A stretch of 64,000 nt of DNA, taken from positions 124,001-188,000 of the forward strand of contig AP026172.1 in the NCBI GenBank assembly GCA_030295235.1, given 5' to 3'. The notes below the pieces were generated by a model. It was given only the letters and a program-made list of their open reading frames with translations. It had not been told where the DNA came from and made no database searches. The first letter of the stretch is position 1. Each line of letters starts with the position of its first letter. Shown here in pieces: positions 1 to 64,000 of this stretch. A program made the position numbers and the translations under genes. Origin of the DNA: Fistulifera solaris (taxonomy: Eukaryota).

Positions 1-419
1 TTCTCATTAATGTACTGAATGAGTAGCGGACACATTGATTCTTCTTTCATTGTTATAACGACAAAACTATCTTGAGGAGGTTTTCGGAACTTTTCAAAGT
101 CGATCGTTTTGTCAGGATACTTTTCTTGAGCCGCTTTCATCCAAGATGTGACCATTTTTGCCGTTTCTTTGTTCTTCATGAATTTCATGACATTATGCAC
201 AATCACTTTTCGATTTGAGAAATCCCAGTGTCGTTCGACTGTATTCTTTTCCGACGACTCTGTTTCCTTGACTTCCGATGCCGTCGTTTCTGCTAAAATG
301 GGCTCCTCTGTTGGGGACGAGGAAGACGCTACCGCATTCGCTCCTTCTTCCTGGTGTCCAATCTCCGCAGCAGTCAATTCCTCCATGATCTGAGTCATTT
401 GCTGTTTGACTTCTTTCAT
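1..419 (-). CDS. 5' part of a gene running off the window; RRM-like segment, possibly TRM2/TRMT2A-type tRNA methyltransferase N-terminus
   Basis: Open minus frame MKEVKQQMTQIMEELTAAE...RKVIVHNVMKFMKNKETAK...KFRKPPQDSFVVITMKEE continues past base 1; the start codon is uncertain (419, 398 or 386); the product is inferred from the RRM-like pattern only. Confidence 0.4.
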   Translation of the reverse strand, partial: MKEVKQQMTQIMEELTAAEIGHQEEGANAVASSSSPTEEPILAETTASEVKETESSEKNTVERHWDFSNRKVIVHNVMKFMKNKETAKMVTSWMKAAQEKYPDKTIDFEKFRKPPQDSFVVITMKEESMCPLLIQYINE

Positions 420-1163
420 GCAGAAACGACTGTTTTGAAGAGTTTGATTGCTGAAAAAGAAAGAAATAACTTTTGCGATGCTTCGTTTTTGTTGTTATTG
501 GTAGCGATGGAGCTTTTTCTTGGTGTGGCGAAACGATGTTCTCGTTTTGTGATTCCAAATTCCTTGGTTCAATATAGGTTAAAGTGTTGACGACGACGAC
601 TCTCTTTCACCACGGCACGGCTGCATTGCGAGCCACATTGCAATTTATTCTCTTTTTACTTTACTCGATTGTTGAGCTGCACTTGTGCGGATCACAATGC
701 AGTTACGTTTAATAGCATTTACAAAAGCACCACCAATCATCTTGTCCGATCCTTGTGAATCGCTTTCGCCTTATCTTACTATACCTGGTAGAATTAAAAT
801 GTTTCTTCTCGCGTCACCACGACTGCATTTCAGTCATGAAATCTTCGTGCGGGACCGGTACTAAAAGGATCTGTGTTTCAATGATCCGGGAGACACGACA
901 GATACTTGTAGTCTACTGTCTACAAAAAGACACGCGCGATGCGATGAAGCAAAATTAGGCGCAAAAAAAACGCAATAGAAGAACACGACAAAAAAGCAAC
1001 CATCAATTGCTCATCATTACAAGCAAAACGATCCATTACGAAAGCTCTCTGGCCCTTTCAAGTGCATTTCCTTACGCATATTTTGTTCTGATTAGACGAT
1101 TGCGCACCGAGTAGATTGATTTTGAGCGAACAATAAAGAAAGAAACGAAATATTCGAAACAGA

Positions 1164-4100
1164 ATGGTGGACGACATGTCAAAGACAAACGCGATTGTTG
1201 GTCCCGTCAGTCATGACGACAAAAACAACAGTCAGGAAGACCTCAAATCCATTAACCTCTTAATGTTGGATGAAAGGTCGATTACATCAACTACTTCTTC
1301 TTGCACTTGGTCAGACGCACAGGTCGTGAATGCATTGCGAAAAAAGAAAATGTCTCCGGCGACACAAACACTTTATCAGTTGTCACAAACAGTCGATCAA
1401 CTTGATTTACTTTGTAACAACTCGGTAATCGACTCTCCGGCTCAACGCAACGTTCGGTGCCCTCCCGAGTTCTCGCAGTATGAATTTTCGGTCGCGGCGA
1501 TTCTCGCAAATGCGGCGCAGTCGAAACATGAAAACGAATCCTATTACGAGAACGATGAAGAGGAAACACAGCTACAGCAAGACGAAAATGTGTCGAATCA
1601 AAAGAAAAGAAAGGGAGACAACTCACTGCTTTTCGACACGAGTTCTGTTTTGGTCCAAGCAGCCAAGGCACCGCGTCGTCGTGAAACGACTACGGAAAGC
1701 AACCGCAAGGTCGACGTACAAAAGAAACCATCGCGTGTGAAGCACAAAGTGCAGAAAAGCCAACCAAGTCAGCGCATTGTCAGCAAAGAGAAAAAACAAT
1801 CTGCTGCGCAATCGTCGACGCTGCCCAAAAAAGAATCCGCAGGGGTCGTATCGGAGTCAAAGCGTCGAAAAGTGGCGGGAAAGCGCCTCATCAAAGTGTT
1901 TCAGTCCATGCGACAAGCCGCGGAAGCAGAAGGGACCCATCACGGACACATTAAGCGACTCATCGAGTCGGGAGTTGTCACAAACGGCTGTGTTTGGAAA
2001 TATCAGCAACAGTTGTCGTCGATTTCTACTGCTGCCGAGTCCCAGAAGGAAACTAAAGCGAGAAAAGAAATCAGCCCCAAGAACACAAAACAGAAAGCCG
2101 TGTCGACAGCGAAAAGTAGTGCGAGAGTTCGTTCTTCGACTAAAGCACATTTTCCGGTCCCAGCCATCCAGCCAAAGAGAACACCGGTCAAACGCCCGAG
2201 TCCTCATCAACATCCCAAATCTAAAAGTGTTCAGCGGTTGAAAAACGACGGATCGGTAGCAAGAACGTTTCCTTCCATGCTACAAGCTTCTTTGATTACA
2301 GATATCAGTCGTCGAACTATTCGTGATTGTATCAAAGATCGTAACGAAAGAGACACAGATGGCTTTGGGTGGCGTTTGATGGAAACGGGAGACGAATTAT
2401 CTCCAGTAAACAGTGCGAACCAAGAGAAGACGGATCGATCACCAGACGACGAAGAAGTACCAAAAGATGCATCCAGTGACCAACTCCCAGCTTCGAAAAC
2501 ATCAAAGGCCACAGCAAACAAGAACGGTGAAAGAGGATCCCCTAATCAAGCTCTGGGCGATGACTGGAACGAAAAGAAAGCTTCAGATAGAAAAGAAAAA
2601 GCAATTCGATCAGTAGACGATTATCAAGAAGAAAATGTGCATCCCAAAAAACAAGCTCCGTCGGCGAGTCAAGCCAAGGCCGCAGTTGCCAAAACAAGTG
2701 AAAGTGTCTCTCCATTTTCAGCAATGGACAAGGTTAGCAAAAGAAGAAGCTTTTAAAAAGAGACGAGAAAGCAAACCGATCAGTAGAAGTAGAGCAGGAA
2801 GAAGAGGCGCCAACAAAGAAACAAGCTTCGTCGACGAGGAATGCAAAGGTAGGAGAAGAGAGCATAGGTGATCGCGTGAACAGCATCAACGCTCCTGACA
2901 ACGAACTGTCCGAACAAAGTCAAGATAAGCCAGAACTTCCATTTGATATACTTTTCGTCGACATCACTTCGACTGGCAAAATTGGATTGATGATTCGCAG
3001 CGTTTTCCCGAATAAACAAGTTCGCCTTTCCGTAGAAAAGTCAACGTCACTAAAAGTACACGAATACATCAAAGGATGCATCGTGGAATCTGTGAGGGAT
3101 GAAAGTCATTGCGGAAAAGTAGGCATTCGAGCTGAGGACAACTTGTTTCTTGTCGAAAAAATCGACGGGCATCGAGTGCTGAATGGAAACTACGACAAGA
3201 TCCTTCGGGCAGCCAGAAGTGAAGAAAGACCGATCAACCTTTGCATCGCGCGGCCTATTGTCGAGAAGCTCACATCGAAGATACAATCAGACACCGCACC
3301 AATAGAAACGAGTGCAAGGTCAAAATCAGAAGTGCCACAGTCGAAATCGGACTACGATGCCCCGTATTGTGCTTTGTGTAACGGAGGCGAAATGAAACAT
3401 CAAGTTCATCATGCATGGTGCAAACTGAACCCCCAATTCCACAAATCCGGAGCCCATGAAGTTCTACGACGAGTTACGGAAGGGATGAAATTGGGCTGTA
3501 CGGTTTGTGGAGAAGAGTTCCGAACAGGTCGCATTCAGAAAAATTCGGTTCACACGTCATTGTGCAGAGAAAATCAGAAGGTAATTTTTGGCGTAGAGGA
3601 GTTACCGCAGCACTCCGAAGCACAGTCGAATGTGAAGCATAAGGAGAAGAAATTAAAAAGCTCACACCCCGCAGCAGCAGCCGTTGAGACGCGGAACACC
3701 AATGAACCAACACTTAAGACCAAGCGTGGTCGCAGTGTCAAAGTCTCCGACAAAATACGAACTTCGGGTGCATACTTGTCGGACATTGGTCGAGATGGCA
3801 GTGACACTTCAGAGGACTTGGAACCGCAACGGAAACGAAAACCGGTGAGCGCCCTTTTCCGAGCGAAGAGATCTCCTGAAGCTGTACAAGACACAGTGCG
3901 AAGCACGTCGGGCTCTATTCAAAGTACAAAAGCCGCCGCTTCAAATCGAAGAAGTGCAGTAGATGTACCACGCTCCAAACCTAAACCGTTGTCAAATGAT
4001 GCTAATGCCCCTTGCGTTTCAGGGACAGAAAATAAGCAGAATGCATCTTTTGCGGCAGATTACACATCTGCGAGCGATGCAGAGTATGACGAATCCGGAA

Positions 4101-5697
4101 AACTTGCAATAATATGGGAGCCGTGTCCCGATCCTTGGGGCCAAAAGGGATACGTCGAAGGTGATATCGTTGTATTTTCCAACAAGGCTGGTATTGGGAG
4201 TGTCGAGACGGCTTTGCCGTCACCAAGATTTGAAATCGATCCACTATCTGGGTCTTGTCGCTACAGGAAGACGCATCACACGCCGAATGAGGGTTTTCAT
4301 GCACTTCTGCTACAAAGGGATCCTCAGTGCACTTTGTCGTGGGGATTTTCCGTTCAGCGGCACGAATTCGGGGGTGCGTGCTTGGTGTCATCCGTCGAGC
4401 CTATGTCGCCTGCACATGCAGCAGTATGTATTTGTGATTGTGATTTATGCACCAACTAGAAAGAATTACATCTCACCAGCCCATTGGCTTGCCCAGGTGT
4501 TTGTTGGAGCACACCATGAAGAACCTTCGATCGCGGCGCTTCGAAAGAATGACATGATACTGACCATCGACGGAAAGGAAGTGGGAGGAATGACGGTCGA
4601 GTCATTTCATCTGGCACTGGAACTTGCAGGATCTGAACTAATTCTCGTTGTTTCCAAGGTACAAAGGCCTGTTAGACAATCCGAAAACTCAAGAACGTCG
4701 TCTTCTATCAAACCTCGACAAACATATCAATGATCCCAACCGCCTTCATTGGGCCGATATTGGAGCAAGCGATTCATCGGCTTTTCAAGAATATCGCAAA
4801 CCCAAGGAAACGGAGCTCATTCACTTGTCATCTCCACTAAGTAACGCGCAAGTCCAGCCAAAACTCACGCCACCTGATAGCAACTCCATCAAGAGTGCAG
4901 TCCACCCTACCGGCAATCGAATCCGGATGCCAATTCTGTCAAACATGGCGAAAGAAAGAAAAGACCCGCCGATCACCAAGACAAACGTAAAAGACAGTTG
5001 CTCTCTTCCATCCATCAACAAGGTAGAGAATATTGCCGATCATGAGGAGGAGTCGACTCGTCGGAGTGACCAAGAAAGCGAAAGCGATTCTGAAATATCC
5101 AGTGTTGAACCGACTGATTTGCGATCCGTCCTGGACGAAGATTCCAGCAACAACGATGAATTTAGAGAAGATGGTAACGCCTGGTGCGGTTGTGTTTGCG
5201 GAAAAGAGCATCCAGCGAGGGGCAACTACTTCTGGATTCAATGTGAAGCGTGCTGTTCATGCTTTAATGTCTACCAAAAATGTGTTGGGTTCGGCAAGAA
5301 AGAGGCAGAAAACATCGAGCGATGGGCTTGTTGGGCATGTGGAGAGAGCATGTCGTTAGAAAGGAGTGACAAGTTGTCGGCCGGACCACAGAAACCTCAG
5401 CCGTTGAAACCCAAGCGGAAGCAACCGATCTCCGAAAAAGCAGCGCGTGACGTCGATATCGAGTCGATCGAATCCTCCGACGACGAAATCGTCCCCCAGC
5501 AAATCCATAATGTCGGTAGCCTCGTGTTTATACGAGAACACGCTTGGTCGGGTGTCAATAATCCAGAAGGAATTGCTCGCGTCACAGGAGTCCGGATGGA
5601 CGAGGAGGACGGGCGAGTGTACGACGTCAAATACATTGTTGGGCGATCGTCCAAGGGCGTTTTTGCGCGATACATCACGCCCCATACCTTTGACTAG
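1164..5697 (+). CDS. Large putative chromatin protein: 2x NUMOD1-like HTH, 2x PDZ-like, PHD-like finger, C-terminal Tudor-like domain
   Basis: ORFs 1164-2756, 2876-4459, 4161-4733 and 4648-5697 join via apparent indels and one intron (~4425-4497); PHD-like WCGCVCGK...WIQCEACCSCFNVYQKCVG...WACWAC; PDZ-like SWGFSVQRHEFGGACLVSSVEPMSPA...LRKNDMILTIDGKEV. Confidence 0.65.
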
Positions 5698-6416
5698 TTG
5701 ATTTCGACCTGAACATGGCAAAGCAGCGGTAGTATCAAATGTAATAAGTCGGTTAGTCTATACTCAAGTACCTTTTTATACGTCCTCTTCGATCTTATGT
5801 GCTTTGTGCTGATGAAATGTTTGCTTACATCTTGTCACATCGCAGTCGGTGCGACTTGAAACGATATCTCTAAGGAGGGCAAGTGACGCACGCTAAAGAT
5901 GCTGCGTGTGGATCGAAGATACCAGTACTAGTCTTTAAGTAAAATTAATCGTTACATAGTCACACCCGTCCTAGTCACACAATCATACTTTGTTAGTAAA
6001 GTGTACTTGTACTTTTTTTGTGTTGTGTCGGCCAATGAATGGGCGGTGCGATGAACAGACGACAAACGGCGCGGCAAGCAAGCAAGTAAGCGCTGCCTCA
6101 CGCTCACCGCTCACGCCTCTCACAACTCACAACATACACAGCCTTTCTTTCCTCTTGTAACGATCTGCTGGTTGTTGTTGCGGTAGTAATTTTCACTTCT
6201 TTCTGCCGCGCATTCTCGTCGTTACTTCAGAACACAAGTTAGAAAGGTCCTGGCCACGATCCTTTGCTGAACTCATGTTTTGAAGTGTAAAGCGCTGTTA
6301 GAAGTTCGAAAAACAAGAAATCATCGCCGCTGTGCCGTTCCTTATTTACTGTGCATTTGATAGCGAAAAACAAATCAATACGCCGTATCTCTCTTTCCAA
6401 GCGGTGTGTTTGAAGA

Positions 6417-7103
6417 ATGGCTACAACTAACGGCGCTAAGAATGCGGCAACTCCGTCAACAGCTCGCTTGGAAGCACGCTACCCCGTGAACACCTCGTGG
6501 GAGTTTGTGCTACAGTCGCAGGAGACAGTAGAGGGAATTATCTATTGCACCGATGACATGTCACAAACCGTCGTTCTGCAGACGGCACTATCTCATACTG
6601 TCCTAGCGTCGGAAATCAGATTGATTCACGCGGCGCATATTGTTCGAGCCACGCAGCAAAGACGGAAGACGCCACGGAAGGCATTCCGTTGTCGGCTCCG
6701 TTACCCAAAATTCAGAAGAAGGTACTCGAGGAACGAGAAAAAAAAGCGCTCAAAAGTGCAGAGGAGAGTCTTCGGCACATTAATGAAAAGGTGTGTGGGA
6801 ATGATTGCTGGTCTACGTCGTCGTTCCCTGCTGCAACACAATGCTCACTCTCTTTTCTCTATTTGTTATCCAAATCAGACTACTCCCAAAGGCCAAATTG
6901 TGTTTGATAAGCTGCTAAAAGCGTGCAGTGAAGCTGTTTGGAAAGGCGAATCCATCTTGGTACTCGGTCAAGTGCAAGTAGATCCACCGTACGGTCCGGA
7001 ACATTGCAAAATCTTGCAGAAAAATGCCTCGGGCAAGAAATCCTTGGACGACGGTAGCTTGGAACGCATTCAGAAGATTGTTGCCGCAGTCTCTTTATCA
7101 TGA
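6417..7103 (+). CDS. LSM12-like protein (Lsm N-terminus + anticodon-binding AD domain)
   Basis: VEGIIYCTDDMSQTVVL; LPKIQKKVLEEREKKA; TPKGQIVFDKLLK...VWKGESILVLGQVQVDPPY...SLERIQKIV; intron 6791-6878; one apparent indel near 6660. Confidence 0.75.
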   Translation: MATTNGAKNAATPSTARLEARYPVNTSWEFVLQSQETVEGIIYCTDDMSQTVVLQTALSHTVLASEIRLIHAAHIVRATQQRRKTPRKAFRCRLRYPKFRRRYSRNEKKKRSKVQRRVFGTLMKRCVGMIAGLRRRSLLQHNAHSLFSICYPNQTTPKGQIVFDKLLKACSEAVWKGESILVLGQVQVDPPYGPEHCKILQKNASGKKSLDDGSLERIQKIVAAVSLS

Positions 7104-7209
7104 GCGCGTTAGAGATAAACACAAAAGTGTAAAGGGCAAAGATTCTTCTTTTTAACTTCTAGTCTATTGTTCGATTTTGTTCGTAATGAGGTTGGGGCAC
7201 AGCATGCAG

Positions 7210-8171
7210 TCAGTGCGACAGAGCTGCTGCCTGCATTCGACTATAGTGCTCCGTACTGGTCAGCTGTTCAATCAGCACAGCATCGGAAGCGACCCAGGAC
7301 TGGTGATTTTTAGCGTCGTTGTCGTCGAGATGATTGGATATCTCGATTTCTCGGGGCGACAAATCAATATTCAATATTGTCAAACTCGAGTTGGGAATGG
7401 AGAGTGCGGGAACACCATTCTTGTTTTCAAAGCGTGCGTCGGGATGTTGTCGCAGTCTTTGCGTGCCCAGCAATCGTTCCAAAAAGATGCGCAACAAACC
7501 AGAATGCGAGATTACCAATACGTTAAGTACTTTGTCACCATCATTTGGGGTATCTTTGCTATCGTTGTCGCTATTATCCGGCACTACGTACCCACTCTCT
7601 TGCGCAGCATCTTCCATGACTTCGTCCAACCAGTCCGATACTCGACTCCATCCTTCCCCGGGTGTCTCGAACAGTGGAATCGGATCCATGATCCCCAAAC
7701 GCTCGCGTTCCGAAAAGGCTTCCATTTCCGACAATACTTTGGGTAAGCCTTCCCGAGCACCACGAGCCAGTTCTCGTAATCGCGGCTTGAAACGAACCGG
7801 TAGTATAGGAGAGTGTTTGTCGATAATCAATTGCGCTGTGTGCTGGGCTCGTGGAAGATCGGAGGAATAGATTCGCCAAAACGAACGATTACTTTCAGCG
7901 AGTTGCTCGCCCAGCGCTTTCGCTTGCTCCACGCCTTTGACTGTGAGTGGCTGTAATCATCCATAAAAGAAGAAATTAGCAGTTTATGTGCGAGCTGTAG
8001 ACACGTTGATTCATCAAACGCACCGAATCCGATTGCCCAATGACAATTTTTTTGAACGTTCGATTCCGTTTCTCCATGACGGATCAGATACAAGCGAAGA
8101 GATAAGCGACGTTGGGTTTGTTGCTTTTGCGGTTGAGACGTTGACAGATGCGGAACGGCATCGGATGACAT
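7210..8171 (-). CDS. Histidine phosphatase / phosphoglycerate mutase family protein
   Basis: LYLIRHGETESN, IYSSDLPRAQHTA, LRELARGAREG, VLVISHSGLLR motifs; intron ~7952-8021; indel at the T-run 8046-8053. Confidence 0.85.
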
Positions 8172-8851
8172 TATAGCATAAAGGCCGATAAGTAAGAATA
8201 GCTTACAAGTCGCCCAATTCCGACGAAAAGGCACTCTTTCGACTTGCATGTAAAGCAGCGATTGAGGATTAACCAGTATTAAAAAGGTAGCTTCAAATGC
8301 GAGATAAGTAACAAGAAAGAGGGTACCAGTACCTCCCTCGGAATAATCAACTCGTTTACTTGGCTATCATTTTTGTCGTTTTGCGTTCAAGACTCGGAAT
8401 GGATTTCCAGTCACGCCAAAAGGTCGCCTACATTGTACGACTACAGTGCACGGTGAGCTGCATGATATTCGAAAAGAAACGACGACTGAAAAAGTAAGTA
8501 AGCAGGCCTTGCAAATCGTAGTTTGCTAGAAGTTGAACGCATCTTATTTGTGCAATCTATTTTGATATAGAAGGAACATAGACTACGTCTAACTTCGATA
8601 TCGTGCGGCGTTTTTTTCACTCAACACTCAACCTCCTGTCATTGTTCTGGTTAAAGGGTTAAAGGTTCGTCCAACCGTGTTATCTTTAACCCTAAATAGT
8701 GAGTGAAAGTTATCCCTATCCCTACGAGTTTGGCGTCGATTTCTGAACGCTGCTTTTTATTGTGATTGTAATGCGAGCCAAAGCCAAAAACCTTGTTTAT
8801 GTAGTTTTGAATCCGCAAAAGGGTGGACCATTCCCTTTTAAACTGGGCAAC

Positions 8852-11800
8852 ATGGTTCGAATTTGCTTAGAAGATGAGACTTTCGATGATTCACTCCTCA
8901 ACAATGCCGAGTGGAATGTCTTGGAGACACCCAAACGGCGCAACGTCATACGTGAGCACACCCATCTTCATGAAAAGGAAGAAATAGCCGACGATGAACC
9001 TCTTCATCCTTTGGGATTTTCTTCACCCTCCTCGCAGGATCGAACGCGTTATTCTATGGAGGAAGAAGACGAAGAATCCTTGTTACGGTACAAACTGCAA
9101 TGGGGATATTTAAATGTCCGCAAGAATCAGCATCACCAGGATAAAACCACAGAGTGGATCACATCGAATGCGACGCAACATTATCCACCGTTGTATTCGT
9201 ATTTGGATGCCGAAACAGCTCCCACTTCGGCATTGTTGCGTTACGATTACCAGCAGAAACGTCATCAACAGGATTCTTCATCCGAAGATCCGATGGAGAA
9301 AATTACCATGTTATTGAAAGCATCCTGTGTGATTGTAGATGAAACTACTTTGTTATCACCAATTCGAGAAATTGAATCGATTCAGCAACAAATGATTCTA
9401 CCGCAACATGTACAGCAGCAGCGGGATTCTAAGATTCAACAACGCGTGGAACGCTATCGAGCCAAATTTGCGCGCGAGCAAGAAGAAGCGGCCCAGGCAT
9501 TAGCAAGTCTCTTGCAGCGTCAAGAAGCCAAAGCTCTGGAGATAGAGGAAGAACAGAAGCGATCGCAAGAGGAACAAGAGCGACAACAGCAAGCAGAAGA
9601 AAACGAAAAAAGGATTCAGGAAGCAAAACTGCACGAGCAAAAAGAGGAACAAGCCAGGGCAGCCAAGGAAGCGGCCAAGCAACAGGAAGAGCGACAAAGA
9701 GAAGCTTTGATGCAGAAAAGTCAAGAACCCGAGTACATTGGACGCGCTAAGAAACTTGTAGCCGAATTGGTACAGGTACGAGCATCTGTAGAGTCATTTG
9801 AAACATCCAAGGCAGTCAGCAAGCGGCGACTGGGTGTAAAGAAAGTTGCAAATGGAAAGGTCAATACGTTGACCGAAGATGCAGGCAAGGTTCGCAGTGT
9901 GGCTGCCGAAGTATCACAAGCTATTTCTGTATCAAGGGCCGAAGATGCAGAAGCAAAGCAAAGACTAGAGGCACAGGACCCGTCCGTCTCTGTTGAAATG
10001 ACTCGAGGCAAGCGCTACTTCTTGGACTTTTTATGCAGTAAAGCCATTGTTCGTGCACAGGCAGATGGATTCAATGGGTAAGTAGACACAGAATAATGCG
10101 AAACGGTCGAGTTTGTTTTGTAACTAAATTTATTTTAACAGACAACGCGGGGACGGGTTTCCATTGGCTTGTATGCTAACGCTTGTATCCGTCGACAACA
10201 AAGACATCAATCCGATTCTGGCAGCCCATATCTACACTGTATGTCCCGTGGCCATTCCGACACTTCCATCACCCGCAAAAGATGCTTCCGAAGATGAATT
10301 CATGGAAAGCCTGGGGATGCTCAGGGAGAAGAATGGAGAATTCGAGACGTTTGAAAAGTTTCTTTCACGGACAGAGGTAAGTTGCAAGAATACAAACATT
10401 GTTGTTCGTTAAATCAACGCTCTGACATTGATATTTACAGGGCATTATATCACTTATGGCAAACATAATGTCAGTGCAGCCATCAACGCATACGTTGATG
10501 GGTGGGAATGAAGGAGCAGTGAAATGGCTGTCTCGATTTTTAAAGTTACTCCCCGAAGCGCCAACTGCACCTCTCCCACTTTTAACAGCCCCCGTTCTTG
10601 ATGCATTCTTATCAGGCGCTGGTCATATGCTGGCAAACGTCCACGGGGAACGGTTCCGACAGTATCTTGACCTTATCTCAAATGATATTTTAAGTCGACT
10701 AGATGTTGGACCGATCGGAAAACCATCATCGATACGTTTGAAAAAAGACGATTGAAGGAGGATTTGAGAAATTTAAATCAGAGCTACCATCCAAAGCAAT
10801 TGCAGAGCTCTACCTTGCTGGGAGATCTGCAAGTAGCCAAGCATCGCACATTCTTCCGACACTATCTGTTTCACAGAAACTTATGGGACATTCTCCTTCT
10901 CAGCGACAATCCTCATCTTCATCATGGGCTTCGCCTTTCGGACCAGCAAGTGGACGATCCTCGCAAAGCTCGAATACATTTGGAGGCACATCTAGTACCA
11001 GTAGCAGCAATAGAGCTTCGTTCGGCGGACTCGGCAGCAACCAATCTGCTTTTGGATCCTCGACGACTAGTGGTAACTTACAAAATTCATTTGGAGGCCA
11101 GAACAGCAGTAGTCAGACCAAGTCGCCTTTTGGATTAGTATCCAACACCAAGCAGAGCCCATTCGAAAGTTCCGCAAACACCAACAGCAATCAGTCACCA
11201 TTTAGAGCACCTAGTGCCCAGCCAACGTTCGTCAGCCCTTTCGGCGCGACTAGTGGTAATAACCAATCCCCTTTCGGCGCGGCTACAAATTCGTTCGGAA
11301 ATCACCTCTCGCAGCAAGAGTTCGGCATGGACGAGGATAGCGGAGGATCTGCACAACAATCAGGCGGAATGTTTGGAGGTTCCGCTTCTGCTGCTTCTCC
11401 TTTTGGTAGTTCCAGTTTAGCATTTGGCGCTTCCGCAAATGCTACACCTTTTGGTGAACCGAAAACTGCAAACTCTCCCTTCGGGAATTCTTTTGCTGGG
11501 TCATCGCCATTAGGTGGCACAACATCGGCCCCCTCCATGACGAACTTGAATTCGAAACCCTTTGGCCAGTCATCACCCTTTGGACAATCGAATTCATCTC
11601 CGTTCGGTTCTTCCGGACAATCTGGAGGCGTTTTTGGAGCTGGATCGACATCCTCAACGCCTTTTGGCTCTACTTCGTCATCAAATACCAATCCATTTGG
11701 AGCGCCTTCTCAATCTGGGCCTTTCAACAATGCTGGGCCATTTAACCGACCCATTCATCGTAAAAACAACAATGGAGGTAAATCTATTTGCAAATTTTTT

Positions 11801-11979
11801 GCCCAAGGACGGTGTCGATTTGGCGACAATTGCCGCTTTTCCCACGACACGGGAGGCGGCGGCGGGGAGGAGGCTTTGCTCCAAACAACAATCCTTTCGG
11901 CGGAGGTCAGTCGAATTTTTTTGGAAGTAGCAACAACTCTTTTCAAGCAAACATGCCGTTTGGCGGACCGCGTCGATAA
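8852..11979 (+). CDS. GLE1: mRNA export factor Gle1 with C-terminal FG-repeat region and CCCH zinc finger
   Basis: Coiled coil followed by a Gle1 domain (AHIYTVCPVAIP, FLSRTEGIISL, GAVKWLSRFL, APVLDAFLSGAGHML); introns 10078-10141 and 10377-10440; one-base indel at the A-run 10741-10746 links to SPFG/FG repeats and CKFFAQGRCRFGDNCRFSH. Confidence 0.8.
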
Positions 11980-12060
11980 GTATCGTAATAACTGAAAGAT
12001 TACGGCTACATTACAAACTCTATTTTAAACTTTTAGCATGGTATTTAAACACCATTAACG

Positions 12061-14592
12061 CTAGGGCTCACGAACTGGTATAGGTGTAGCAAGCCCGGAT
12101 AGCTTTTTGAACTGCTGATTAGCTCCGTCGGGATTTTGGATTCCAATCACAGCCATTTTGATGGTCTTGCCGATGGCTTTACCCAATGAACGTTTCGAAA
12201 ATTCGAAAAATACGGGAACTTCTTCCTTCTGTGCAAGGTCCAATATTTCTTGTAGTTTCTCGTCTAATGCACCGTATTCGTCGAGATTGTTGGCCATGAC
12301 CACCATTCGTACCTTGCGTGCTCGAATTCCACGAGCCACCTCCCGCAATCCCATTACGAGACGTCGTTTTGCTTTGGCGTTCTTGTCCTCGGCGGCTCTT
12401 TTCTGTAAGCGCATCAGCTCGGCCAACATTTCCATCAATAGTGGCTTAACTGTCTCATTCTTGGAAAGAATCGCGTAGTGGCGAGGTTGTCCGGAGTTTG
12501 GTATTTTTGGGACACGCTTACACTCAGCAAATCGTTCAGGAATGCGCTTATCCCCCCGAAAACATGGGCTCAATTACGTCGTTGTTCTGGTTGTCATTGA
12601 GCTCCATCTCAGAATCATCTGATCCAGAAGCAGCCGTTACCGATACTGTCTGTCCACCAATTACCATTCCATGAAATCCTGTCAGGGCTTTTTGTTTCTC
12701 TTCCGCGGACGTGTAATGAACCCATATTGTCTGCTCTTCAATATTCGCATCGATTTTCTCCACTACTCCAAATTGTTTGGCCAATTCTTCAATATCTACC
12801 ATACTTTCCTCAAGACAGTCTTCGTCTTCCAAGTCTTCTGTCGTTAAAACGTTACGCAGTACTACTACAAAGTCGTCGCCGTGCAACGATGAAGGTGACT
12901 TATTGACCCGTAGAACCTTCGCCAACAACTGATTACCCGACAACTTTACTTGATTCAGTTGGACGACAATGCGCTTGACGTCAAGCAAATTACCTGTGTA
13001 TTCCAACACGACACGAGGTGGTGATTCCTCTTTTCAACGCGGAGTGTTGCCAAAGGCCCGTAACTTGTCGCCAGCACACGAATATCATTGACACATTCCT
13101 CCAAACATTCATCATCCTCCAAATCATCATCCGTCAACACATTCCATAACCCAATTTCGTGTGATGTATCGGTTTGCGTCAAAGATGCTTGCTTTTCTTG
13201 AAATGCGCGTTCGCACCCTATTCGCCAATCGTCCTCTGTTTCGGATAGCAATCTCGATGTGTCATCCGACGGCGATAATGCCATCACCTGCAATTCCGCC
13301 CCGCCCAAATTTAATCCATTCCAAGCATGCTGCGCTTCCTCCGCCGACTGCGCCGTTTGAAATTGCACATAGACCGGACTCTCTTCTCGCCGCGGTAACC
13401 ATGTACGCTGCACTGTCCCAATTTTCTCGGCCATTTCCTGAAAGTTCTGACACAATTCTTGGTACTCATCATCATCATTGCAATCATCGTCGGCGGTCAG
13501 CCATCCGAGAACAGCAAGTGTCGTAAAGGAGTCCTGTTCTGGTTGCAACTTGTCTGGATTCTTCTGCCGCCATTGCCGCAATCGTTCTTCCAACACTTTT
13601 TTTCTTTAACGGCGAAAATTTCTTCCGTCGTGGTCGTATCCGTTGCCGTCCTTTCTGCGTAACAACCATTTTTCCTTCTTGCATCAGACGCAATAACGCA
13701 TGTTCTTGGCCGAGTGGCAAGTCGTTGGTATTTGAATTTGTTGTATTCTTTCCATTCAGCGCAGTTTGGGTCAAGCTGGTAGTAGTAGTATGCCGTGTCT
13801 TTGGGTGGGGCGGTGGTATCGGGGCGCTGGTTGGCTTATTCTTTGCATCCGACGAAATTGCTTTGGCATTTGTTGATTTGTTGTTGCTATTGTTGTTCGT
13901 CAATGGCGGACCGACAAGTTTCGGAGCGGCAGTAGTAGTTGTCGTGGTGGATGGCAATTTGGAAGCGTAAAACGTTGGAGCCGACGCGTTCAACTTGGTG
14001 GTGGTGGCTGCTATAGGTTTTGTAATTACGGTCGGCTTTGTAGCACTATGACTCGTAGGAGCTTGTAGAGCTGGGAAATCGGTTGCTTTCAATGCACTAA
14101 ATGGTTTTATTACTGGTTTGACCAGCGATGATGATGATGGTGGTGGTTCGTTGAGTGATCGTTTTTGCTTCTTCTTGACATTCTTATCCGGAAGATTATT
14201 GCTGTTGTTGGTCTTGTTGTTGTGATTCGGATTTGTTTGCGGCTTTTGTTTCTTGTTATTCTTATTATTGATATTCGTTTGCTTCTTGTTGTTTGTGTTA
14301 TTATGAACAGCCTTTTTCGGATGTTGCGAAGTATTTGTAGCTTTGTCATTGTTGTTGTGCTTGCTTTCCTGTGTCGTTGTAGTATTACTATTACGAAGAA
14401 GAACCGGCTTTTGTATTCACGCATCGGAGCACTTGCGGCTACACGATCCCATCCACTTCCTTGCGCCCAGGCGTTCTTGTTGATGTTGTTAGAATTTGCC
14501 GCCGTAATGTTCGGTTGCGAATGGTGATAATTACTGGAGGACGGTGCTGCGGAATCTGAATTTGTCGGTAGATGCTGTTGTTGTGACATCAT
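12061..14592 (-). CDS. SECISBP2: SECIS-binding protein 2 (SBP2)-like protein with three UHM/RRM domains
   Basis: C-terminal L7Ae module KAKRRLVMGLREV...KRSLGKAIGKTIKMAVIGIQNPDGA; K-rich SID-like KGRQRIRPRRKKFSPLKKK-VLEER; PAM2-like KLNASAPTF; ORFs joined across homopolymer indels. Confidence 0.8.
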
Positions 14593-14923
14593 ACAAGCAA
14601 GGAATAAATTTACAAAGAGAAAGAAAATGGATCTATAAAAGGAATAATAAAGAATTACGGAGTACTCCATAATATTGTCATCATCGGATGTGACGATGTT
14701 TTGTTTTACTCCGGGGCTCCGAGCGGGGTATTCCATTCCTGTTACAAGCGTACCGGTACGTCATTAGGTTGGTCTATAATTAACCCGATACAACTTAGAC
14801 CTCGTAGGCTTTTCATTTTTCATTTCTCGCATTTTTATTTTTGTTACTCCGGAGTCCGGAGTACCAGGTACTCCGTTTTATTCCTTCGCTCCTTTCCACA
14901 AACAATTCCATGTCATAATTATC

Positions 14924-15526
14924 ATGTTCAATTCTTCTTCTTCTTCTCGTTTTCTTGGCAATTTTTCTCTGTGCTACCGAACTGTTCGACTATTATGTCT
15001 ATTTCTTGTTTTCGCCATCTTTTCGGCACCGACTTCGGCCTACCGCATGGGTGAACCCGTCGACACGACGTTGGCGTGGGACTCACAACCCGCGTTCCTG
15101 GCGCAAATGCCCCGATTCGCGATCCATTCACAAACTCAAATACAAGTTCCGTCGTCAGCACACTTTGTGACATTGTCGTTGGAAGATGGATTGTGGGGCT
15201 TGCCGGCAATCAAGTTAACCAGTTCATTGGAACGACTCGTCGTGGAGTTGGTGTACAGTGCTGGGGCAATTCAAGCCATTCACAGTGAACCTGTGTATCG
15301 GAACGAACAAGAAGACGATAGTAAACCAGCTTTCTTCACCGTAGAATATAGATGGATCGAAGAACCGCACGTGACACCCGAAGCCGGTCAAACAATCATG
15401 TTTCTCATTGTAGTTACGGTATCGGTGTGGATTGCATGGGCTGTATTGATGTCGACAGAAGGTTCTACCTTATCCGCCGAGCAAATACACCATTCGTCTT
15501 TTTCTGCCATTCCCAAGTATGAGTGA
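14924..15526 (+). CDS. Uncharacterised single-pass membrane protein with signal peptide
   Basis: Hydrophobic LLCLFLVFAIFSAPTSA|YRMGEPV and a C-terminal TM segment IMFLIVVTVSVWIAWAVLM. Confidence 0.7.
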   Translation: MFNSSSSSRFLGNFSLCYRTVRLLCLFLVFAIFSAPTSAYRMGEPVDTTLAWDSQPAFLAQMPRFAIHSQTQIQVPSSAHFVTLSLEDGLWGLPAIKLTSSLERLVVELVYSAGAIQAIHSEPVYRNEQEDDSKPAFFTVEYRWIEEPHVTPEAGQTIMFLIVVTVSVWIAWAVLMSTEGSTLSAEQIHHSSFSAIPKYE

Positions 15527-16307
15527 GACGAACAAACGATGATGCGAGGAACATGAACAAACAAGGAACTCGACTATTGAGAGAGAATGCATTAATATTC
15601 CGAGTGGCCAAATTGCCTACCAATAGTTGCGTGCGTACAATGATATCAACTCATAAAATAAGAAGAACGAAGGTGAAGTGATTTGGGTCATTATTTTGGC
15701 ACTTGTAGTGCTTTTCGAACGTCTCGTAGTAGGGAAATTGGTCAACAGATAGGGGACACCCGGATATCGGTTGCATCTTGAAAGCATCCAGTTTCTCAGT
15801 TTGATGGGCACCCATGGCTTGTTTACCGTGGTGAAAGTTTACGCTCTAAAAGTGGAAAGGAGGAACGATGCAACACTTCCAAAGTCTTCGCTACAATCAC
15901 GTTGGCACCCGTAGGAAATTATTTATCGTTGTAGTTGTAGGGGATACCCGGATTTATCCCATTCTCGTTTTCAATGCTAGTTTTAGGTATGAAGAGCGTT
16001 TTTTTTACATTTCCAGTTTCGTGAAAAATAATGATTATTGGATAGATGAATTGTAAGTTTGTTCTAAGTTAAGAGTTCTAAGAAGAATCCATTCTATTAT
16101 TTTAAAAAGCTCGAAGCCGCACACCTGTCACTGACGTCACCTCCATAACGTCCCATCGTGATCGGGTGAAAACGGATCGGGTGTTTCTGCGCCTAAACAC
16201 GGCAAGAGACGCATTCTAAAGCGTTTTATACTGGACCTCTAGTATTGCATTTCAAAACTATAGTGCAACCATTTTATTCAAACCATCGGATAACATAACG
16301 TAACAAC

Positions 16308-16950
16308 ATGAAATCCCTTCGATCTCTCCTTGTTGTCTTGTGCACGAGCACGTTTCTTGTAGAGGCTTTTCAGGTGCCTACACGACACTTGACGACGACG
16401 ACGACGACAACAACAACAACTTGCCGTCACATGTCATCGGAGGATTTCCTTCAAGAGACACCGGAAGGAACACAGGAACGTATTCAAAGTTTAGTAGAAT
16501 CACATCCCGTTTTGTTGTTTATGAAAGGAAGTAAATTGTTCCCGCAATGTGGATTCAGCAATACGGCCGTGCAGATTTTGCAGAGTTATGGAATCAATTT
16601 TCACACGGTTGGTGCGTGCAAACAGCAAGACTGATGTTGAACGAAAAATGGCAATCGAGGCTTTTGGACTCACCACTTTTATTTATTTCCTTTCGTTTCA
16701 GACGTTTTGTCCGACCAGAACATTCGAGAAGGTGTCAAAGTGTACAGTCAATGGCCCACCATTCCTCAATTGTATGGTAAGTTCAACATTATAAAGCTTG
16801 ACTCTTTTGTTGCATACCATCACCATCTCTCACATGGTCTTCATCATAGTGGCGGGGGAATTCGTCGGAGGAAGTGATATTATGATTGAAATGTATCAAT
16901 CGGGAGAACTTGGAGAAATGATTGAAAAGGCCAAGGCCGATATGATGTAA
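16308..16950 (+). CDS. Plastid-targeted monothiol (CGFS) glutaredoxin
   Basis: Signal peptide ...[41 protein letters not shown]; introns 16612-16701 and 16777-16849. Confidence 0.92.
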
Positions 16951-17068
16951 TGCAGAGCAAGTATTGAAGCCATGGAGTAGGATAAATATAGTTGAAGAAA
17001 AGGAACAGAAAATCCAGAGTTGATTAGCATTTCCTAAATACACTCTTTGCGTTATTCCATTCTTTACT

Positions 17069-17740
<672 letters not shown>

Positions 17741-18351
17741 TCAGTAAGGGTTAAAGAATAGTAAGAATACAGCGTCGTTGGTTGGTTTTGTCTTCGTTTG
17801 ATGAAACAGCGTGACTTGCGGTCGTGTTGTTGAAGAGTTGGCTTCTCCCGAAGAAAAATCAACTACAGAAATAGTAATTCAATAAGTAAGTAAGACGACT
17901 ATAGTGTTTGCAATGGCTGCAGTAACCAAACAGACTCGTGCTCTTGAAAACAATGTAACTTCGCTTCGTTGGATGCTTGTTTGGCGTTGCGGTTGCGAGT
18001 CATTGTGGTCTTTTTTTTGCAAAACGGTGCAGACTGCAGACTGCAGACTCCAGACGCAAGGAGGAAATTTTGAGCTCTTTGCTCTACAGTTGCGTCAGAT
18101 CACGAGAAATACCATGATAGAGTAAACTGGAGTACCGTAACGACACACGATCTTTTCACTCGTGATTAGATAACCCTACGTCACCTTCCTGCGTCATCGT
18201 CAGTACGCGTGCCGGTGCCGTGACTTGCATGCCTTTTTCTCATTATTTATCATCACCATAATAAAAGTACAGAGCACAAGGCATCATAGAGCCTCTGTGA
18301 TTATTATCGTCGTACCTTATCCTTTTACCAATCACTTTTAAAAGAAGAAGG

Positions 18352-18960
18352 ATGAAAGTTAGCTCGCGAGCTGTTGCGCTAATCGTAGCCCTCTCGACGT
18401 TCAGTGCAAATGCCTACACCATCGCTACACCCCCGCCACCACAAAACATTGCAGTATCGGCTCCCTCTCTTGTCTTGGGTACAAGAGCATCGAGCCTCTC
18501 ATACCACCAGGAACTCGCATTATTGTCGACTTCCACGTGGCTTTCTGACGCAGCAGTTGTTACCGCTCAAACCCCAACCAAAGGAAATGTGGTAACGACA
18601 CCACTGCAATCCACCGAAGCATCTATCAGCATCACCAACCTCCAATTCGATGGCAAAGTTCCGACGACGGAATCGGATGAATATGTGGTTATTACCAACC
18701 GATCCAAGAGTCCCATGAATGTGGCGGGATACTACCTTTACGTTGCCAGCAACGGCACTCAAGGTGCTACGTTTACCTTTCCGGCCAACGCCGTGATTGC
18801 CCCCAGCGCTTCCGTGCGTGTCTACACGAACGAAATTCACAAGGAAACGGGTGGGTACAGTTTCAACTCGAAGAAGGCCATTTGGAATAACAAAGGTGGA
18901 TTGGCCGTCTTGAAAGATGCATCGGGTAGGAAACTCGGTGAATACAAATACAAGCCTTAG
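18352..18960 (+). CDS. Lamin tail domain (LTD)-containing protein with signal peptide
   Basis: ITNLQFDGKVPTTESDEYVVITNRSKSPMNVAGYYL...FTFPANAVIAPSASVRVYT...AIWNNKGGLAVLKDASG matches the LTD pattern; N-terminal signal peptide; intronless. Confidence 0.8.
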   Translation: MKVSSRAVALIVALSTFSANAYTIATPPPPQNIAVSAPSLVLGTRASSLSYHQELALLSTSTWLSDAAVVTAQTPTKGNVVTTPLQSTEASISITNLQFDGKVPTTESDEYVVITNRSKSPMNVAGYYLYVASNGTQGATFTFPANAVIAPSASVRVYTNEIHKETGGYSFNSKKAIWNNKGGLAVLKDASGRKLGEYKYKP

Positions 18961-19737
18961 AATGACAAGAAGTGGACGATGTCAGTCTTCCATTATCATA
19001 ACGACATAGACTATTAGATGCTAGATGTAAATCTAGAAAACATCATACACAAAATGCTTTCACTTTTTAGACGACAAACAATAAGTTAAAACCTTTAGCG
19101 CGAAGCTTCTGCTCATGAGACCGATACCTTTACTATAAATCCAAAGTGTTTTCGGGAGCCATGATGACTAGATTTCAGTCACGATCGAAATATGGGGAAC
19201 GATTGAAACGGCACAAGCAGGGCCACGAGTACAAGCAGAAGTTCATTAGTAAATGTTGGTATTTACGGTGTTGGTAGTAACTATCGACTCTCTTCAAAAT
19301 GTTGAAAGGCAAAAATACGAGAGCGATTCGAAAAGGGAAAACTATTCTGTTCGGCTTCTGGTCATGACTCGTTTTCAGAAGCCGAACGAGCCGTGACGCG
19401 AACCCATCTATTATTTTTTTTAGGAATTCGTGTCTTGCAAACCAGATAGTGAACAGTACGATCTGTGACGATTTCGCATGCTCTGACACCCGACTACGAC
19501 GAACGTATACTCGGTATTTGTCGCGATCATCACCTCGGACAGCCGACAGCTGTTCTTGAGAAAAACGTTTCCCGCCATTCACCAGCGCCGACGTACTTGT
19601 AGTATCCTCAAAATCGCATTTACTCCGTAGCATACAAGAGCGAGAGGAACTCATACATTTTGCGGTTCATTTCCTTGTGAAACTCACACACTCCAAAAAG
19701 AGCAAGACTTTCTCCTAACACGCCAGCAAAACCAAAG

Positions 19738-20274
19738 ATGAATGTAAAGACACTACAAGAAATAATATCCTATCGAAGAAAGCTGTGTCAAGAATGTTTG
19801 ACTCCCGAACTATTACAGCAAATCCTCGTACAGGTGACACGAAAACCGATCGTCGGTGACAATCCCTATCAACAATTTATGAATGTGTATCGTCAAAACT
19901 TGTTTCAAGCCGCCGATGAAACAGTGCAATGTTCGCGTCGTCGCAGAGCTTTGTGCACATTGCAGCAATTGAATCAAGCGATGGATGCTCGTGTCCGTGG
20001 CGGGAAATCATCGTCTGCGACGACGACGGCTCGTACTGTTTCGGTCCCTTACACCACAATTTCTTCTAGAGAAGAATTCTCGTTCGTGTCTTTAGAAGAA
20101 ATGGATGCCAACAAATCAAACACAACAAATAATAACAAAAGCAGCGATTCGATGATGATTCCTCAGTCTGTTACAATGATGACAACGACGCCCGTGTCGT
20201 CCGCCTTTCACAAAGCGACGAGACGCGTTTCGTTACCAGAAGTGGTCGATTGTTGCGATGAAGGAATCCTTTGA
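19738..20274 (+). CDS. Hypothetical protein
   Basis: 178-aa ATG ORF with an A-rich leader; no recognised motif. Confidence 0.55.
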   Translation: MNVKTLQEIISYRRKLCQECLTPELLQQILVQVTRKPIVGDNPYQQFMNVYRQNLFQAADETVQCSRRRRALCTLQQLNQAMDARVRGGKSSSATTTARTVSVPYTTISSREEFSFVSLEEMDANKSNTTNNNKSSDSMMIPQSVTMMTTTPVSSAFHKATRRVSLPEVVDCCDEGIL

Positions 20275-20464
20275 GGCAGCTGACGCGACATGGAAGGACA
20301 ACATTTCGATCTGCGAGCGCACTACTCACTTTAAAATGCCATTAGGTGTAAATGCAATGCCTTCAGCAATACTTTGAGCTCAAACAAGAAACAACTAGCA
20401 ACGTCTACATCCTTTTGCCATTCACTTCACTTTCATCTATCTAATAGAAATTATTCTTGCTGCT

Positions 20465-21856
20465 TTAGTAACCAAGTGCATCGTCCAATACGTACAAAGC
20501 CTTGTCTTGACGTTCAAAACCATCCAACAATTCGTCTTCTGTAATCACCAACGGAGGTGCTACATGCAAATGCGGAGGTCGCATCAAGCCAATCAACCCA
20601 TTCGCCGTGTAGGCTTTCTTGTATTCAACAAAGGCCTTGTCAATAACAGTATGCTGTAACTGCGGATTGGAGCCATCGGGATTGGCAACATCGAAACAAC
20701 CAAATAAGCCGATGCAGCGATACTGTTTGATGCAAGGATGATGTTCCGCCAGACGACGCATATTGTCTTCAAGAATCGGCGCCAATCGTTGCACGTGACC
20801 AATGATATCGTTTTGAATCAAATACTTGACATTCTCATAAGCACACGCCATGGCGACAGGATGAGCTTGGTACGTCGATCCCCAACCCAACGGATTGTCT
20901 TCAAAGTATTCCATAATATGTTGGCGACAGGCCGTCATCGACAAAGGTAAAGCGGCGGCGGTGATGCCCTTGGCGGCCGTCACAATGTCAGGAATGACGC
21001 CTTCGTTGTGCTGAAAGCCAAAGAGTTTTCCGGTACGACCAAAGCCGACCATGACTTCATCGCAATGCATGACAATGTTGTACTTGTCACAAATGGCACG
21101 AACACCTTGCATATACCCCGGTGGCGGCACAATGACACCTCCCCCACCAATCACCGACTCAAATTGCACCATGGCGACTGTATCGGGACCTTCATTGAGG
21201 ATTTGTTCTTCCAACATGTTGAGTGCCATTTGCGTCCGTTCTTCGGGCGTCGCGCCCGCCAAATCCCAAAAGAGCGGATTCGGATGAAACGCCTTGACAA
21301 AACCTGGTACATGATCCCCTCCATACCACCGACGAAAGTCTCCCGTCGCTTGTTGCGAGTTGGCCGTTCCGCCGTGATAACTGCGATACCAATTGATGAC
21401 CTTGTATTTTCCCGTGTATCGTCGGGCCATCATAATGGCGGCTTCATTCGCTTCCGATCCCGAAGAAGGAAAGACCATTCCTTGTAAATCCCCCGGTAAT
21501 ATATCGGCTATGAGTTGACTCAATCGAGCTCGCGTCTCACACAGACCCAAACCGCCGTACAGAAAGGGTAGTTGTGTCATTTGTTGCAAAGTTGCTTGCA
21601 AGACCGATTCGGGGAGTGAATATCCTACATTCGAGCAGACCGCTTGCGACGTCCAATCGAGGTACTGTTTGCCCTGATCGTCGTACAAGTAAACACCTTC
21701 TCCGTGCGTAATGAGAGGCGTGTTGTGTTTGGCCTTGCCCGGCGCCCACGTCATCATGACAGATTGACTCGTCGCATTGCGAATTTGTTCTGTCGACCAG
21801 GTTCCCATGGGTTGATCGTGTTCGGGAGATAATTTCAAATGGGAGTGATTGTCCAT
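20465..21856 (-). CDS. Class III PLP-dependent aminotransferase
   Basis: GEGVYLYDDQGKQYLD, SGSEANEAA, SYHGGT, DEVMVGFGRTG, PDIVTAAKGIT (PLP lysine), APPLVITEDE. Confidence 0.93.
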   Translation of the reverse strand: MDNHSHLKLSPEHDQPMGTWSTEQIRNATSQSVMMTWAPGKAKHNTPLITHGEGVYLYDDQGKQYLDWTSQAVCSNVGYSLPESVLQATLQQMTQLPFLYGGLGLCETRARLSQLIADILPGDLQGMVFPSSGSEANEAAIMMARRYTGKYKVINWYRSYHGGTANSQQATGDFRRWYGGDHVPGFVKAFHPNPLFWDLAGATPEERTQMALNMLEEQILNEGPDTVAMVQFESVIGGGGVIVPPPGYMQGVRAICDKYNIVMHCDEVMVGFGRTGKLFGFQHNEGVIPDIVTAAKGITAAALPLSMTACRQHIMEYFEDNPLGWGSTYQAHPVAMACAYENVKYLIQNDIIGHVQRLAPILEDNMRRLAEHHPCIKQYRCIGLFGCFDVANPDGSNPQLQHTVIDKAFVEYKKAYTANGLIGLMRPPHLHVAPPLVITEDELLDGFERQDKALYVLDDALGY

Positions 21857-23237
21857 GACGCGCTGTTTTTCATTGTATTATTTGTGTATGTATATGTGTA
21901 TGTATATATGTGCGTGTGTGTGGGTGTCGAGTGCAGCGAGTGAGTTGGGGAAAGGAAAAATGTCACAGATCCCAGAAAAGGAAGACAAAGAAAGAGTCCG
22001 CGAAGAATCAGTCAAGAGTGAGTCAGTGTGTTATACAGTGCATTCGCGTGCATCGAAGGCTTTCTAAATAATCAATGTTCCTCTGAAAATACTCTCTTCA
22101 AACGTACCGACAAGGCAGGACTTTTGTGAGGCCAATGTTGCGATCCTTTGACGATCGCTCTACGCGTTGCTTGCTGCACGGCAGCTGTTGACAATTTGGG
22201 ATTCATTTTTGACGAAAGAATCGTAGGAACTGAATCGAAAGCTTGTTCTGGTAGGGAAAAGGGAGAAACAGAGATTTAGGAGAAAGAAGAACGACTTTTG
22301 TTGTATCTTTCGTTCTTAAGTAAGATACGTCGTCGTTGACGGCAAAAAGAATGAAAGCCTTCGAACAAAAAAAAAAGAAAAGGAACAAAACGATCGGGCA
22401 CACGTCACTTCAACGTCATCATCATGACAAGATTTCTTGACATGACTACCTGGTACTACTTGAACTCTTTTGGTGTACAAAGTAGAGAGATGGTGGGTCA
22501 CACTGACAGGAAGAGTGCGAAGGGAATGCCACGGATCGAAGAACCGCGCGACACGCGTGGAGCGACGAGATGAAAGAAAAGTCGATTGCACAAAGCACTT
22601 TCCGGTTCCTAGTTCCTAGTTTTGAGTTTTGAGTCCACATAACTTTAGCATTCTTATTTCATAGAGCGTAATATAGTAATTAATACTTTGATGTTTTCCG
22701 ACTTGACGTTATGGTAGGTCTCCTCTAGTTAAAGATAGGATAACGACTGTCCTTAAACACTAGTTTGCCGAAAACTTGATTTCCATTTGGTGACAATTGA
22801 GCTGTAGACAAGCGTTATCTGATCTGATCTCAGAGATGATCACAGATGATGCGACTAGTTTATTACACGCGTTGGAATTGCACAAACGGTGTCGTAGCTC
22901 ATGACTAAAAATCCAGTCGTGATGAAAAACGGACAACACTTTGGGTCTATACTGGTACCGGTAGTCAGATGGAAATCGGTTTTACGTGTTCGAAAAAAAA
23001 GCCGATACCTGGTAGCGATGATGCGATGGGTGTGAGAACGGGTGCTTTGTACAAGTACTTGTAGCTACTACCTGGTACTTATCAACAAATCGTTCGTTGT
23101 ATTTTGATTTTGTGCAAGGTATATTGTTGTTATCAAACATACCAGGTACCACAAGGTCCGGAATACTTAGTCGTGAATCATTTCTGTTGAATGGATTCTT
23201 TATCGTCACTCATTCATTCACTATTCGCACCTTCATC

Positions 23238-24313
23238 ATGTCATCATCATCATCATCATCTTCTTCTTCTTCCTTGCTTTCCTTCCAGTGGCAATTGCTG
23301 TCTCCCCAACCTGATCCAGAACACGGTACACCGTGTACCCGTTCTTCGCACGGTCTTTCTTACGTGAATCATCGTTTGGTGATCTATGGAGGTGAACATG
23401 TCGCACGAACGCCACTTTCCAACGAACAACAAGCCTTATGGGTGTGTCATGACAATCTACAACAATGGCGTTGTTGTGTCTCGACGACGAAAACTTCACC
23501 ACCACCACCACGCATTGCTCATGCGCAAGCTGTGCACCATCACGACATTTATATCTTTGGAGGACGTGCCGGAATTACCATGCAAGAACAAGCCATGAAT
23601 GATTTGTGGAAACTCAATTGTTCCGGTCCTCCCGGATCGGAATTCTGGGAAGAAATCAAAGATATGCAAGGAACACTTCCTCCGGCGCGATCCTTTCATC
23701 GTATGATCTGTGTCGGTGATGCCTTGTACGTTTTTGGTGGTTGTGGTGTCGGGGGACGTTTACAGGATTTGTATCGTTTCGATATTTTGACACAAACCTG
23801 GTCGGAAGGCCCGAACGCACAACTCGCGGGACGGGGTGGCCCGAATTTAGTAGCGTTGCAAGGAGGACGCTGTCTCCAAGTTGTTGCCGGATTCTGTGGT
23901 CACGAAACCAATGATGCACAAGTTTATAGTGTGGAAGAAGAACAATGGTTGGAACAGGGTGTCATGACACTATCCGAAATGCGTCCACGGAGTGTGTGTG
24001 TCGCCGGATCCTTTCCATCCTTGGGTGTCGCCGTCATCTTTGGAGGAGAAGTCGATCCTTCCGATCGTGGTCATGAAGGAGCCGGAGGATTTGCGAATGA
24101 TTTGGTCCTTTTGGATGAAGCGACGGGGGAATATCAAGAAACCATTCCGGCCAGTGAAACGGCGAAGGACTGGCCCGAAACGAGAGGATGGTCGGCAGGA
24201 GACGTTCATCAAAATGCGTTGTATGTATTTGGGGGACTTTCGGGGGATGATGCCTCCCCCGTCGATTGGATGATTTGTGGAAACTCGAGTTGGTACGTCG
24301 TAACGAGGAGTAA
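23238..24313 (+). CDS. Kelch-repeat beta-propeller protein (nitrile-specifier-protein-like)
   Basis: Repeated RSSH/RIAH/RSFH...IYIFGG...NDLW blades; FGGEVDPSDRGHEGAGGF; an indel near 24255-24260 restores ...DDLWKLELVRRNEE*. Confidence 0.85.
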
Positions 24314-24483
24314 CTATTGCATTGTCACGAACCGTTCGGGGAAATAAGCGTTTCTAGTTATATGTTGACCAAAGAAGATAATACGGAAAATATAACAGAT
24401 GAATGAACAGCACACCAATCTAGGACTGGTCGTTCCGAAGGTCCGTCCGTTGTATCTTCTTGTGTCATTGTCGTTCCCTTTCA

Positions 24484-25494
24484 TCACATGATCGGACATT
24501 CCTCGGATGCTTCCATTTTCGGTAAACCTGTCGCATCGTCCCATTGCAAACCCGGGGCAATGGTTTGTACAATATCATTCGGCGGCTGTCCGTATTCTTG
24601 CACATCTTGCATCAACGTCATGAGTTGTGTCGTATTGGTAGGATCCGTTTCGTACACGTGCACCAATTTTTGAAAGCATTGATATTGTTGACAGCGTTGT
24701 TGATATTCGTGTTCGGAAAGCGTCGATTTCTTTTCCTGTAACCAACTGGGAAAGGCGGTAGCGACTTGTTTCATGGGTTCGTACATGAGATCTTTGGCCA
24801 ATAATTGTTGCATCATGGATTCCACCAAGGCATCGGGACTATTGGTGGTGTTATTGCTATTGTTGTTGGAATCGTTACTATCGGGTACGCTCATGCTTTG
24901 CAATAACTGTTGCAACATGTCGTGAGGATCCATGTCGTCTTCGGTATCATCGTCTTCTGACATTTGCTGCTGTCGTTGATTCATATCTCCTACGAGTGCA
25001 TCAATGGCGTCGTGAATGCTCTCTTTTGGATTTGTCGCTTTCGTTTGTACTGTTTTGTCCTTCTTGTGGGTATCCCTACAACTCTTCGTCTTTGTCGGTT
25101 GCGGCGTGTTATGCGACAGATTGCTTTGCGGCGAAGCCATTTCGGCTAAGATTTGCGATTGCAATTGTTCCAACTGCTGTTGAATCACAGTCTCCGATGT
25201 CAGATCCGGAAAATCATCTTGCTGCTGCATTAATTGCAAAATGTGTTCCAATTCATGCAAAGGATCAGACGGTGGTCGCGGAGGACCGGCGACCGGTCCT
25301 GTTGTTGGTTGTGAAGTAACGTTTTTTTCGCTCTTTTGTGTTGAATTCGGAGAATCCTTTTGTGATACTTTAGTTAGTTGCGGTGGTTGCGACGCTTCTA
25401 CTTCTACTTTTACTTCATCATCGTCATCGTCGAGAGCATCCAGTGCGGCATCTAAAATGGCATCAATGTCGTCCTTCTGGTTCGAATTTGTCAT
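24484..25494 (-). CDS. PEX19: Peroxisomal membrane protein import receptor PEX19
   Basis: N-terminal DDIDAILDAALD; MMQQLLAKDLMYEPMKQ; MQDVQEYGQPPNDIV; C-terminal CAAX box CPIM. Confidence 0.93.
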   Translation of the reverse strand: MTNSNQKDDIDAILDAALDALDDDDDEVKVEVEASQPPQLTKVSQKDSPNSTQKSEKNVTSQPTTGPVAGPPRPPSDPLHELEHILQLMQQQDDFPDLTSETVIQQQLEQLQSQILAEMASPQSNLSHNTPQPTKTKSCRDTHKKDKTVQTKATNPKESIHDAIDALVGDMNQRQQQMSEDDDTEDDMDPHDMLQQLLQSMSVPDSNDSNNNSNNTTNSPDALVESMMQQLLAKDLMYEPMKQVATAFPSWLQEKKSTLSEHEYQQRCQQYQCFQKLVHVYETDPTNTTQLMTLMQDVQEYGQPPNDIVQTIAPGLQWDDATGLPKMEASEECPIM

Positions 25495-26116
25495 TAGGAA
25501 GGAAGGAAGGAAGGAAGGCTTTGTAGTTGCCAATGCTTCTTCAAAATAGTTGATTCAATGTCGTCCTCTTGGCGAGTACGGTACCGTACCGGGTAGCAGA
25601 GTAAACGATGATTCTTTTATAAAAAAAAATAAATGAAAAATAATATTTTCGCGAATAGCAAGCAGAATGAAAAAGGCGACGCAATGCGATAACTGCGGGC
25701 TTTGAAGAAATAATGCAAGTGGAAGGAGAACAAGCAACACAATTTGTTCCAGTTTTATGCCATTATTCAAAACAGCACCAAGCGAACACAATATTATAAT
25801 AGTACGGTATGCTTGTGTTATTTTTTATGGATCAAGTGTTTTTCTTCACTATGAAGTAACTACTCCGTATTATTTGATGTTAACGAATTCCGGGACTCAA
25901 ATAAAGTTGAGTCGGGAAATGTACGGGTCACCGATAAGACAGTACCTGGTACCGGACGAAAAATTGGGGTCATCATACATCTTCACGCGTCGTTTCCGGA
26001 AAAAAAGACATTTTGCTTTCATTTTGCCCTTTTCTAATTTCTGATTATTCCTTCCATTGAAAGCCCTGTTGCTGTCAGCTTTTGCATCGATCTTCATTTT
26101 CATTGCTTAAGCAACC

Positions 26117-27513
26117 ATGTGGACTTTATCGAACGCGTACAGGGCGAATCGATTGCGCGAAAACAGGCTTTTGCTAGTCCTATTTGTTCTTCCGTTTTTC
26201 GCGAATGCCGTCGACACAAATCATGCCGAAAAGTTAAAACAACACATTGATATGTTTGTACCTGTCCCAGAAATCCAAGTTTTAGGGCCTACAATATTTC
26301 CTAAACCAACAGACGTTATTGAAGACGGACAGCCCGCATTGAAACCATATTCCGGAAAGCACCGTCCCGATCAAGATGCCGTCTTTGCCTACGCTTCCGA
26401 ATACAAACTGGAGAACTACGTTACCTTTATTGAATCACTCCGCGCAACTGAATTCAAAGGAGATATTGTTCTCAGTGTCAGTCAACTCAATGTTGATGAT
26501 CCCCCGACAAAAACGTACCTCGAATCCGTTCCCAATCTCGTGCTGTACGTCCCGGAGCTCGTCTGTTACAACTTTGAAGGCGAAGCCGTTGAATCGGCCA
26601 AAGGAGGTATTCGTACCTGTCAGTGTCATCACTTATACGCTGATTCCAAGGGGACACCATTGAAGGACCCTCGTCCCGCTCGGACTATTGCGACCATCCG
26701 GTACGAACTATATTGGTTATGGACGCAAAACTATCACAAGGATCGATGGATCTTGTTAGTTGACGCACGTGACACATTCTTTCAATCGGATCCTTTTGCC
26801 AATGTGCCACGTCAAACAGATCCGTCACTTCGATCGGGCGTGCTTTATTTTTTTGGAGAAAATGTGGACGCTACACGCTTGGGGAAATCCAAATCCAATA
26901 ACAAATGGTTGACGAATGCGTACGGTGATATGGTGGCGGAAGCCTTGCGAGAAAAAGCCCACCATTTGTTCGGGAGCGACCTTGGGAGAACAAGTGGCGC
27001 TCGAAGCATATGCGCGGGCCATGTCGGCCGAGTACGATGATACACGCGTTGTACTCATGGGAGCGGATCAAGGTTTTCATAACTTTCTTTACTACAGTGG
27101 GAAATTGCGGTATGCACAGGCGATTCATGATATTGTCGTGTTTGATCAAGGGATGGGTAAGTATGGGAGTCGAGTGTTTTCTATGAAAATAGCTCGCTCC
27201 ACTCACTGCGTACGCATCGATGTTTGTTGTTTGATTTACAGGAATCGTCAATAACATGGGGGCTTTACGAACCAAGGAACTGGACGAATGGGGAAACGGT
27301 CATATTCTGAAAAAATTACCAGCCAATACACACGGAAAACCTAACTACGAAGTGCTCAATTGGGATGGAACAGTTTCTCCGGTGGTACACCAATTCGACC
27401 GACACAAGTTATTGTCGGATTACTTTTTCAAACAACGAACACATGAATTTATGATGAAAATTCGACAACGCGGAGGGAAGAAGCGTAGCTTAGAAATAGT
27501 AATGATTCACTAA
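26117..27513 (+). CDS. Putative GT-A fold glycosyltransferase-like secretory protein
   Basis: N-terminal hydrophobic segment; RYELY; LLVDARDTFFQSDPF; ICSG; DQGFHN; VVHQFDRH; intron 27157-27241; indel near 26952. Confidence 0.65.
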
Positions 27514-28279
27514 AAATCTCTTCAACTTGTGCGGCGAAAAATGACTGCACCATTGGGCTGATGAAGCATTATTTTTCGGCAAGTTGAAGGTTGTAAGCTA
27601 AAGGCGGCAGCTTCTGTGGTCAAACTCTTGAAGCTTTCTATCCTATCTTATACGCTGCATTTGCAATCTTTCAGTCGTCGAGGCTAAGAATCACATGAGT
27701 CTCTTCTAGAGACCTAGCTCCTACCGGTATCTGTTGACCTCTCACTCGAAATTTGCGTCATCTTCCTCGTCATGCGTCACTGTCGTTGTGATGAGTGGAT
27801 GAGTGATGATTCCAGTTTTCGGTTCTCTACTTATTGGCATCAGATACAGACACACTGGAACTTGAAGCGCCAGTTGCAGCCGACATCGCCGCAATTATGT
27901 ATCGGCATCCAAATGGTTGTCTGAAAAAGGATGTACTAATACATCAGAAACCATGAACAAGGGCCATGAATTGTATGTCCTGTCGATGTGTCTATGTGCT
28001 GTGCAATCTAACTTACTTAACGGAACGATCTTGTAAGCCACAATTGGTAATAATTAAGACACAGTTGCCATGCCTCGTCGGTACATTAGATGCAAGAGTG
28101 GACAGTAGACTTTTTCCAATTAGTTTCTAGCTCCCTAGATTTTTGCATCGCTTCGCTAGCGTCACGTTTACCTTTTTCAAAACGTTGGCGCTTTTCATCA
28201 CAATAAAAGCCGCGACAGAATCTCGTTCGTCATAGCTCAATCCTTCGCGTCTATTTACATCTACAGCTTTATTATCATC

Positions 28280-29111
28280 ATGGAAGCACCATCCTTAGCT
28301 CAAACGCACATGCAAGGCCCCCCTCGACGTGGCTGGCAGTGGCAAGCCGCTTAACCGGGAAGAATTAGAGGCGGTCAAGGTCAAACTCGCCGCTCTCGTG
28401 GAAGAGACAGGCGCCAAAGAGCCGATTCGTATGTTCATGGACGACGTTGAAGATTCGAACTGGCGTTTCGGAGGGAAACCCGATTACTCGCTCACCAACT
28501 ACAAGTTCCTTTCACAGCGTACTCGCCAGCATCCCGAAGGCAGTCTCGAAGTGACGGTTGAGAATTTGGTCAAGACGTGGGAAATGGAACGTTCTCACAA
28601 GCTCGATCCCAAGACACACCAGTCAGTGGATCAAGAAAAATTCCGCATCTCTGCCAACGGCGGGAAAGTCTTTGAGAACATCGAGGCCAACGAGGTCGGA
28701 AACTACAACGTCCTTCTCAACTCGTGTCCGGCCAACCTCTACAACGCGGCTGAAACGACTTGGGAACAGAGCCACGACAAGTTCCACGAAGCTTTTGCCG
28801 CCTTTCCCTGGGAAGTGTTGGATGTGTATTCTCCACCACCCAAGGTAGCTTTCACTTGGCGCCACTGGGGTGAATTCACTGGATCGTACGACGGAAATGA
28901 AGGCAAGGGAGAGTACGTCGAAATGTTCGGCTTTGCGACCGCGACCGTCAACGACAAGCTGCAATTGTGCGATGTCGAAGTCTTTTACAACCCCGAGGAA
29001 TTTATCAATGTTCTCCGTGGTGCAAAGACTATTTCGGAAGTGAACGCCGCGTGGAAAACGGGAGGGTTGCCCTTTCTCCTCAGCCAAGGCATGATGAGAC
29101 AGGAGAAGTGA
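28280..29111 (+). CDS. Pathogen-related protein-like (SnoaL/NTF2-like fold)
   Basis: WRFGGKPDY, GSLEVTVENLVKTWEMERSHK, FPWEVLDVYSPPPKVAFTWRHWG; ATG at 28280 joins via an indel at the C-run 28318-28323. Confidence 0.8.
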
Positions 29112-29575
29112 GGCACTCTTCTCACTGATTGTGTTTATACAAACAAAAGTTGAAACGTTCTACCAGCGCTTGATTTTAATTTGTATGATATAGGTCTAAC
29201 AAAATAAAGATACTAAAACTGCTTTTTGGTTCTTAAGTTCGTCTACTATCATTTTTTGTTGCTGCTTTCTACGATATTGAAATCTACTAATTTAATTGCT
29301 CTGTGGATGATTTTGTGCCGAACATGCTAGTCTTACAACAAAAGACCGTAGCAGGTTTAATTGTAGCCGAGATACATCCGACTGCTTTGGTCATGATTAA
29401 TGAGTGACTCCTCTAAACTTTTGTGCCTCACCGGTACCCGCTCTTCGAATGTCTTTTGCAAAAATATTGCCAAAAGCCAAAACCAAGACGATGGCGGCCG
29501 ACTAATATATGCCCATTCGATCATACGTCGTTAAAGCACAATTACTTCAATATTAAGCACCTTCATTCAAAAGAT

Positions 29576-30569
29576 ATGGAAGCAGTACAATCAATACTTC
29601 AAAAATCCCCGCCAGCGGACTTGGAAACGGTAGGAACTGTTCGTTTTGTGTATTTATTTAGTTAATTTCTTCCGCGTCCTGGCTGAATGCCTTCGTATCT
29701 TTGACTCTTCCTTTTACGTTTTCCATAGAATTTAGAAAAGATCCGAACCAATGTCTTGAAAGACAACACCGATGCACTAGATTCCCTATCCAAGAAATAT
29801 CTCATTCCGTTGCAAGTGTGCCGTAGCGATGACCCCGGCGAACGGCCCTTTCTCAAGTGTCGATACAATCAGAAAGACGGCAAACACCGATCTCCTTGGA
29901 CGAATGCCCTGCACCCCAAGACAGACGAGCCGGAAGAAAGGGACGATTTCCGTTTGTTTGAACTTTCGTTCAACGAGGTGTGGGATGCGTACAAAAATTT
30001 GTATTATGGTCACGAGGCGGTGGGGAGTGTCTTTTGCGCGATACGTCCGATCAAAAGGTTTGGGTCCGTTTTCGGGAATGTTTGGTATTTACAAGAAAAA
30101 GTCGGGATGTGGTACATGGAATAGTGTCAGTATCGTTCACGTTGATAACGTTGGGAAAGACGATACGTTCGATTTCCGTAGTTACAAAGTCGAAACATCG
30201 GTATGGCTGGTGCTCGATGACGCTACTCTTCAAGACGGGGAGGAGATAAATACGAAGGAACAAGCCACAGACTCATTGAAAGTTGATCTCAGTGCCACTT
30301 TATCCAAAGAAGTGACGAAAGAACTGAAAATTTTGCCAAACATGTTGTTCGCCAGTCACGTTGAGAATATCGGAGAACTCATTGAAGCCAACGAAATGGA
30401 TTTACGGTCACAATTAGAGCGAGTGAGTATACCCAAATTAGTTGAAATGATGGATATGTTAATGAAGGAGAAAGAAACAAGCTTTCGTCCTCCGGTCAAT
30501 CCGCTCATGGGGATGATCATGGGTTCGGACATCCTAAAGAAGAAACTAGAAAAGCAAGGATCGAACTAA
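29576..30569 (+). CDS. Divergent F-actin capping protein beta subunit
   Basis: PFLKCRYNQKDGKHRSPWTN, NEVWDAYKNLYY, GTWNSVSIVHV, SHVENIGELIEANEMDLRSQL; intron ~29630-29728; indel near 30032. Confidence 0.8.
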
Positions 30570-30724
30570 TCGACTTTATCGCTCTCATTGGTCGTTGGAT
30601 TTATATAAATCATCAGCGATAAATGCGACATCAGTTTTTCATTGCATTAAAGCAATAAGATTTCATATTCGAAAAAACTCCATTATTATTACTGGTATAA
30701 ACAGGAAGAGAACGTTCGCATGCT

Positions 30725-31729
30725 TTATTCATCCATCCTTTGGTATTCGTCCTCCATTTCTTCGCCGTAAAAGCGTTTTCGCCCGCGTTCAATGTATCCG
30801 GAGGACCACCAGTGATTGAACTCATCAAACGAAATGCGACGGTCACTGTCGGTGTCAATTACGTTGAATGCTTTCAAAGTATAACGATCATCAAGTTCCA
30901 TTCCGAGATCCGCCAACAGAAGAGCAAACTCATGCGGAGCCATGTACCCGTCACCGTCCGCATCATAGTTGCTAAAGACCAGCAACAAGAAGGATTCATC
31001 GGCCAGAGAGTTGCGGAGGGCCGCGAACTTGCGAGATGCATGAACACCCACAAGGATGGCCAAAAGACCCACAGCTGTGATGAAGAAACCAGAGATCATG
31101 GTAATCGTCCACATTTGAGCAATATTCAGAACACCGGCAATGATGTAGAGAAGACCCCGGCCCCACACGAAGCGGAACATGTTGAAATTACGTGTAATAA
31201 TGTTGCGAAGATGTGCACGAGTACTGAGAGGATTTGTAGCCATGAAGCGTCCATCCAGAATTAGAATGAAAATACTCATAATGATCACACACATACCCAT
31301 CACAATAGCGTGGGCATTCCATGCATCGTCCTCCATGGCAAAACCGGCGAATGCTGTGCCTAGAAGACCCAGTGCACCGATGAAAGCCGGAATGCGGATA
31401 AAGGAGCTTCCCTCTTCCGCTTCGAATTTCCACTTCATCAAGTGACCGTTAAACAGACTATTGAGATGATTTTGTCTCGATTGTTCCATGTAAGCGGATT
31501 GCGCATCCTGTTCGGCTGATTCTTCTTCCCCGCGCGTGCTCGCTTCTTCTGCGTCGTACTGCGGCTCGTCTTCTTGCGGAGGATGATCGGCTATCATTAA
31601 ACCATTATTATCATCATCATTGGTTTCCTGCGTATATCCACCGTCTGATGCTGATCGCGTGGCATGATCCATTTGATGATTGGGATAATTAGCAGTGGAT
31701 GATACATTGTGCGTTCTGCGGCTGGTCAT
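30725..31729 (-). CDS. COPI-associated/TVP15-like four-TM protein with C-terminal EF-hand pair
   Basis: Four hydrophobic helices with FRFVWGRGLLYIIAG; EF-hands DADGDGYMAPHE and DTDSDRRISFDE. Confidence 0.75.
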   Translation of the reverse strand: MTSRRTHNVSSTANYPNHQMDHATRSASDGGYTQETNDDDNNGLMIADHPPQEDEPQYDAEEASTRGEEESAEQDAQSAYMEQSRQNHLNSLFNGHLMKWKFEAEEGSSFIRIPAFIGALGLLGTAFAGFAMEDDAWNAHAIVMGMCVIIMSIFILILDGRFMATNPLSTRAHLRNIITRNFNMFRFVWGRGLLYIIAGVLNIAQMWTITMISGFFITAVGLLAILVGVHASRKFAALRNSLADESFLLLVFSNYDADGDGYMAPHEFALLLADLGMELDDRYTLKAFNVIDTDSDRRISFDEFNHWWSSGYIERGRKRFYGEEMEDEYQRMDE

Positions 31730-32339
31730 TCGTTCTTCTTCCTTTTGTTTCGTAACCAACCCATTCTTTTGTTTTCCTCTTCAGAATATCCCGTTGCTAT
31801 GAAAGACAATGGATAAAATCTGCGGTGCTTACATGCAACTTGGCAGAACAATCATTCAAACAAAGGGAATACCTGCAGCGCGATTTCCGATAGCAGAGTG
31901 GCGATTGGCGAAATCATCGCGACAACTACATGCTACTGCTACATAGCTCAAATTTGAAAAATGGCAGGTAAAATTTGCCTATAAGTAAAACGTGAATGGT
32001 ATTGTGCCAACGATTGAGTACCGTTTTCGTTACGTTATTTCATTCCGGTGTTCCGTTCAGCGATTCGTTAGGCGAGCACCCACATTCACAGCGCGCGCGC
32101 AAAGCGCAACAATACAAATACGAACGAAGAGTTAGTGCAGTGTGCAGTGCAGTGCAGTGCAGTGTAGTGTTTGTAGTGACGAGGTAGGTGCACGTCAATC
32201 CGTCGAACGGCGGGAGGTCGAACTTTGCGTTGCCAAAAAAAACGTTCCCCGTTCTTCGTTGACTCATCGCAACCACAACAGCCCCTATACTTTGTATCTA
32301 TCTACCAAGTACGATTACTCCGTTCAAAAAACAAGAAAG

Positions 32340-33004
32340 ATGATGAAGAAAGCATTGTTTGCTGTGCAAGACGCAACAACCCGAGTTCTTTACGGGAAGG
32401 AAAAACAAATAACAAAAATGAGTTTCTACGACTGCGTGGATCGCAGAATCACGGGCGAAGAAGTCAAAATGGGAGAGTTCGCTGGTAACGTTCTGTTGCT
32501 CGTGAATGTTGCTTCCAAATGAGGCTTGACGAAAGTCAATTATACCCAACTTCCTCAACTCGCCGATGAGTTTGGTCCTCGTGGCTTCAAAATTCTAGCC
32601 TTTCCTTGCAATCAGTTCGGTGCGCAAGAACCTGGCACTCCCGAAGAAATTCTGGCGTTTGTCAAAAATTCGATCCAGATATGGATAAGAAATTGGTCTT
32701 TTTGAAAAGGCCGATGTGAATGGTGCACATGCGCGTGAGCCTTATTCGTTCGTAAAGAAAATTCTTCCAGGTTCGGACGGATCGGTGGATATTCGATGGA
32801 ACTTTGGTAAGCAATCGTGCAACCCTGTGTTTTCACGTATCGTTATCTAGGTTCATTAACTCAAGTGCAATCATTATTTGCTTTCTAGTGGGAAAATTTC
32901 TCATTGATCACGAAGGAACGCCTGTGGAACGTAGCGGTGGAGACCCCTTTGAATTGAAGGACTCTATTGAGAAACTTCTTCAGAAAAAAGAGTCTGCCAA
33001 ATAG
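32340..33004 (+). CDS. Glutathione peroxidase, probable selenoprotein (in-frame UGA at the active site)
   Basis: [11 protein letters not shown](32520-32522)[44 protein letters not shown]; intron 32807-32888; minor homopolymer indels 32660-32705. Confidence 0.9.
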
Positions 33005-33723
33005 AAAATTTGATGGTACGAATCTATGCCTCGTGCCAGTACTGGATTGATGTACAGAATAAAGGTGGCAAAGGACGAATGATGGTATTTACATTGTGTC
33101 AAATGCTTGAAAGATGATCTGACTTGAAAGGAATTATGCTGTTCTTTGGGTATGAATCTCGTGGTTTCTTGTCATTGTCCGAATTTCCTTTTCCATTGCT
33201 TTGTTCGGGGATGAACTCGACTGCTGCACGTTAATACAACTGGAGTAGATATTCAATCATGTCTAGTAGAATGATTGCATTGATCTTAGCGAACGGAGAG
33301 TAGATCGCGGTCGGAAAATAACATGATCGGATAGGTGTCTTTGCTCACACCTTTTTGTTCGTTCTACCTTCCTTTAAGCTACAACCGATTTAATCATTAC
33401 GAATCTATATAATGACCGATATTTTTGAAGCACGCCTCTTCTTTTTTACCTTGAAAATTCTTGTGGATCGAATTTTTCTCGCACTTGCCCGGAGTGGTAA
33501 AAAGTGGCCCGAGTGGTGTCTCAATCAAGACTGCATTTAGTCATGAGACCGGATTGTTTGTCGTTTCCTTCATTATTGTTTTTGTCGTTTCCCTTTCACA
33601 AACAAATATTCCTTTGTTGATTTTTAAAAATCTAGCGTGTTAGTCCGCGGAATGTAGGCAGTGAGCATCAGCACAGTGCGGACGTTCGACGATACAAATC
33701 AGTTGTTTCATTCAGTACCTGGT

Positions 33724-34151
33724 ATGCGTAAACGACGAATGGGCCATCCGGAGGGTGGCATCCTTCCACTTCATGGTGGAGATTTCAAATCATCCGAAAA
33801 TCGACGTAAGACGAGACGCTCTAAACAGAACAGGAAGTGTTTGATTACTCTGGGTGCATCTTTAAGCATCATGGGAATCATTGTGTGTGCTTTTATCCGA
33901 TTGAGTCCAAACAAGGCGTATGATTCGCTGAATCACATTCTCTGTGATGACGGAACTACTGTCTTGGGCCGTATCCATGATGACTATTGTGATTGCCCGG
34001 ATGGATCGGACGAAAAGCACACTTCCGCGTGTTCCCATGTACTAGTGCAAAGGGAACCTTTCGATGTCGTGATGATACTAACAAGTTATTGTTTCCTTCG
34101 AGGATTCTCGACGGCGTAAAAGATTGCGCCGATGGAAGTGATGAGTTTTGA
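33724..34151 (+). CDS. Small type II membrane protein with a glucosidase II beta (PRKCSH)-like Cys-rich LDLa domain
   Basis: TM segment then CDDGTTVLGRIHDDYCDCPDGSDEKHTSACS; an alternative frame gives FRCRDD...DGVKDCADGSDEF*. Confidence 0.65.
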
Positions 34152-34660
34152 TGGACGGAGAACTATTGCTGCATTACACATTGATCCGCATGGGGATGCT
34201 ACAAACAATGTTCTCTGCTCGAAATCATGGCACATCCCAAAATTTTGAAAGCCATTCGGCCATTGTCTGATTATTTGATTACATCCCTATGTACTGCCTC
34301 ATTGAATCAAACCATCAAACTATTTATGCAAGAAGCATAGTCCTTAAGTTAAAAGTTTCGTTGCATATAGACTGCACAACCTTAGCAAGACCTTGTACCA
34401 GGTAAACAAGTTTTCGTATCCTAGCGGTATTACTTTCTAACGAAAGAACACGTCACTCCAAGGAGATCCGTTGCAAGTTTCAAACCCGCGTGCACGTCGT
34501 TTTGCCACCATTCAAAAATCTCGTCCACCGACGACTACCAGTACCAGTAAAAGAACGACAAACATCAAAAAAGCAAACCGTTGCCGCGACTTCCTTGTGT
34601 ATGCGAAAGCCTATATCTTTCCTCGTTTCCATTTTTATCGTTTCGACTCGCTCATTTAGC

Positions 34661-35992
34661 ATGACAGCAACAAACGGCAATCACATTCTTCAGCGAATTA
34701 CCCCGCAGGATGTCTCTATGGAAATTAAACATCCCGTCGATCCGCAAGCTCTCGAGCAAGCCACAGCTATTATCCAGGAACTCCGCAATGAGCAAGGAAC
34801 GGTGGCAGATGAATCGTTATTACAAGTTGCGAAGCGTCTAGGTGATATTCCGGCAGATGCTGCGTCGTGCATTGTCTCAAAAGAGGATTGTCGCGCTGCT
34901 TTCGAGGGTCTTTCGGAACAAGATCGGACAGCTCTCACCAATATCTACAATCGCGTCAAAGCCTTCGCTACGATGCAACGAAACAGTGTACAAGATATGG
35001 AAATGGACATTCCGGGAGGAAAAGCAGGTCACACGGTTTCCGCTTGTCGGGCCGCGGGTTGCTATGCTCCAGGTGGACGTTATCCTTTGCCATCTTCGGT
35101 CATTATGACGGCCGTCACCGCACGGGCCGCCGGTTGTGAAACGGTAGTACTCGCCAGTCCCCGACCGGCACCGATCACACTGGCGGCGGCGCACTTGGCT
35201 GGTGCCGACTTGGTCTTGTGTGTGGGTGGTGCGCAAGCGATTGCGGCCATGGCGTATGGCTCGGAAACGATACCGCGATGCGATGTCATCTGTGGTCCGG
35301 GCAATAAATGGGTGACGGCGGCCAAGTCGATCGTCAATGGACATTGTGGTATTGATATGCTGGCGGGACCTTCGGAAGTGCTGGTCATTTGTGACGACAC
35401 GGCGAACCCCACGGTGGTCGCGGCCGATTTGATTGCACAGGCGGAACATGACATTGTGGCACGAGCCATTCTCCTGTGTACTTCGCACGATATTATTGAT
35501 CAAGTAGATCAAGAAGTGATCAAACAACTGGAAAGCTTACCAGAACCGAACAAGAGCACTGCTGCGGAAGCATTGAAACAGAGTTTTGCTGTACTTTGCG
35601 ATAGTATCGAACAATGTATCAAGATATCGGACGACATTGCCCCTGAGCATTTGGAAATTCAAACGCGGGATGCTATGAAAGTTGGTCAATCTTGCATGAA
35701 TTATGGAGGGCTATTTGTTGGTGAGCACGCTGCGGAAGTTTTGGGAGATTATGGTGCTGGACCCAATCACACGTTGCCCACCGGAGGAACGGGGCGCTAC
35801 ACAGGAGGGCTAAGTGTTTTTAACTTTTTGCGCATTCGTACATGGATGAGAATTGATGATAAAAATGAAAGTCAATCTATGGTGGATGACAGCATCATCA
35901 TGGCAAGATTGGAAGGTTTAGAGGGACATGCTAGAGCTGCCGAGACAAGGAGTCTCACGAAAACACCAGCGTTTAAACAACCTAAAGTATAA
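34661..35992 (+). CDS. hisD: Histidinol dehydrogenase (monofunctional)
   Basis: GCYAPGGRYPLPSSVIM, GGAQAIAAMAYG, GPGNKWVTAAK, IDMLAGPSEVLV, DLIAQAEHD, APEHLE, GDYGAGPNHTLPTGG, EGLEGHA. Confidence 0.96.
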   Translation: MTATNGNHILQRITPQDVSMEIKHPVDPQALEQATAIIQELRNEQGTVADESLLQVAKRLGDIPADAASCIVSKEDCRAAFEGLSEQDRTALTNIYNRVKAFATMQRNSVQDMEMDIPGGKAGHTVSACRAAGCYAPGGRYPLPSSVIMTAVTARAAGCETVVLASPRPAPITLAAAHLAGADLVLCVGGAQAIAAMAYGSETIPRCDVICGPGNKWVTAAKSIVNGHCGIDMLAGPSEVLVICDDTANPTVVAADLIAQAEHDIVARAILLCTSHDIIDQVDQEVIKQLESLPEPNKSTAAEALKQSFAVLCDSIEQCIKISDDIAPEHLEIQTRDAMKVGQSCMNYGGLFVGEHAAEVLGDYGAGPNHTLPTGGTGRYTGGLSVFNFLRIRTWMRIDDKNESQSMVDDSIIMARLEGLEGHARAAETRSLTKTPAFKQPKV

Positions 35993-37239
35993 GTAGTTTG
36001 TAATGGGTGAAATAATTGGCGCATTCTGTATTTTGATGATGGTTGAGCTGCTCAAATGTAGAAGGTACTTCAATAAGATGATTCTAAGATTATGTACAAA
36101 ATAAGAAACATCAAGTAAGCCGAAATTTCCATTCACCAAACCTATTTAGGATACACCTTTAGCAAGGCACAAGCAGAATGGACTAGCCGTTGTCTTGTTT
36201 TTCACTGTCAAGCAAACTTTTCAGTTCATTGATTAGGGATAGACCTATTCAAGTAATTGTTTTCAGAAAATTGTAAATCGAGAGAGCTAGACCAGACCAT
36301 GCACAAAATAATAATGAACAAACCTTTGCAGGCGAGAAGTAGTACTTATTCTATACTGCGCCGCGTCTCCCTAGCCTCTGGACTCTAGTCGTCTCCTCTG
36401 TCGAGCTAGCTAGGGCCGAGACCATTTTTAAAACTAGTCCTTTAGAGTATTACTCTCTCGACTTGTTCATAACAAAGTAAGTCGCTTAATCCAGTCTTTC
36501 CTCTGGTTGTAATAAGATCAGGGGGACGATCGCGAAGGAAAAGCCTTAAGAATGCGGTTAGTCTAAGCAAAGCGCATGAGACCTAAAACCTGAATGGCAA
36601 ACCTCTACCGGGTACTTTTTGTACGCGTCACTCTTCCCTGGTACCGGTACCTGGTACGGTACTTTTACTTCTTGCCGGATAGAAAACACTTTTTAGGAGG
36701 CTAATCGATTAAAACTGAAACACAAGACCAAGTACAGACAGGTTGATACAAGATTTCCGCTTTCTTAGTTGTGGGACTTGGATCATTCACCGTAAATTTT
36801 GGAAACACGTCAACGTACCAGGTATTGTGGACACGACATTGAAGCGTGACTGGGTGATAGTGTGAGGCAATTTCATTGAAAAATTCTGGAAGTTTGCATC
36901 GGTACGAAAAGTTCTGCAGTTCGCTGCGGAAGACAGTTCCTTGGTTCCTTGTCGACCCTAGGATGAGTTGGTTTTGGTTGCCTTGCCTTTCATTGCCTTT
37001 CTTTCGATCCAACTTCTCACGTTCAAACGCGAAGATCTCTTGATCCGAGTCATCAAAAGCTCATCCGCATAAAGCATCTTTTGCTCCAGTTCTTTGCCAC
37101 TGAAGAACGATAGTAGACGAATTAGAGAGAGCGTTATCGTGCAAGTCGAATTGATACAACAAACATTGCTCTTAGCTATACAATTTGACAGGGTCATTGA
37201 AGGACTGCGCGTTTTTTCCCCTTTCAATACACTGTAGCC

Positions 37240-37998
37240 ATGTCCGACAAAGACGCACTGAGCGATCAAACTTGTCCTACTACTGCAGAATCGATAGAGT
37301 CAAGAGAACACACGCTTCATATGCGACGCTCTTCCTTTGTACAAACGCGCAGTATTTTAGTTATCCCGACTCACGAAGAGAGCTTGGATGAAGAAATAAC
37401 AAACGTTCTGCGGAGAGAAGCGCGTGAACGAAGAGATGAGAAATTTGAAAAGGCAATGATTGCGAATCAAGGAGTTACGTTTGATAGCATCACGATTCGA
37501 GATTATCCTATGACGGTAGGCGACAATCCGAGCGTATCATCCGGCCCTCCTCTTACCATCGAATGGGATCACATGAGTGAAGTTACTTTGTCGCTCGATA
37601 GTTACGAAGAATCTAAACCGGCTCCGAGAAATGGTCGAGAAATGATTGTGCCTCGGTTGGCGCGAGAGAAAATATTCCGCGACGCTGGGTTTTCATACAA
37701 TCAGTTGATCCGGTTGACGAAACCAGTCAATGTGGCTCGATTACAACGGCGAAAGACGCATTCTACACTTGGACTCAGTCCTTGGCTCGAAGTATACGAA
37801 AAGGCGACGCGCAAAGCCAAGAATGTAATCAGTCTCGGCAAGAAGAAACGAGAAGAAAAGGAATTTCTCAGACCATGGTTACAGCGGCCGGTTTCCCTGG
37901 ACCGCTCGACGGATGGTTCCACCAGTAAGCGCACTAGTTCCATGAGCGATGTATTAGAGTTTGAACAAATGCCAGAAAGCTTATTGATTCAGAGTTAG
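37240..37998 (+). CDS. Hypothetical protein of a diatom-expanded family (GDNPS motif)
   Basis: VTFDSITIRDYPMTVGDNPSVSSGPPLTIEW...YEESKP motif; 252-aa ORF. Confidence 0.75.
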   Translation: MSDKDALSDQTCPTTAESIESREHTLHMRRSSFVQTRSILVIPTHEESLDEEITNVLRREARERRDEKFEKAMIANQGVTFDSITIRDYPMTVGDNPSVSSGPPLTIEWDHMSEVTLSLDSYEESKPAPRNGREMIVPRLAREKIFRDAGFSYNQLIRLTKPVNVARLQRRKTHSTLGLSPWLEVYEKATRKAKNVISLGKKKREEKEFLRPWLQRPVSLDRSTDGSTSKRTSSMSDVLEFEQMPESLLIQS

Positions 37999-38945
37999 CA
38001 ACTTCGCCTTTGGTTGCTCTGATGAAGACAAGCAAGATTGTATATTAAAAGGGCTTGCCCTAGCCCTTTATTTTGTAACATAATAATGCCTATAATCGAA
38101 GCTATTCCACGATGACCAAAGGTATTTTGAGTCTTTTACAGTTGACATACATTTACGTCGGCATCCTTTTCAAGGGAGATTAGTGTAGAAGGGGGAGATT
38201 CGCGACGTGAAAATCAATAGTCTAACACGAAATTCAGGCACATAGTGAGCCAGGGATAAATAAATAATATTCATGAATGCAACTCCATCATATATACGGA
38301 CCAAAGAGCTTCAGTAAGAAAGACCGTAAGACTATTTGGGAGAACTGAGAATGAAGTTGCTTTTGAGTCCGACAAATGAATCACATTTGGCTGGGACTTC
38401 ATAGTCGTGATCTTTTCCTCCGCTCCGCACGGTTGTTAATCAGCTCAAAGCAGCTCGTTCGGGAGTCCATGGTCTGAAGCAGCATTTATCTTACCCAATC
38501 GATTCTAAACGACGAAAATCGGTGCAAAGCGTGGTCTTTCATATTCACTGTTGCCACAAAGTGTAAATAATGACCTTTAGGAAGTTCCGGGACTGGAATT
38601 TAATTGAATCATCATCGGTAACCTTACTGTAAAGTTGCCCCCACAGATTAGAAGATACGGAGTACAAGTACCATAACGTTTCAATCATCATCTTACGGTG
38701 GCAGGCAAGACGGCCAGTGTCGAGCCAAGTTGAAACTTGAAACAGAAAGCTGCGGACTGTTTTTTCTTTCCGGACTACACCAGGTACACGACAGCAAAGT
38801 GTCATCCATTGCGAAGCAGAGAAGAAGGCAACCCTTTCCTTGTTTTATTGCGGTTCATCTTTTTAGATTCACAAAATCATCCTCTGCTGTGTTTCGTTGA
38901 AAGCGCTTTCGGCAAATGGTTTGAGGGATTACGAGTCTTTAAACG

Positions 38946-40195
38946 ATGAACTCTTTGCTTTTCTTCTTTACCCTGGTTGCAACTTGTTCTTTATCCGCTG
39001 TGAATGCATGGACTGCGTCACCAACACGGTATCCGAAGCATTCTTTCACAAAACTGCACGAAAGTGTCGCGATTGATGGGATCGTTTCGATTTCGGGAGA
39101 AGCAGAACCGGAAAATCACGATGTCGATCATCTCTCTTTGAAGATTCATAACAATCTCGAGCAGGATATTGTCACACCGTTCGATATCGCACGGCGGAAA
39201 GTCTCGGATGTCCTGGAACAGTCTTTTCGTCCCGAAAACTTCTCGAAAGAAAAAAATATTTAATGCACTTCTTTTAACGGCGAGTTTCGGATTTGCCGGT
39301 TACACCATACTCAATATTGATAGCGGCATGACGCGAGGATGGACACAAAATGAAATTGCGATGCGCATCCCTCTCGACAACTGGAACAATTATGAAACAA
39401 GTTTAGCAGAAAAGCCAATCTATACGAAAACAATGATCAATGTTATCATATATCTTTTGGGTGACTGGCTCAGTCAAACAATATTTCAAAAGAAAAATGT
39501 ACTCGACTTTGATGCTGGCCGGACCTTACGGAACGGTTTTATTGGGTTGTGCTTTGGACCTCTGGTGCACGAATACTATCAATTTAGTGACACTATTCTA
39601 CCATTGGATAGTCCGAATCCTCTTTTGACACGAGTGGAAAAGATCGTTATGGATCAAACAATCTATTTGTCGGTAAAAGCGTCTATCTATGTGGCCGCTG
39701 TAGCGCTGTTAGGTACGTTGAATGGTGTGCGATCTTTCTTGTGAACAAAAACCATCACTCATTCTTATTTTGGGTGTTTGCAACAATAGCGGGTGAGTCG
39801 ATGGAAACGGCCAAGACAAATGTCAAGGAACGGATTGTGGGGATTGTCACGACGGCGTGGAAATTCTGGCCTCTCGTTCATTGCCTCACCTACACAGTAG
39901 TTCCAGCACAACACCGTATCCTGTGGGTGAACTGCGTAGATTTGTTCTGGAACGCTATATTAGCATCCATGACGGGCGCTAAGTCAAACAACAATTCTAA
40001 TGGTGATACCGTTCAGTCCGAAAAAGCAATTCAAACGAAGGTCCTGAGCTCCGCAATGCTATTGAAGCAAGAACTGGTTTCCGTCAACACCGAAGATTCG
40101 CTCTTTTCGTGAATTCGACAGGTACTTTGTTAGCCTCTTCTACGCTCGTGAGCACAAACAGTACGGTGGAAGTAATTAGCGGTGAAGAAGAATAG
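38946..40195 (+). CDS. Mpv17/PMP22 family membrane protein, probably plastid-targeted
   Basis: Signal peptide ...VNAW; KPIYTKTMINVIIYLLGDWLSQ; KIVMDQTIY; AWKFWPLVHCLTYTVVP; indel at ~39250; intron ~39713-39789; stop at 40112 or 40195. Confidence 0.85.
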
Positions 40196-40473
40196 GGTTG
40201 TCCTCAACTGCGATTCCCCTCTGCGATTAAGTCCGCATGCACAAACGCATCACTGCAATGAACATCTTAGTATTGTAACTGTACTATTAATCTTTTCCTA
40301 TCCAACACCTCTGAACATGTCACGAACATAGTGATCCAAATAAGCTGTAGAATGTTTCTATTTTATTCTATTTGTTGATTTATCTACTGTTGCTTGTCGA
40401 CATTGATTTTATGCAAAAACTCGGGAAAGCGGTGAAGCATCGTCGATTGTACCATCCTCATCTCATTGACTAT

Positions 40474-41361
40474 TTACGCGGAGACAGCTTGTTCCAACGC
40501 CAAGGCGTCTTCGGCAATGTGTTCTGTCGCCATGGGAAGCAATGTTGTACGGAATCGACTCTTCCATATCAAAGAAAAGTCCTGTAGTTGCTCGGAACTG
40601 ACAAAGGTCCCTTGATCTCCCAGAGCACCCCGTACCCAGTCTACCATTTGCACGAGTTCGTTGTTGGGAATACCTAGTACCTTGCACATTTGGGTACGCA
40701 ATTGTTCGGAGATGGATGTGCCTCGATTGGATTCCACGGCTATGAGAACGGAGGCTACCAGGAGACGATGAACCGTGCGGGGCATGCAGTACGGACAGGG
40801 ACTATGCCCGTCACTACGCGGTGTCTCTACCGAGCAAGCCCGATCCATGAAAATCATCGCCAGAGCTAATTCTGTGGAAGACATTGTATCTTCAGAGTCA
40901 CTGCCGACGACAGACACCAGAGTGTGCAAGTACTGTGAAAGTTCGGGTCCCCATCGACGGGCACCTTTCGCGTTTCCTTCGTAAGGACGCTTCGCGTGAT
41001 AAACCGATATTGTATCAGAGACCGCGTTACTGGGATTTGGTGTAGATGCTATGCGATACACCGTTGCTTGACCTCCACGCAACGCATCTTTCGACTGGGG
41101 GAGCTCTTCCGTTTCGTCACGTATTCTTTGCACTCCAAATGCGTGTTGAGATGCCAAGAATAACCGGCGATTCATTTCGCCCGTCCATCGCAGAGCCAGT
41201 GCTACTTCTTCTACTTGATTTGGTAATGAGGAAGTTCTTCGTTGCAGATGCGGGAGGGGAATCTCTCGGACGCTAGATACCTCAGCTAAGGATGAGCTCC
41301 ACGAAGACGACAATAGCAGTAACGCGAAACATGATTTCGATAGGATTCTCATGATGATCAA
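40474..41361 (-). CDS. Signal-peptide protein with a PHO80/cyclin-P-like box
   Basis: N-terminal signal peptide; ELALAMIFMDRAC...RTVHRLLVASVLIA...KVLGIPNNELVQM resembles the PHO80-type cyclin fold. Confidence 0.6.
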   Translation of the reverse strand: MIIMRILSKSCFALLLLSSSWSSSLAEVSSVREIPLPHLQRRTSSLPNQVEEVALALRWTGEMNRRLFLASQHAFGVQRIRDETEELPQSKDALRGGQATVYRIASTPNPSNAVSDTISVYHAKRPYEGNAKGARRWGPELSQYLHTLVSVVGSDSEDTMSSTELALAMIFMDRACSVETPRSDGHSPCPYCMPRTVHRLLVASVLIAVESNRGTSISEQLRTQMCKVLGIPNNELVQMVDWVRGALGDQGTFVSSEQLQDFSLIWKSRFRTTLLPMATEHIAEDALALEQAVSA

Positions 41362-41954
41362 TCTGTTCGTTCAAACTAGTAATGGGTTTGTTGTTGGGAT
41401 TATTGTGGCTTTTGGAGGGGGAATAAAAGGCGTTTATTCCGATTTCATGGCCAAATGCCCGATGCACGAAATTTTCAAACGCGGAGTCGCGCTACCCGAA
41501 ACGGCACAAACCTCCCCCGCGACTTGTCCGTTGAGCATCTGTTCCGGTACTCAAACAGTATTTGGTCGGAGTCTTGAAAATAATTTTGTTCGTGAGACGA
41601 CTCACTGTATGATGGAGTGTTGGAGAATGGGGTGCGAGTGTGACAAAGGCAGTCCAGAACATGGACAGTGGTTATGTTGAACTGTACAACAATACAAAGT
41701 ACACGAGACGATGAAAAGCACAACGACAATGACCAACGAACTCGAGTGCTTTTACTCGTAAGCGGATCTATGTTTTTATTCAACGAGAATACTGCGATTT
41801 CTTTACTTTCTTTTGATGCTAGATTTAATGAGTCGCATCATTTCCTTCATCTGCTTTTTTAAGGCATCAACGAAAGGGGGTTGTGAGTCTATTTAAGGAA
41901 CTTTATCAATAAGGGGACGATCAGAATTAGAAGTAAATAGAGTAGCATGTGGTG

Positions 41955-42182
41955 TCTTTACGTGCCAAGAAAATATGGGCTTGTGGTGTTTTTGGGTTTT
42001 GTCCTCAGAAATTCTGGGGATGTGGCGTTTTGAAGTCACAGAAAATCTGTGTATTCAGTGACTTCACGTGCCCAGAATATCTGGGAACTGGGAACGTTGT
42101 GTTTTCACGTGTCCAGTAATTCTGGGTGTGTGTTTCGTCACCCCAGAAAATCTGTGAATGTTCTGATAACTTTACGTGCACT
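41955..42182. repeat. Array of ~6 imperfect palindromes (CCCAGA-N3-TCTGGG type) interspersed with CACGTG/TACGTG
   Basis: ccaagaaaatatggg, tcagaaattctggg, cacagaaaatctgtg, cccagaatatctggg, ccagtaattctggg and cccagaaaatctgtg within ~230 bp. Confidence 0.75.
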
Positions 42183-43543
42183 TTGAATCGGAAAGTGACG
42201 ATCAGATCGGCGTGAAATTGAAAGGAAAACAAAAAAAAATACTTGGAGTAAAGATAGAAAGCCGTTCGACAGTTCGACAGTGAAATACAATGTGTCACAG
42301 GTTCAGCTTGTTAATTAAGTACCGTTTCAACTTAATTGAGAGCTTGTATTGATACTGGTCCGGAACGATGAATTCAGATGGCTGCTCTGCGAAGGCCAAA
42401 TGCTCGCTACGGTTCTGTAGAGTGGAGATAGACTAGCAGTGTAACTAGGAGCTCAACTGAATGTAATGACCTTTACCGATTTGATGGTATCGCCAGGAAC
42501 TGAGTTGGAGAGGCACTTTTAACATTACAAGGGGCCGAACATGGAATGTTGGTGGGTGGAGCTATTAAAACGAAAGGGGTAAATATTGCGCAGAGGCGAT
42601 CGACATCATTAGTTTTTGACGAGGTATCAGGCATGTCAGCTTCTTCGCTCATGCAATCCGTCCCACCAGTGGTCGCCGTTGCATCGTGGCCAGCAGCTGA
42701 GTGTTTGAATATAGTCTCACAAAGTCTTCACTAGTTTTCTGATTGACCGCAACAATTTGGGCTGAAGAGCAGTCGGATGTGGATGCAACAATTGAGTCAC
42801 AAAGCTCTATTCGACTTCAAACCAGATTTTTCATAGCTTCAATCATCTTCGTCTCATTGACAAGTTGATTCAGTTTCCTTTCATTGGTGTCCATAGGTCC
42901 AATGTCAGGTGCCTCGGTATCTTGGCCCATCCAGAAAAGTGGCTCATTGGGGAAACATCCGTCACAATGCACGGTCTACGCAAAGGGACACCGCATCATA
43001 TCGCGAAATTCCTCAAGGAGTATAGGTTCACAGAAAAAGCCTGCGTCGGATACTGGTAGGACGTAACCTGTGACCAGTCTCTCGAAAAGGTAAAATTGCA
43101 ACCTAGGAGATCTTTATAAGCCAGAACAAAGGCGTCGTTGGAAGCCAGACTGTCTAACTTGCTTTGAAATCTTACAAATAAAATGCTACTTGATCTACTT
43201 GCAGAATTTGAACGATAAAGGTCTAAACGACGTCTAAAGCCGTTGTTGTGCGATAAGGAAACCACAGCTTAGAGTATATCTTTCGTTGCGACTCCTCATG
43301 AGAACGCTTGGATAATTGTAGAAGAACAAAAAAATTTTAGGAGCTCAGCAGTTCCTTGAAAAGAGTAATAATCCCCGACTGGATTCAGTCACGAAAGATG
43401 AGACTCGAGTTGTTTTGATTTTTGACTCTTCAGGTACGAGAAGCGTCAACATAAAACCAATTGCTTTCGTTTTCGTCCAAGTTGATTATTACTCTTTGCC
43501 TGCAAGCTATTAAAACCAATATCAAGAAATACTCGTCGGTATT

Positions 43544-45094
43544 ATGACGGCTTGTGTTCCTGCTTTCCGAGGGCCGCATGTTGTTACTTGCTGCTGGCTA
43601 GCCACCTTATTTCTGTTGCCGTCATCATCGAATGCATTATTTCTATCGACCAACCGGCGCTGCAACAGAAACGGCAAAATACCAATAAGAAGTAAAATTT
43701 TTCCTTCCATGTGCGATCGAAATGCGTGCTTCACGGAATTTTGGAGACTGAGAGGTGGAGCACTTTCAGATGATCATGAGAACAACGCATCCTCGTCGTG
43801 GAGAAAGAATCCGAATTCAACTCAGCGAGGCATGTCAGTATCATTGGCAGTGACATATCTAACTGTCATGGGAGCGAAGTGCGCCCTGCCGTCGGTCCTT
43901 TCTTTATTGACGGCGCCATCGACCGGACTAACTTTTCCAGTCGGAAAAGTGCCTTCCGAGCTGATTGCGAAACAACTCACGCTATCGACCATGGCTATAG
44001 CTGTCGGGAAATTAGTGCTAGGGCCGGTCATTGACTATTATGGCGGGGTCTTGTCTCTCAAAGTTGCCTTACTTGCACTGGCAGCGGCCATGGGAATCAT
44101 TTCATCGAGTCAGTCGTTTCATGTGTTCGCCGTGGCATGGATCTGTGTCGATTTCATCTTCAGCTCCTGTTGGGCAGCTTGCATTCATGCCATTCATCAA
44201 ACCTTCCCTTCTCAACAGTGGGCAACACAGATTGGATACCTGGCTGCGGCAGCGCGGACAGGGAATGCGTTGGCGTTCACATTGTTCGCGTGGGTACTAC
44301 ATATTGCCCAGCCGTTCACACGACAAGCTTGGAGGCCGGTTTTTGGCCTCGCGGCGATGTTGCAATTTGTACCGGTATTTCTCCTAACATTCTTTGGGGA
44401 TTCACCACAAACGCCCATTCATGTGGTACAAAGACCGACCTTGGTGGAATCATTGAAAACCGTTCGACACGAGGCGACGACAATAGATTTCTGGTTGCAA
44501 CTGATCAACCGATCCGCTCTGATGGTGTTTGCTTCATTTCTGCTCTTTATCCCAACGTTAATGACGCAAGTATACGGAACTACTCCTGCCGTAGCTTCTC
44601 AAGTCGGTTCTTTGTTTGCACTCGGGTGTCTATTGTCGGTAACAAGCGGATCGGCTGTATATCCCACCCTACCTTGGACGGGGAAGCTAAAAATGACGAC
44701 AGCGCTGTTGGTAACAGGCATATTTAGCTCAATGGGTCAATTAGGACATGTTTCTGGTTGGTGGAGATTAAACACGACAATAAGCTCGACGCTACTATTT
44801 CTATGGGGCCTGGCGGTAGCCATTCCGTTCTACCTTCCTTCGTCTTTGTATGCTCTTGCAAAAGGCCGATCTTCGGCAACCATCGTCGACATGTTTGATA
44901 TTGGCAGCTTCTTGTTGCTTTCGTTCTTCAATGGATACGTTGCAAGCTTGCGACACTCGGATCCAGCGGCGTGGGTAGGAACATTCCAGCTAACAACACT
45001 ATGTGCAATAACGTCGCTCTTTTCTCTATCGCTCAGTTACTGGAGAGAAGGACAAACAAAACGATACAGGACAAAAAGTATAAAATCTGCATAG
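43544..45094 (+). CDS. Major facilitator superfamily transporter with N-terminal presequence
   Basis: About 12 hydrophobic segments; MFS motif-A-like GKLVLGPVIDYYGG; signal peptide ...SSNALF. Confidence 0.85.
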   Translation: MTACVPAFRGPHVVTCCWLATLFLLPSSSNALFLSTNRRCNRNGKIPIRSKIFPSMCDRNACFTEFWRLRGGALSDDHENNASSSWRKNPNSTQRGMSVSLAVTYLTVMGAKCALPSVLSLLTAPSTGLTFPVGKVPSELIAKQLTLSTMAIAVGKLVLGPVIDYYGGVLSLKVALLALAAAMGIISSSQSFHVFAVAWICVDFIFSSCWAACIHAIHQTFPSQQWATQIGYLAAAARTGNALAFTLFAWVLHIAQPFTRQAWRPVFGLAAMLQFVPVFLLTFFGDSPQTPIHVVQRPTLVESLKTVRHEATTIDFWLQLINRSALMVFASFLLFIPTLMTQVYGTTPAVASQVGSLFALGCLLSVTSGSAVYPTLPWTGKLKMTTALLVTGIFSSMGQLGHVSGWWRLNTTISSTLLFLWGLAVAIPFYLPSSLYALAKGRSSATIVDMFDIGSFLLLSFFNGYVASLRHSDPAAWVGTFQLTTLCAITSLFSLSLSYWREGQTKRYRTKSIKSA

Positions 45095-45366
45095 AAGATA
45101 AACATGTTGAATTTTAAATATACTACTCCGTATCTTGTTACAAATTATCACCATTTCGTCATGTAACATTCGTCAAACCTAACTCGTTCCACAGTCATTA
45201 GGTGACGAAGCTATGATAAAACATTAAAAGCTCTCAAACACACACATCTTCATAGACTAGGCCATCATTCTTTCATCCCCTCCCTTTTGTCTCTCAATCG
45301 GGACTCGCATCATTCGTCCCTAGGCATGTCGAGTCCGGCGTATGACGCTTCTATTGTATTTGTCGC

Positions 45367-46668
45367 TCATTCCTTCGTCCGCTCGTTCTTATCGTCCTTG
45401 TGAAGAGTCAACTCGCCCATCTTTTGAATCGTCTCCAACAGAGTCGTTTTACCGCGGTCTCCTTTCTTCTCTGTCCCGGAACTTTCCTTCAATGGCACCA
45501 ATGGCGGGAATTCATCCGTTTTCTTTTTGCGAGACTTGCCACCCTTCCTACCCCGATACTGAGTTCGTCGGAAACGGGGATCTGGTGTAGACTCGTGAAC
45601 CGATGGTGCTACCGGAGTCTCCTCTAGTGGCTTCAACACAACGTCCTGAGGTTCGTTGCTGTCGCTCGCAGCAGAAGGAGCTCCCGACGGAGTCACGGGC
45701 GTAGGCGCATAAGCCCACGCATACACGGGTGTTGCGGTCGACGTAGGATACGGCACGGCCACCATTCCCTTTGCGCCGTCTCCAAAACGCTTGGCGGATA
45801 GGCGGTCGCATAGTAAACTTGTTCCCCCCTGTGGATACGCAATGGGCTGATACATCATCGTAGCCGGTGTGGGCGACGCTCCCATCCATTCACAGACCAA
45901 AGGGCCGCCGCCGCCGCGTTTGAAATTCCGTTTCGCGAGCATGTCCATGGACGCACGGGCCTCACTTTCCGTAAAAAAGCTCAATTTCCAAGTGAGTGGC
46001 ATGATCTTTTCCAGCGTTACGGGTACGATAGGAGTGAATCCTTCCGGAATGGTGCGATTCTCAAACGCCAACCACTTTTTCAAGAGCTTATCACCAATGG
46101 CATCGGGGACACCTTGGACCGTGATCCATACCTTGTGATCTTCCTCTTCGTCCGCGGAAGGATTGAGTGTACTCGCAAAGGACGTCGGAGAGACGGTTGC
46201 CAACGTCCGGGTCGACGCATCTTCGCCTGCCATCGTTTTCACGACCAGTTCCTGCGGCGGATACCCCACGAACCGTTGCGGAGTGTGCGGCGGAACGACT
46301 CCATACTGTACACGATAGTGCGGATGCACCAAATACATCCCCTCGACAAATACGGTGTGACTGTTCATGGCAACGGCCCGTCGCAACAGATTCGGATCCG
46401 CCGGAGGCAAGGTATATGGATCCGTATGATACATCACCGCCGGTCCCAAAAAGGTCTGCGCCACAATCTTCTTGATCATGGGAAACGACGCAATGACTTC
46501 GATGGGAACGGCTCCGTTGTTTTGATACAGCAGAGTGCGCAAGTAGTCATCACGACCTAAATTTTGCGGAGAAAAGTAAAAGTCAATCTGCTGTTGGAGT
46601 TGTTGTAACAAGAAATCGTCGGGAAAGCTCATTGTGGTAGGCGGAGAAGGACCGTGGTGCGTTTGCAT
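45367..46668 (-). CDS. La-motif (LARP-like) RNA-binding protein
   Basis: LQQQIDFYFSPQNLGRDDYLRTLL...GAVPIEVIASFPMIKK La motif, followed by an RRM-like segment. Confidence 0.85.
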   Translation of the reverse strand: MQTHHGPSPPTTMSFPDDFLLQQLQQQIDFYFSPQNLGRDDYLRTLLYQNNGAVPIEVIASFPMIKKIVAQTFLGPAVMYHTDPYTLPPADPNLLRRAVAMNSHTVFVEGMYLVHPHYRVQYGVVPPHTPQRFVGYPPQELVVKTMAGEDASTRTLATVSPTSFASTLNPSADEEEDHKVWITVQGVPDAIGDKLLKKWLAFENRTIPEGFTPIVPVTLEKIMPLTWKLSFFTESEARASMDMLAKRNFKRGGGGPLVCEWMGASPTPATMMYQPIAYPQGGTSLLCDRLSAKRFGDGAKGMVAVPYPTSTATPVYAWAYAPTPVTPSGAPSAASDSNEPQDVVLKPLEETPVAPSVHESTPDPRFRRTQYRGRKGGKSRKKKTDEFPPLVPLKESSGTEKKGDRGKTTLLETIQKMGELTLHKDDKNERTKE

Positions 46669-47557
46669 CTTTTGTGAATTATTTTCTAGTGTATTTTTTT
46701 AATGTTTATGAATATGTATCTGTAGAAATGCGAGAAAAAGAGGAAGTTCTTTGAGACGTGTGCTGTAAAGGTAAAAAAATACAAATCACAATGACATTGA
46801 CAAAAAGCGACCGGCAACAATCTCTCACATCTGTAGAAGCACTTACTGTTTTGCAAGGATTTTGAAAGAAAGTTGAAGCGAAAACGAGTTTTACAGCAGC
46901 AATGGGGTTCGTTGCAGATGCTATCTAGATGAACACAAGACGATCAATCGTGTCCAATCGTGACAATGCGAACACGAGCACTTGCAAGAAAGCGTTCCGA
47001 CAATGTTTTATATGAAGAAGAGAGAGATCAGTAAGCAGACCGAAACTATGAAATGAATGAAGGTGTTTCCAAGGAAGGGATGATACGACTGCTTGAGACT
47101 GAAACGAATGAGAAACAAGTGATCGATCTCAACCATCAATGAGAGGAAAAAGATGACAATGGGAATGACGTCGTGAACCGCGCGCTTTCCGTGTTGCGCT
47201 TTTCTGTACCTATCCAAACTCGTCCGCAAGAGTGTATTGTCGAGAATCAAGTACAAGCCACGGGAACGACAAGGAACCGAAAACGAAAGGGATGGCTTGC
47301 GCGCAGATACTTAGGCCAACGGAGAGCCTCGTGACATCAACAGCTGAGCTTCTACGGGCGCCAAGAGCGCCCGCCAGCACTTCAACTGGGAATGAATGAA
47401 TCCGAGATCGTGATTGAAAATGAAACAATGGTAACCAAGCTTGAACGTTCAGCTATGGTTAAGGACAGGATCACCCTCGACACTTGACACCATCGCTACA
47501 ATTGAAAAGTTATTTGGTAGGTTTGTTCTGTTTTTAACTATAAAATTTTAACGCTCT

Positions 47558-49042
47558 CTAACTCTTCCGCTTGACCTTGCGTTGGGGTACCGTCACTTTT
47601 GTTTTCGTACCTCGGGGTATTGAAGGAATGATTTTTGTTTCCGTCGGAAATTCTCCGCGATTGGCTTTTTCCATGACTTGGGGAGAGATGCTGGGCATGT
47701 ATTCACGGTCGAGCGTCGATGATTGCAATTTCATTTGGTGTTCCAGTTCTTGTTGCTGCAAAAGAAACTGCTCTTGCAATTGCCAAATGGGTGCCGATAT
47801 ACCATGAATAAAAGGACCGGCTGGCATTGGCATATTCATAGTCGGTGTACGTGGAATTTCATTGCCGAAGCGAAGATCCAAAGGCACGATTTTCCGCTTA
47901 CTGTTCTCCGTTCTCGCTACTCGAATGGATGTGGGTCGATAATTTCCAGCAAACGAAACTTCAAAATCACGAGCTAAAATACCGTGCTTGCCCAAAACAG
48001 GACCATCTCCCCGTAATTTTCGAGCTTCTTGTTCCAACTGTTTCAATTGAATGAATTTTTGTGCATACACGGCTTCGGGTGGTGGTGCCAATAGACTGGG
48101 TAGACCCACCAGTTGTCGAAAGGATTCGGTCCGTAGTGCCGCACTTTGGACCGCCGTATAAATAAAACTCGTTACCAAATAAATTTGTATGCCGGCAGGT
48201 AATTGAGAAGAAAAACAGGGCATGAACACTGCAAAAGATTGAAAAATATCTTTCAGCAAGGCAGCCGTGTCGGATTTGCTCGCCGCTTCTCCCGACAAGG
48301 TCCGCTTCCCCACCGCTACTTCGACATTCGCATACAAACACAAGCCCGCCAACACGGGCAATCCAAACCACGGATCTGGTTCGGTCAAATCCGGAATCCA
48401 CGCAATTGGAGCATCGACCAATTCCTGTGCGAGCGCCGGATCACGGCCATTGACGATTTTGCGTAAATCCGTCGACACATACCAAAAGATCGGTACTTGC
48501 AGCAGCGGACTTAGAAAAATAGCAAAGGGATGGATGTTGTGCAGTTTATAAATGCCACTGAGAGTGGATAAATTGGTCCGCATCAACGCGTATCGCTCCA
48601 ACACTGTCCCGCCCTGCTTGTCGCGTAATTTTTTTAGGTCATTTTGAAACAAGGTAAGTAGAAACTGCACCTCGGGGACCACTTTAGCAAATCGAGATGA
48701 TGTCTTTGCTCCGTAAATAACGACAGGGATGAGTGCGGTCCGCACGAGAACACTCATTACGGCAAAACAGGCCCAGTAAGGAACGTCTCCCGCATGCAAA
48801 AACTGCAACATGTAACCACTGCCGCCCCACACTGACACATTTTGTAACGCTTCGGGAACCCAAGAAGAGGTCGACATGTGTCGTGCTGGTTTATCTTGTA
48901 GTAAAGGCGAGTTCCAGAGCGGGGAAGAGGACAAGACGCTGACGTGTTGTGGGACGATCGCCCATTGCGCCGATCCGATGCGCCGTGCGGCAAAGCAAAT
49001 CATCGATTGTTGCGCTTTCGACGCAGCAGAGAGACGTATCAT
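47558..49042 (-). CDS. Mitochondrial Oxa1/Cox18 (YidC family) membrane insertase
   Basis: Mitochondrial-type presequence; LVRTALIP; PLLQVPIFW; WIPDLTEPDPWFGLPVL; QLPAGIQIYLVTS. Confidence 0.9.
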   Translation of the reverse strand: MIRLSAASKAQQSMICFAARRIGSAQWAIVPQHVSVLSSSPLWNSPLLQDKPARHMSTSSWVPEALQNVSVWGGSGYMLQFLHAGDVPYWACFAVMSVLVRTALIPVVIYGAKTSSRFAKVVPEVQFLLTLFQNDLKKLRDKQGGTVLERYALMRTNLSTLSGIYKLHNIHPFAIFLSPLLQVPIFWYVSTDLRKIVNGRDPALAQELVDAPIAWIPDLTEPDPWFGLPVLAGLCLYANVEVAVGKRTLSGEAASKSDTAALLKDIFQSFAVFMPCFSSQLPAGIQIYLVTSFIYTAVQSAALRTESFRQLVGLPSLLAPPPEAVYAQKFIQLKQLEQEARKLRGDGPVLGKHGILARDFEVSFAGNYRPTSIRVARTENSKRKIVPLDLRFGNEIPRTPTMNMPMPAGPFIHGISAPIWQLQEQFLLQQQELEHQMKLQSSTLDREYMPSISPQVMEKANRGEFPTETKIIPSIPRGTKTKVTVPQRKVKRKS

Positions 49043-49246
49043 GACACTATAACGGGGTTTCTCCTTTGCATTCGTCGGTAAAACAACTGTAATAGGTGCG
49101 AATAAATGTGATGGGATATGATGTTTCCAGTAAGTATGATAAATGATAAAGCAAAGGACGGCTAGTTTTTTGTGATCATTGCGGAGTGGTGTGTTCGAAA
49201 ATTAATTTCGTCGGTCAAGACAATGTCGCAGCCAGTATTACAGGTA

Positions 49247-50387
49247 CTACCTCCGGGGGGCGATAATTGGCCCAAACCCCTTACACGATTCCCCCGTGTA
49301 AATCATTTCCTACTGACTTTCTACGTGAATCCACGTAGAGGAACAAGGACACACGGAAACTCAACGAACTCGATCGACCATGACACAATCAACTGAAGGA
49401 TGCATAAAATTAAGACGGAGCAACAACAAAGGATTATAACAATTGTCAATTGAAGCAAAGGGATACTGGAGGCGTTCCTTGAGGGTTGTTTGGAAGTATT
49501 TTGCGAAAAGAACAGAGCGAACGCTGGTGTTTATCGGTGAACGACGGTGAGCAATGACGATCGCGAGGGCAAGAGAGTTTGCTTCGCGAGACGCCTTCTC
49601 TGCCTTTTCCAACAGCCTTCCGAGGGCTCAAATAGTAACAATGCAGCAATCAGCAGCGTGAACAGGTTTTGGGGATATTAAGGAGTGTTTATTGCCGCAA
49701 AACTCTATTCGAAAAACGATGACGACGGCACAACCAATGACGATGGACTTTTAATGCTTCGCCACAAAAAAGGCCCCAGTCTCGGCAAGTTGAACTATCA
49801 GATGCTTTATTGTGGAAGAAATCGCTCTTATTGGGGGTATTTAAGTTGAAATTGCTAGGCTTTTCAAACACCAAAACAATCAACGTTCGCCCTCCAAAGA
49901 ATTGCATTGCTGACGAAAGGTTTCCATAGAGGCTTACATAGGTCCGTGTAATTGCAAGGAGAGAAGCGAAAATCAATAGGAGGGGTGTCTATAGGCGGAG
50001 CCGACTTTTTGATGAGGAATTTTGTCACGACAGGATATATTGCTTGCATGGAGGACAGCAACAAACACCTGCATCCGGCGTCGTCGTTGTCGTCCGTGTT
50101 GTGCTTCATCTTTCGGTCAAAACGAGAGAGAAAGACCGCGCCAGTGGACAAAACCGGGCACAAGAACTATAAAAAGGTTTTAAGGTCATGTTTACTTGCA
50201 TTTATTCATATTGAGTGGTTTGTATTGCCATGAAAATCACCATGGTGATGCCTCCATCGGTGTGTTAACACGTTGGTGACGGAGGGAAATTTTTGCCCCC
50301 TACGTAATATCACGTAGAATTTCAGTGCAAAAAAATTACACGAATTACACGAGCCACCGTGGGCCCATTATCGCCCCCCGGAGGTAG
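49247..50387. mobile_element. Non-autonomous Tc1/mariner-like DNA transposon (MITE-like, 1141 bp)
   Basis: TIRs ctacctccggggggcgataattggccca and tgggcccattatcgccccccggaggtag (1 mismatch), with weaker inverted similarity to ~100 bp; TA on both sides (49245-49246 and 50388-50389); no transposase ORF seen. Confidence 0.85.
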
Positions 50388-50845
50388 TACTATAGTCCGA
50401 AGTGCAGCCTCAATTTAACCATGACTGGACTTTAGTCATGGGCAAGGATTGTATCCGAAGTAGGGTTTCGAGTGCTTTCTCAGCTGTGCATCCAAACCAG
50501 CATTGCAATGGGATACTTTTACAAGAAGTGAAAGGTAGAAATTATTAATTACCAGGTACCGGTACCTTTGGGAATAAGTATCTACTATCACATCGTGCAC
50601 TGCTGCTATTGAAAGATTTTACTATGGTAAGAAGTGTTGTCTGTTTTTCACCATGACTGGATTTCAGTCATGAGTACGGATCTGTTCCGCAGACACGCGC
50701 GCAACCGCGACGACCAGCAACCCAAAGGAGTATACTCCTTTGTGAGAAGCAACCAGCAGCAAAATCAATTAACCAAACTCATTTCTTTCTACATTCATGT
50801 GGGAGGAAACATAAATCAAACCAAAGTATTTTCACACAAATAAGA

Positions 50846-52172
50846 ATGACATCAGATTCATCTCTGGAATATTTGCGCCCCGAAGTCGCGGCTTTAAAGC
50901 GCAAAGTCGATGCCTTTGTCGAAAACGAATGCATCCCCGCCGAACAGGAGTTGGAAGCATTTATGGCAAATCGACACGGCCCTGATCGCTGGACGGCGAT
51001 TCCTCCCTGTTTGGAACGTTTAAAAAAAACGAGCGAAGCAATTGGGATTGTGGAATTTGTTTGTTCCGCAGCATCTGATCGAAAAATTGCCCGATCCTTC
51101 GTTAGGACCTTCCGTCCCCTTGACCTATCGTGAATATGGGATTGTGTGTGAATCACTCGGACGTTGTCCGGATCTAGCGCCTCAAGCGTGCAATTCGAGT
51201 GCACCAGATACGGGAAATATGGAAGTTTTGTTGGAATTTGGTACCCCACAGCAAAAGCAGAAATATTTGTTGCCGATGTTGCGCGGCGAAATACGATCGT
51301 GTTTTTTAATGACCGAACCAGCCGTGGCCAGTAGTGATCCTACTAATTTAGAGACGACATTGGAGAAATGCATCAACCAGATTACGGGACAGATCGAATA
51401 CACACTGCGAGGGCGTAAATGGTGGAGTACGGGGGCCATGGATCCACGCTGTCGTTTGGCGCTCGTGGTGGCTCGAATGCAAAATTCTAGTTCAAACGCG
51501 ACGAGTAGACATGGCGCGCATACCATTGTAGCAGTTCCTATGCCTCATCCGCAAGTGAAATTGGAGCGAGCACTGACGGTCATGGGATACGATGATGCTC
51601 CGTTCGGACATGCTCAAGTTCTATTAGACAATGTCAAACTTACTCCTGAGGACTTAATTTTGGGAGAAGGAAGTGGCTTTCGTGTTTCACAAGCGAGACT
51701 TGGACCTGGGCGTATTCATCATTGCATGCGTGCGATTGGTATGGCCACGCGGTGCTACGAATCTATGATCCGGCGTTCCATGGAACGAACTACGTTTGGC
51801 AAACCGCTGTGGCAACATGGCGGTTGTCAAGAACAAATTGCGGACTCGGTGGCCGACTTGCATGCCGCCCGTCTTCTCACACTGTCGGTGGCGGCCGCCA
51901 TGGACTCGGTAGGAGCGCAGAAAGCGCGCGACCGCATAGCGGTCATCAAAGTCGCGGTGCCAGAATTATGTTATCGGGTGATCGATCGTGCTGTACAAGT
52001 TCATGGGGGAGCGGGATTATCACAAGATTTCATATTGGCGAAAGCTTTAGCAGGATTGCGCTCGTTGCGCATCGCCGATGGTCCCGATAGTGTTCATCGT
52101 CGAACCATTGCCCTTTTGGAAATCAAAAAGGAAATGAACAAAAGAAAATCACAACAGAAGAGTCATTTGTAG
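50846..52172 (+). CDS. Acyl-CoA dehydrogenase (ACAD10/11-like domain), peroxisomal
   Basis: GLWNLF, CNSSAPDTGNMEVL, MTEPAVASSD, GRKWWSTGAMDPRC, QARLGPGRIHHCMR, LRIADGPD; C-terminal SHL (PTS1); indel at the A-run 51021-51029. Confidence 0.92.
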
Positions 52173-52783
52173 CTGTTGTTTGTTAGCATGTTTTTACACC
52201 CGATCAGAATGAGACTATGATTGAAGCGGCGAAAGATATGATCTTATCCTATCGCATGAGCATCAACAATTTTATGGTGTACTATACGATGTTGGAGCTA
52301 GATCTTCATCGAGGAAAGTAGAATGGATCAATTGCAATCATTTGGGATTTCATTTGGACAAAATCGCTCGAATACAGCATCAATAACGCCAAATAGTATG
52401 ACTATCATCCCATTGATCTTATGGAATCGGTTGCTTTCTTTTCAATAGATGTTACGTGAAGAGAGATTCATCTCTCAACTACAAAAGGATAATAAATTGG
52501 ATCCGGGATTGGCTTCAAACGTGACTCGTCGTCAATGAAGTCACTCAACACTACATTTGACTTGATAGTAAAACTTTTAGTGATTATTCCTTTCGTTGCG
52601 TCAGTTTTCATTTTTTATCGACAAAATGATGATCATGTGTTGTACTGAACATTCTTCTTCTGTGCCCAATAGTTCCTAGGACTTAGAATTCGAATCCAAA
52701 AAGCAATACAGACACAGGGTTATCGAAGCTTCATCAAACGAAAAGCAAGAGAAAGGTGAAAAGGAGGTGGCGATTTGAGTGGG

Positions 52784-54356
52784 ATGTGGCGAGGTGTTTT
52801 CTCCATAATGTGGATGTTGTCACGTGCTTCAAAGGGACGTTCATTTCGAGGAGCTTTAAATATTGTTAGTACATCAAAGTCATGTACATGGATCCAGTCC
52901 TCTGCTTTATTATCAACCCATTTCAACTTTCGATGCATCGAATCATCAATACGCCGACCGTTGCCGCGCTGCTTCGTCGCGTCGAATGAGGATTCTGTAG
53001 AAACCTCGGTCGGTCACATGGCCAATTTGTACCAAGAATGGAGTCTCGAACAAGACCGGATGCTTTGGGAGTATCGCAACGAGCCCGTGAGTACCATTGC
53101 TGCTCGTCTGGGTAGAGGTCTTCGTGGTGTCGAAACGAGATTAGCCAAACTCAAAGATCCTTCTAGCAATGCGTACATGCGCTTGTTCAGTGATGATCTG
53201 GCGCTGTCGAATGAGAAAAACAATGGAAAGAAACCCAAATTTGTACCGGCGTCGGAAGTTTTACGTAGAATACGATGGGACGCGAGTTTGCCCAGCCAGG
53301 ACTTTTCCATACTCTATTACGATCGTGTCGAAGACGAAGTATTGGAAGCACCATTCGATGCCCCCAATACAAGTATTAAAGGAAAAGCAACGAACATAAT
53401 AGATGCCCTTCCGGAACACAGGATTAAAGGTATTAAATTCAAAGAGCAGATCGTATGGGATAGAGATCGCCGGTTAGATTTGGTGTTTTCGGCTCCAGGA
53501 ATTGCTCGCGTCATGGAGAGCTACGACGCTTGGAAGCAGGCACGTGACGCCGAGGAGGAAACGAATCGCAAACGACAAGCGGAAGTATCGTATCGACTAC
53601 AAAGTGCATTGGGTACAGAGCGGTTTACTGAGTTGAAAGAACTTTCGCGCGAAATTCAGACGACTGCTCAAAGAGAAGACAACATGCTGCTCATGCTGGA
53701 AGTTGAAAAATACGTGCAGGTAGCACTAACACTGTTTCGGCAGGCTCGGGAGAACCCTTCCAGTAGTCTAGCGCCGTCTTTGATTGCCATAAACGATTAT
53801 GAAGCACTGGATCAGCTTTCTGAAATTGTGGCGCTTTTACCTGATCCCCACTTGAAACCCGTCATTCTGACAGAAGTATTGCGAGCAATGAAGAAAGTAG
53901 AAGGCAAACCTGTGGAAAGTCAACCGAAGGATTTACCCGAAATCGATGAAGCCGATGTAGTTGAGACGTTTGTACGGGGATCAGGGCCTGGTGGGCAAAA
54001 GGTTAGTAATGATCGGCGTGTTACGTTTACATATCATTCTCGACCCACTCATTCCTCTCTGAATGCGCTATTGAAAGGTCAATAAAACCAGCAATCGCGT
54101 CTCCCTACTACATGTACCAACTGGACTGCGCGTAGAATGCCAAGACACGCGTTCATTGCAACAAAACCGGAAGATTGCTCGGAAGCGCTTGCGTTTAAAA
54201 CTAGACGAGTACTTGAATGGCAGTCAGAGCCGTACTAGCTTGGCCGCTCAAAAAGCTGCCGCCAAAAAGTTGAAATCCAAGGCAAGGAGTCGCTCGAGAC
54301 AAAAACAGAAACGTGAAGCAAACAACGATCCATCATCGGAGACAGTCGAAGATTGA
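52784..54356 (+). CDS. Organelle-targeted HTH + MJ1316 + GGQ peptidyl-tRNA hydrolase (C12orf65/ArfB-like) fusion protein
   Basis: SEVLRRIRWD...YYDRV...LPEHRIKGIKFKEQIVWDRDRRLD (MJ1316); ETFVRGSGPGGQK|VNKTSNRVSLLHVPTGLRVECQDTRSLQQNRKIARKRL across intron 54002-54077; basic C-terminal tail. Confidence 0.85.
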
Positions 54357-54644
54357 GAACATCGTTTTTGAAGTTGGTGCGACATCTGAGTAGGGACAAT
54401 TAGCAGCATAGAGGCGTTTCTCCATTTCGTGTTCTTTTCTCATTCCTCCTTCGAACTATCCACTTTTATGTACGATCACACGTGGAACTTGAGTGGAACG
54501 GCATAGTGAAGATACAAGATACACCCATCGAAGTTGCACGATACTGGTAGCGATAGATCTTTGGCTCTCCCATTTTTTCGCAATTTCTTCAACAAGAGAG
54601 ATTCGCTCAACTTGCAACAATACCTGCCATTGTCTCTTACAATT

Positions 54645-55232
54645 ATGTCCATCAAGAGAGACACCCTATTCGTTTGGGACGGAATCTTGGAGGTCAGAGA
54701 CGACGACAATGGCTGGTTTGATTGTGTTTGGTATGGAACGGTGACAGTGAACGAGAATGCTCCGGATCCCACACAAGTAGAAGCTCCCATTCGCAATGCC
54801 TTTAAATCACTTTGTGATTCGGAGTTGCAGTTTCGTGTCAATGGAAAAGCGAAACCAGTGGACGGAGTGCAAGACAGCAACCGCTTCAAGTCCTACGCAA
54901 TAGAGTTCACGGAAGGCGATGGTTGGGACTATGCGGGAAAGAAACACAAGGATACAGTCCACACTGTCCTTTCTGCACTGCAATGGCAAGGAAATCCCGA
55001 CAAACGTCTCAGCCTTTGCTTTGGCTGTGGCTCGAATGCAAACGGAAGTTTTATTTCCACGGGTTGGATGAGACCGGGTAACCGTATCACGTTGGCTCGT
55101 CGCTACGTGAACGATGAGCGAAATGATTTGAAATGTGAATCACTGCGTGAAAAAGTGCTCGAGCAGATTTATGATGAAAATAAAGATGAAATTGTTTTTC
55201 CTCCGTGGATGTGCGAGCTTTTCAATGCTTGA
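54645..55232 (+). CDS. Hypothetical protein
   Basis: 195-aa globular-looking ORF (GCGSNANGSFISTGWMRPGNRITLARRY); no function assignable. Confidence 0.7.
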   Translation: MSIKRDTLFVWDGILEVRDDDNGWFDCVWYGTVTVNENAPDPTQVEAPIRNAFKSLCDSELQFRVNGKAKPVDGVQDSNRFKSYAIEFTEGDGWDYAGKKHKDTVHTVLSALQWQGNPDKRLSLCFGCGSNANGSFISTGWMRPGNRITLARRYVNDERNDLKCESLREKVLEQIYDENKDEIVFPPWMCELFNA

Positions 55233-55834
55233 GCTTTGCTGGTCATTGCATGAAATATGTGGTATTACATATGTTACGCAGTAAATATAAGGATTCTTAG
55301 TTTGAGGAGGAATAGGTTTAGTTGAATGATAAAGCTTATCGCAGCCAGAAATTTAGACCTATTTGCAGTTCAATCCACAAACGCACGTCTTTGGTTTTGT
55401 CTTCTTTGTAAGCTCTATGGCGTCTCTCATTCTTCAATCAAGTCGTTCTGCACCTTGTTGCTTGTTGCAGTTTCGTGTCGGCAGAATTTCGTTCCCGGTG
55501 TTTCGCACATTCAGTACACACCACGTCCTATTACAAGTACATCCGTCTGCGACGACAATCAATCCCAGATCGTCTGATCGACGTCAGTCACTGCTCAGCC
55601 GTGCGCCCACAGCCCTCTCTTTTTTTTTCGCGTCCCCGACAGATCTTTTTCACGCAGGTTAAGCGGCCCAACAAAAGGTACTTGTACTTGTAAACGAAAG
55701 CAATCAAACATCCTAAGAACTCATTTGCTCTTTCGACTGCGGGTTTGTGAGTGTCATCGATCGCCCTTTCATATAGAAAAAGGGACTCATAAAAAGTTAT
55801 CACCATTACTCACAACATCAACAACAACAACCTC

Positions 55835-58377
55835 ATGAGGTTTATAATCACTACCGCACTGTGTTACCTGATGCCAAGCGCTTCGGCCTTTGCCCCCTTT
55901 TCGACTTCTTCGCTTTCTTCCTCGACGGCTCGCTTTGCGACGGAACCACGCACCTTGTACGACAAGATCTGGGACGATCACATGGTCGATGATGATGGCA
56001 TGTCCTGTTTGATTTATGTCGATCGTCATTTGGTGCACGAAGTCACTTCCCCGCAAGCCTTTGAAGGTCTCCGTATGGCCAATCGCGGTGTCCGACGTCC
56101 CGATTGTACGCTCGTGACGGTCGATCACAATGTCCCCACCACGGATCGAACGGCCTTGATTGATGTGGAAACCTTCATTGAAGAGACGGCGAGTCGTACG
56201 CAAGTTTTGCAGTTGGAAAAGAATGTCAAAGACTTTGGTTTGAAATACTTTTCGTTTGCCGATGAGCGTCAAGGAATTGTTCATATTATTGGACCGGAAC
56301 AGGGTTTTACTTTGCCCGGTTGTGTCACAGTATGCGGTGATTCCCATACGGCGACTCATGGAGCGTTTGGTGCCTTGGCGTTTGGTATCGGAACCAGTGA
56401 AGTTGAGCATGTCCTGGCGACTCAGGTAAGTCGACCTTTCTTGTCGAATTATTGTTGCATTTAAAAATTTGTCTGACATTTTACCCACATGCGAACTTGA
56501 ATCAAAGACACTCCCCCAGACCAAGACAAAGAACATGCTCATTCGCGTAGACGGTCAGCTGGGAGAAGGCGTCACATCGAAGGATATCATTTTGCATATT
56601 ATTGGCGTCATCGGCACAGCCGGTGGAACTGGATATACCATCGAATTTGGAGGATCGGCGATTGAGAGTCTTTCCATGGAAGCTCGCATGTCCATTTCGA
56701 ACATGGCGATTGAAGCCGGAGCTCGTGCGGGAATTATTGCGCCGGATGAAATTACCTTCGAGTACCTTAAGGGTCGTCCCATGTGCCCGTCGGGAGACGA
56801 GTGGGATCGTGCTGTCGAGTATTGGAAATCGTTGCGTTCGGATGAAGGTGCCAAGTACGACGAAACCATCGTCATTGATGCCAAGGACATTAGTCCTACT
56901 GTTACTTGGGGAACCAGTCCGCAGGATGTGGCGCCCGTCACGGGAAATGTTCCTATGATTGCCGATGGAAACAGTGCTGCTCGACAGGTAAGCCATTGCG
57001 GCTGAATAAATGTGAGGTGACTGCTCGTTTCTCAGGCAAGTGTACTCATTTGTATGCTACTCTTTGCAGGCCGCTATCAAGCGATCTTTGGAGTACATTG
57101 GTCTGGAGGAGGGACAAGCTCTTGAAGGTGTTCCTGTAGATAAAGTTTTTATCGGATCTTGTACGAACGGACGTATCGAAGATATTCGCGAAGTTGCAGC
57201 TATAGCGATTGGACGAAAGGTTGCAGAAGGTGTTCACGCGATGGTGGTGCCTGGATCAGGTCTTGTGAAGAAGCAGGCCGAAGACGAGGGTTTGGATAAG
57301 ATTTTGATTGATGCTGGCTTCGATTGGCGCGAACCTGGCTGCAGTATGTGTTTGGCCATGAATGCTGATAAACTGAAACCGAAGGAACGATGCGCGTCGA
57401 CATCCAACCGAAACTTTGAGGGTCGTCAGGGCAATGGTGGCAGAACGCATTTGATGTCTCCTGCGATGGCGGCTAGTGCAGCGGTTGCTGGGGCTATTAC
57501 GGATGTACGAAAGTATCCATTTTTGGGAGATCCTTCTGCGGACCCTCGCAAGGCGTCGAAGCAGAGCCGCGTTTTCTCAACTGAGCAATATGTTTCTCCA
57601 GGAGCCGTCATTTCTCCGCCTGCCCCGTATTTGGCAAAGAAATCGAATTCCGGTGAAGTTGGTGGAGCGGCTGGTCTTCCACGTTTCGAGAGTTTGACTG
57701 GTGTTGCTGCTCCGTTGGATATTCAGAACATTGATACAGACATGATTATCCCTAAGGAGTTTTTGAAAACGATTAATCGCTCGGGCCTTGGATTTGCTGC
57801 CTTTGCTGAACTCAGATACGAAAATCCTGAGGAAGTTGCAACTGTAGGCGCTGAAGTTGCGAAACCACGCCCGGACTTTGTCTTGAACAAAGACGGATAC
57901 AAGTCGACAAAAATCTTGATTGCTGGTGATAACTTTGGTTGTGGATCCAGTCGTGAGCATGCGCCATGGTCCATCAACGACATGGGAATCCGGTGTATTA
58001 TCAGTACTTCATTTGCCGATATCTTCTACAACAACTGCTTTAACAATGGCATGCTTCCCGTGACTCTTCCAAGAGATCAAGTCGAAATCTTGTTGGCTGA
58101 CGCCGCGACGCCTGGAACGGAAATTACTGTCGACCTTGTTAACCAAAAGGTGGTTCGCCCCAACGGAGAGGTATTCCCTTTTGAAATCGATTCATTCCGC
58201 AAGCACTGCTTGGTCAATGGGCTTGATAAGATCGGCTTGACGCTTGAAAAGGGTGATAAAATTAAGACATTTGAAACGGCGCGCTCGGCGCAATATCCCT
58301 GGTTGGATGGTGCTGCCTTGAAGGTGCCTGATGTTGTCGCAATGTATCCTGGGGCTGGTTTCTGGGCTCGCAACTAA
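55835..58377 (+). CDS. LEU1: Plastid 3-isopropylmalate dehydratase, fused large + small subunits
   Basis: ASAFAP presequence; [47 protein letters not shown]; LeuD part [26 protein letters not shown]; introns 56426-56507 and 56988-57069. Confidence 0.96.
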
Positions 58378-58544
58378 GCATCAGCGTGAAGAGTAACCAT
58401 GTTCGCTTCGCGAACACTCATATTAGACAGTTGAATTAAATGTTAAGCAATTAGATTCAAGTCTTTTCAGATCATGTTATGTACAAGGTGAGTGAAGGCC
58501 TACAAATCGAAAACCAGCAACATAGCGTCTGGACAAATTACTTT

Positions 58545-59921
58545 TCATTCCTGTGACTCCTCTTCCGACTCTCGTTTCATATATTCGGCTAAACCCCTCC
58601 ATATTACTGTAAAAAGTATTGATTGGAGGGCATTCGCAAAAATGCGTGTTCTCAGTCCTCTGCCGAACAGTCCTCTCCAACCATCTGTGGCTAGAATAAT
58701 CTCTATGACTTCCGAGTATGTAACACCGTGCTTCGATCCTAACGATTGTTTGGTAGTTTTGATGACACGCATGAAGTTCACAACTGTATCACTAACAATA
58801 CTGGCAATCAAACCAATCCCCGCGTTGCGAAGGAACGGGCGAGGAATGATAGCCTGGAGCCACTGACTATCATTTAGCAAATGATAGGTGTAAAACTGTA
58901 CCGCAATAGGCACAGTGAGCCAATTTAACAATCTCAAAATTGTCTGCGTCGGGGCCATTTGAAACTTACCCAGGGATAGTGTCCGAGAATTGCTGATACG
59001 CAGGTTGCCGTGGCTCCTTGGAACAGGACATCTATTCGACCATTTCGTAGACGCCGAATAAGACTTCGAAATCCTTCTACTGAATCTACCTGAAGTACTG
59101 TTTTCATCGTATCAATAGCTGAATGTTGCAGAGAGTGTAGAGAAGCAAGGCTGTGAGACTTTGAATGCTCAAGCAGCATATCTAAAAATGATAACCACAT
59201 TCTTTAACTCACGCATCAATATCATTCTCCAGAACCCTACAAAGATGGATGCCACAAAAGTTTTTCTCCCTGGTCCCCAATTCTGTGTGTAGGTCAAGCT
59301 CGCCATCAAAGAGTCCACCCCGTCATTTGCCGCCGTGCTGACAAATCGAGCCAAAGGTGCCTGGATGAGAGCAAAGAAGAATCCTCTGTACAATCGGGCG
59401 ATACCTCCTTCTCTCATCAACGTCTTGAATGCTTGTACAAACGTTGTTCCGTATCGATATTGATAATTGCTGATAGTGCGAAGCCACATGAGCGACGCCA
59501 CTTGAATCATGCCCGCGATCGCTCCTGGAATGCCACCTCCCAATCCCCGGCGACCGGCACTGATTAATATTTGATTCAAAGAACGCCGTTGCTGAGGTAC
59601 TATGTCGGCTTTGTCTGGCTTTCTTCGAACCCATCCGTTGTTTTCTTCGTTGCTTTCTTGTACAGATGCCGTGGCCGCCACAAACAGTAGGGGACAAAAC
59701 CGACAGGGGGCTTCATCGTAGGTCGACCATCCGGCGCTGGGAGACCGAGAACACCCATTCAACCAGCATAGCACCAGTACAAAGAATAAGTAAGATGAAT
59801 GAAATAATGCACTTTGTACTTTATTGCGTCTCCTTCGTATGAAGCGATTGGATGTTGGTGCCGAGGCTGCTGCTTTCTCAATCGATGAATGGCTCTCGCG
59901 GATTGTTCCTTTTTCTATCAT
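58545..59921 (-). CDS. Mitochondrial carrier family (SLC25)-like protein with N-terminal extension
   Basis: GGGIPGAIAG...LMWLRTISNYQYRYG, EGGIARLYRG, IDTMKTVLQV, DGWRGLFGRGLRTRI; introns ~59121-59211 and ~58894-58969. Confidence 0.85.
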
Positions 59922-60492
59922 TGTGTGTTGCCGTTTTGCCGCTGTATTGCCTTTCCTGTACAACTAACTTCGTTAACTTCGTTACTATCGTAAATTGTTG
60001 TTTTCACTCTTCAGGGTAAACGGTTGTCGCTCTTGTTGTTGCTTATCGTGAAGTTGAATCTTGATCTTTGTGAGTGCGAATGCAATCGATTTTCTGGTTT
60101 GTTTATTTCGCCCTTGGAGATGGGGTTTAAAACCAACTCTTCTTGCCATAGTAGACGAAAGTGCCATGTTGAGTGCTACTTGGCTCTAAGTGATTTTGAA
60201 TGATATCCGTTGAGCTTGTGTACAAAACAACTAACGTCCTATAAAAAAAGCCTCTACTATGGTGGAACAAACCATTTCTGCGATTTCACTGTCGGATCTA
60301 CACGGTTTGCACTTAAATATAACGCTTAAAGATACTGCTTAGCATTTGATTCGATTCATTCGTCTCATCACTGAACTGAAACACAAGAAACAAACAACAA
60401 AATCACATGCCACTTCGAGAGAAGACCTTTTTGTTTTGCTTTCGATTTTGATGCAACCGAACGAATTCACAATTCACAATTCACGCAACACC

Positions 60493-61423
60493 ATGAAATA
60501 CATCGTTTTCGTAATAGCTCTGATTGGGGCGGCGAAAGCTCTCGACGTTTCGATTGAAGAAGTCGTCTGCGATGAGTCCTTAGATGTGACGGCGATTATT
60601 CAAATGGAATGTAATGGCGGGCGACGATGTGCCTTTGGTTCTACTTCAAGACTTTATGGAACACGTAAGATTACAATATATATGATGTTTCTTGCGTTTT
60701 GTTGTCAAATATGAATGATTCACCTTATTCTGGTCCTCTCTATGATTGCATCGACAATCGATAGTTTACTACAAAGGCGTCAATTACTCCGGAATTCAAA
60801 ACAATCAAGCTTATTTCTCGGTCGATCTCAAATTCTTGACACTAGAATATAAGCCCTTTGAAATGAGGCAATTTCAACTTTGCCATGGAAGCCTTGTGCA
60901 AGGACAAGACAGCCAATCCGCGTGTCCCGCCGATGGAACATATATGTATTCTATTTCGTACAAATTACCTGCCGCAGGTGGCGGTCATCCCGTGTGGTTA
61001 GCCAGTGGATTTCAGGGAAATGGAGTTATTCGAATGTATGCGGAACAAGATGAACGAATGTTAATCGGGGAGTGTCACTTACGGCTCAAGACGTATGTCA
61101 CGCGGACGGACGAAAACACATTCGGACCGCTCGTAACGCCGAGTGCTGCAGTCACGCTAGGAATTGTTTCGGCGTTCATGGCTTTGGTCGGACTTTGTTG
61201 TTGCTATTCGCGGTGCTGTGTTCGACGAAGAATGAAAGTACAGGATGCCGTCTCGGAAAATGAATCACTGTTCACGCGCATGGAAGATGACAAGATCATT
61301 ACCACAGCTCGACCAACCAAAACGAACGAATTCCAACATTTATCCGACACGGAAAGCGCTTCTACAATATCGAATCTCAACTCGCCTAGAACACAGAAAA
61401 CGCTGCAAATGCCTCTCATGTAA
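60493..61423 (+). CDS. Secreted/type I membrane hypothetical protein (ML-like beta ectodomain, Cys-rich TM flank)
   Basis: Signal peptide MKYIVFVIALIGAAKA; CPADGTYMYSISYKLP; TM segment followed by LCCCYSRCC; intron ~60665-60763. Confidence 0.75.
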
Positions 61424-61666
61424 CTCTATCAGTCGTTTCGATTGTTCATTTTTAATAACGATAAACATTGTCATACCGTAACCGGATAGTTGAAAAGATG
61501 AAGCAAATAAACAAAGCAATTGTAAGATAATGTTGCATCACACACAACGGAACGGCAAGGAATGATTACACAAACGTCAAACTTCATGATTGAAATCGAG
61601 TCACGATATGCCTAAGGAATATATTATGAAGGGGCGACAATCAAAAAGGTACACTAGCTGTTCTAA

Positions 61667-62040
61667 TTATTCTTCGACGGAGCTATAATCAACAAACAGC
61701 TCGTCACTGATGGATATATTTTCTTCAAAGCCATCGCAACGCCGTCACTCTTGGTCCGAACATTCACTTAAGAAAGTAAAAGGAGCATTCTTTTTCGCCA
61801 GCCTGCACACCCCACGCAAGATCATTCATGAAATGCAATCCCATCCGTAGGGCATATTGTGTTCCACCCCATGCGTCAATATCCATGAATTAGGGACCGT
61901 CACAATGGGGCAAGATACCGATCTTGTTTACCTTCCCAGTAGTATCCAATTGTTTGGTCGATTTTGAAATCTCTATCAGTGAACAGTCCTTTTCCCGCAA
62001 GTTTGATTGTCGAGTTTTTTACCTTGAACCGCGGTAGTTA
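61667..62040 (-). pseudogene. Degenerate SET-domain coding relic
   Basis: Manual translation FKVKNSTIKLAGKGLFTDRDFKIDQTIGYYWEG / DIDAWGG...MGLHFMND / VNVRTKSDGVAMALKKI / SISDELFVDYS*, interrupted by stops and frameshifts. Confidence 0.7.
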
Positions 62041-62672
62041 TAAAGGATTACCACGACAATCTAATTGTATTGTTTCTGATAGGACTTCCAGCTCTTCGCC
62101 TTGCGAGCGATCAAAACAAATGCAATCGTCGTTAATACTCCGTAGTTTGCTTGTGTCACATGACTGAAATGCAGTCACGCAAAAAAGTCGCTTACACTTT
62201 AGCCTATAGATATCTGGAAAGCACACCCTTCATGCTTGCTTCAGGAGAATAATCGACAAAAAATTATCAATCAGTGATTTGTTTGGATTGTCTCCAAGAT
62301 TAAGGTCGAAATGCTTCGTTACTTGTTCAACTCACCAAACTGTTTTATTGGCTGTTGCTCTCCATGTTTGTCGACGTTCGCTGGTGATGAACTTGTCACC
62401 CTAACTCTAACGCAGTCGCTTGTCCAGGGTTAGAGTTAGAATGACGTACTTTTTGGTAAGATGATGACGTTTGGGAGGTCCACTATCACTCAGGAAGTAG
62501 TCTTGGCGCTTGATGGATGGCCAAGAGTGGATCGGCTATCGTCCGCAAGGAGGACTCGCTTTTGCAACGTACGAACACCTCCGCGAAGATGCCAACCGCC
62601 GTCACAACATGATTCGGACGAGATCTTTGAAGTTTTAAGAGGCAAACATCAGTTTTTAAGCTATATAGCACG

Positions 62673-64000
62673 ATGAAGTTCTCTGCAGGCGTTGTTTTGA
62701 CACTTTTGGTGTCGCCGGCTTCGACATTCGTGCAAAGGCCTTCATTAGTATTTCAGACGAAGCGGCCAACCTTCCGACATGATCGAAAGAGCAACAATCG
62801 GTCGAGCCAATTGCACGCCGTTGAAATTGCGAATGTTTTCACTGCAATTGCGGTGGATCCTGAAGTAGCGACAGCAGCGGCTAACTCGCTCGGTTTGTTA
62901 GATGTAGCCGTCTTTCTCGTGCCTTTGACGGCGTTGGCTGCGGGTGCATCAGCAATTTCCCAACGTGATCTCATTCGCAGTGAGATTGATACTACCGAGA
63001 GAACGTTAGCCGAAACAAAAGCTCTTTTGGAAAAGTCGGATCAAACTATCAAGGTAAGAGAGGAAGTAGTTGATGTGACATGAAGTTCTATTGATACTTA
63101 CTTGCTGTTTCCCGATGTGATGCCTAGATATCGTTTGCTACCGCCGCAGCAACCTTTGCTTTGGCGTTCGCCTATGAACTCGGTGTTATATCAATCCCAG
63201 AAACGCCATCGTCTTCGGTATCTTCGTCATCGGAAGTAAATAGAGTGACAAAAGCACAACAAGTGTCAGAAACGAAGGCGCCATCGAAGATTGCTTCACC
63301 CAAGCCGGTGGAGCCCCAAAAACAATTGCCGAAGTAAAAACAGAAAAGCCGAAAGCAACGTCGGATCTGCGTGCTATCCCCCCTGTGCCAGCGCTCGAAA
63401 AGGGACCCGACAACTACGATGCGCTATTTGATAAACTAATCGCACCCAAAGCCGACGAAAAGGTAGAAGCAAAAGAAGCGGTAGTCGATCAACCAAAAGA
63501 AAAGGAGGAATTGTCGGAACAACAACCCAAGGAGGGTATTGTTGATTCACTCCTTCCCAAAGCAAAGGAAGAGGCAATTGTAGAGACAAAGGATGAGCTT
63601 CCGAAAAAAATGCTAAACGAGGTTATCCCCGAGCAGATTAAAGAGCAAGGTGGAGTAGTCAATTCGCTCACGTCAAAAATCAGCGATGCCAAGGACAGCC
63701 CAAAAGAATCTAAAACGGAGACACCTAAAGAGAAAGAAGGGTTAGTCGATTCGCTTATGTCAAAGCTAAACGAAAATACTAAAGAAGAGACAACGCAAGA
63801 ATCTCCCAAAAGTGCGGCAACAGAACAGGCAAAGCCTAGCGAAGAGTCAAAGGAAGCGACAGAAGATGTTGTCACGGAACTCCCAAAAGCCGAGGTCGCA
63901 AAAGCAGAAACGCAAGAAGTGAAGAAAATTGAAACAAAAGTAGCAGAGGAAGAAGTGAAAAAGACTCCAGAGCAAAAGCCGACCGAAGCAGCAAACGATG
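62673..64000 (+). CDS. Probably plastid-targeted hypothetical protein with long K/E-rich low-complexity region (partial)
   Basis: MKFSAGVVLTLLVSPASTF presequence; TM segment; intron ~63053-63128; long open K/E-rich frame continues past the window end. Confidence 0.7.

What the first reader, a model, noticed from the sequence alone, without database searches (positions are those of the whole stretch)
8852..11979. Gle1 apparently fused to a Nup42-like FG-repeat and CCCH tail
Removing one A from the run at 10741-10746 makes the Gle1 domain read on without a stop (...IRLKKTIEGGFEKFKSELPSKAIAELYL...) into ~330 aa of SPFG/FG repeats and a CCCH finger. In yeast and humans Gle1 lacks FG repeats and binds the separate FG nucleoporin Nup42/NUPL2, whose human form carries a CCCH finger. 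A single Gle1-FG-CCCH chain would be a Rosetta-stone fusion of the cytoplasmic mRNA export platform. The CCCH is C-terminal here, unlike in NUPL2.
Basis: partly seen in the sequence, partly recalled or inferred. Interest (0 to 1): 0.72.

Follow-up and report, generated by a model that had tools for sequence, protein, structure and literature searches.

The report
Diatom Gle1 carrying Nup42-like tail
This is one diatom gene in which the mRNA-export factor Gle1 runs straight on into the FG repeats and zinc finger that yeast and humans keep on a separate nuclear-pore partner (Nup42); the two breaks in its reading frame are most likely one-base errors of this assembly.

Summary
The A-run, the stop at 10753-10755 and the +1-frame FG/CCCH reading are all there, plus a second one-base break at the G-run 11864-11867 that the finding does not mention.

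The three window frames match a deposited 999-aa Fistulifera solaris protein (P0077, GAX14625.1) residue for residue: 1-589, 588-962 and 963-999. So the window is that gene with two homopolymer indels. Read contigs of the sister copy are in frame at both sites.

The architecture is coiled coil, Gle1 C-terminal domain (CTD), about 320 aa of FG repeats, one or two CCCH fingers, then a short FG end (mostly ...PFGGPRR). It recurs across pennate and centric diatoms: 69 of 76 and 65 of 81 hits in two searches.

The likely role is inferred. The covalent FG tail would hold Mex67/NXF1-bound mRNPs next to Gle1-Dbp5, as non-covalently docked Nup42 does elsewhere. An engineered yeast Gle1-Nup42FG chimera reportedly works.

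Descent of the tail from Nup42 is not shown. No Gle1-binding motif was detected, the domain order is reversed, and the only Nup42 signal is a weak lead.

My searches found no paper describing it. This scan already reported the same fusion on the sister copy (e1-7530076). It is a new variant of a known kind, of moderate interest.

The parts
8852..10077 (+). Exon 1: disordered N-terminus with the conserved motif E-P-x-H-P-L-G-F (residues 49-56), the long coiled coil (about residues 185-329) and the start of the Gle1 C-terminal domain (CTD)
   Evidence: The spliced window model is identical to P0077 residues 1-589. The AF2 model has helix 185-318. G55 and F56 are nearly invariant in 78 homologues.
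10078..10141 (+). Intron 1 (GT..AG, 64 nt)
   Evidence: Boundaries read. Removing it restores ...DGFNG|QRGDGFPL... as in P0077.
10142..10376 (+). Exon 2: middle of the Gle1 CTD
   Evidence: Pfam GLE1 PF07817, E 3.1e-09, profile positions 98-168. Identical to P0077.
10377..10440 (+). Intron 2 (GT..AG, 64 nt)
   Evidence: Boundaries read. The junction ...SRTE|GIISLMAN... matches P0077.
10441..11979 (+). Exon 3: end of the Gle1 CTD, FG-repeat region, CCCH finger, short FG end and stop codon. In the window it is broken by two one-base homopolymer indels.
   Evidence: Window frames match P0077 1-589, 588-962 and 963-999 at 100%.
10741..10746 (+). A-run, one A longer than in the deposited coding sequence and in the read contigs. 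It creates the false stop at 10753-10755.
   Evidence: table 4: 1 letter left out at 10741 (depth 27.6 of 27.6). P0077 reads L-K-K-T-I-E here. Human GLE1 aligns across the site.
11864..11867 (+). G-run, one G shorter than in the deposited coding sequence and in the read contigs. This is the second frame break.
   Evidence: table 4: G put in behind 11863 (depth 17.3 of 17.3). P0077 has eight Gly then FAPNNN.
9839..10822 (+). Gle1 CTD (P0077 residues about 330-614, across both introns). This is the domain that activates Dbp5/DDX19 in studied species.
   Evidence: PF07817. phmmer to human GLE1 6b4f_B/7tbl_e, E 3.7e-09. AF2 pLDDT >90 over about 300-610. Foldseek 6b4i_A E 2.7e-10 with TM(target) 0.75, and 3rrn_B with TM(target) 0.80.
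10823..11770 (+). FG-repeat region (P0077 about 615-930), SPFG/PFG type, poor in charged residues, predicted disordered
   Evidence: 25 FG in the tail after residue 614, and 13 charged residues among the 271 of 650-920. pLDDT <50. 5-40 FG in the tails of 78 homologues.
11786..11848 (+). CCCH (C-x8-C-x5-C-x3-H) zinc finger
   Evidence: zf-CCCH_4 E 7.9e-12 and zf-CCCH E 2.4e-07. pLDDT 77-89. C937, C945, C951 and H955 are nearly invariant. 100% identical between the two gene copies.
11849..11976 (+). Gly-run and short FG end, finishing in the conserved ...PFGGPRR
   Evidence: The third frame is identical to the last 37 residues of P0077. 57 of 78 homologues end in -RR, 43 of them in GPRR.

Best explanation
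One intact nuclear gene of a pennate diatom (three exons, 999 codons) encodes a Gle1 that carries its own FG nucleoporin tail.

Shown:
- The protein has a disordered N-terminus, a long coiled coil, the Gle1 CTD, about 320 aa of SPFG/PFG repeats, one CCCH finger and a 44-aa FG end finishing in PFGGPRR.
- The window's two frame breaks are one-base homopolymer length differences from an independent deposit of the same gene copy.
- The same architecture is conserved across pennate and centric diatoms.

Inferred, from yeast and human work:
- The covalently attached FG repeats bind the export receptor (Mex67-Mtr2 / NXF1-NXT1) on emerging mRNPs and so place them next to Gle1-Dbp5 for remodelling. Elsewhere this job falls to the FG domain of Nup42, which is held on Gle1 non-covalently by its Gle1-binding motif.
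- The CCCH finger at the distal end of the tether probably contacts RNA.
- Counted outward from the Gle1 CTD, the order anchor, FG, CCCH is the same as in docked Nup42 (N-CCCH-FG-GBM-C; this order is recalled, not tested). Only the chain polarity differs.

The frame breaks are most likely assembly errors, not biology.
For: Gene and frame:
- Window frames equal P0077 (GAX14625.1, named 'mRNA export factor GLE1' by UniRef) at 100% over 1-589, 588-962 and 963-999. A one-base skip cannot be an intron, so the deposit's DNA must have A5 and G5.
- Both differences are homopolymer lengths.
- One search lists exactly two indels over 3.8 kb, at these two sites, and all depth there carries them (27.6 of 27.6; 17.3 of 17.3).
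- Human GLE1 aligns across the A-run site (SSIRLKKTIEGG against SFIRLKQFLEKC).
- The AF2 model puts the break inside helix 581-591. Helix 594-600 and the confident stretch to about 611 follow it, with P603 and Y611 invariant.

Conservation:
- 69 of 76 hits to exon 3 also carry a CCCH family.
- 65 of 81 hits to the CTD carry GLE1 plus CCCH.
- 14 of 15 divergent representatives carry both.
- Named sources span Naviculales to Chaetocerotales.
- Records bearing MMETSP transcriptome ids hold both domains in one ORF (P0057, P0099, P0114).
- Between the two gene copies, identity is 96.5% in the CTD, 100% in the CCCH and 87.3% in the FG tail with 0 gaps.

Fold: Foldseek matches Gle1 CTD structures (6b4i_A E 2.7e-10; 3rrn_B TM(target) 0.80).

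Mechanism, from papers:
- Nup42 and Nup159 FG domains are proposed to bind Mex67-Mtr2 and position the mRNP for Dbp5 (PMC7553267, passages).
[quoted passage not shown] Gle1' (review PMC9132428, passage).
Against: - No RNA data for this organism were available, so a single transcript is shown only for relatives.
- The contigs that carry the two indels belong, by their other differences (record 5 has 21 other letters in 252), to the sister copy. No contig of the window's own copy is listed across either site (28 pieces not shown). For the window's own copy the case therefore rests on the deposited protein and on conservation.
- All functional steps are transferred from yeast and human: Dbp5 activation, receptor binding by the FG tail, RNA binding by the finger.
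- Homology of the tail to Nup42 is not shown. No Gle1-binding motif was found. The Pfam copy at hand lacks the Nup42 families named by the Atlas. The Atlas scores of 0.77-0.80 are in the range that shuffled proteins reach a third of the time.
Confidence: 0.85

Rival explanations
1. There are two adjacent genes: a Gle1 ending at the TGA 10753-10755, and a separate CCCH-FG nucleoporin starting at ATG 10883.
For: The window as assembled has the stop, and an in-frame ATG lies 128 nt downstream. The Pfam GLE1 profile is already matched to position 249 of 250 before the A-run.
Against: The deposited protein of the same gene copy reads through. Homology to human GLE1 and the confident fold continue about 20 residues past the break. 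The sister copy and dozens of diatom orthologues, including transcriptome-derived ones, are single ORFs. The search for short stand-alone relatives of the tail found 7 proteins: 6 begin inside the Gle1 CTD and 1 is an unrelated multi-CCCH protein.
Confidence: 0.03
2. The frameshifts are real. This copy of a duplicated (two-subgenome) gene is decaying into a pseudogene in the sequenced strain, while the sister copy does the work.
For: Read contigs show two copies about 8% apart at similar depth (40 of 475 letters; depths 18.7 and 15.7), so one copy could be dispensable. No listed contig of the window's own copy spans either break.
Against: Apart from the two homopolymer lengths, the window encodes P0077 without a single amino-acid difference in 999 residues. 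Two independent frameshifts and nothing else would be an odd pattern of decay. Notes of this scan report look-alike frameshifts judged to be assembly errors in three other genes of this genome (AI notes, not rechecked here).
Confidence: 0.07
3. Programmed frameshifting or transcriptional slippage at the A-run (and at the G-run) joins the frames.
For: Homopolymer runs are classic slippage sites (general knowledge). The window sequence is compatible with this.
Against: It would need two separate events of opposite sign. The deposited sequence, the sister copy and all orthologues examined encode the chain in one frame.
Confidence: 0.01
4. The chain is single, but the tail is not derived from Nup42. 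Diatom Gle1 acquired FG repeats and a generic RNA-binding CCCH finger independently, and a separate Nup42 may still exist.
For: The domain order is Gle1-FG-CCCH, not the Gle1-CCCH-FG-GBM that a simple downstream fusion would give. No match to the Nup42 Gle1-binding-motif chains appears among 18 PDB hits at E<=10, which are all CCCH fingers of TTP, CPSF30, CWC2 and the like. FG repeats arise easily (general knowledge).
Against: Atlas feature search of residues 905-999: 6 of the 7 rows shown are clusters carrying Amo1_N (PF27634), and 2 of those also carry NUP42_C (PF27899). These come from plants, chordates, arthropods and fungi (scores 0.77-0.80, a lead only). No stand-alone CCCH-FG protein surfaced, though that search was shallow, with 31 candidates.
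Confidence: 0.3

Closest known systems
Gle1 of human and yeast (CTD structures 6B4F/6B4I, 3RRN, 6B4E)
   Same: Both have a coiled coil followed by a helical CTD. Matches: PF07817, phmmer E 3.7e-09 to human GLE1, Foldseek TM(target) 0.75-0.80. Homology runs to the very end of the human CTD.
   Different: The human and yeast proteins end at the CTD. The diatom protein continues for 264-566 residues of FG repeats, with one or two CCCH fingers. In the Atlas, 26 of the 30 nearest named clusters to the CTD carry GLE1 as their only family.
Nup42 / NUPL2 / hCG1 / Amo1 (CCCH-FG nucleoporin that docks on the Gle1 CTD)
   Same: Both have FG repeats plus a CCCH finger held next to the Gle1 CTD. Per PMC5998080, Nup42 anchors FG repeats proximal to Gle1. 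Atlas lead to Amo1_N/NUP42_C clusters.
   Different: Nup42 is a separate polypeptide held by a C-terminal Gle1-binding motif; here the link is covalent and no such motif was detected. The finger is near the C-terminus here and N-terminal in human NUP42 (the latter recalled, not tested). The diatom end motif PFGGPRR has no counterpart known to me.
Engineered yeast Gle1-Nup42FG chimera (Adams, Terry and Wente 2014, Genetics; known to me only through a passage of review PMC9132428; the paper itself is not held)
   Same: An FG domain attached to the C-terminus of Gle1. It is reported to rescue the mRNP-remodelling defect of nup42dFG nup159dFG. The diatom protein is the natural equivalent.
   Different: It is artificial, uses the yeast Nup42 FG domain, and has no CCCH finger (yeast Nup42 lacks one; recalled).
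Deposited diatom proteins: GAX14625.1 and GAX24822.1 (Fistulifera solaris), and JGI records named 'GLE1-like protein/CCCH-type zinc finger'
   Same: GAX14625.1 (P0077) is this very gene product. The domain pair is already machine-annotated in public records.
   Different: Only automatic names exist. Eight full-text paper searches and five papers searched by passage for these terms, plus two further papers read by passage or named sections for the mechanism, turned up no description of the fusion.

Membership tests
Gle1 (mRNA export factor, PF07817) | Sequence match to the GLE1 domain profile | tested here: met
   Window exon 2 E 3.1e-09 (36.9 bits, cutoff 24). Exon 3 E 0.0017 (18.2 bits, piece alone under the cutoff). 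Full-length relatives score 44-96 bits.
Gle1 (mRNA export factor, PF07817) | Helical CTD fold as in solved Gle1 structures | tested here: met
   AF2 model of P0077 has pLDDT >90 over about 300-610. Foldseek: 6b4i_A E 2.7e-10, 3rrn_B TM(target) 0.80, 6b4e_A, 9lt9.
Gle1 (mRNA export factor, PF07817) | Coiled coil N-terminal to the CTD (self-association region) | tested here: met
   Continuous helix 185-318 in the model. Its function was not tested.
Gle1 (mRNA export factor, PF07817) | Binds and activates Dbp5/DDX19; IP6 pocket | tested here: inconclusive
   Binding was not tested. Of the four IP6-pocket positions listed in PMC5998080, two fall inside the human alignment. Human E482 aligns with K397, which varies among diatoms. 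Human H523 aligns with the invariant H438, so diatoms are human-like there.
Nup42 / NUPL2 / Amo1 | FG-repeat region | tested here: met
   25 FG in the tail after residue 614. 5-40 FG in the tails of 78 homologues. Nucleoporin_FG PF13634 gives sub-threshold hits in two relatives.
Nup42 / NUPL2 / Amo1 | CCCH zinc finger of the Nup42 type (Pfam Amo1_N, PF27634) | tested here: inconclusive
   A CCCH finger is present. The Pfam copy at hand returned no PF27634 hit and probably lacks the model. Atlas feature search: 6 of the 7 rows shown carry Amo1_N, at scores 0.77-0.80, below the 0.9 bar. Its position is near the C-terminus, not N-terminal.
Nup42 / NUPL2 / Amo1 | C-terminal Gle1-binding motif (NUP42_C, PF27899) | tested here: not met
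   No Nup42 chain among the PDB hits of P0077 at E<=0.01 (3 hits) or of tail residues 588-960 at E<=10 (18 hits). The tail outside the finger is modelled as disordered, pLDDT <50. The PF27899 profile itself could not be run.
Nup42 / NUPL2 / Amo1 | Separate polypeptide that docks non-covalently on the Gle1 CTD | tested here: not met
   Here it is the same chain as Gle1. Hence the claim is 'works like Nup42', not 'is a Nup42'.

The most novel reading that the evidence does not exclude
Diatoms have no separate Nup42 at all. The whole Gle1-Nup42 module has become one polypeptide in which the covalent link has made the Gle1-binding motif dispensable. The distal CCCH finger (duplicated in many centric diatoms) is an integral RNA-handling part of the export platform, passing the mRNA to Dbp5. 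The near-invariant C-terminal ...PFGGPRR is a new docking signal. If so, diatoms offer a natural, genetically tractable test of what the unexplained Nup42 zinc finger does, and of whether Gle1 CTD stability needs a Gle1-binding motif.
Probability: 0.3. Interest if true: 0.6.

Novelty: new variant of a known kind. Interest (0 to 1): 0.45.

Why it matters
[quoted passage not shown] In yeast and humans, Nup42 is held on Gle1 by a small docking motif. It stabilises Gle1 and places FG repeats beside it.

A whole algal phylum that writes Gle1, FG repeats and a CCCH finger as one chain is natural support for the idea that the point of the Gle1-Nup42 contact is to tether FG repeats, and a finger of unknown role, next to the Dbp5 activator. 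It mirrors an engineered yeast chimera. It also points to the CCCH finger as a conserved working part, not an accessory.

It does not reveal a new interaction, so the value is confirmatory and comparative. Practically, it shows that this assembly carries homopolymer indels that split real genes, so gene callers need care here.

Tried and rejected
- **Whole genome:** none is held for this window, so I could not search this genome for a separate Nup42.
- **RNA evidence:** no RNA holder is listed. The four runs laid cover the introns without joints and behave like DNA, so they say nothing on transcripts.
- **Range beyond diatoms:** not reached.
  - The word-based searches returned only diatom-named or unnamed records.
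  - The exhaustive HMMER search with a 205-aa diatom CTD fragment (P0010) gave 227 hits at E<=0.001, but only the best 150 are listed. All of these are 44-100% identical and diatom-like, and the weaker 77 were not visible.
  - Cluster look-ups named only diatoms.
- **Stand-alone Nup42 in diatoms:** the search with tail residues 920-999 among shorter proteins gave 31 candidates and 7 hits. Six are fragments that begin inside the Gle1 CTD and one is an unrelated multi-CCCH protein. This search is too shallow to show absence.
- **Direct comparison with Nup42 fingers:** not possible, because no Nup42 full-length sequence came out of any tool. My recollection that the human NUP42 finger is similar is untested.
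- **Gle1-binding motif in the tail:** no sequence match. The full-length AF2 model gives no confident docked segment in the tail, but the tool returns no contacts.
- **Complex prediction:** not run. I do not claim that the tail binds the CTD, and the monomer model gave no candidate segment.
- **IP6 pocket:** only two of four positions could be mapped, so this is inconclusive.
- **Adams et al. 2014:** not held. It is cited only through a review passage.
- **Supplements:** the supplementary notes of PMC5998080, which list the Gle1-Nup42 interface residues, were not opened. They bear on whether the docking surface is kept in diatoms.
Full report
**What is in the sequence**

On the + strand an ORF starts at ATG 8852 and, as assembled, ends at TGA 10753-10755 just after an A6 run at 10741-10746. 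Two short GT..AG introns (10078-10141 and 10377-10440) interrupt it.

The +1 frame opens at 10742 and reads KKTIEGGFEKFKSELPSKAIAELYL... It continues into an S/G/F/N-rich region with 25 FG dipeptides and a C-x8-C-x5-C-x3-H finger. Pfam scores the finger as zf-CCCH_4, E 7.9e-12.

Just after the finger the frame breaks a second time, at the G-run 11864-11867. A third frame then carries ...GGGFAPNNNPFGG...PFGGPRR to the stop at 11977-11979. The finding's coordinates are therefore the true gene ends. Its description is right, but it misses the second break and the introns.

**The frame breaks**

A public protein, P0077 (999 aa), surfaced as a member of the cluster of the best hit. It is GAX14625.1, 'hypothetical protein FisN_6Lh409' of Fistulifera solaris, named 'mRNA export factor GLE1' by UniRef.

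With the introns removed, the window's three frames are identical to P0077 over residues 1-589, 588-962 and 963-999. There is not one amino-acid difference in 999 residues. A one-base skip cannot be an intron, so the DNA behind that deposit must have A5 and G5 where the window has A6 and G4.

The second cluster member, P0001 (993 aa, FisN_6Hh409), is the sister copy and also reads through. Identity between the two copies by region:

| Region | Identity |
|---|---|
| N-terminus | 83.2% |
| Gle1 CTD | 96.5% |
| FG tail | 87.3%, no gaps |
| CCCH finger | 100% |

Contigs of four coded public runs were laid on 8500-12300.
- They show two sequence versions at similar depth. One is identical to the window. 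The other is about 8% different (40 of 475 letters, 21 of 252, 24 of 313).
- They list exactly two indels: one letter left out at 10741 (depth 27.6 of 27.6) and a G put in behind 11863 (17.3 of 17.3).
- The listed contig across 10741 is the divergent version. So the reads directly show the sister copy in frame.
- No listed contig of the window's own version spans either site, and 28 pieces were not shown.

For the window's own copy the case rests on three things: the deposit, the homopolymer nature of both differences, and conservation. Notes of this scan say that look-alike frameshifts in three other genes of this genome were judged assembly errors (AI notes, not rechecked by me). I put about 0.9 on assembly error, about 0.07 on a truly broken copy, and almost nothing on two genes or on programmed slippage.

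**The first break lies inside the Gle1 domain**

The Pfam GLE1 profile ends just before the A-run. However, phmmer aligns human GLE1 (6b4f_B, 7tbl_e; E 3.7e-09) across the break: SSIRLKKTIEGG against SFIRLKQFLEKC, at chain position 297 of 317.

An AlphaFold2 model of P0077, built on 78 homologues, has pLDDT above 90 from about 300 to 610. It places the break inside helix 581-591, followed by helix 594-600 and a confident stretch to about 611. P603 and Y611 are invariant across the 78 sequences.

Foldseek matches the model to Gle1 CTD structures: 6b4i_A at E 2.7e-10 with TM(target) 0.75, 3rrn_B with TM(target) 0.80, plus 6b4e_A and 9lt9. The product truncated at ...KKDD would lack the end of the fold.

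**The fusion is a diatom-wide architecture**

- Searching with exon 3 among longer proteins gave 76 hits, and 69 of them also carry a CCCH family.
  - I read five of the seven that do not. P0010 and P0007 end just after the CTD. P0021 and P0048 are cut within the FG region. P0030 runs into unrelated sequence.
  - The other two, P0049 and P0064, are labelled partial.
- Searching with the CTD (residues 330-615) gave 81 hits: 65 with GLE1 plus CCCH, 15 with GLE1 only (mostly 550-680-aa pieces covering about 55% of the query) and 1 with CCCH only.
- 14 of 15 of the more divergent long representatives from an exhaustive HMMER search have both domains.
- All named sources are diatoms:
  - Pennate: Fistulifera, Mayamaea, Seminavis, Epithemia, Nitzschia, Pseudo-nitzschia, Cylindrotheca, Amphora, Amphiprora.
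  - Centric: Skeletonema, Thalassiosira, Cyclotella, Cyclostephanos, Ditylum, Chaetoceros, Attheya.
- Records with MMETSP transcriptome identifiers hold both domains in one ORF (P0057, P0099, P0114).

I aligned 78 long homologues. I chose them as long hits that had a CCCH by Pfam, so the presence of a finger in them is by selection. In this set:
- 43 have one finger and 35 have two.
- The tail after the CTD is 264-566 aa (median 410).
- Tails hold 5-40 FG dipeptides (median 26.5).
- 57 end in -RR, 43 of them in GPRR.

I could not see beyond diatoms. The word-based searches and the top 150 of 227 HMMER hits all stay within diatom-like sequences. As a weak outside check, 26 of the 30 nearest named Atlas clusters to the CTD carry GLE1 as their only family.

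**Is the tail Nup42?**

It works like one on paper, with FG repeats plus a CCCH finger held at the Gle1 CTD.

An Atlas feature search with residues 905-999 returned seven rows. Six are clusters carrying Amo1_N (PF27634), and two of those also carry NUP42_C (PF27899). They come from plants, chordates, arthropods and fungi. The scores are 0.77-0.80, which the tool itself rates as a lead only.

Against membership:
- No match to the solved Nup42 Gle1-binding motifs (3 PDB hits at E<=0.01 for the whole protein; 18 hits at E<=10 for the tail, all CCCH fingers of TTP, CPSF30, CWC2 and similar).
- The tail outside the finger is modelled as disordered.
- The finger lies at the distal end, not the N-terminus.
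- It is not a separate polypeptide.

The search for short stand-alone relatives of the tail found only fragments that start inside the CTD (6 of 7) and one unrelated protein. It was shallow, with 31 candidates.

So I file the protein as a Gle1 with a Nup42-like tail, not as a Nup42. Whether the tail came from a Nup42 gene or was built independently stays open (about 0.3 for independent origin). A simple downstream fusion would give Gle1-CCCH-FG-GBM, which is not what is seen.

One inference of mine: counted outward from the Gle1 CTD, the order anchor, FG, CCCH is the same in docked Nup42 (N-CCCH-FG-GBM-C; recalled) as in the diatom chain. For a disordered tether, that order is what should matter.

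**How it most likely works (inferred)**

[quoted passage not shown] Gle1'. That is Adams et al. 2014, which is not held.

The diatom protein is the natural form of that chimera. The CTD would activate Dbp5, the covalent FG tail would capture receptor-bound mRNPs beside it, and the finger probably touches RNA. None of this was tested here. The same review notes that hCG1 FG regions bind few export factors, which is a caution.

**Novelty**

The proteins are deposited and machine-annotated, for example as JGI 'GLE1-like protein/CCCH-type zinc finger'.

Eight full-text searches found no description of the fusion. Nor did the five papers I searched by passage for these terms:
- PMC1257468.
- PMC2951903, which lists Gle1 as present in the two diatoms surveyed and does not treat CG1/Nup42.
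- PMC8421043.
- PMC9132428.
- PMC3032688, which scored Gle1 as missing outside opisthokonts.

PMC5998080 and PMC7553267 were read for the mechanism only.

This scan already reported the same fusion on another piece of this genome (e1-7530076), presumably the sister copy. That follow-up reached the same reading, and I confirmed it independently here.

**Verdict**

- Observation: confirmed.
- First reading: supported.
- The frame breaks are an assembly artefact.
- The thing itself is a real, conserved and so far undescribed variant of a well-known module.
- Interest is moderate: it corroborates known biology more than it opens new biology.

Noticed in passing
window 11864-11867: A second one-base frame break (G-run one G short), not mentioned in the finding. 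Together with the A-run it suggests that this assembly carries homopolymer indels that split genes.
   Followed up: yes
window 8996-9019 (P0077 residues 49-56): A short N-terminal motif E-P-(P/L)-H-P-L-G-F is conserved in diatom Gle1 (G55 and F56 nearly invariant in 78 sequences) inside an otherwise disordered region. It could be a pore-anchoring motif. In humans the Gle1 N-terminus binds Nup155 (known to me only from the title of reference B60 seen).
   Followed up: no
window 11956-11976; homologues in alignment A2: The extreme C-terminus ...PFGGPRR is strikingly conserved: 57 of 78 homologues end in -RR and 43 in GPRR. The most divergent members end in FG-x-W/Y-R or -W instead. Its function is unknown, and it is modelled as disordered.
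   Followed up: partly
alignment A2 (homologues): 35 of 78 long homologues have two CCCH fingers in the tail. These are mostly centric-diatom-like sequences such as Skeletonema, Thalassiosira and Chaetoceros. In some (P0118, P0011) the first finger lies close to the CTD with most FG repeats after it.
   Followed up: partly
P0144 (519 aa, unnamed metagenome protein): A Gle1-CTD protein (about 50% identical to the diatom CTD) has no coiled coil and no FG/CCCH tail. It ends instead in a P-rich then Y/N/Q-rich repeat. It may be a paralogue or a non-diatom relative. No taxon name is available.
   Followed up: partly
window 8500-12300: Read contigs show two versions of the locus about 8% apart at similar depth. 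They match two deposited proteins named ...6Lh409 and ...6Hh409, which indicates a genome with two diverged copies of this region.
   Followed up: partly
window 12064-12573 (- strand): A convergent neighbour gene with an L7Ae/L30e/S12e/Gadd45-family domain (PF01248, E 1.3e-12). Its ORF ends about 85 nt from the Gle1 stop. The further minus-strand ORFs at 12551-13605 had no Pfam hit.
   Followed up: partly
P0077 K397 and H438 (window exon 1 about 10040-10042; exon 2 about 10163-10165): At two of the four IP6-pocket positions that differ between fungi and metazoa (PMC5998080), the diatom has a variable Lys and an invariant His (human-like). IP6 dependence of diatom Gle1 is open.
   Followed up: partly
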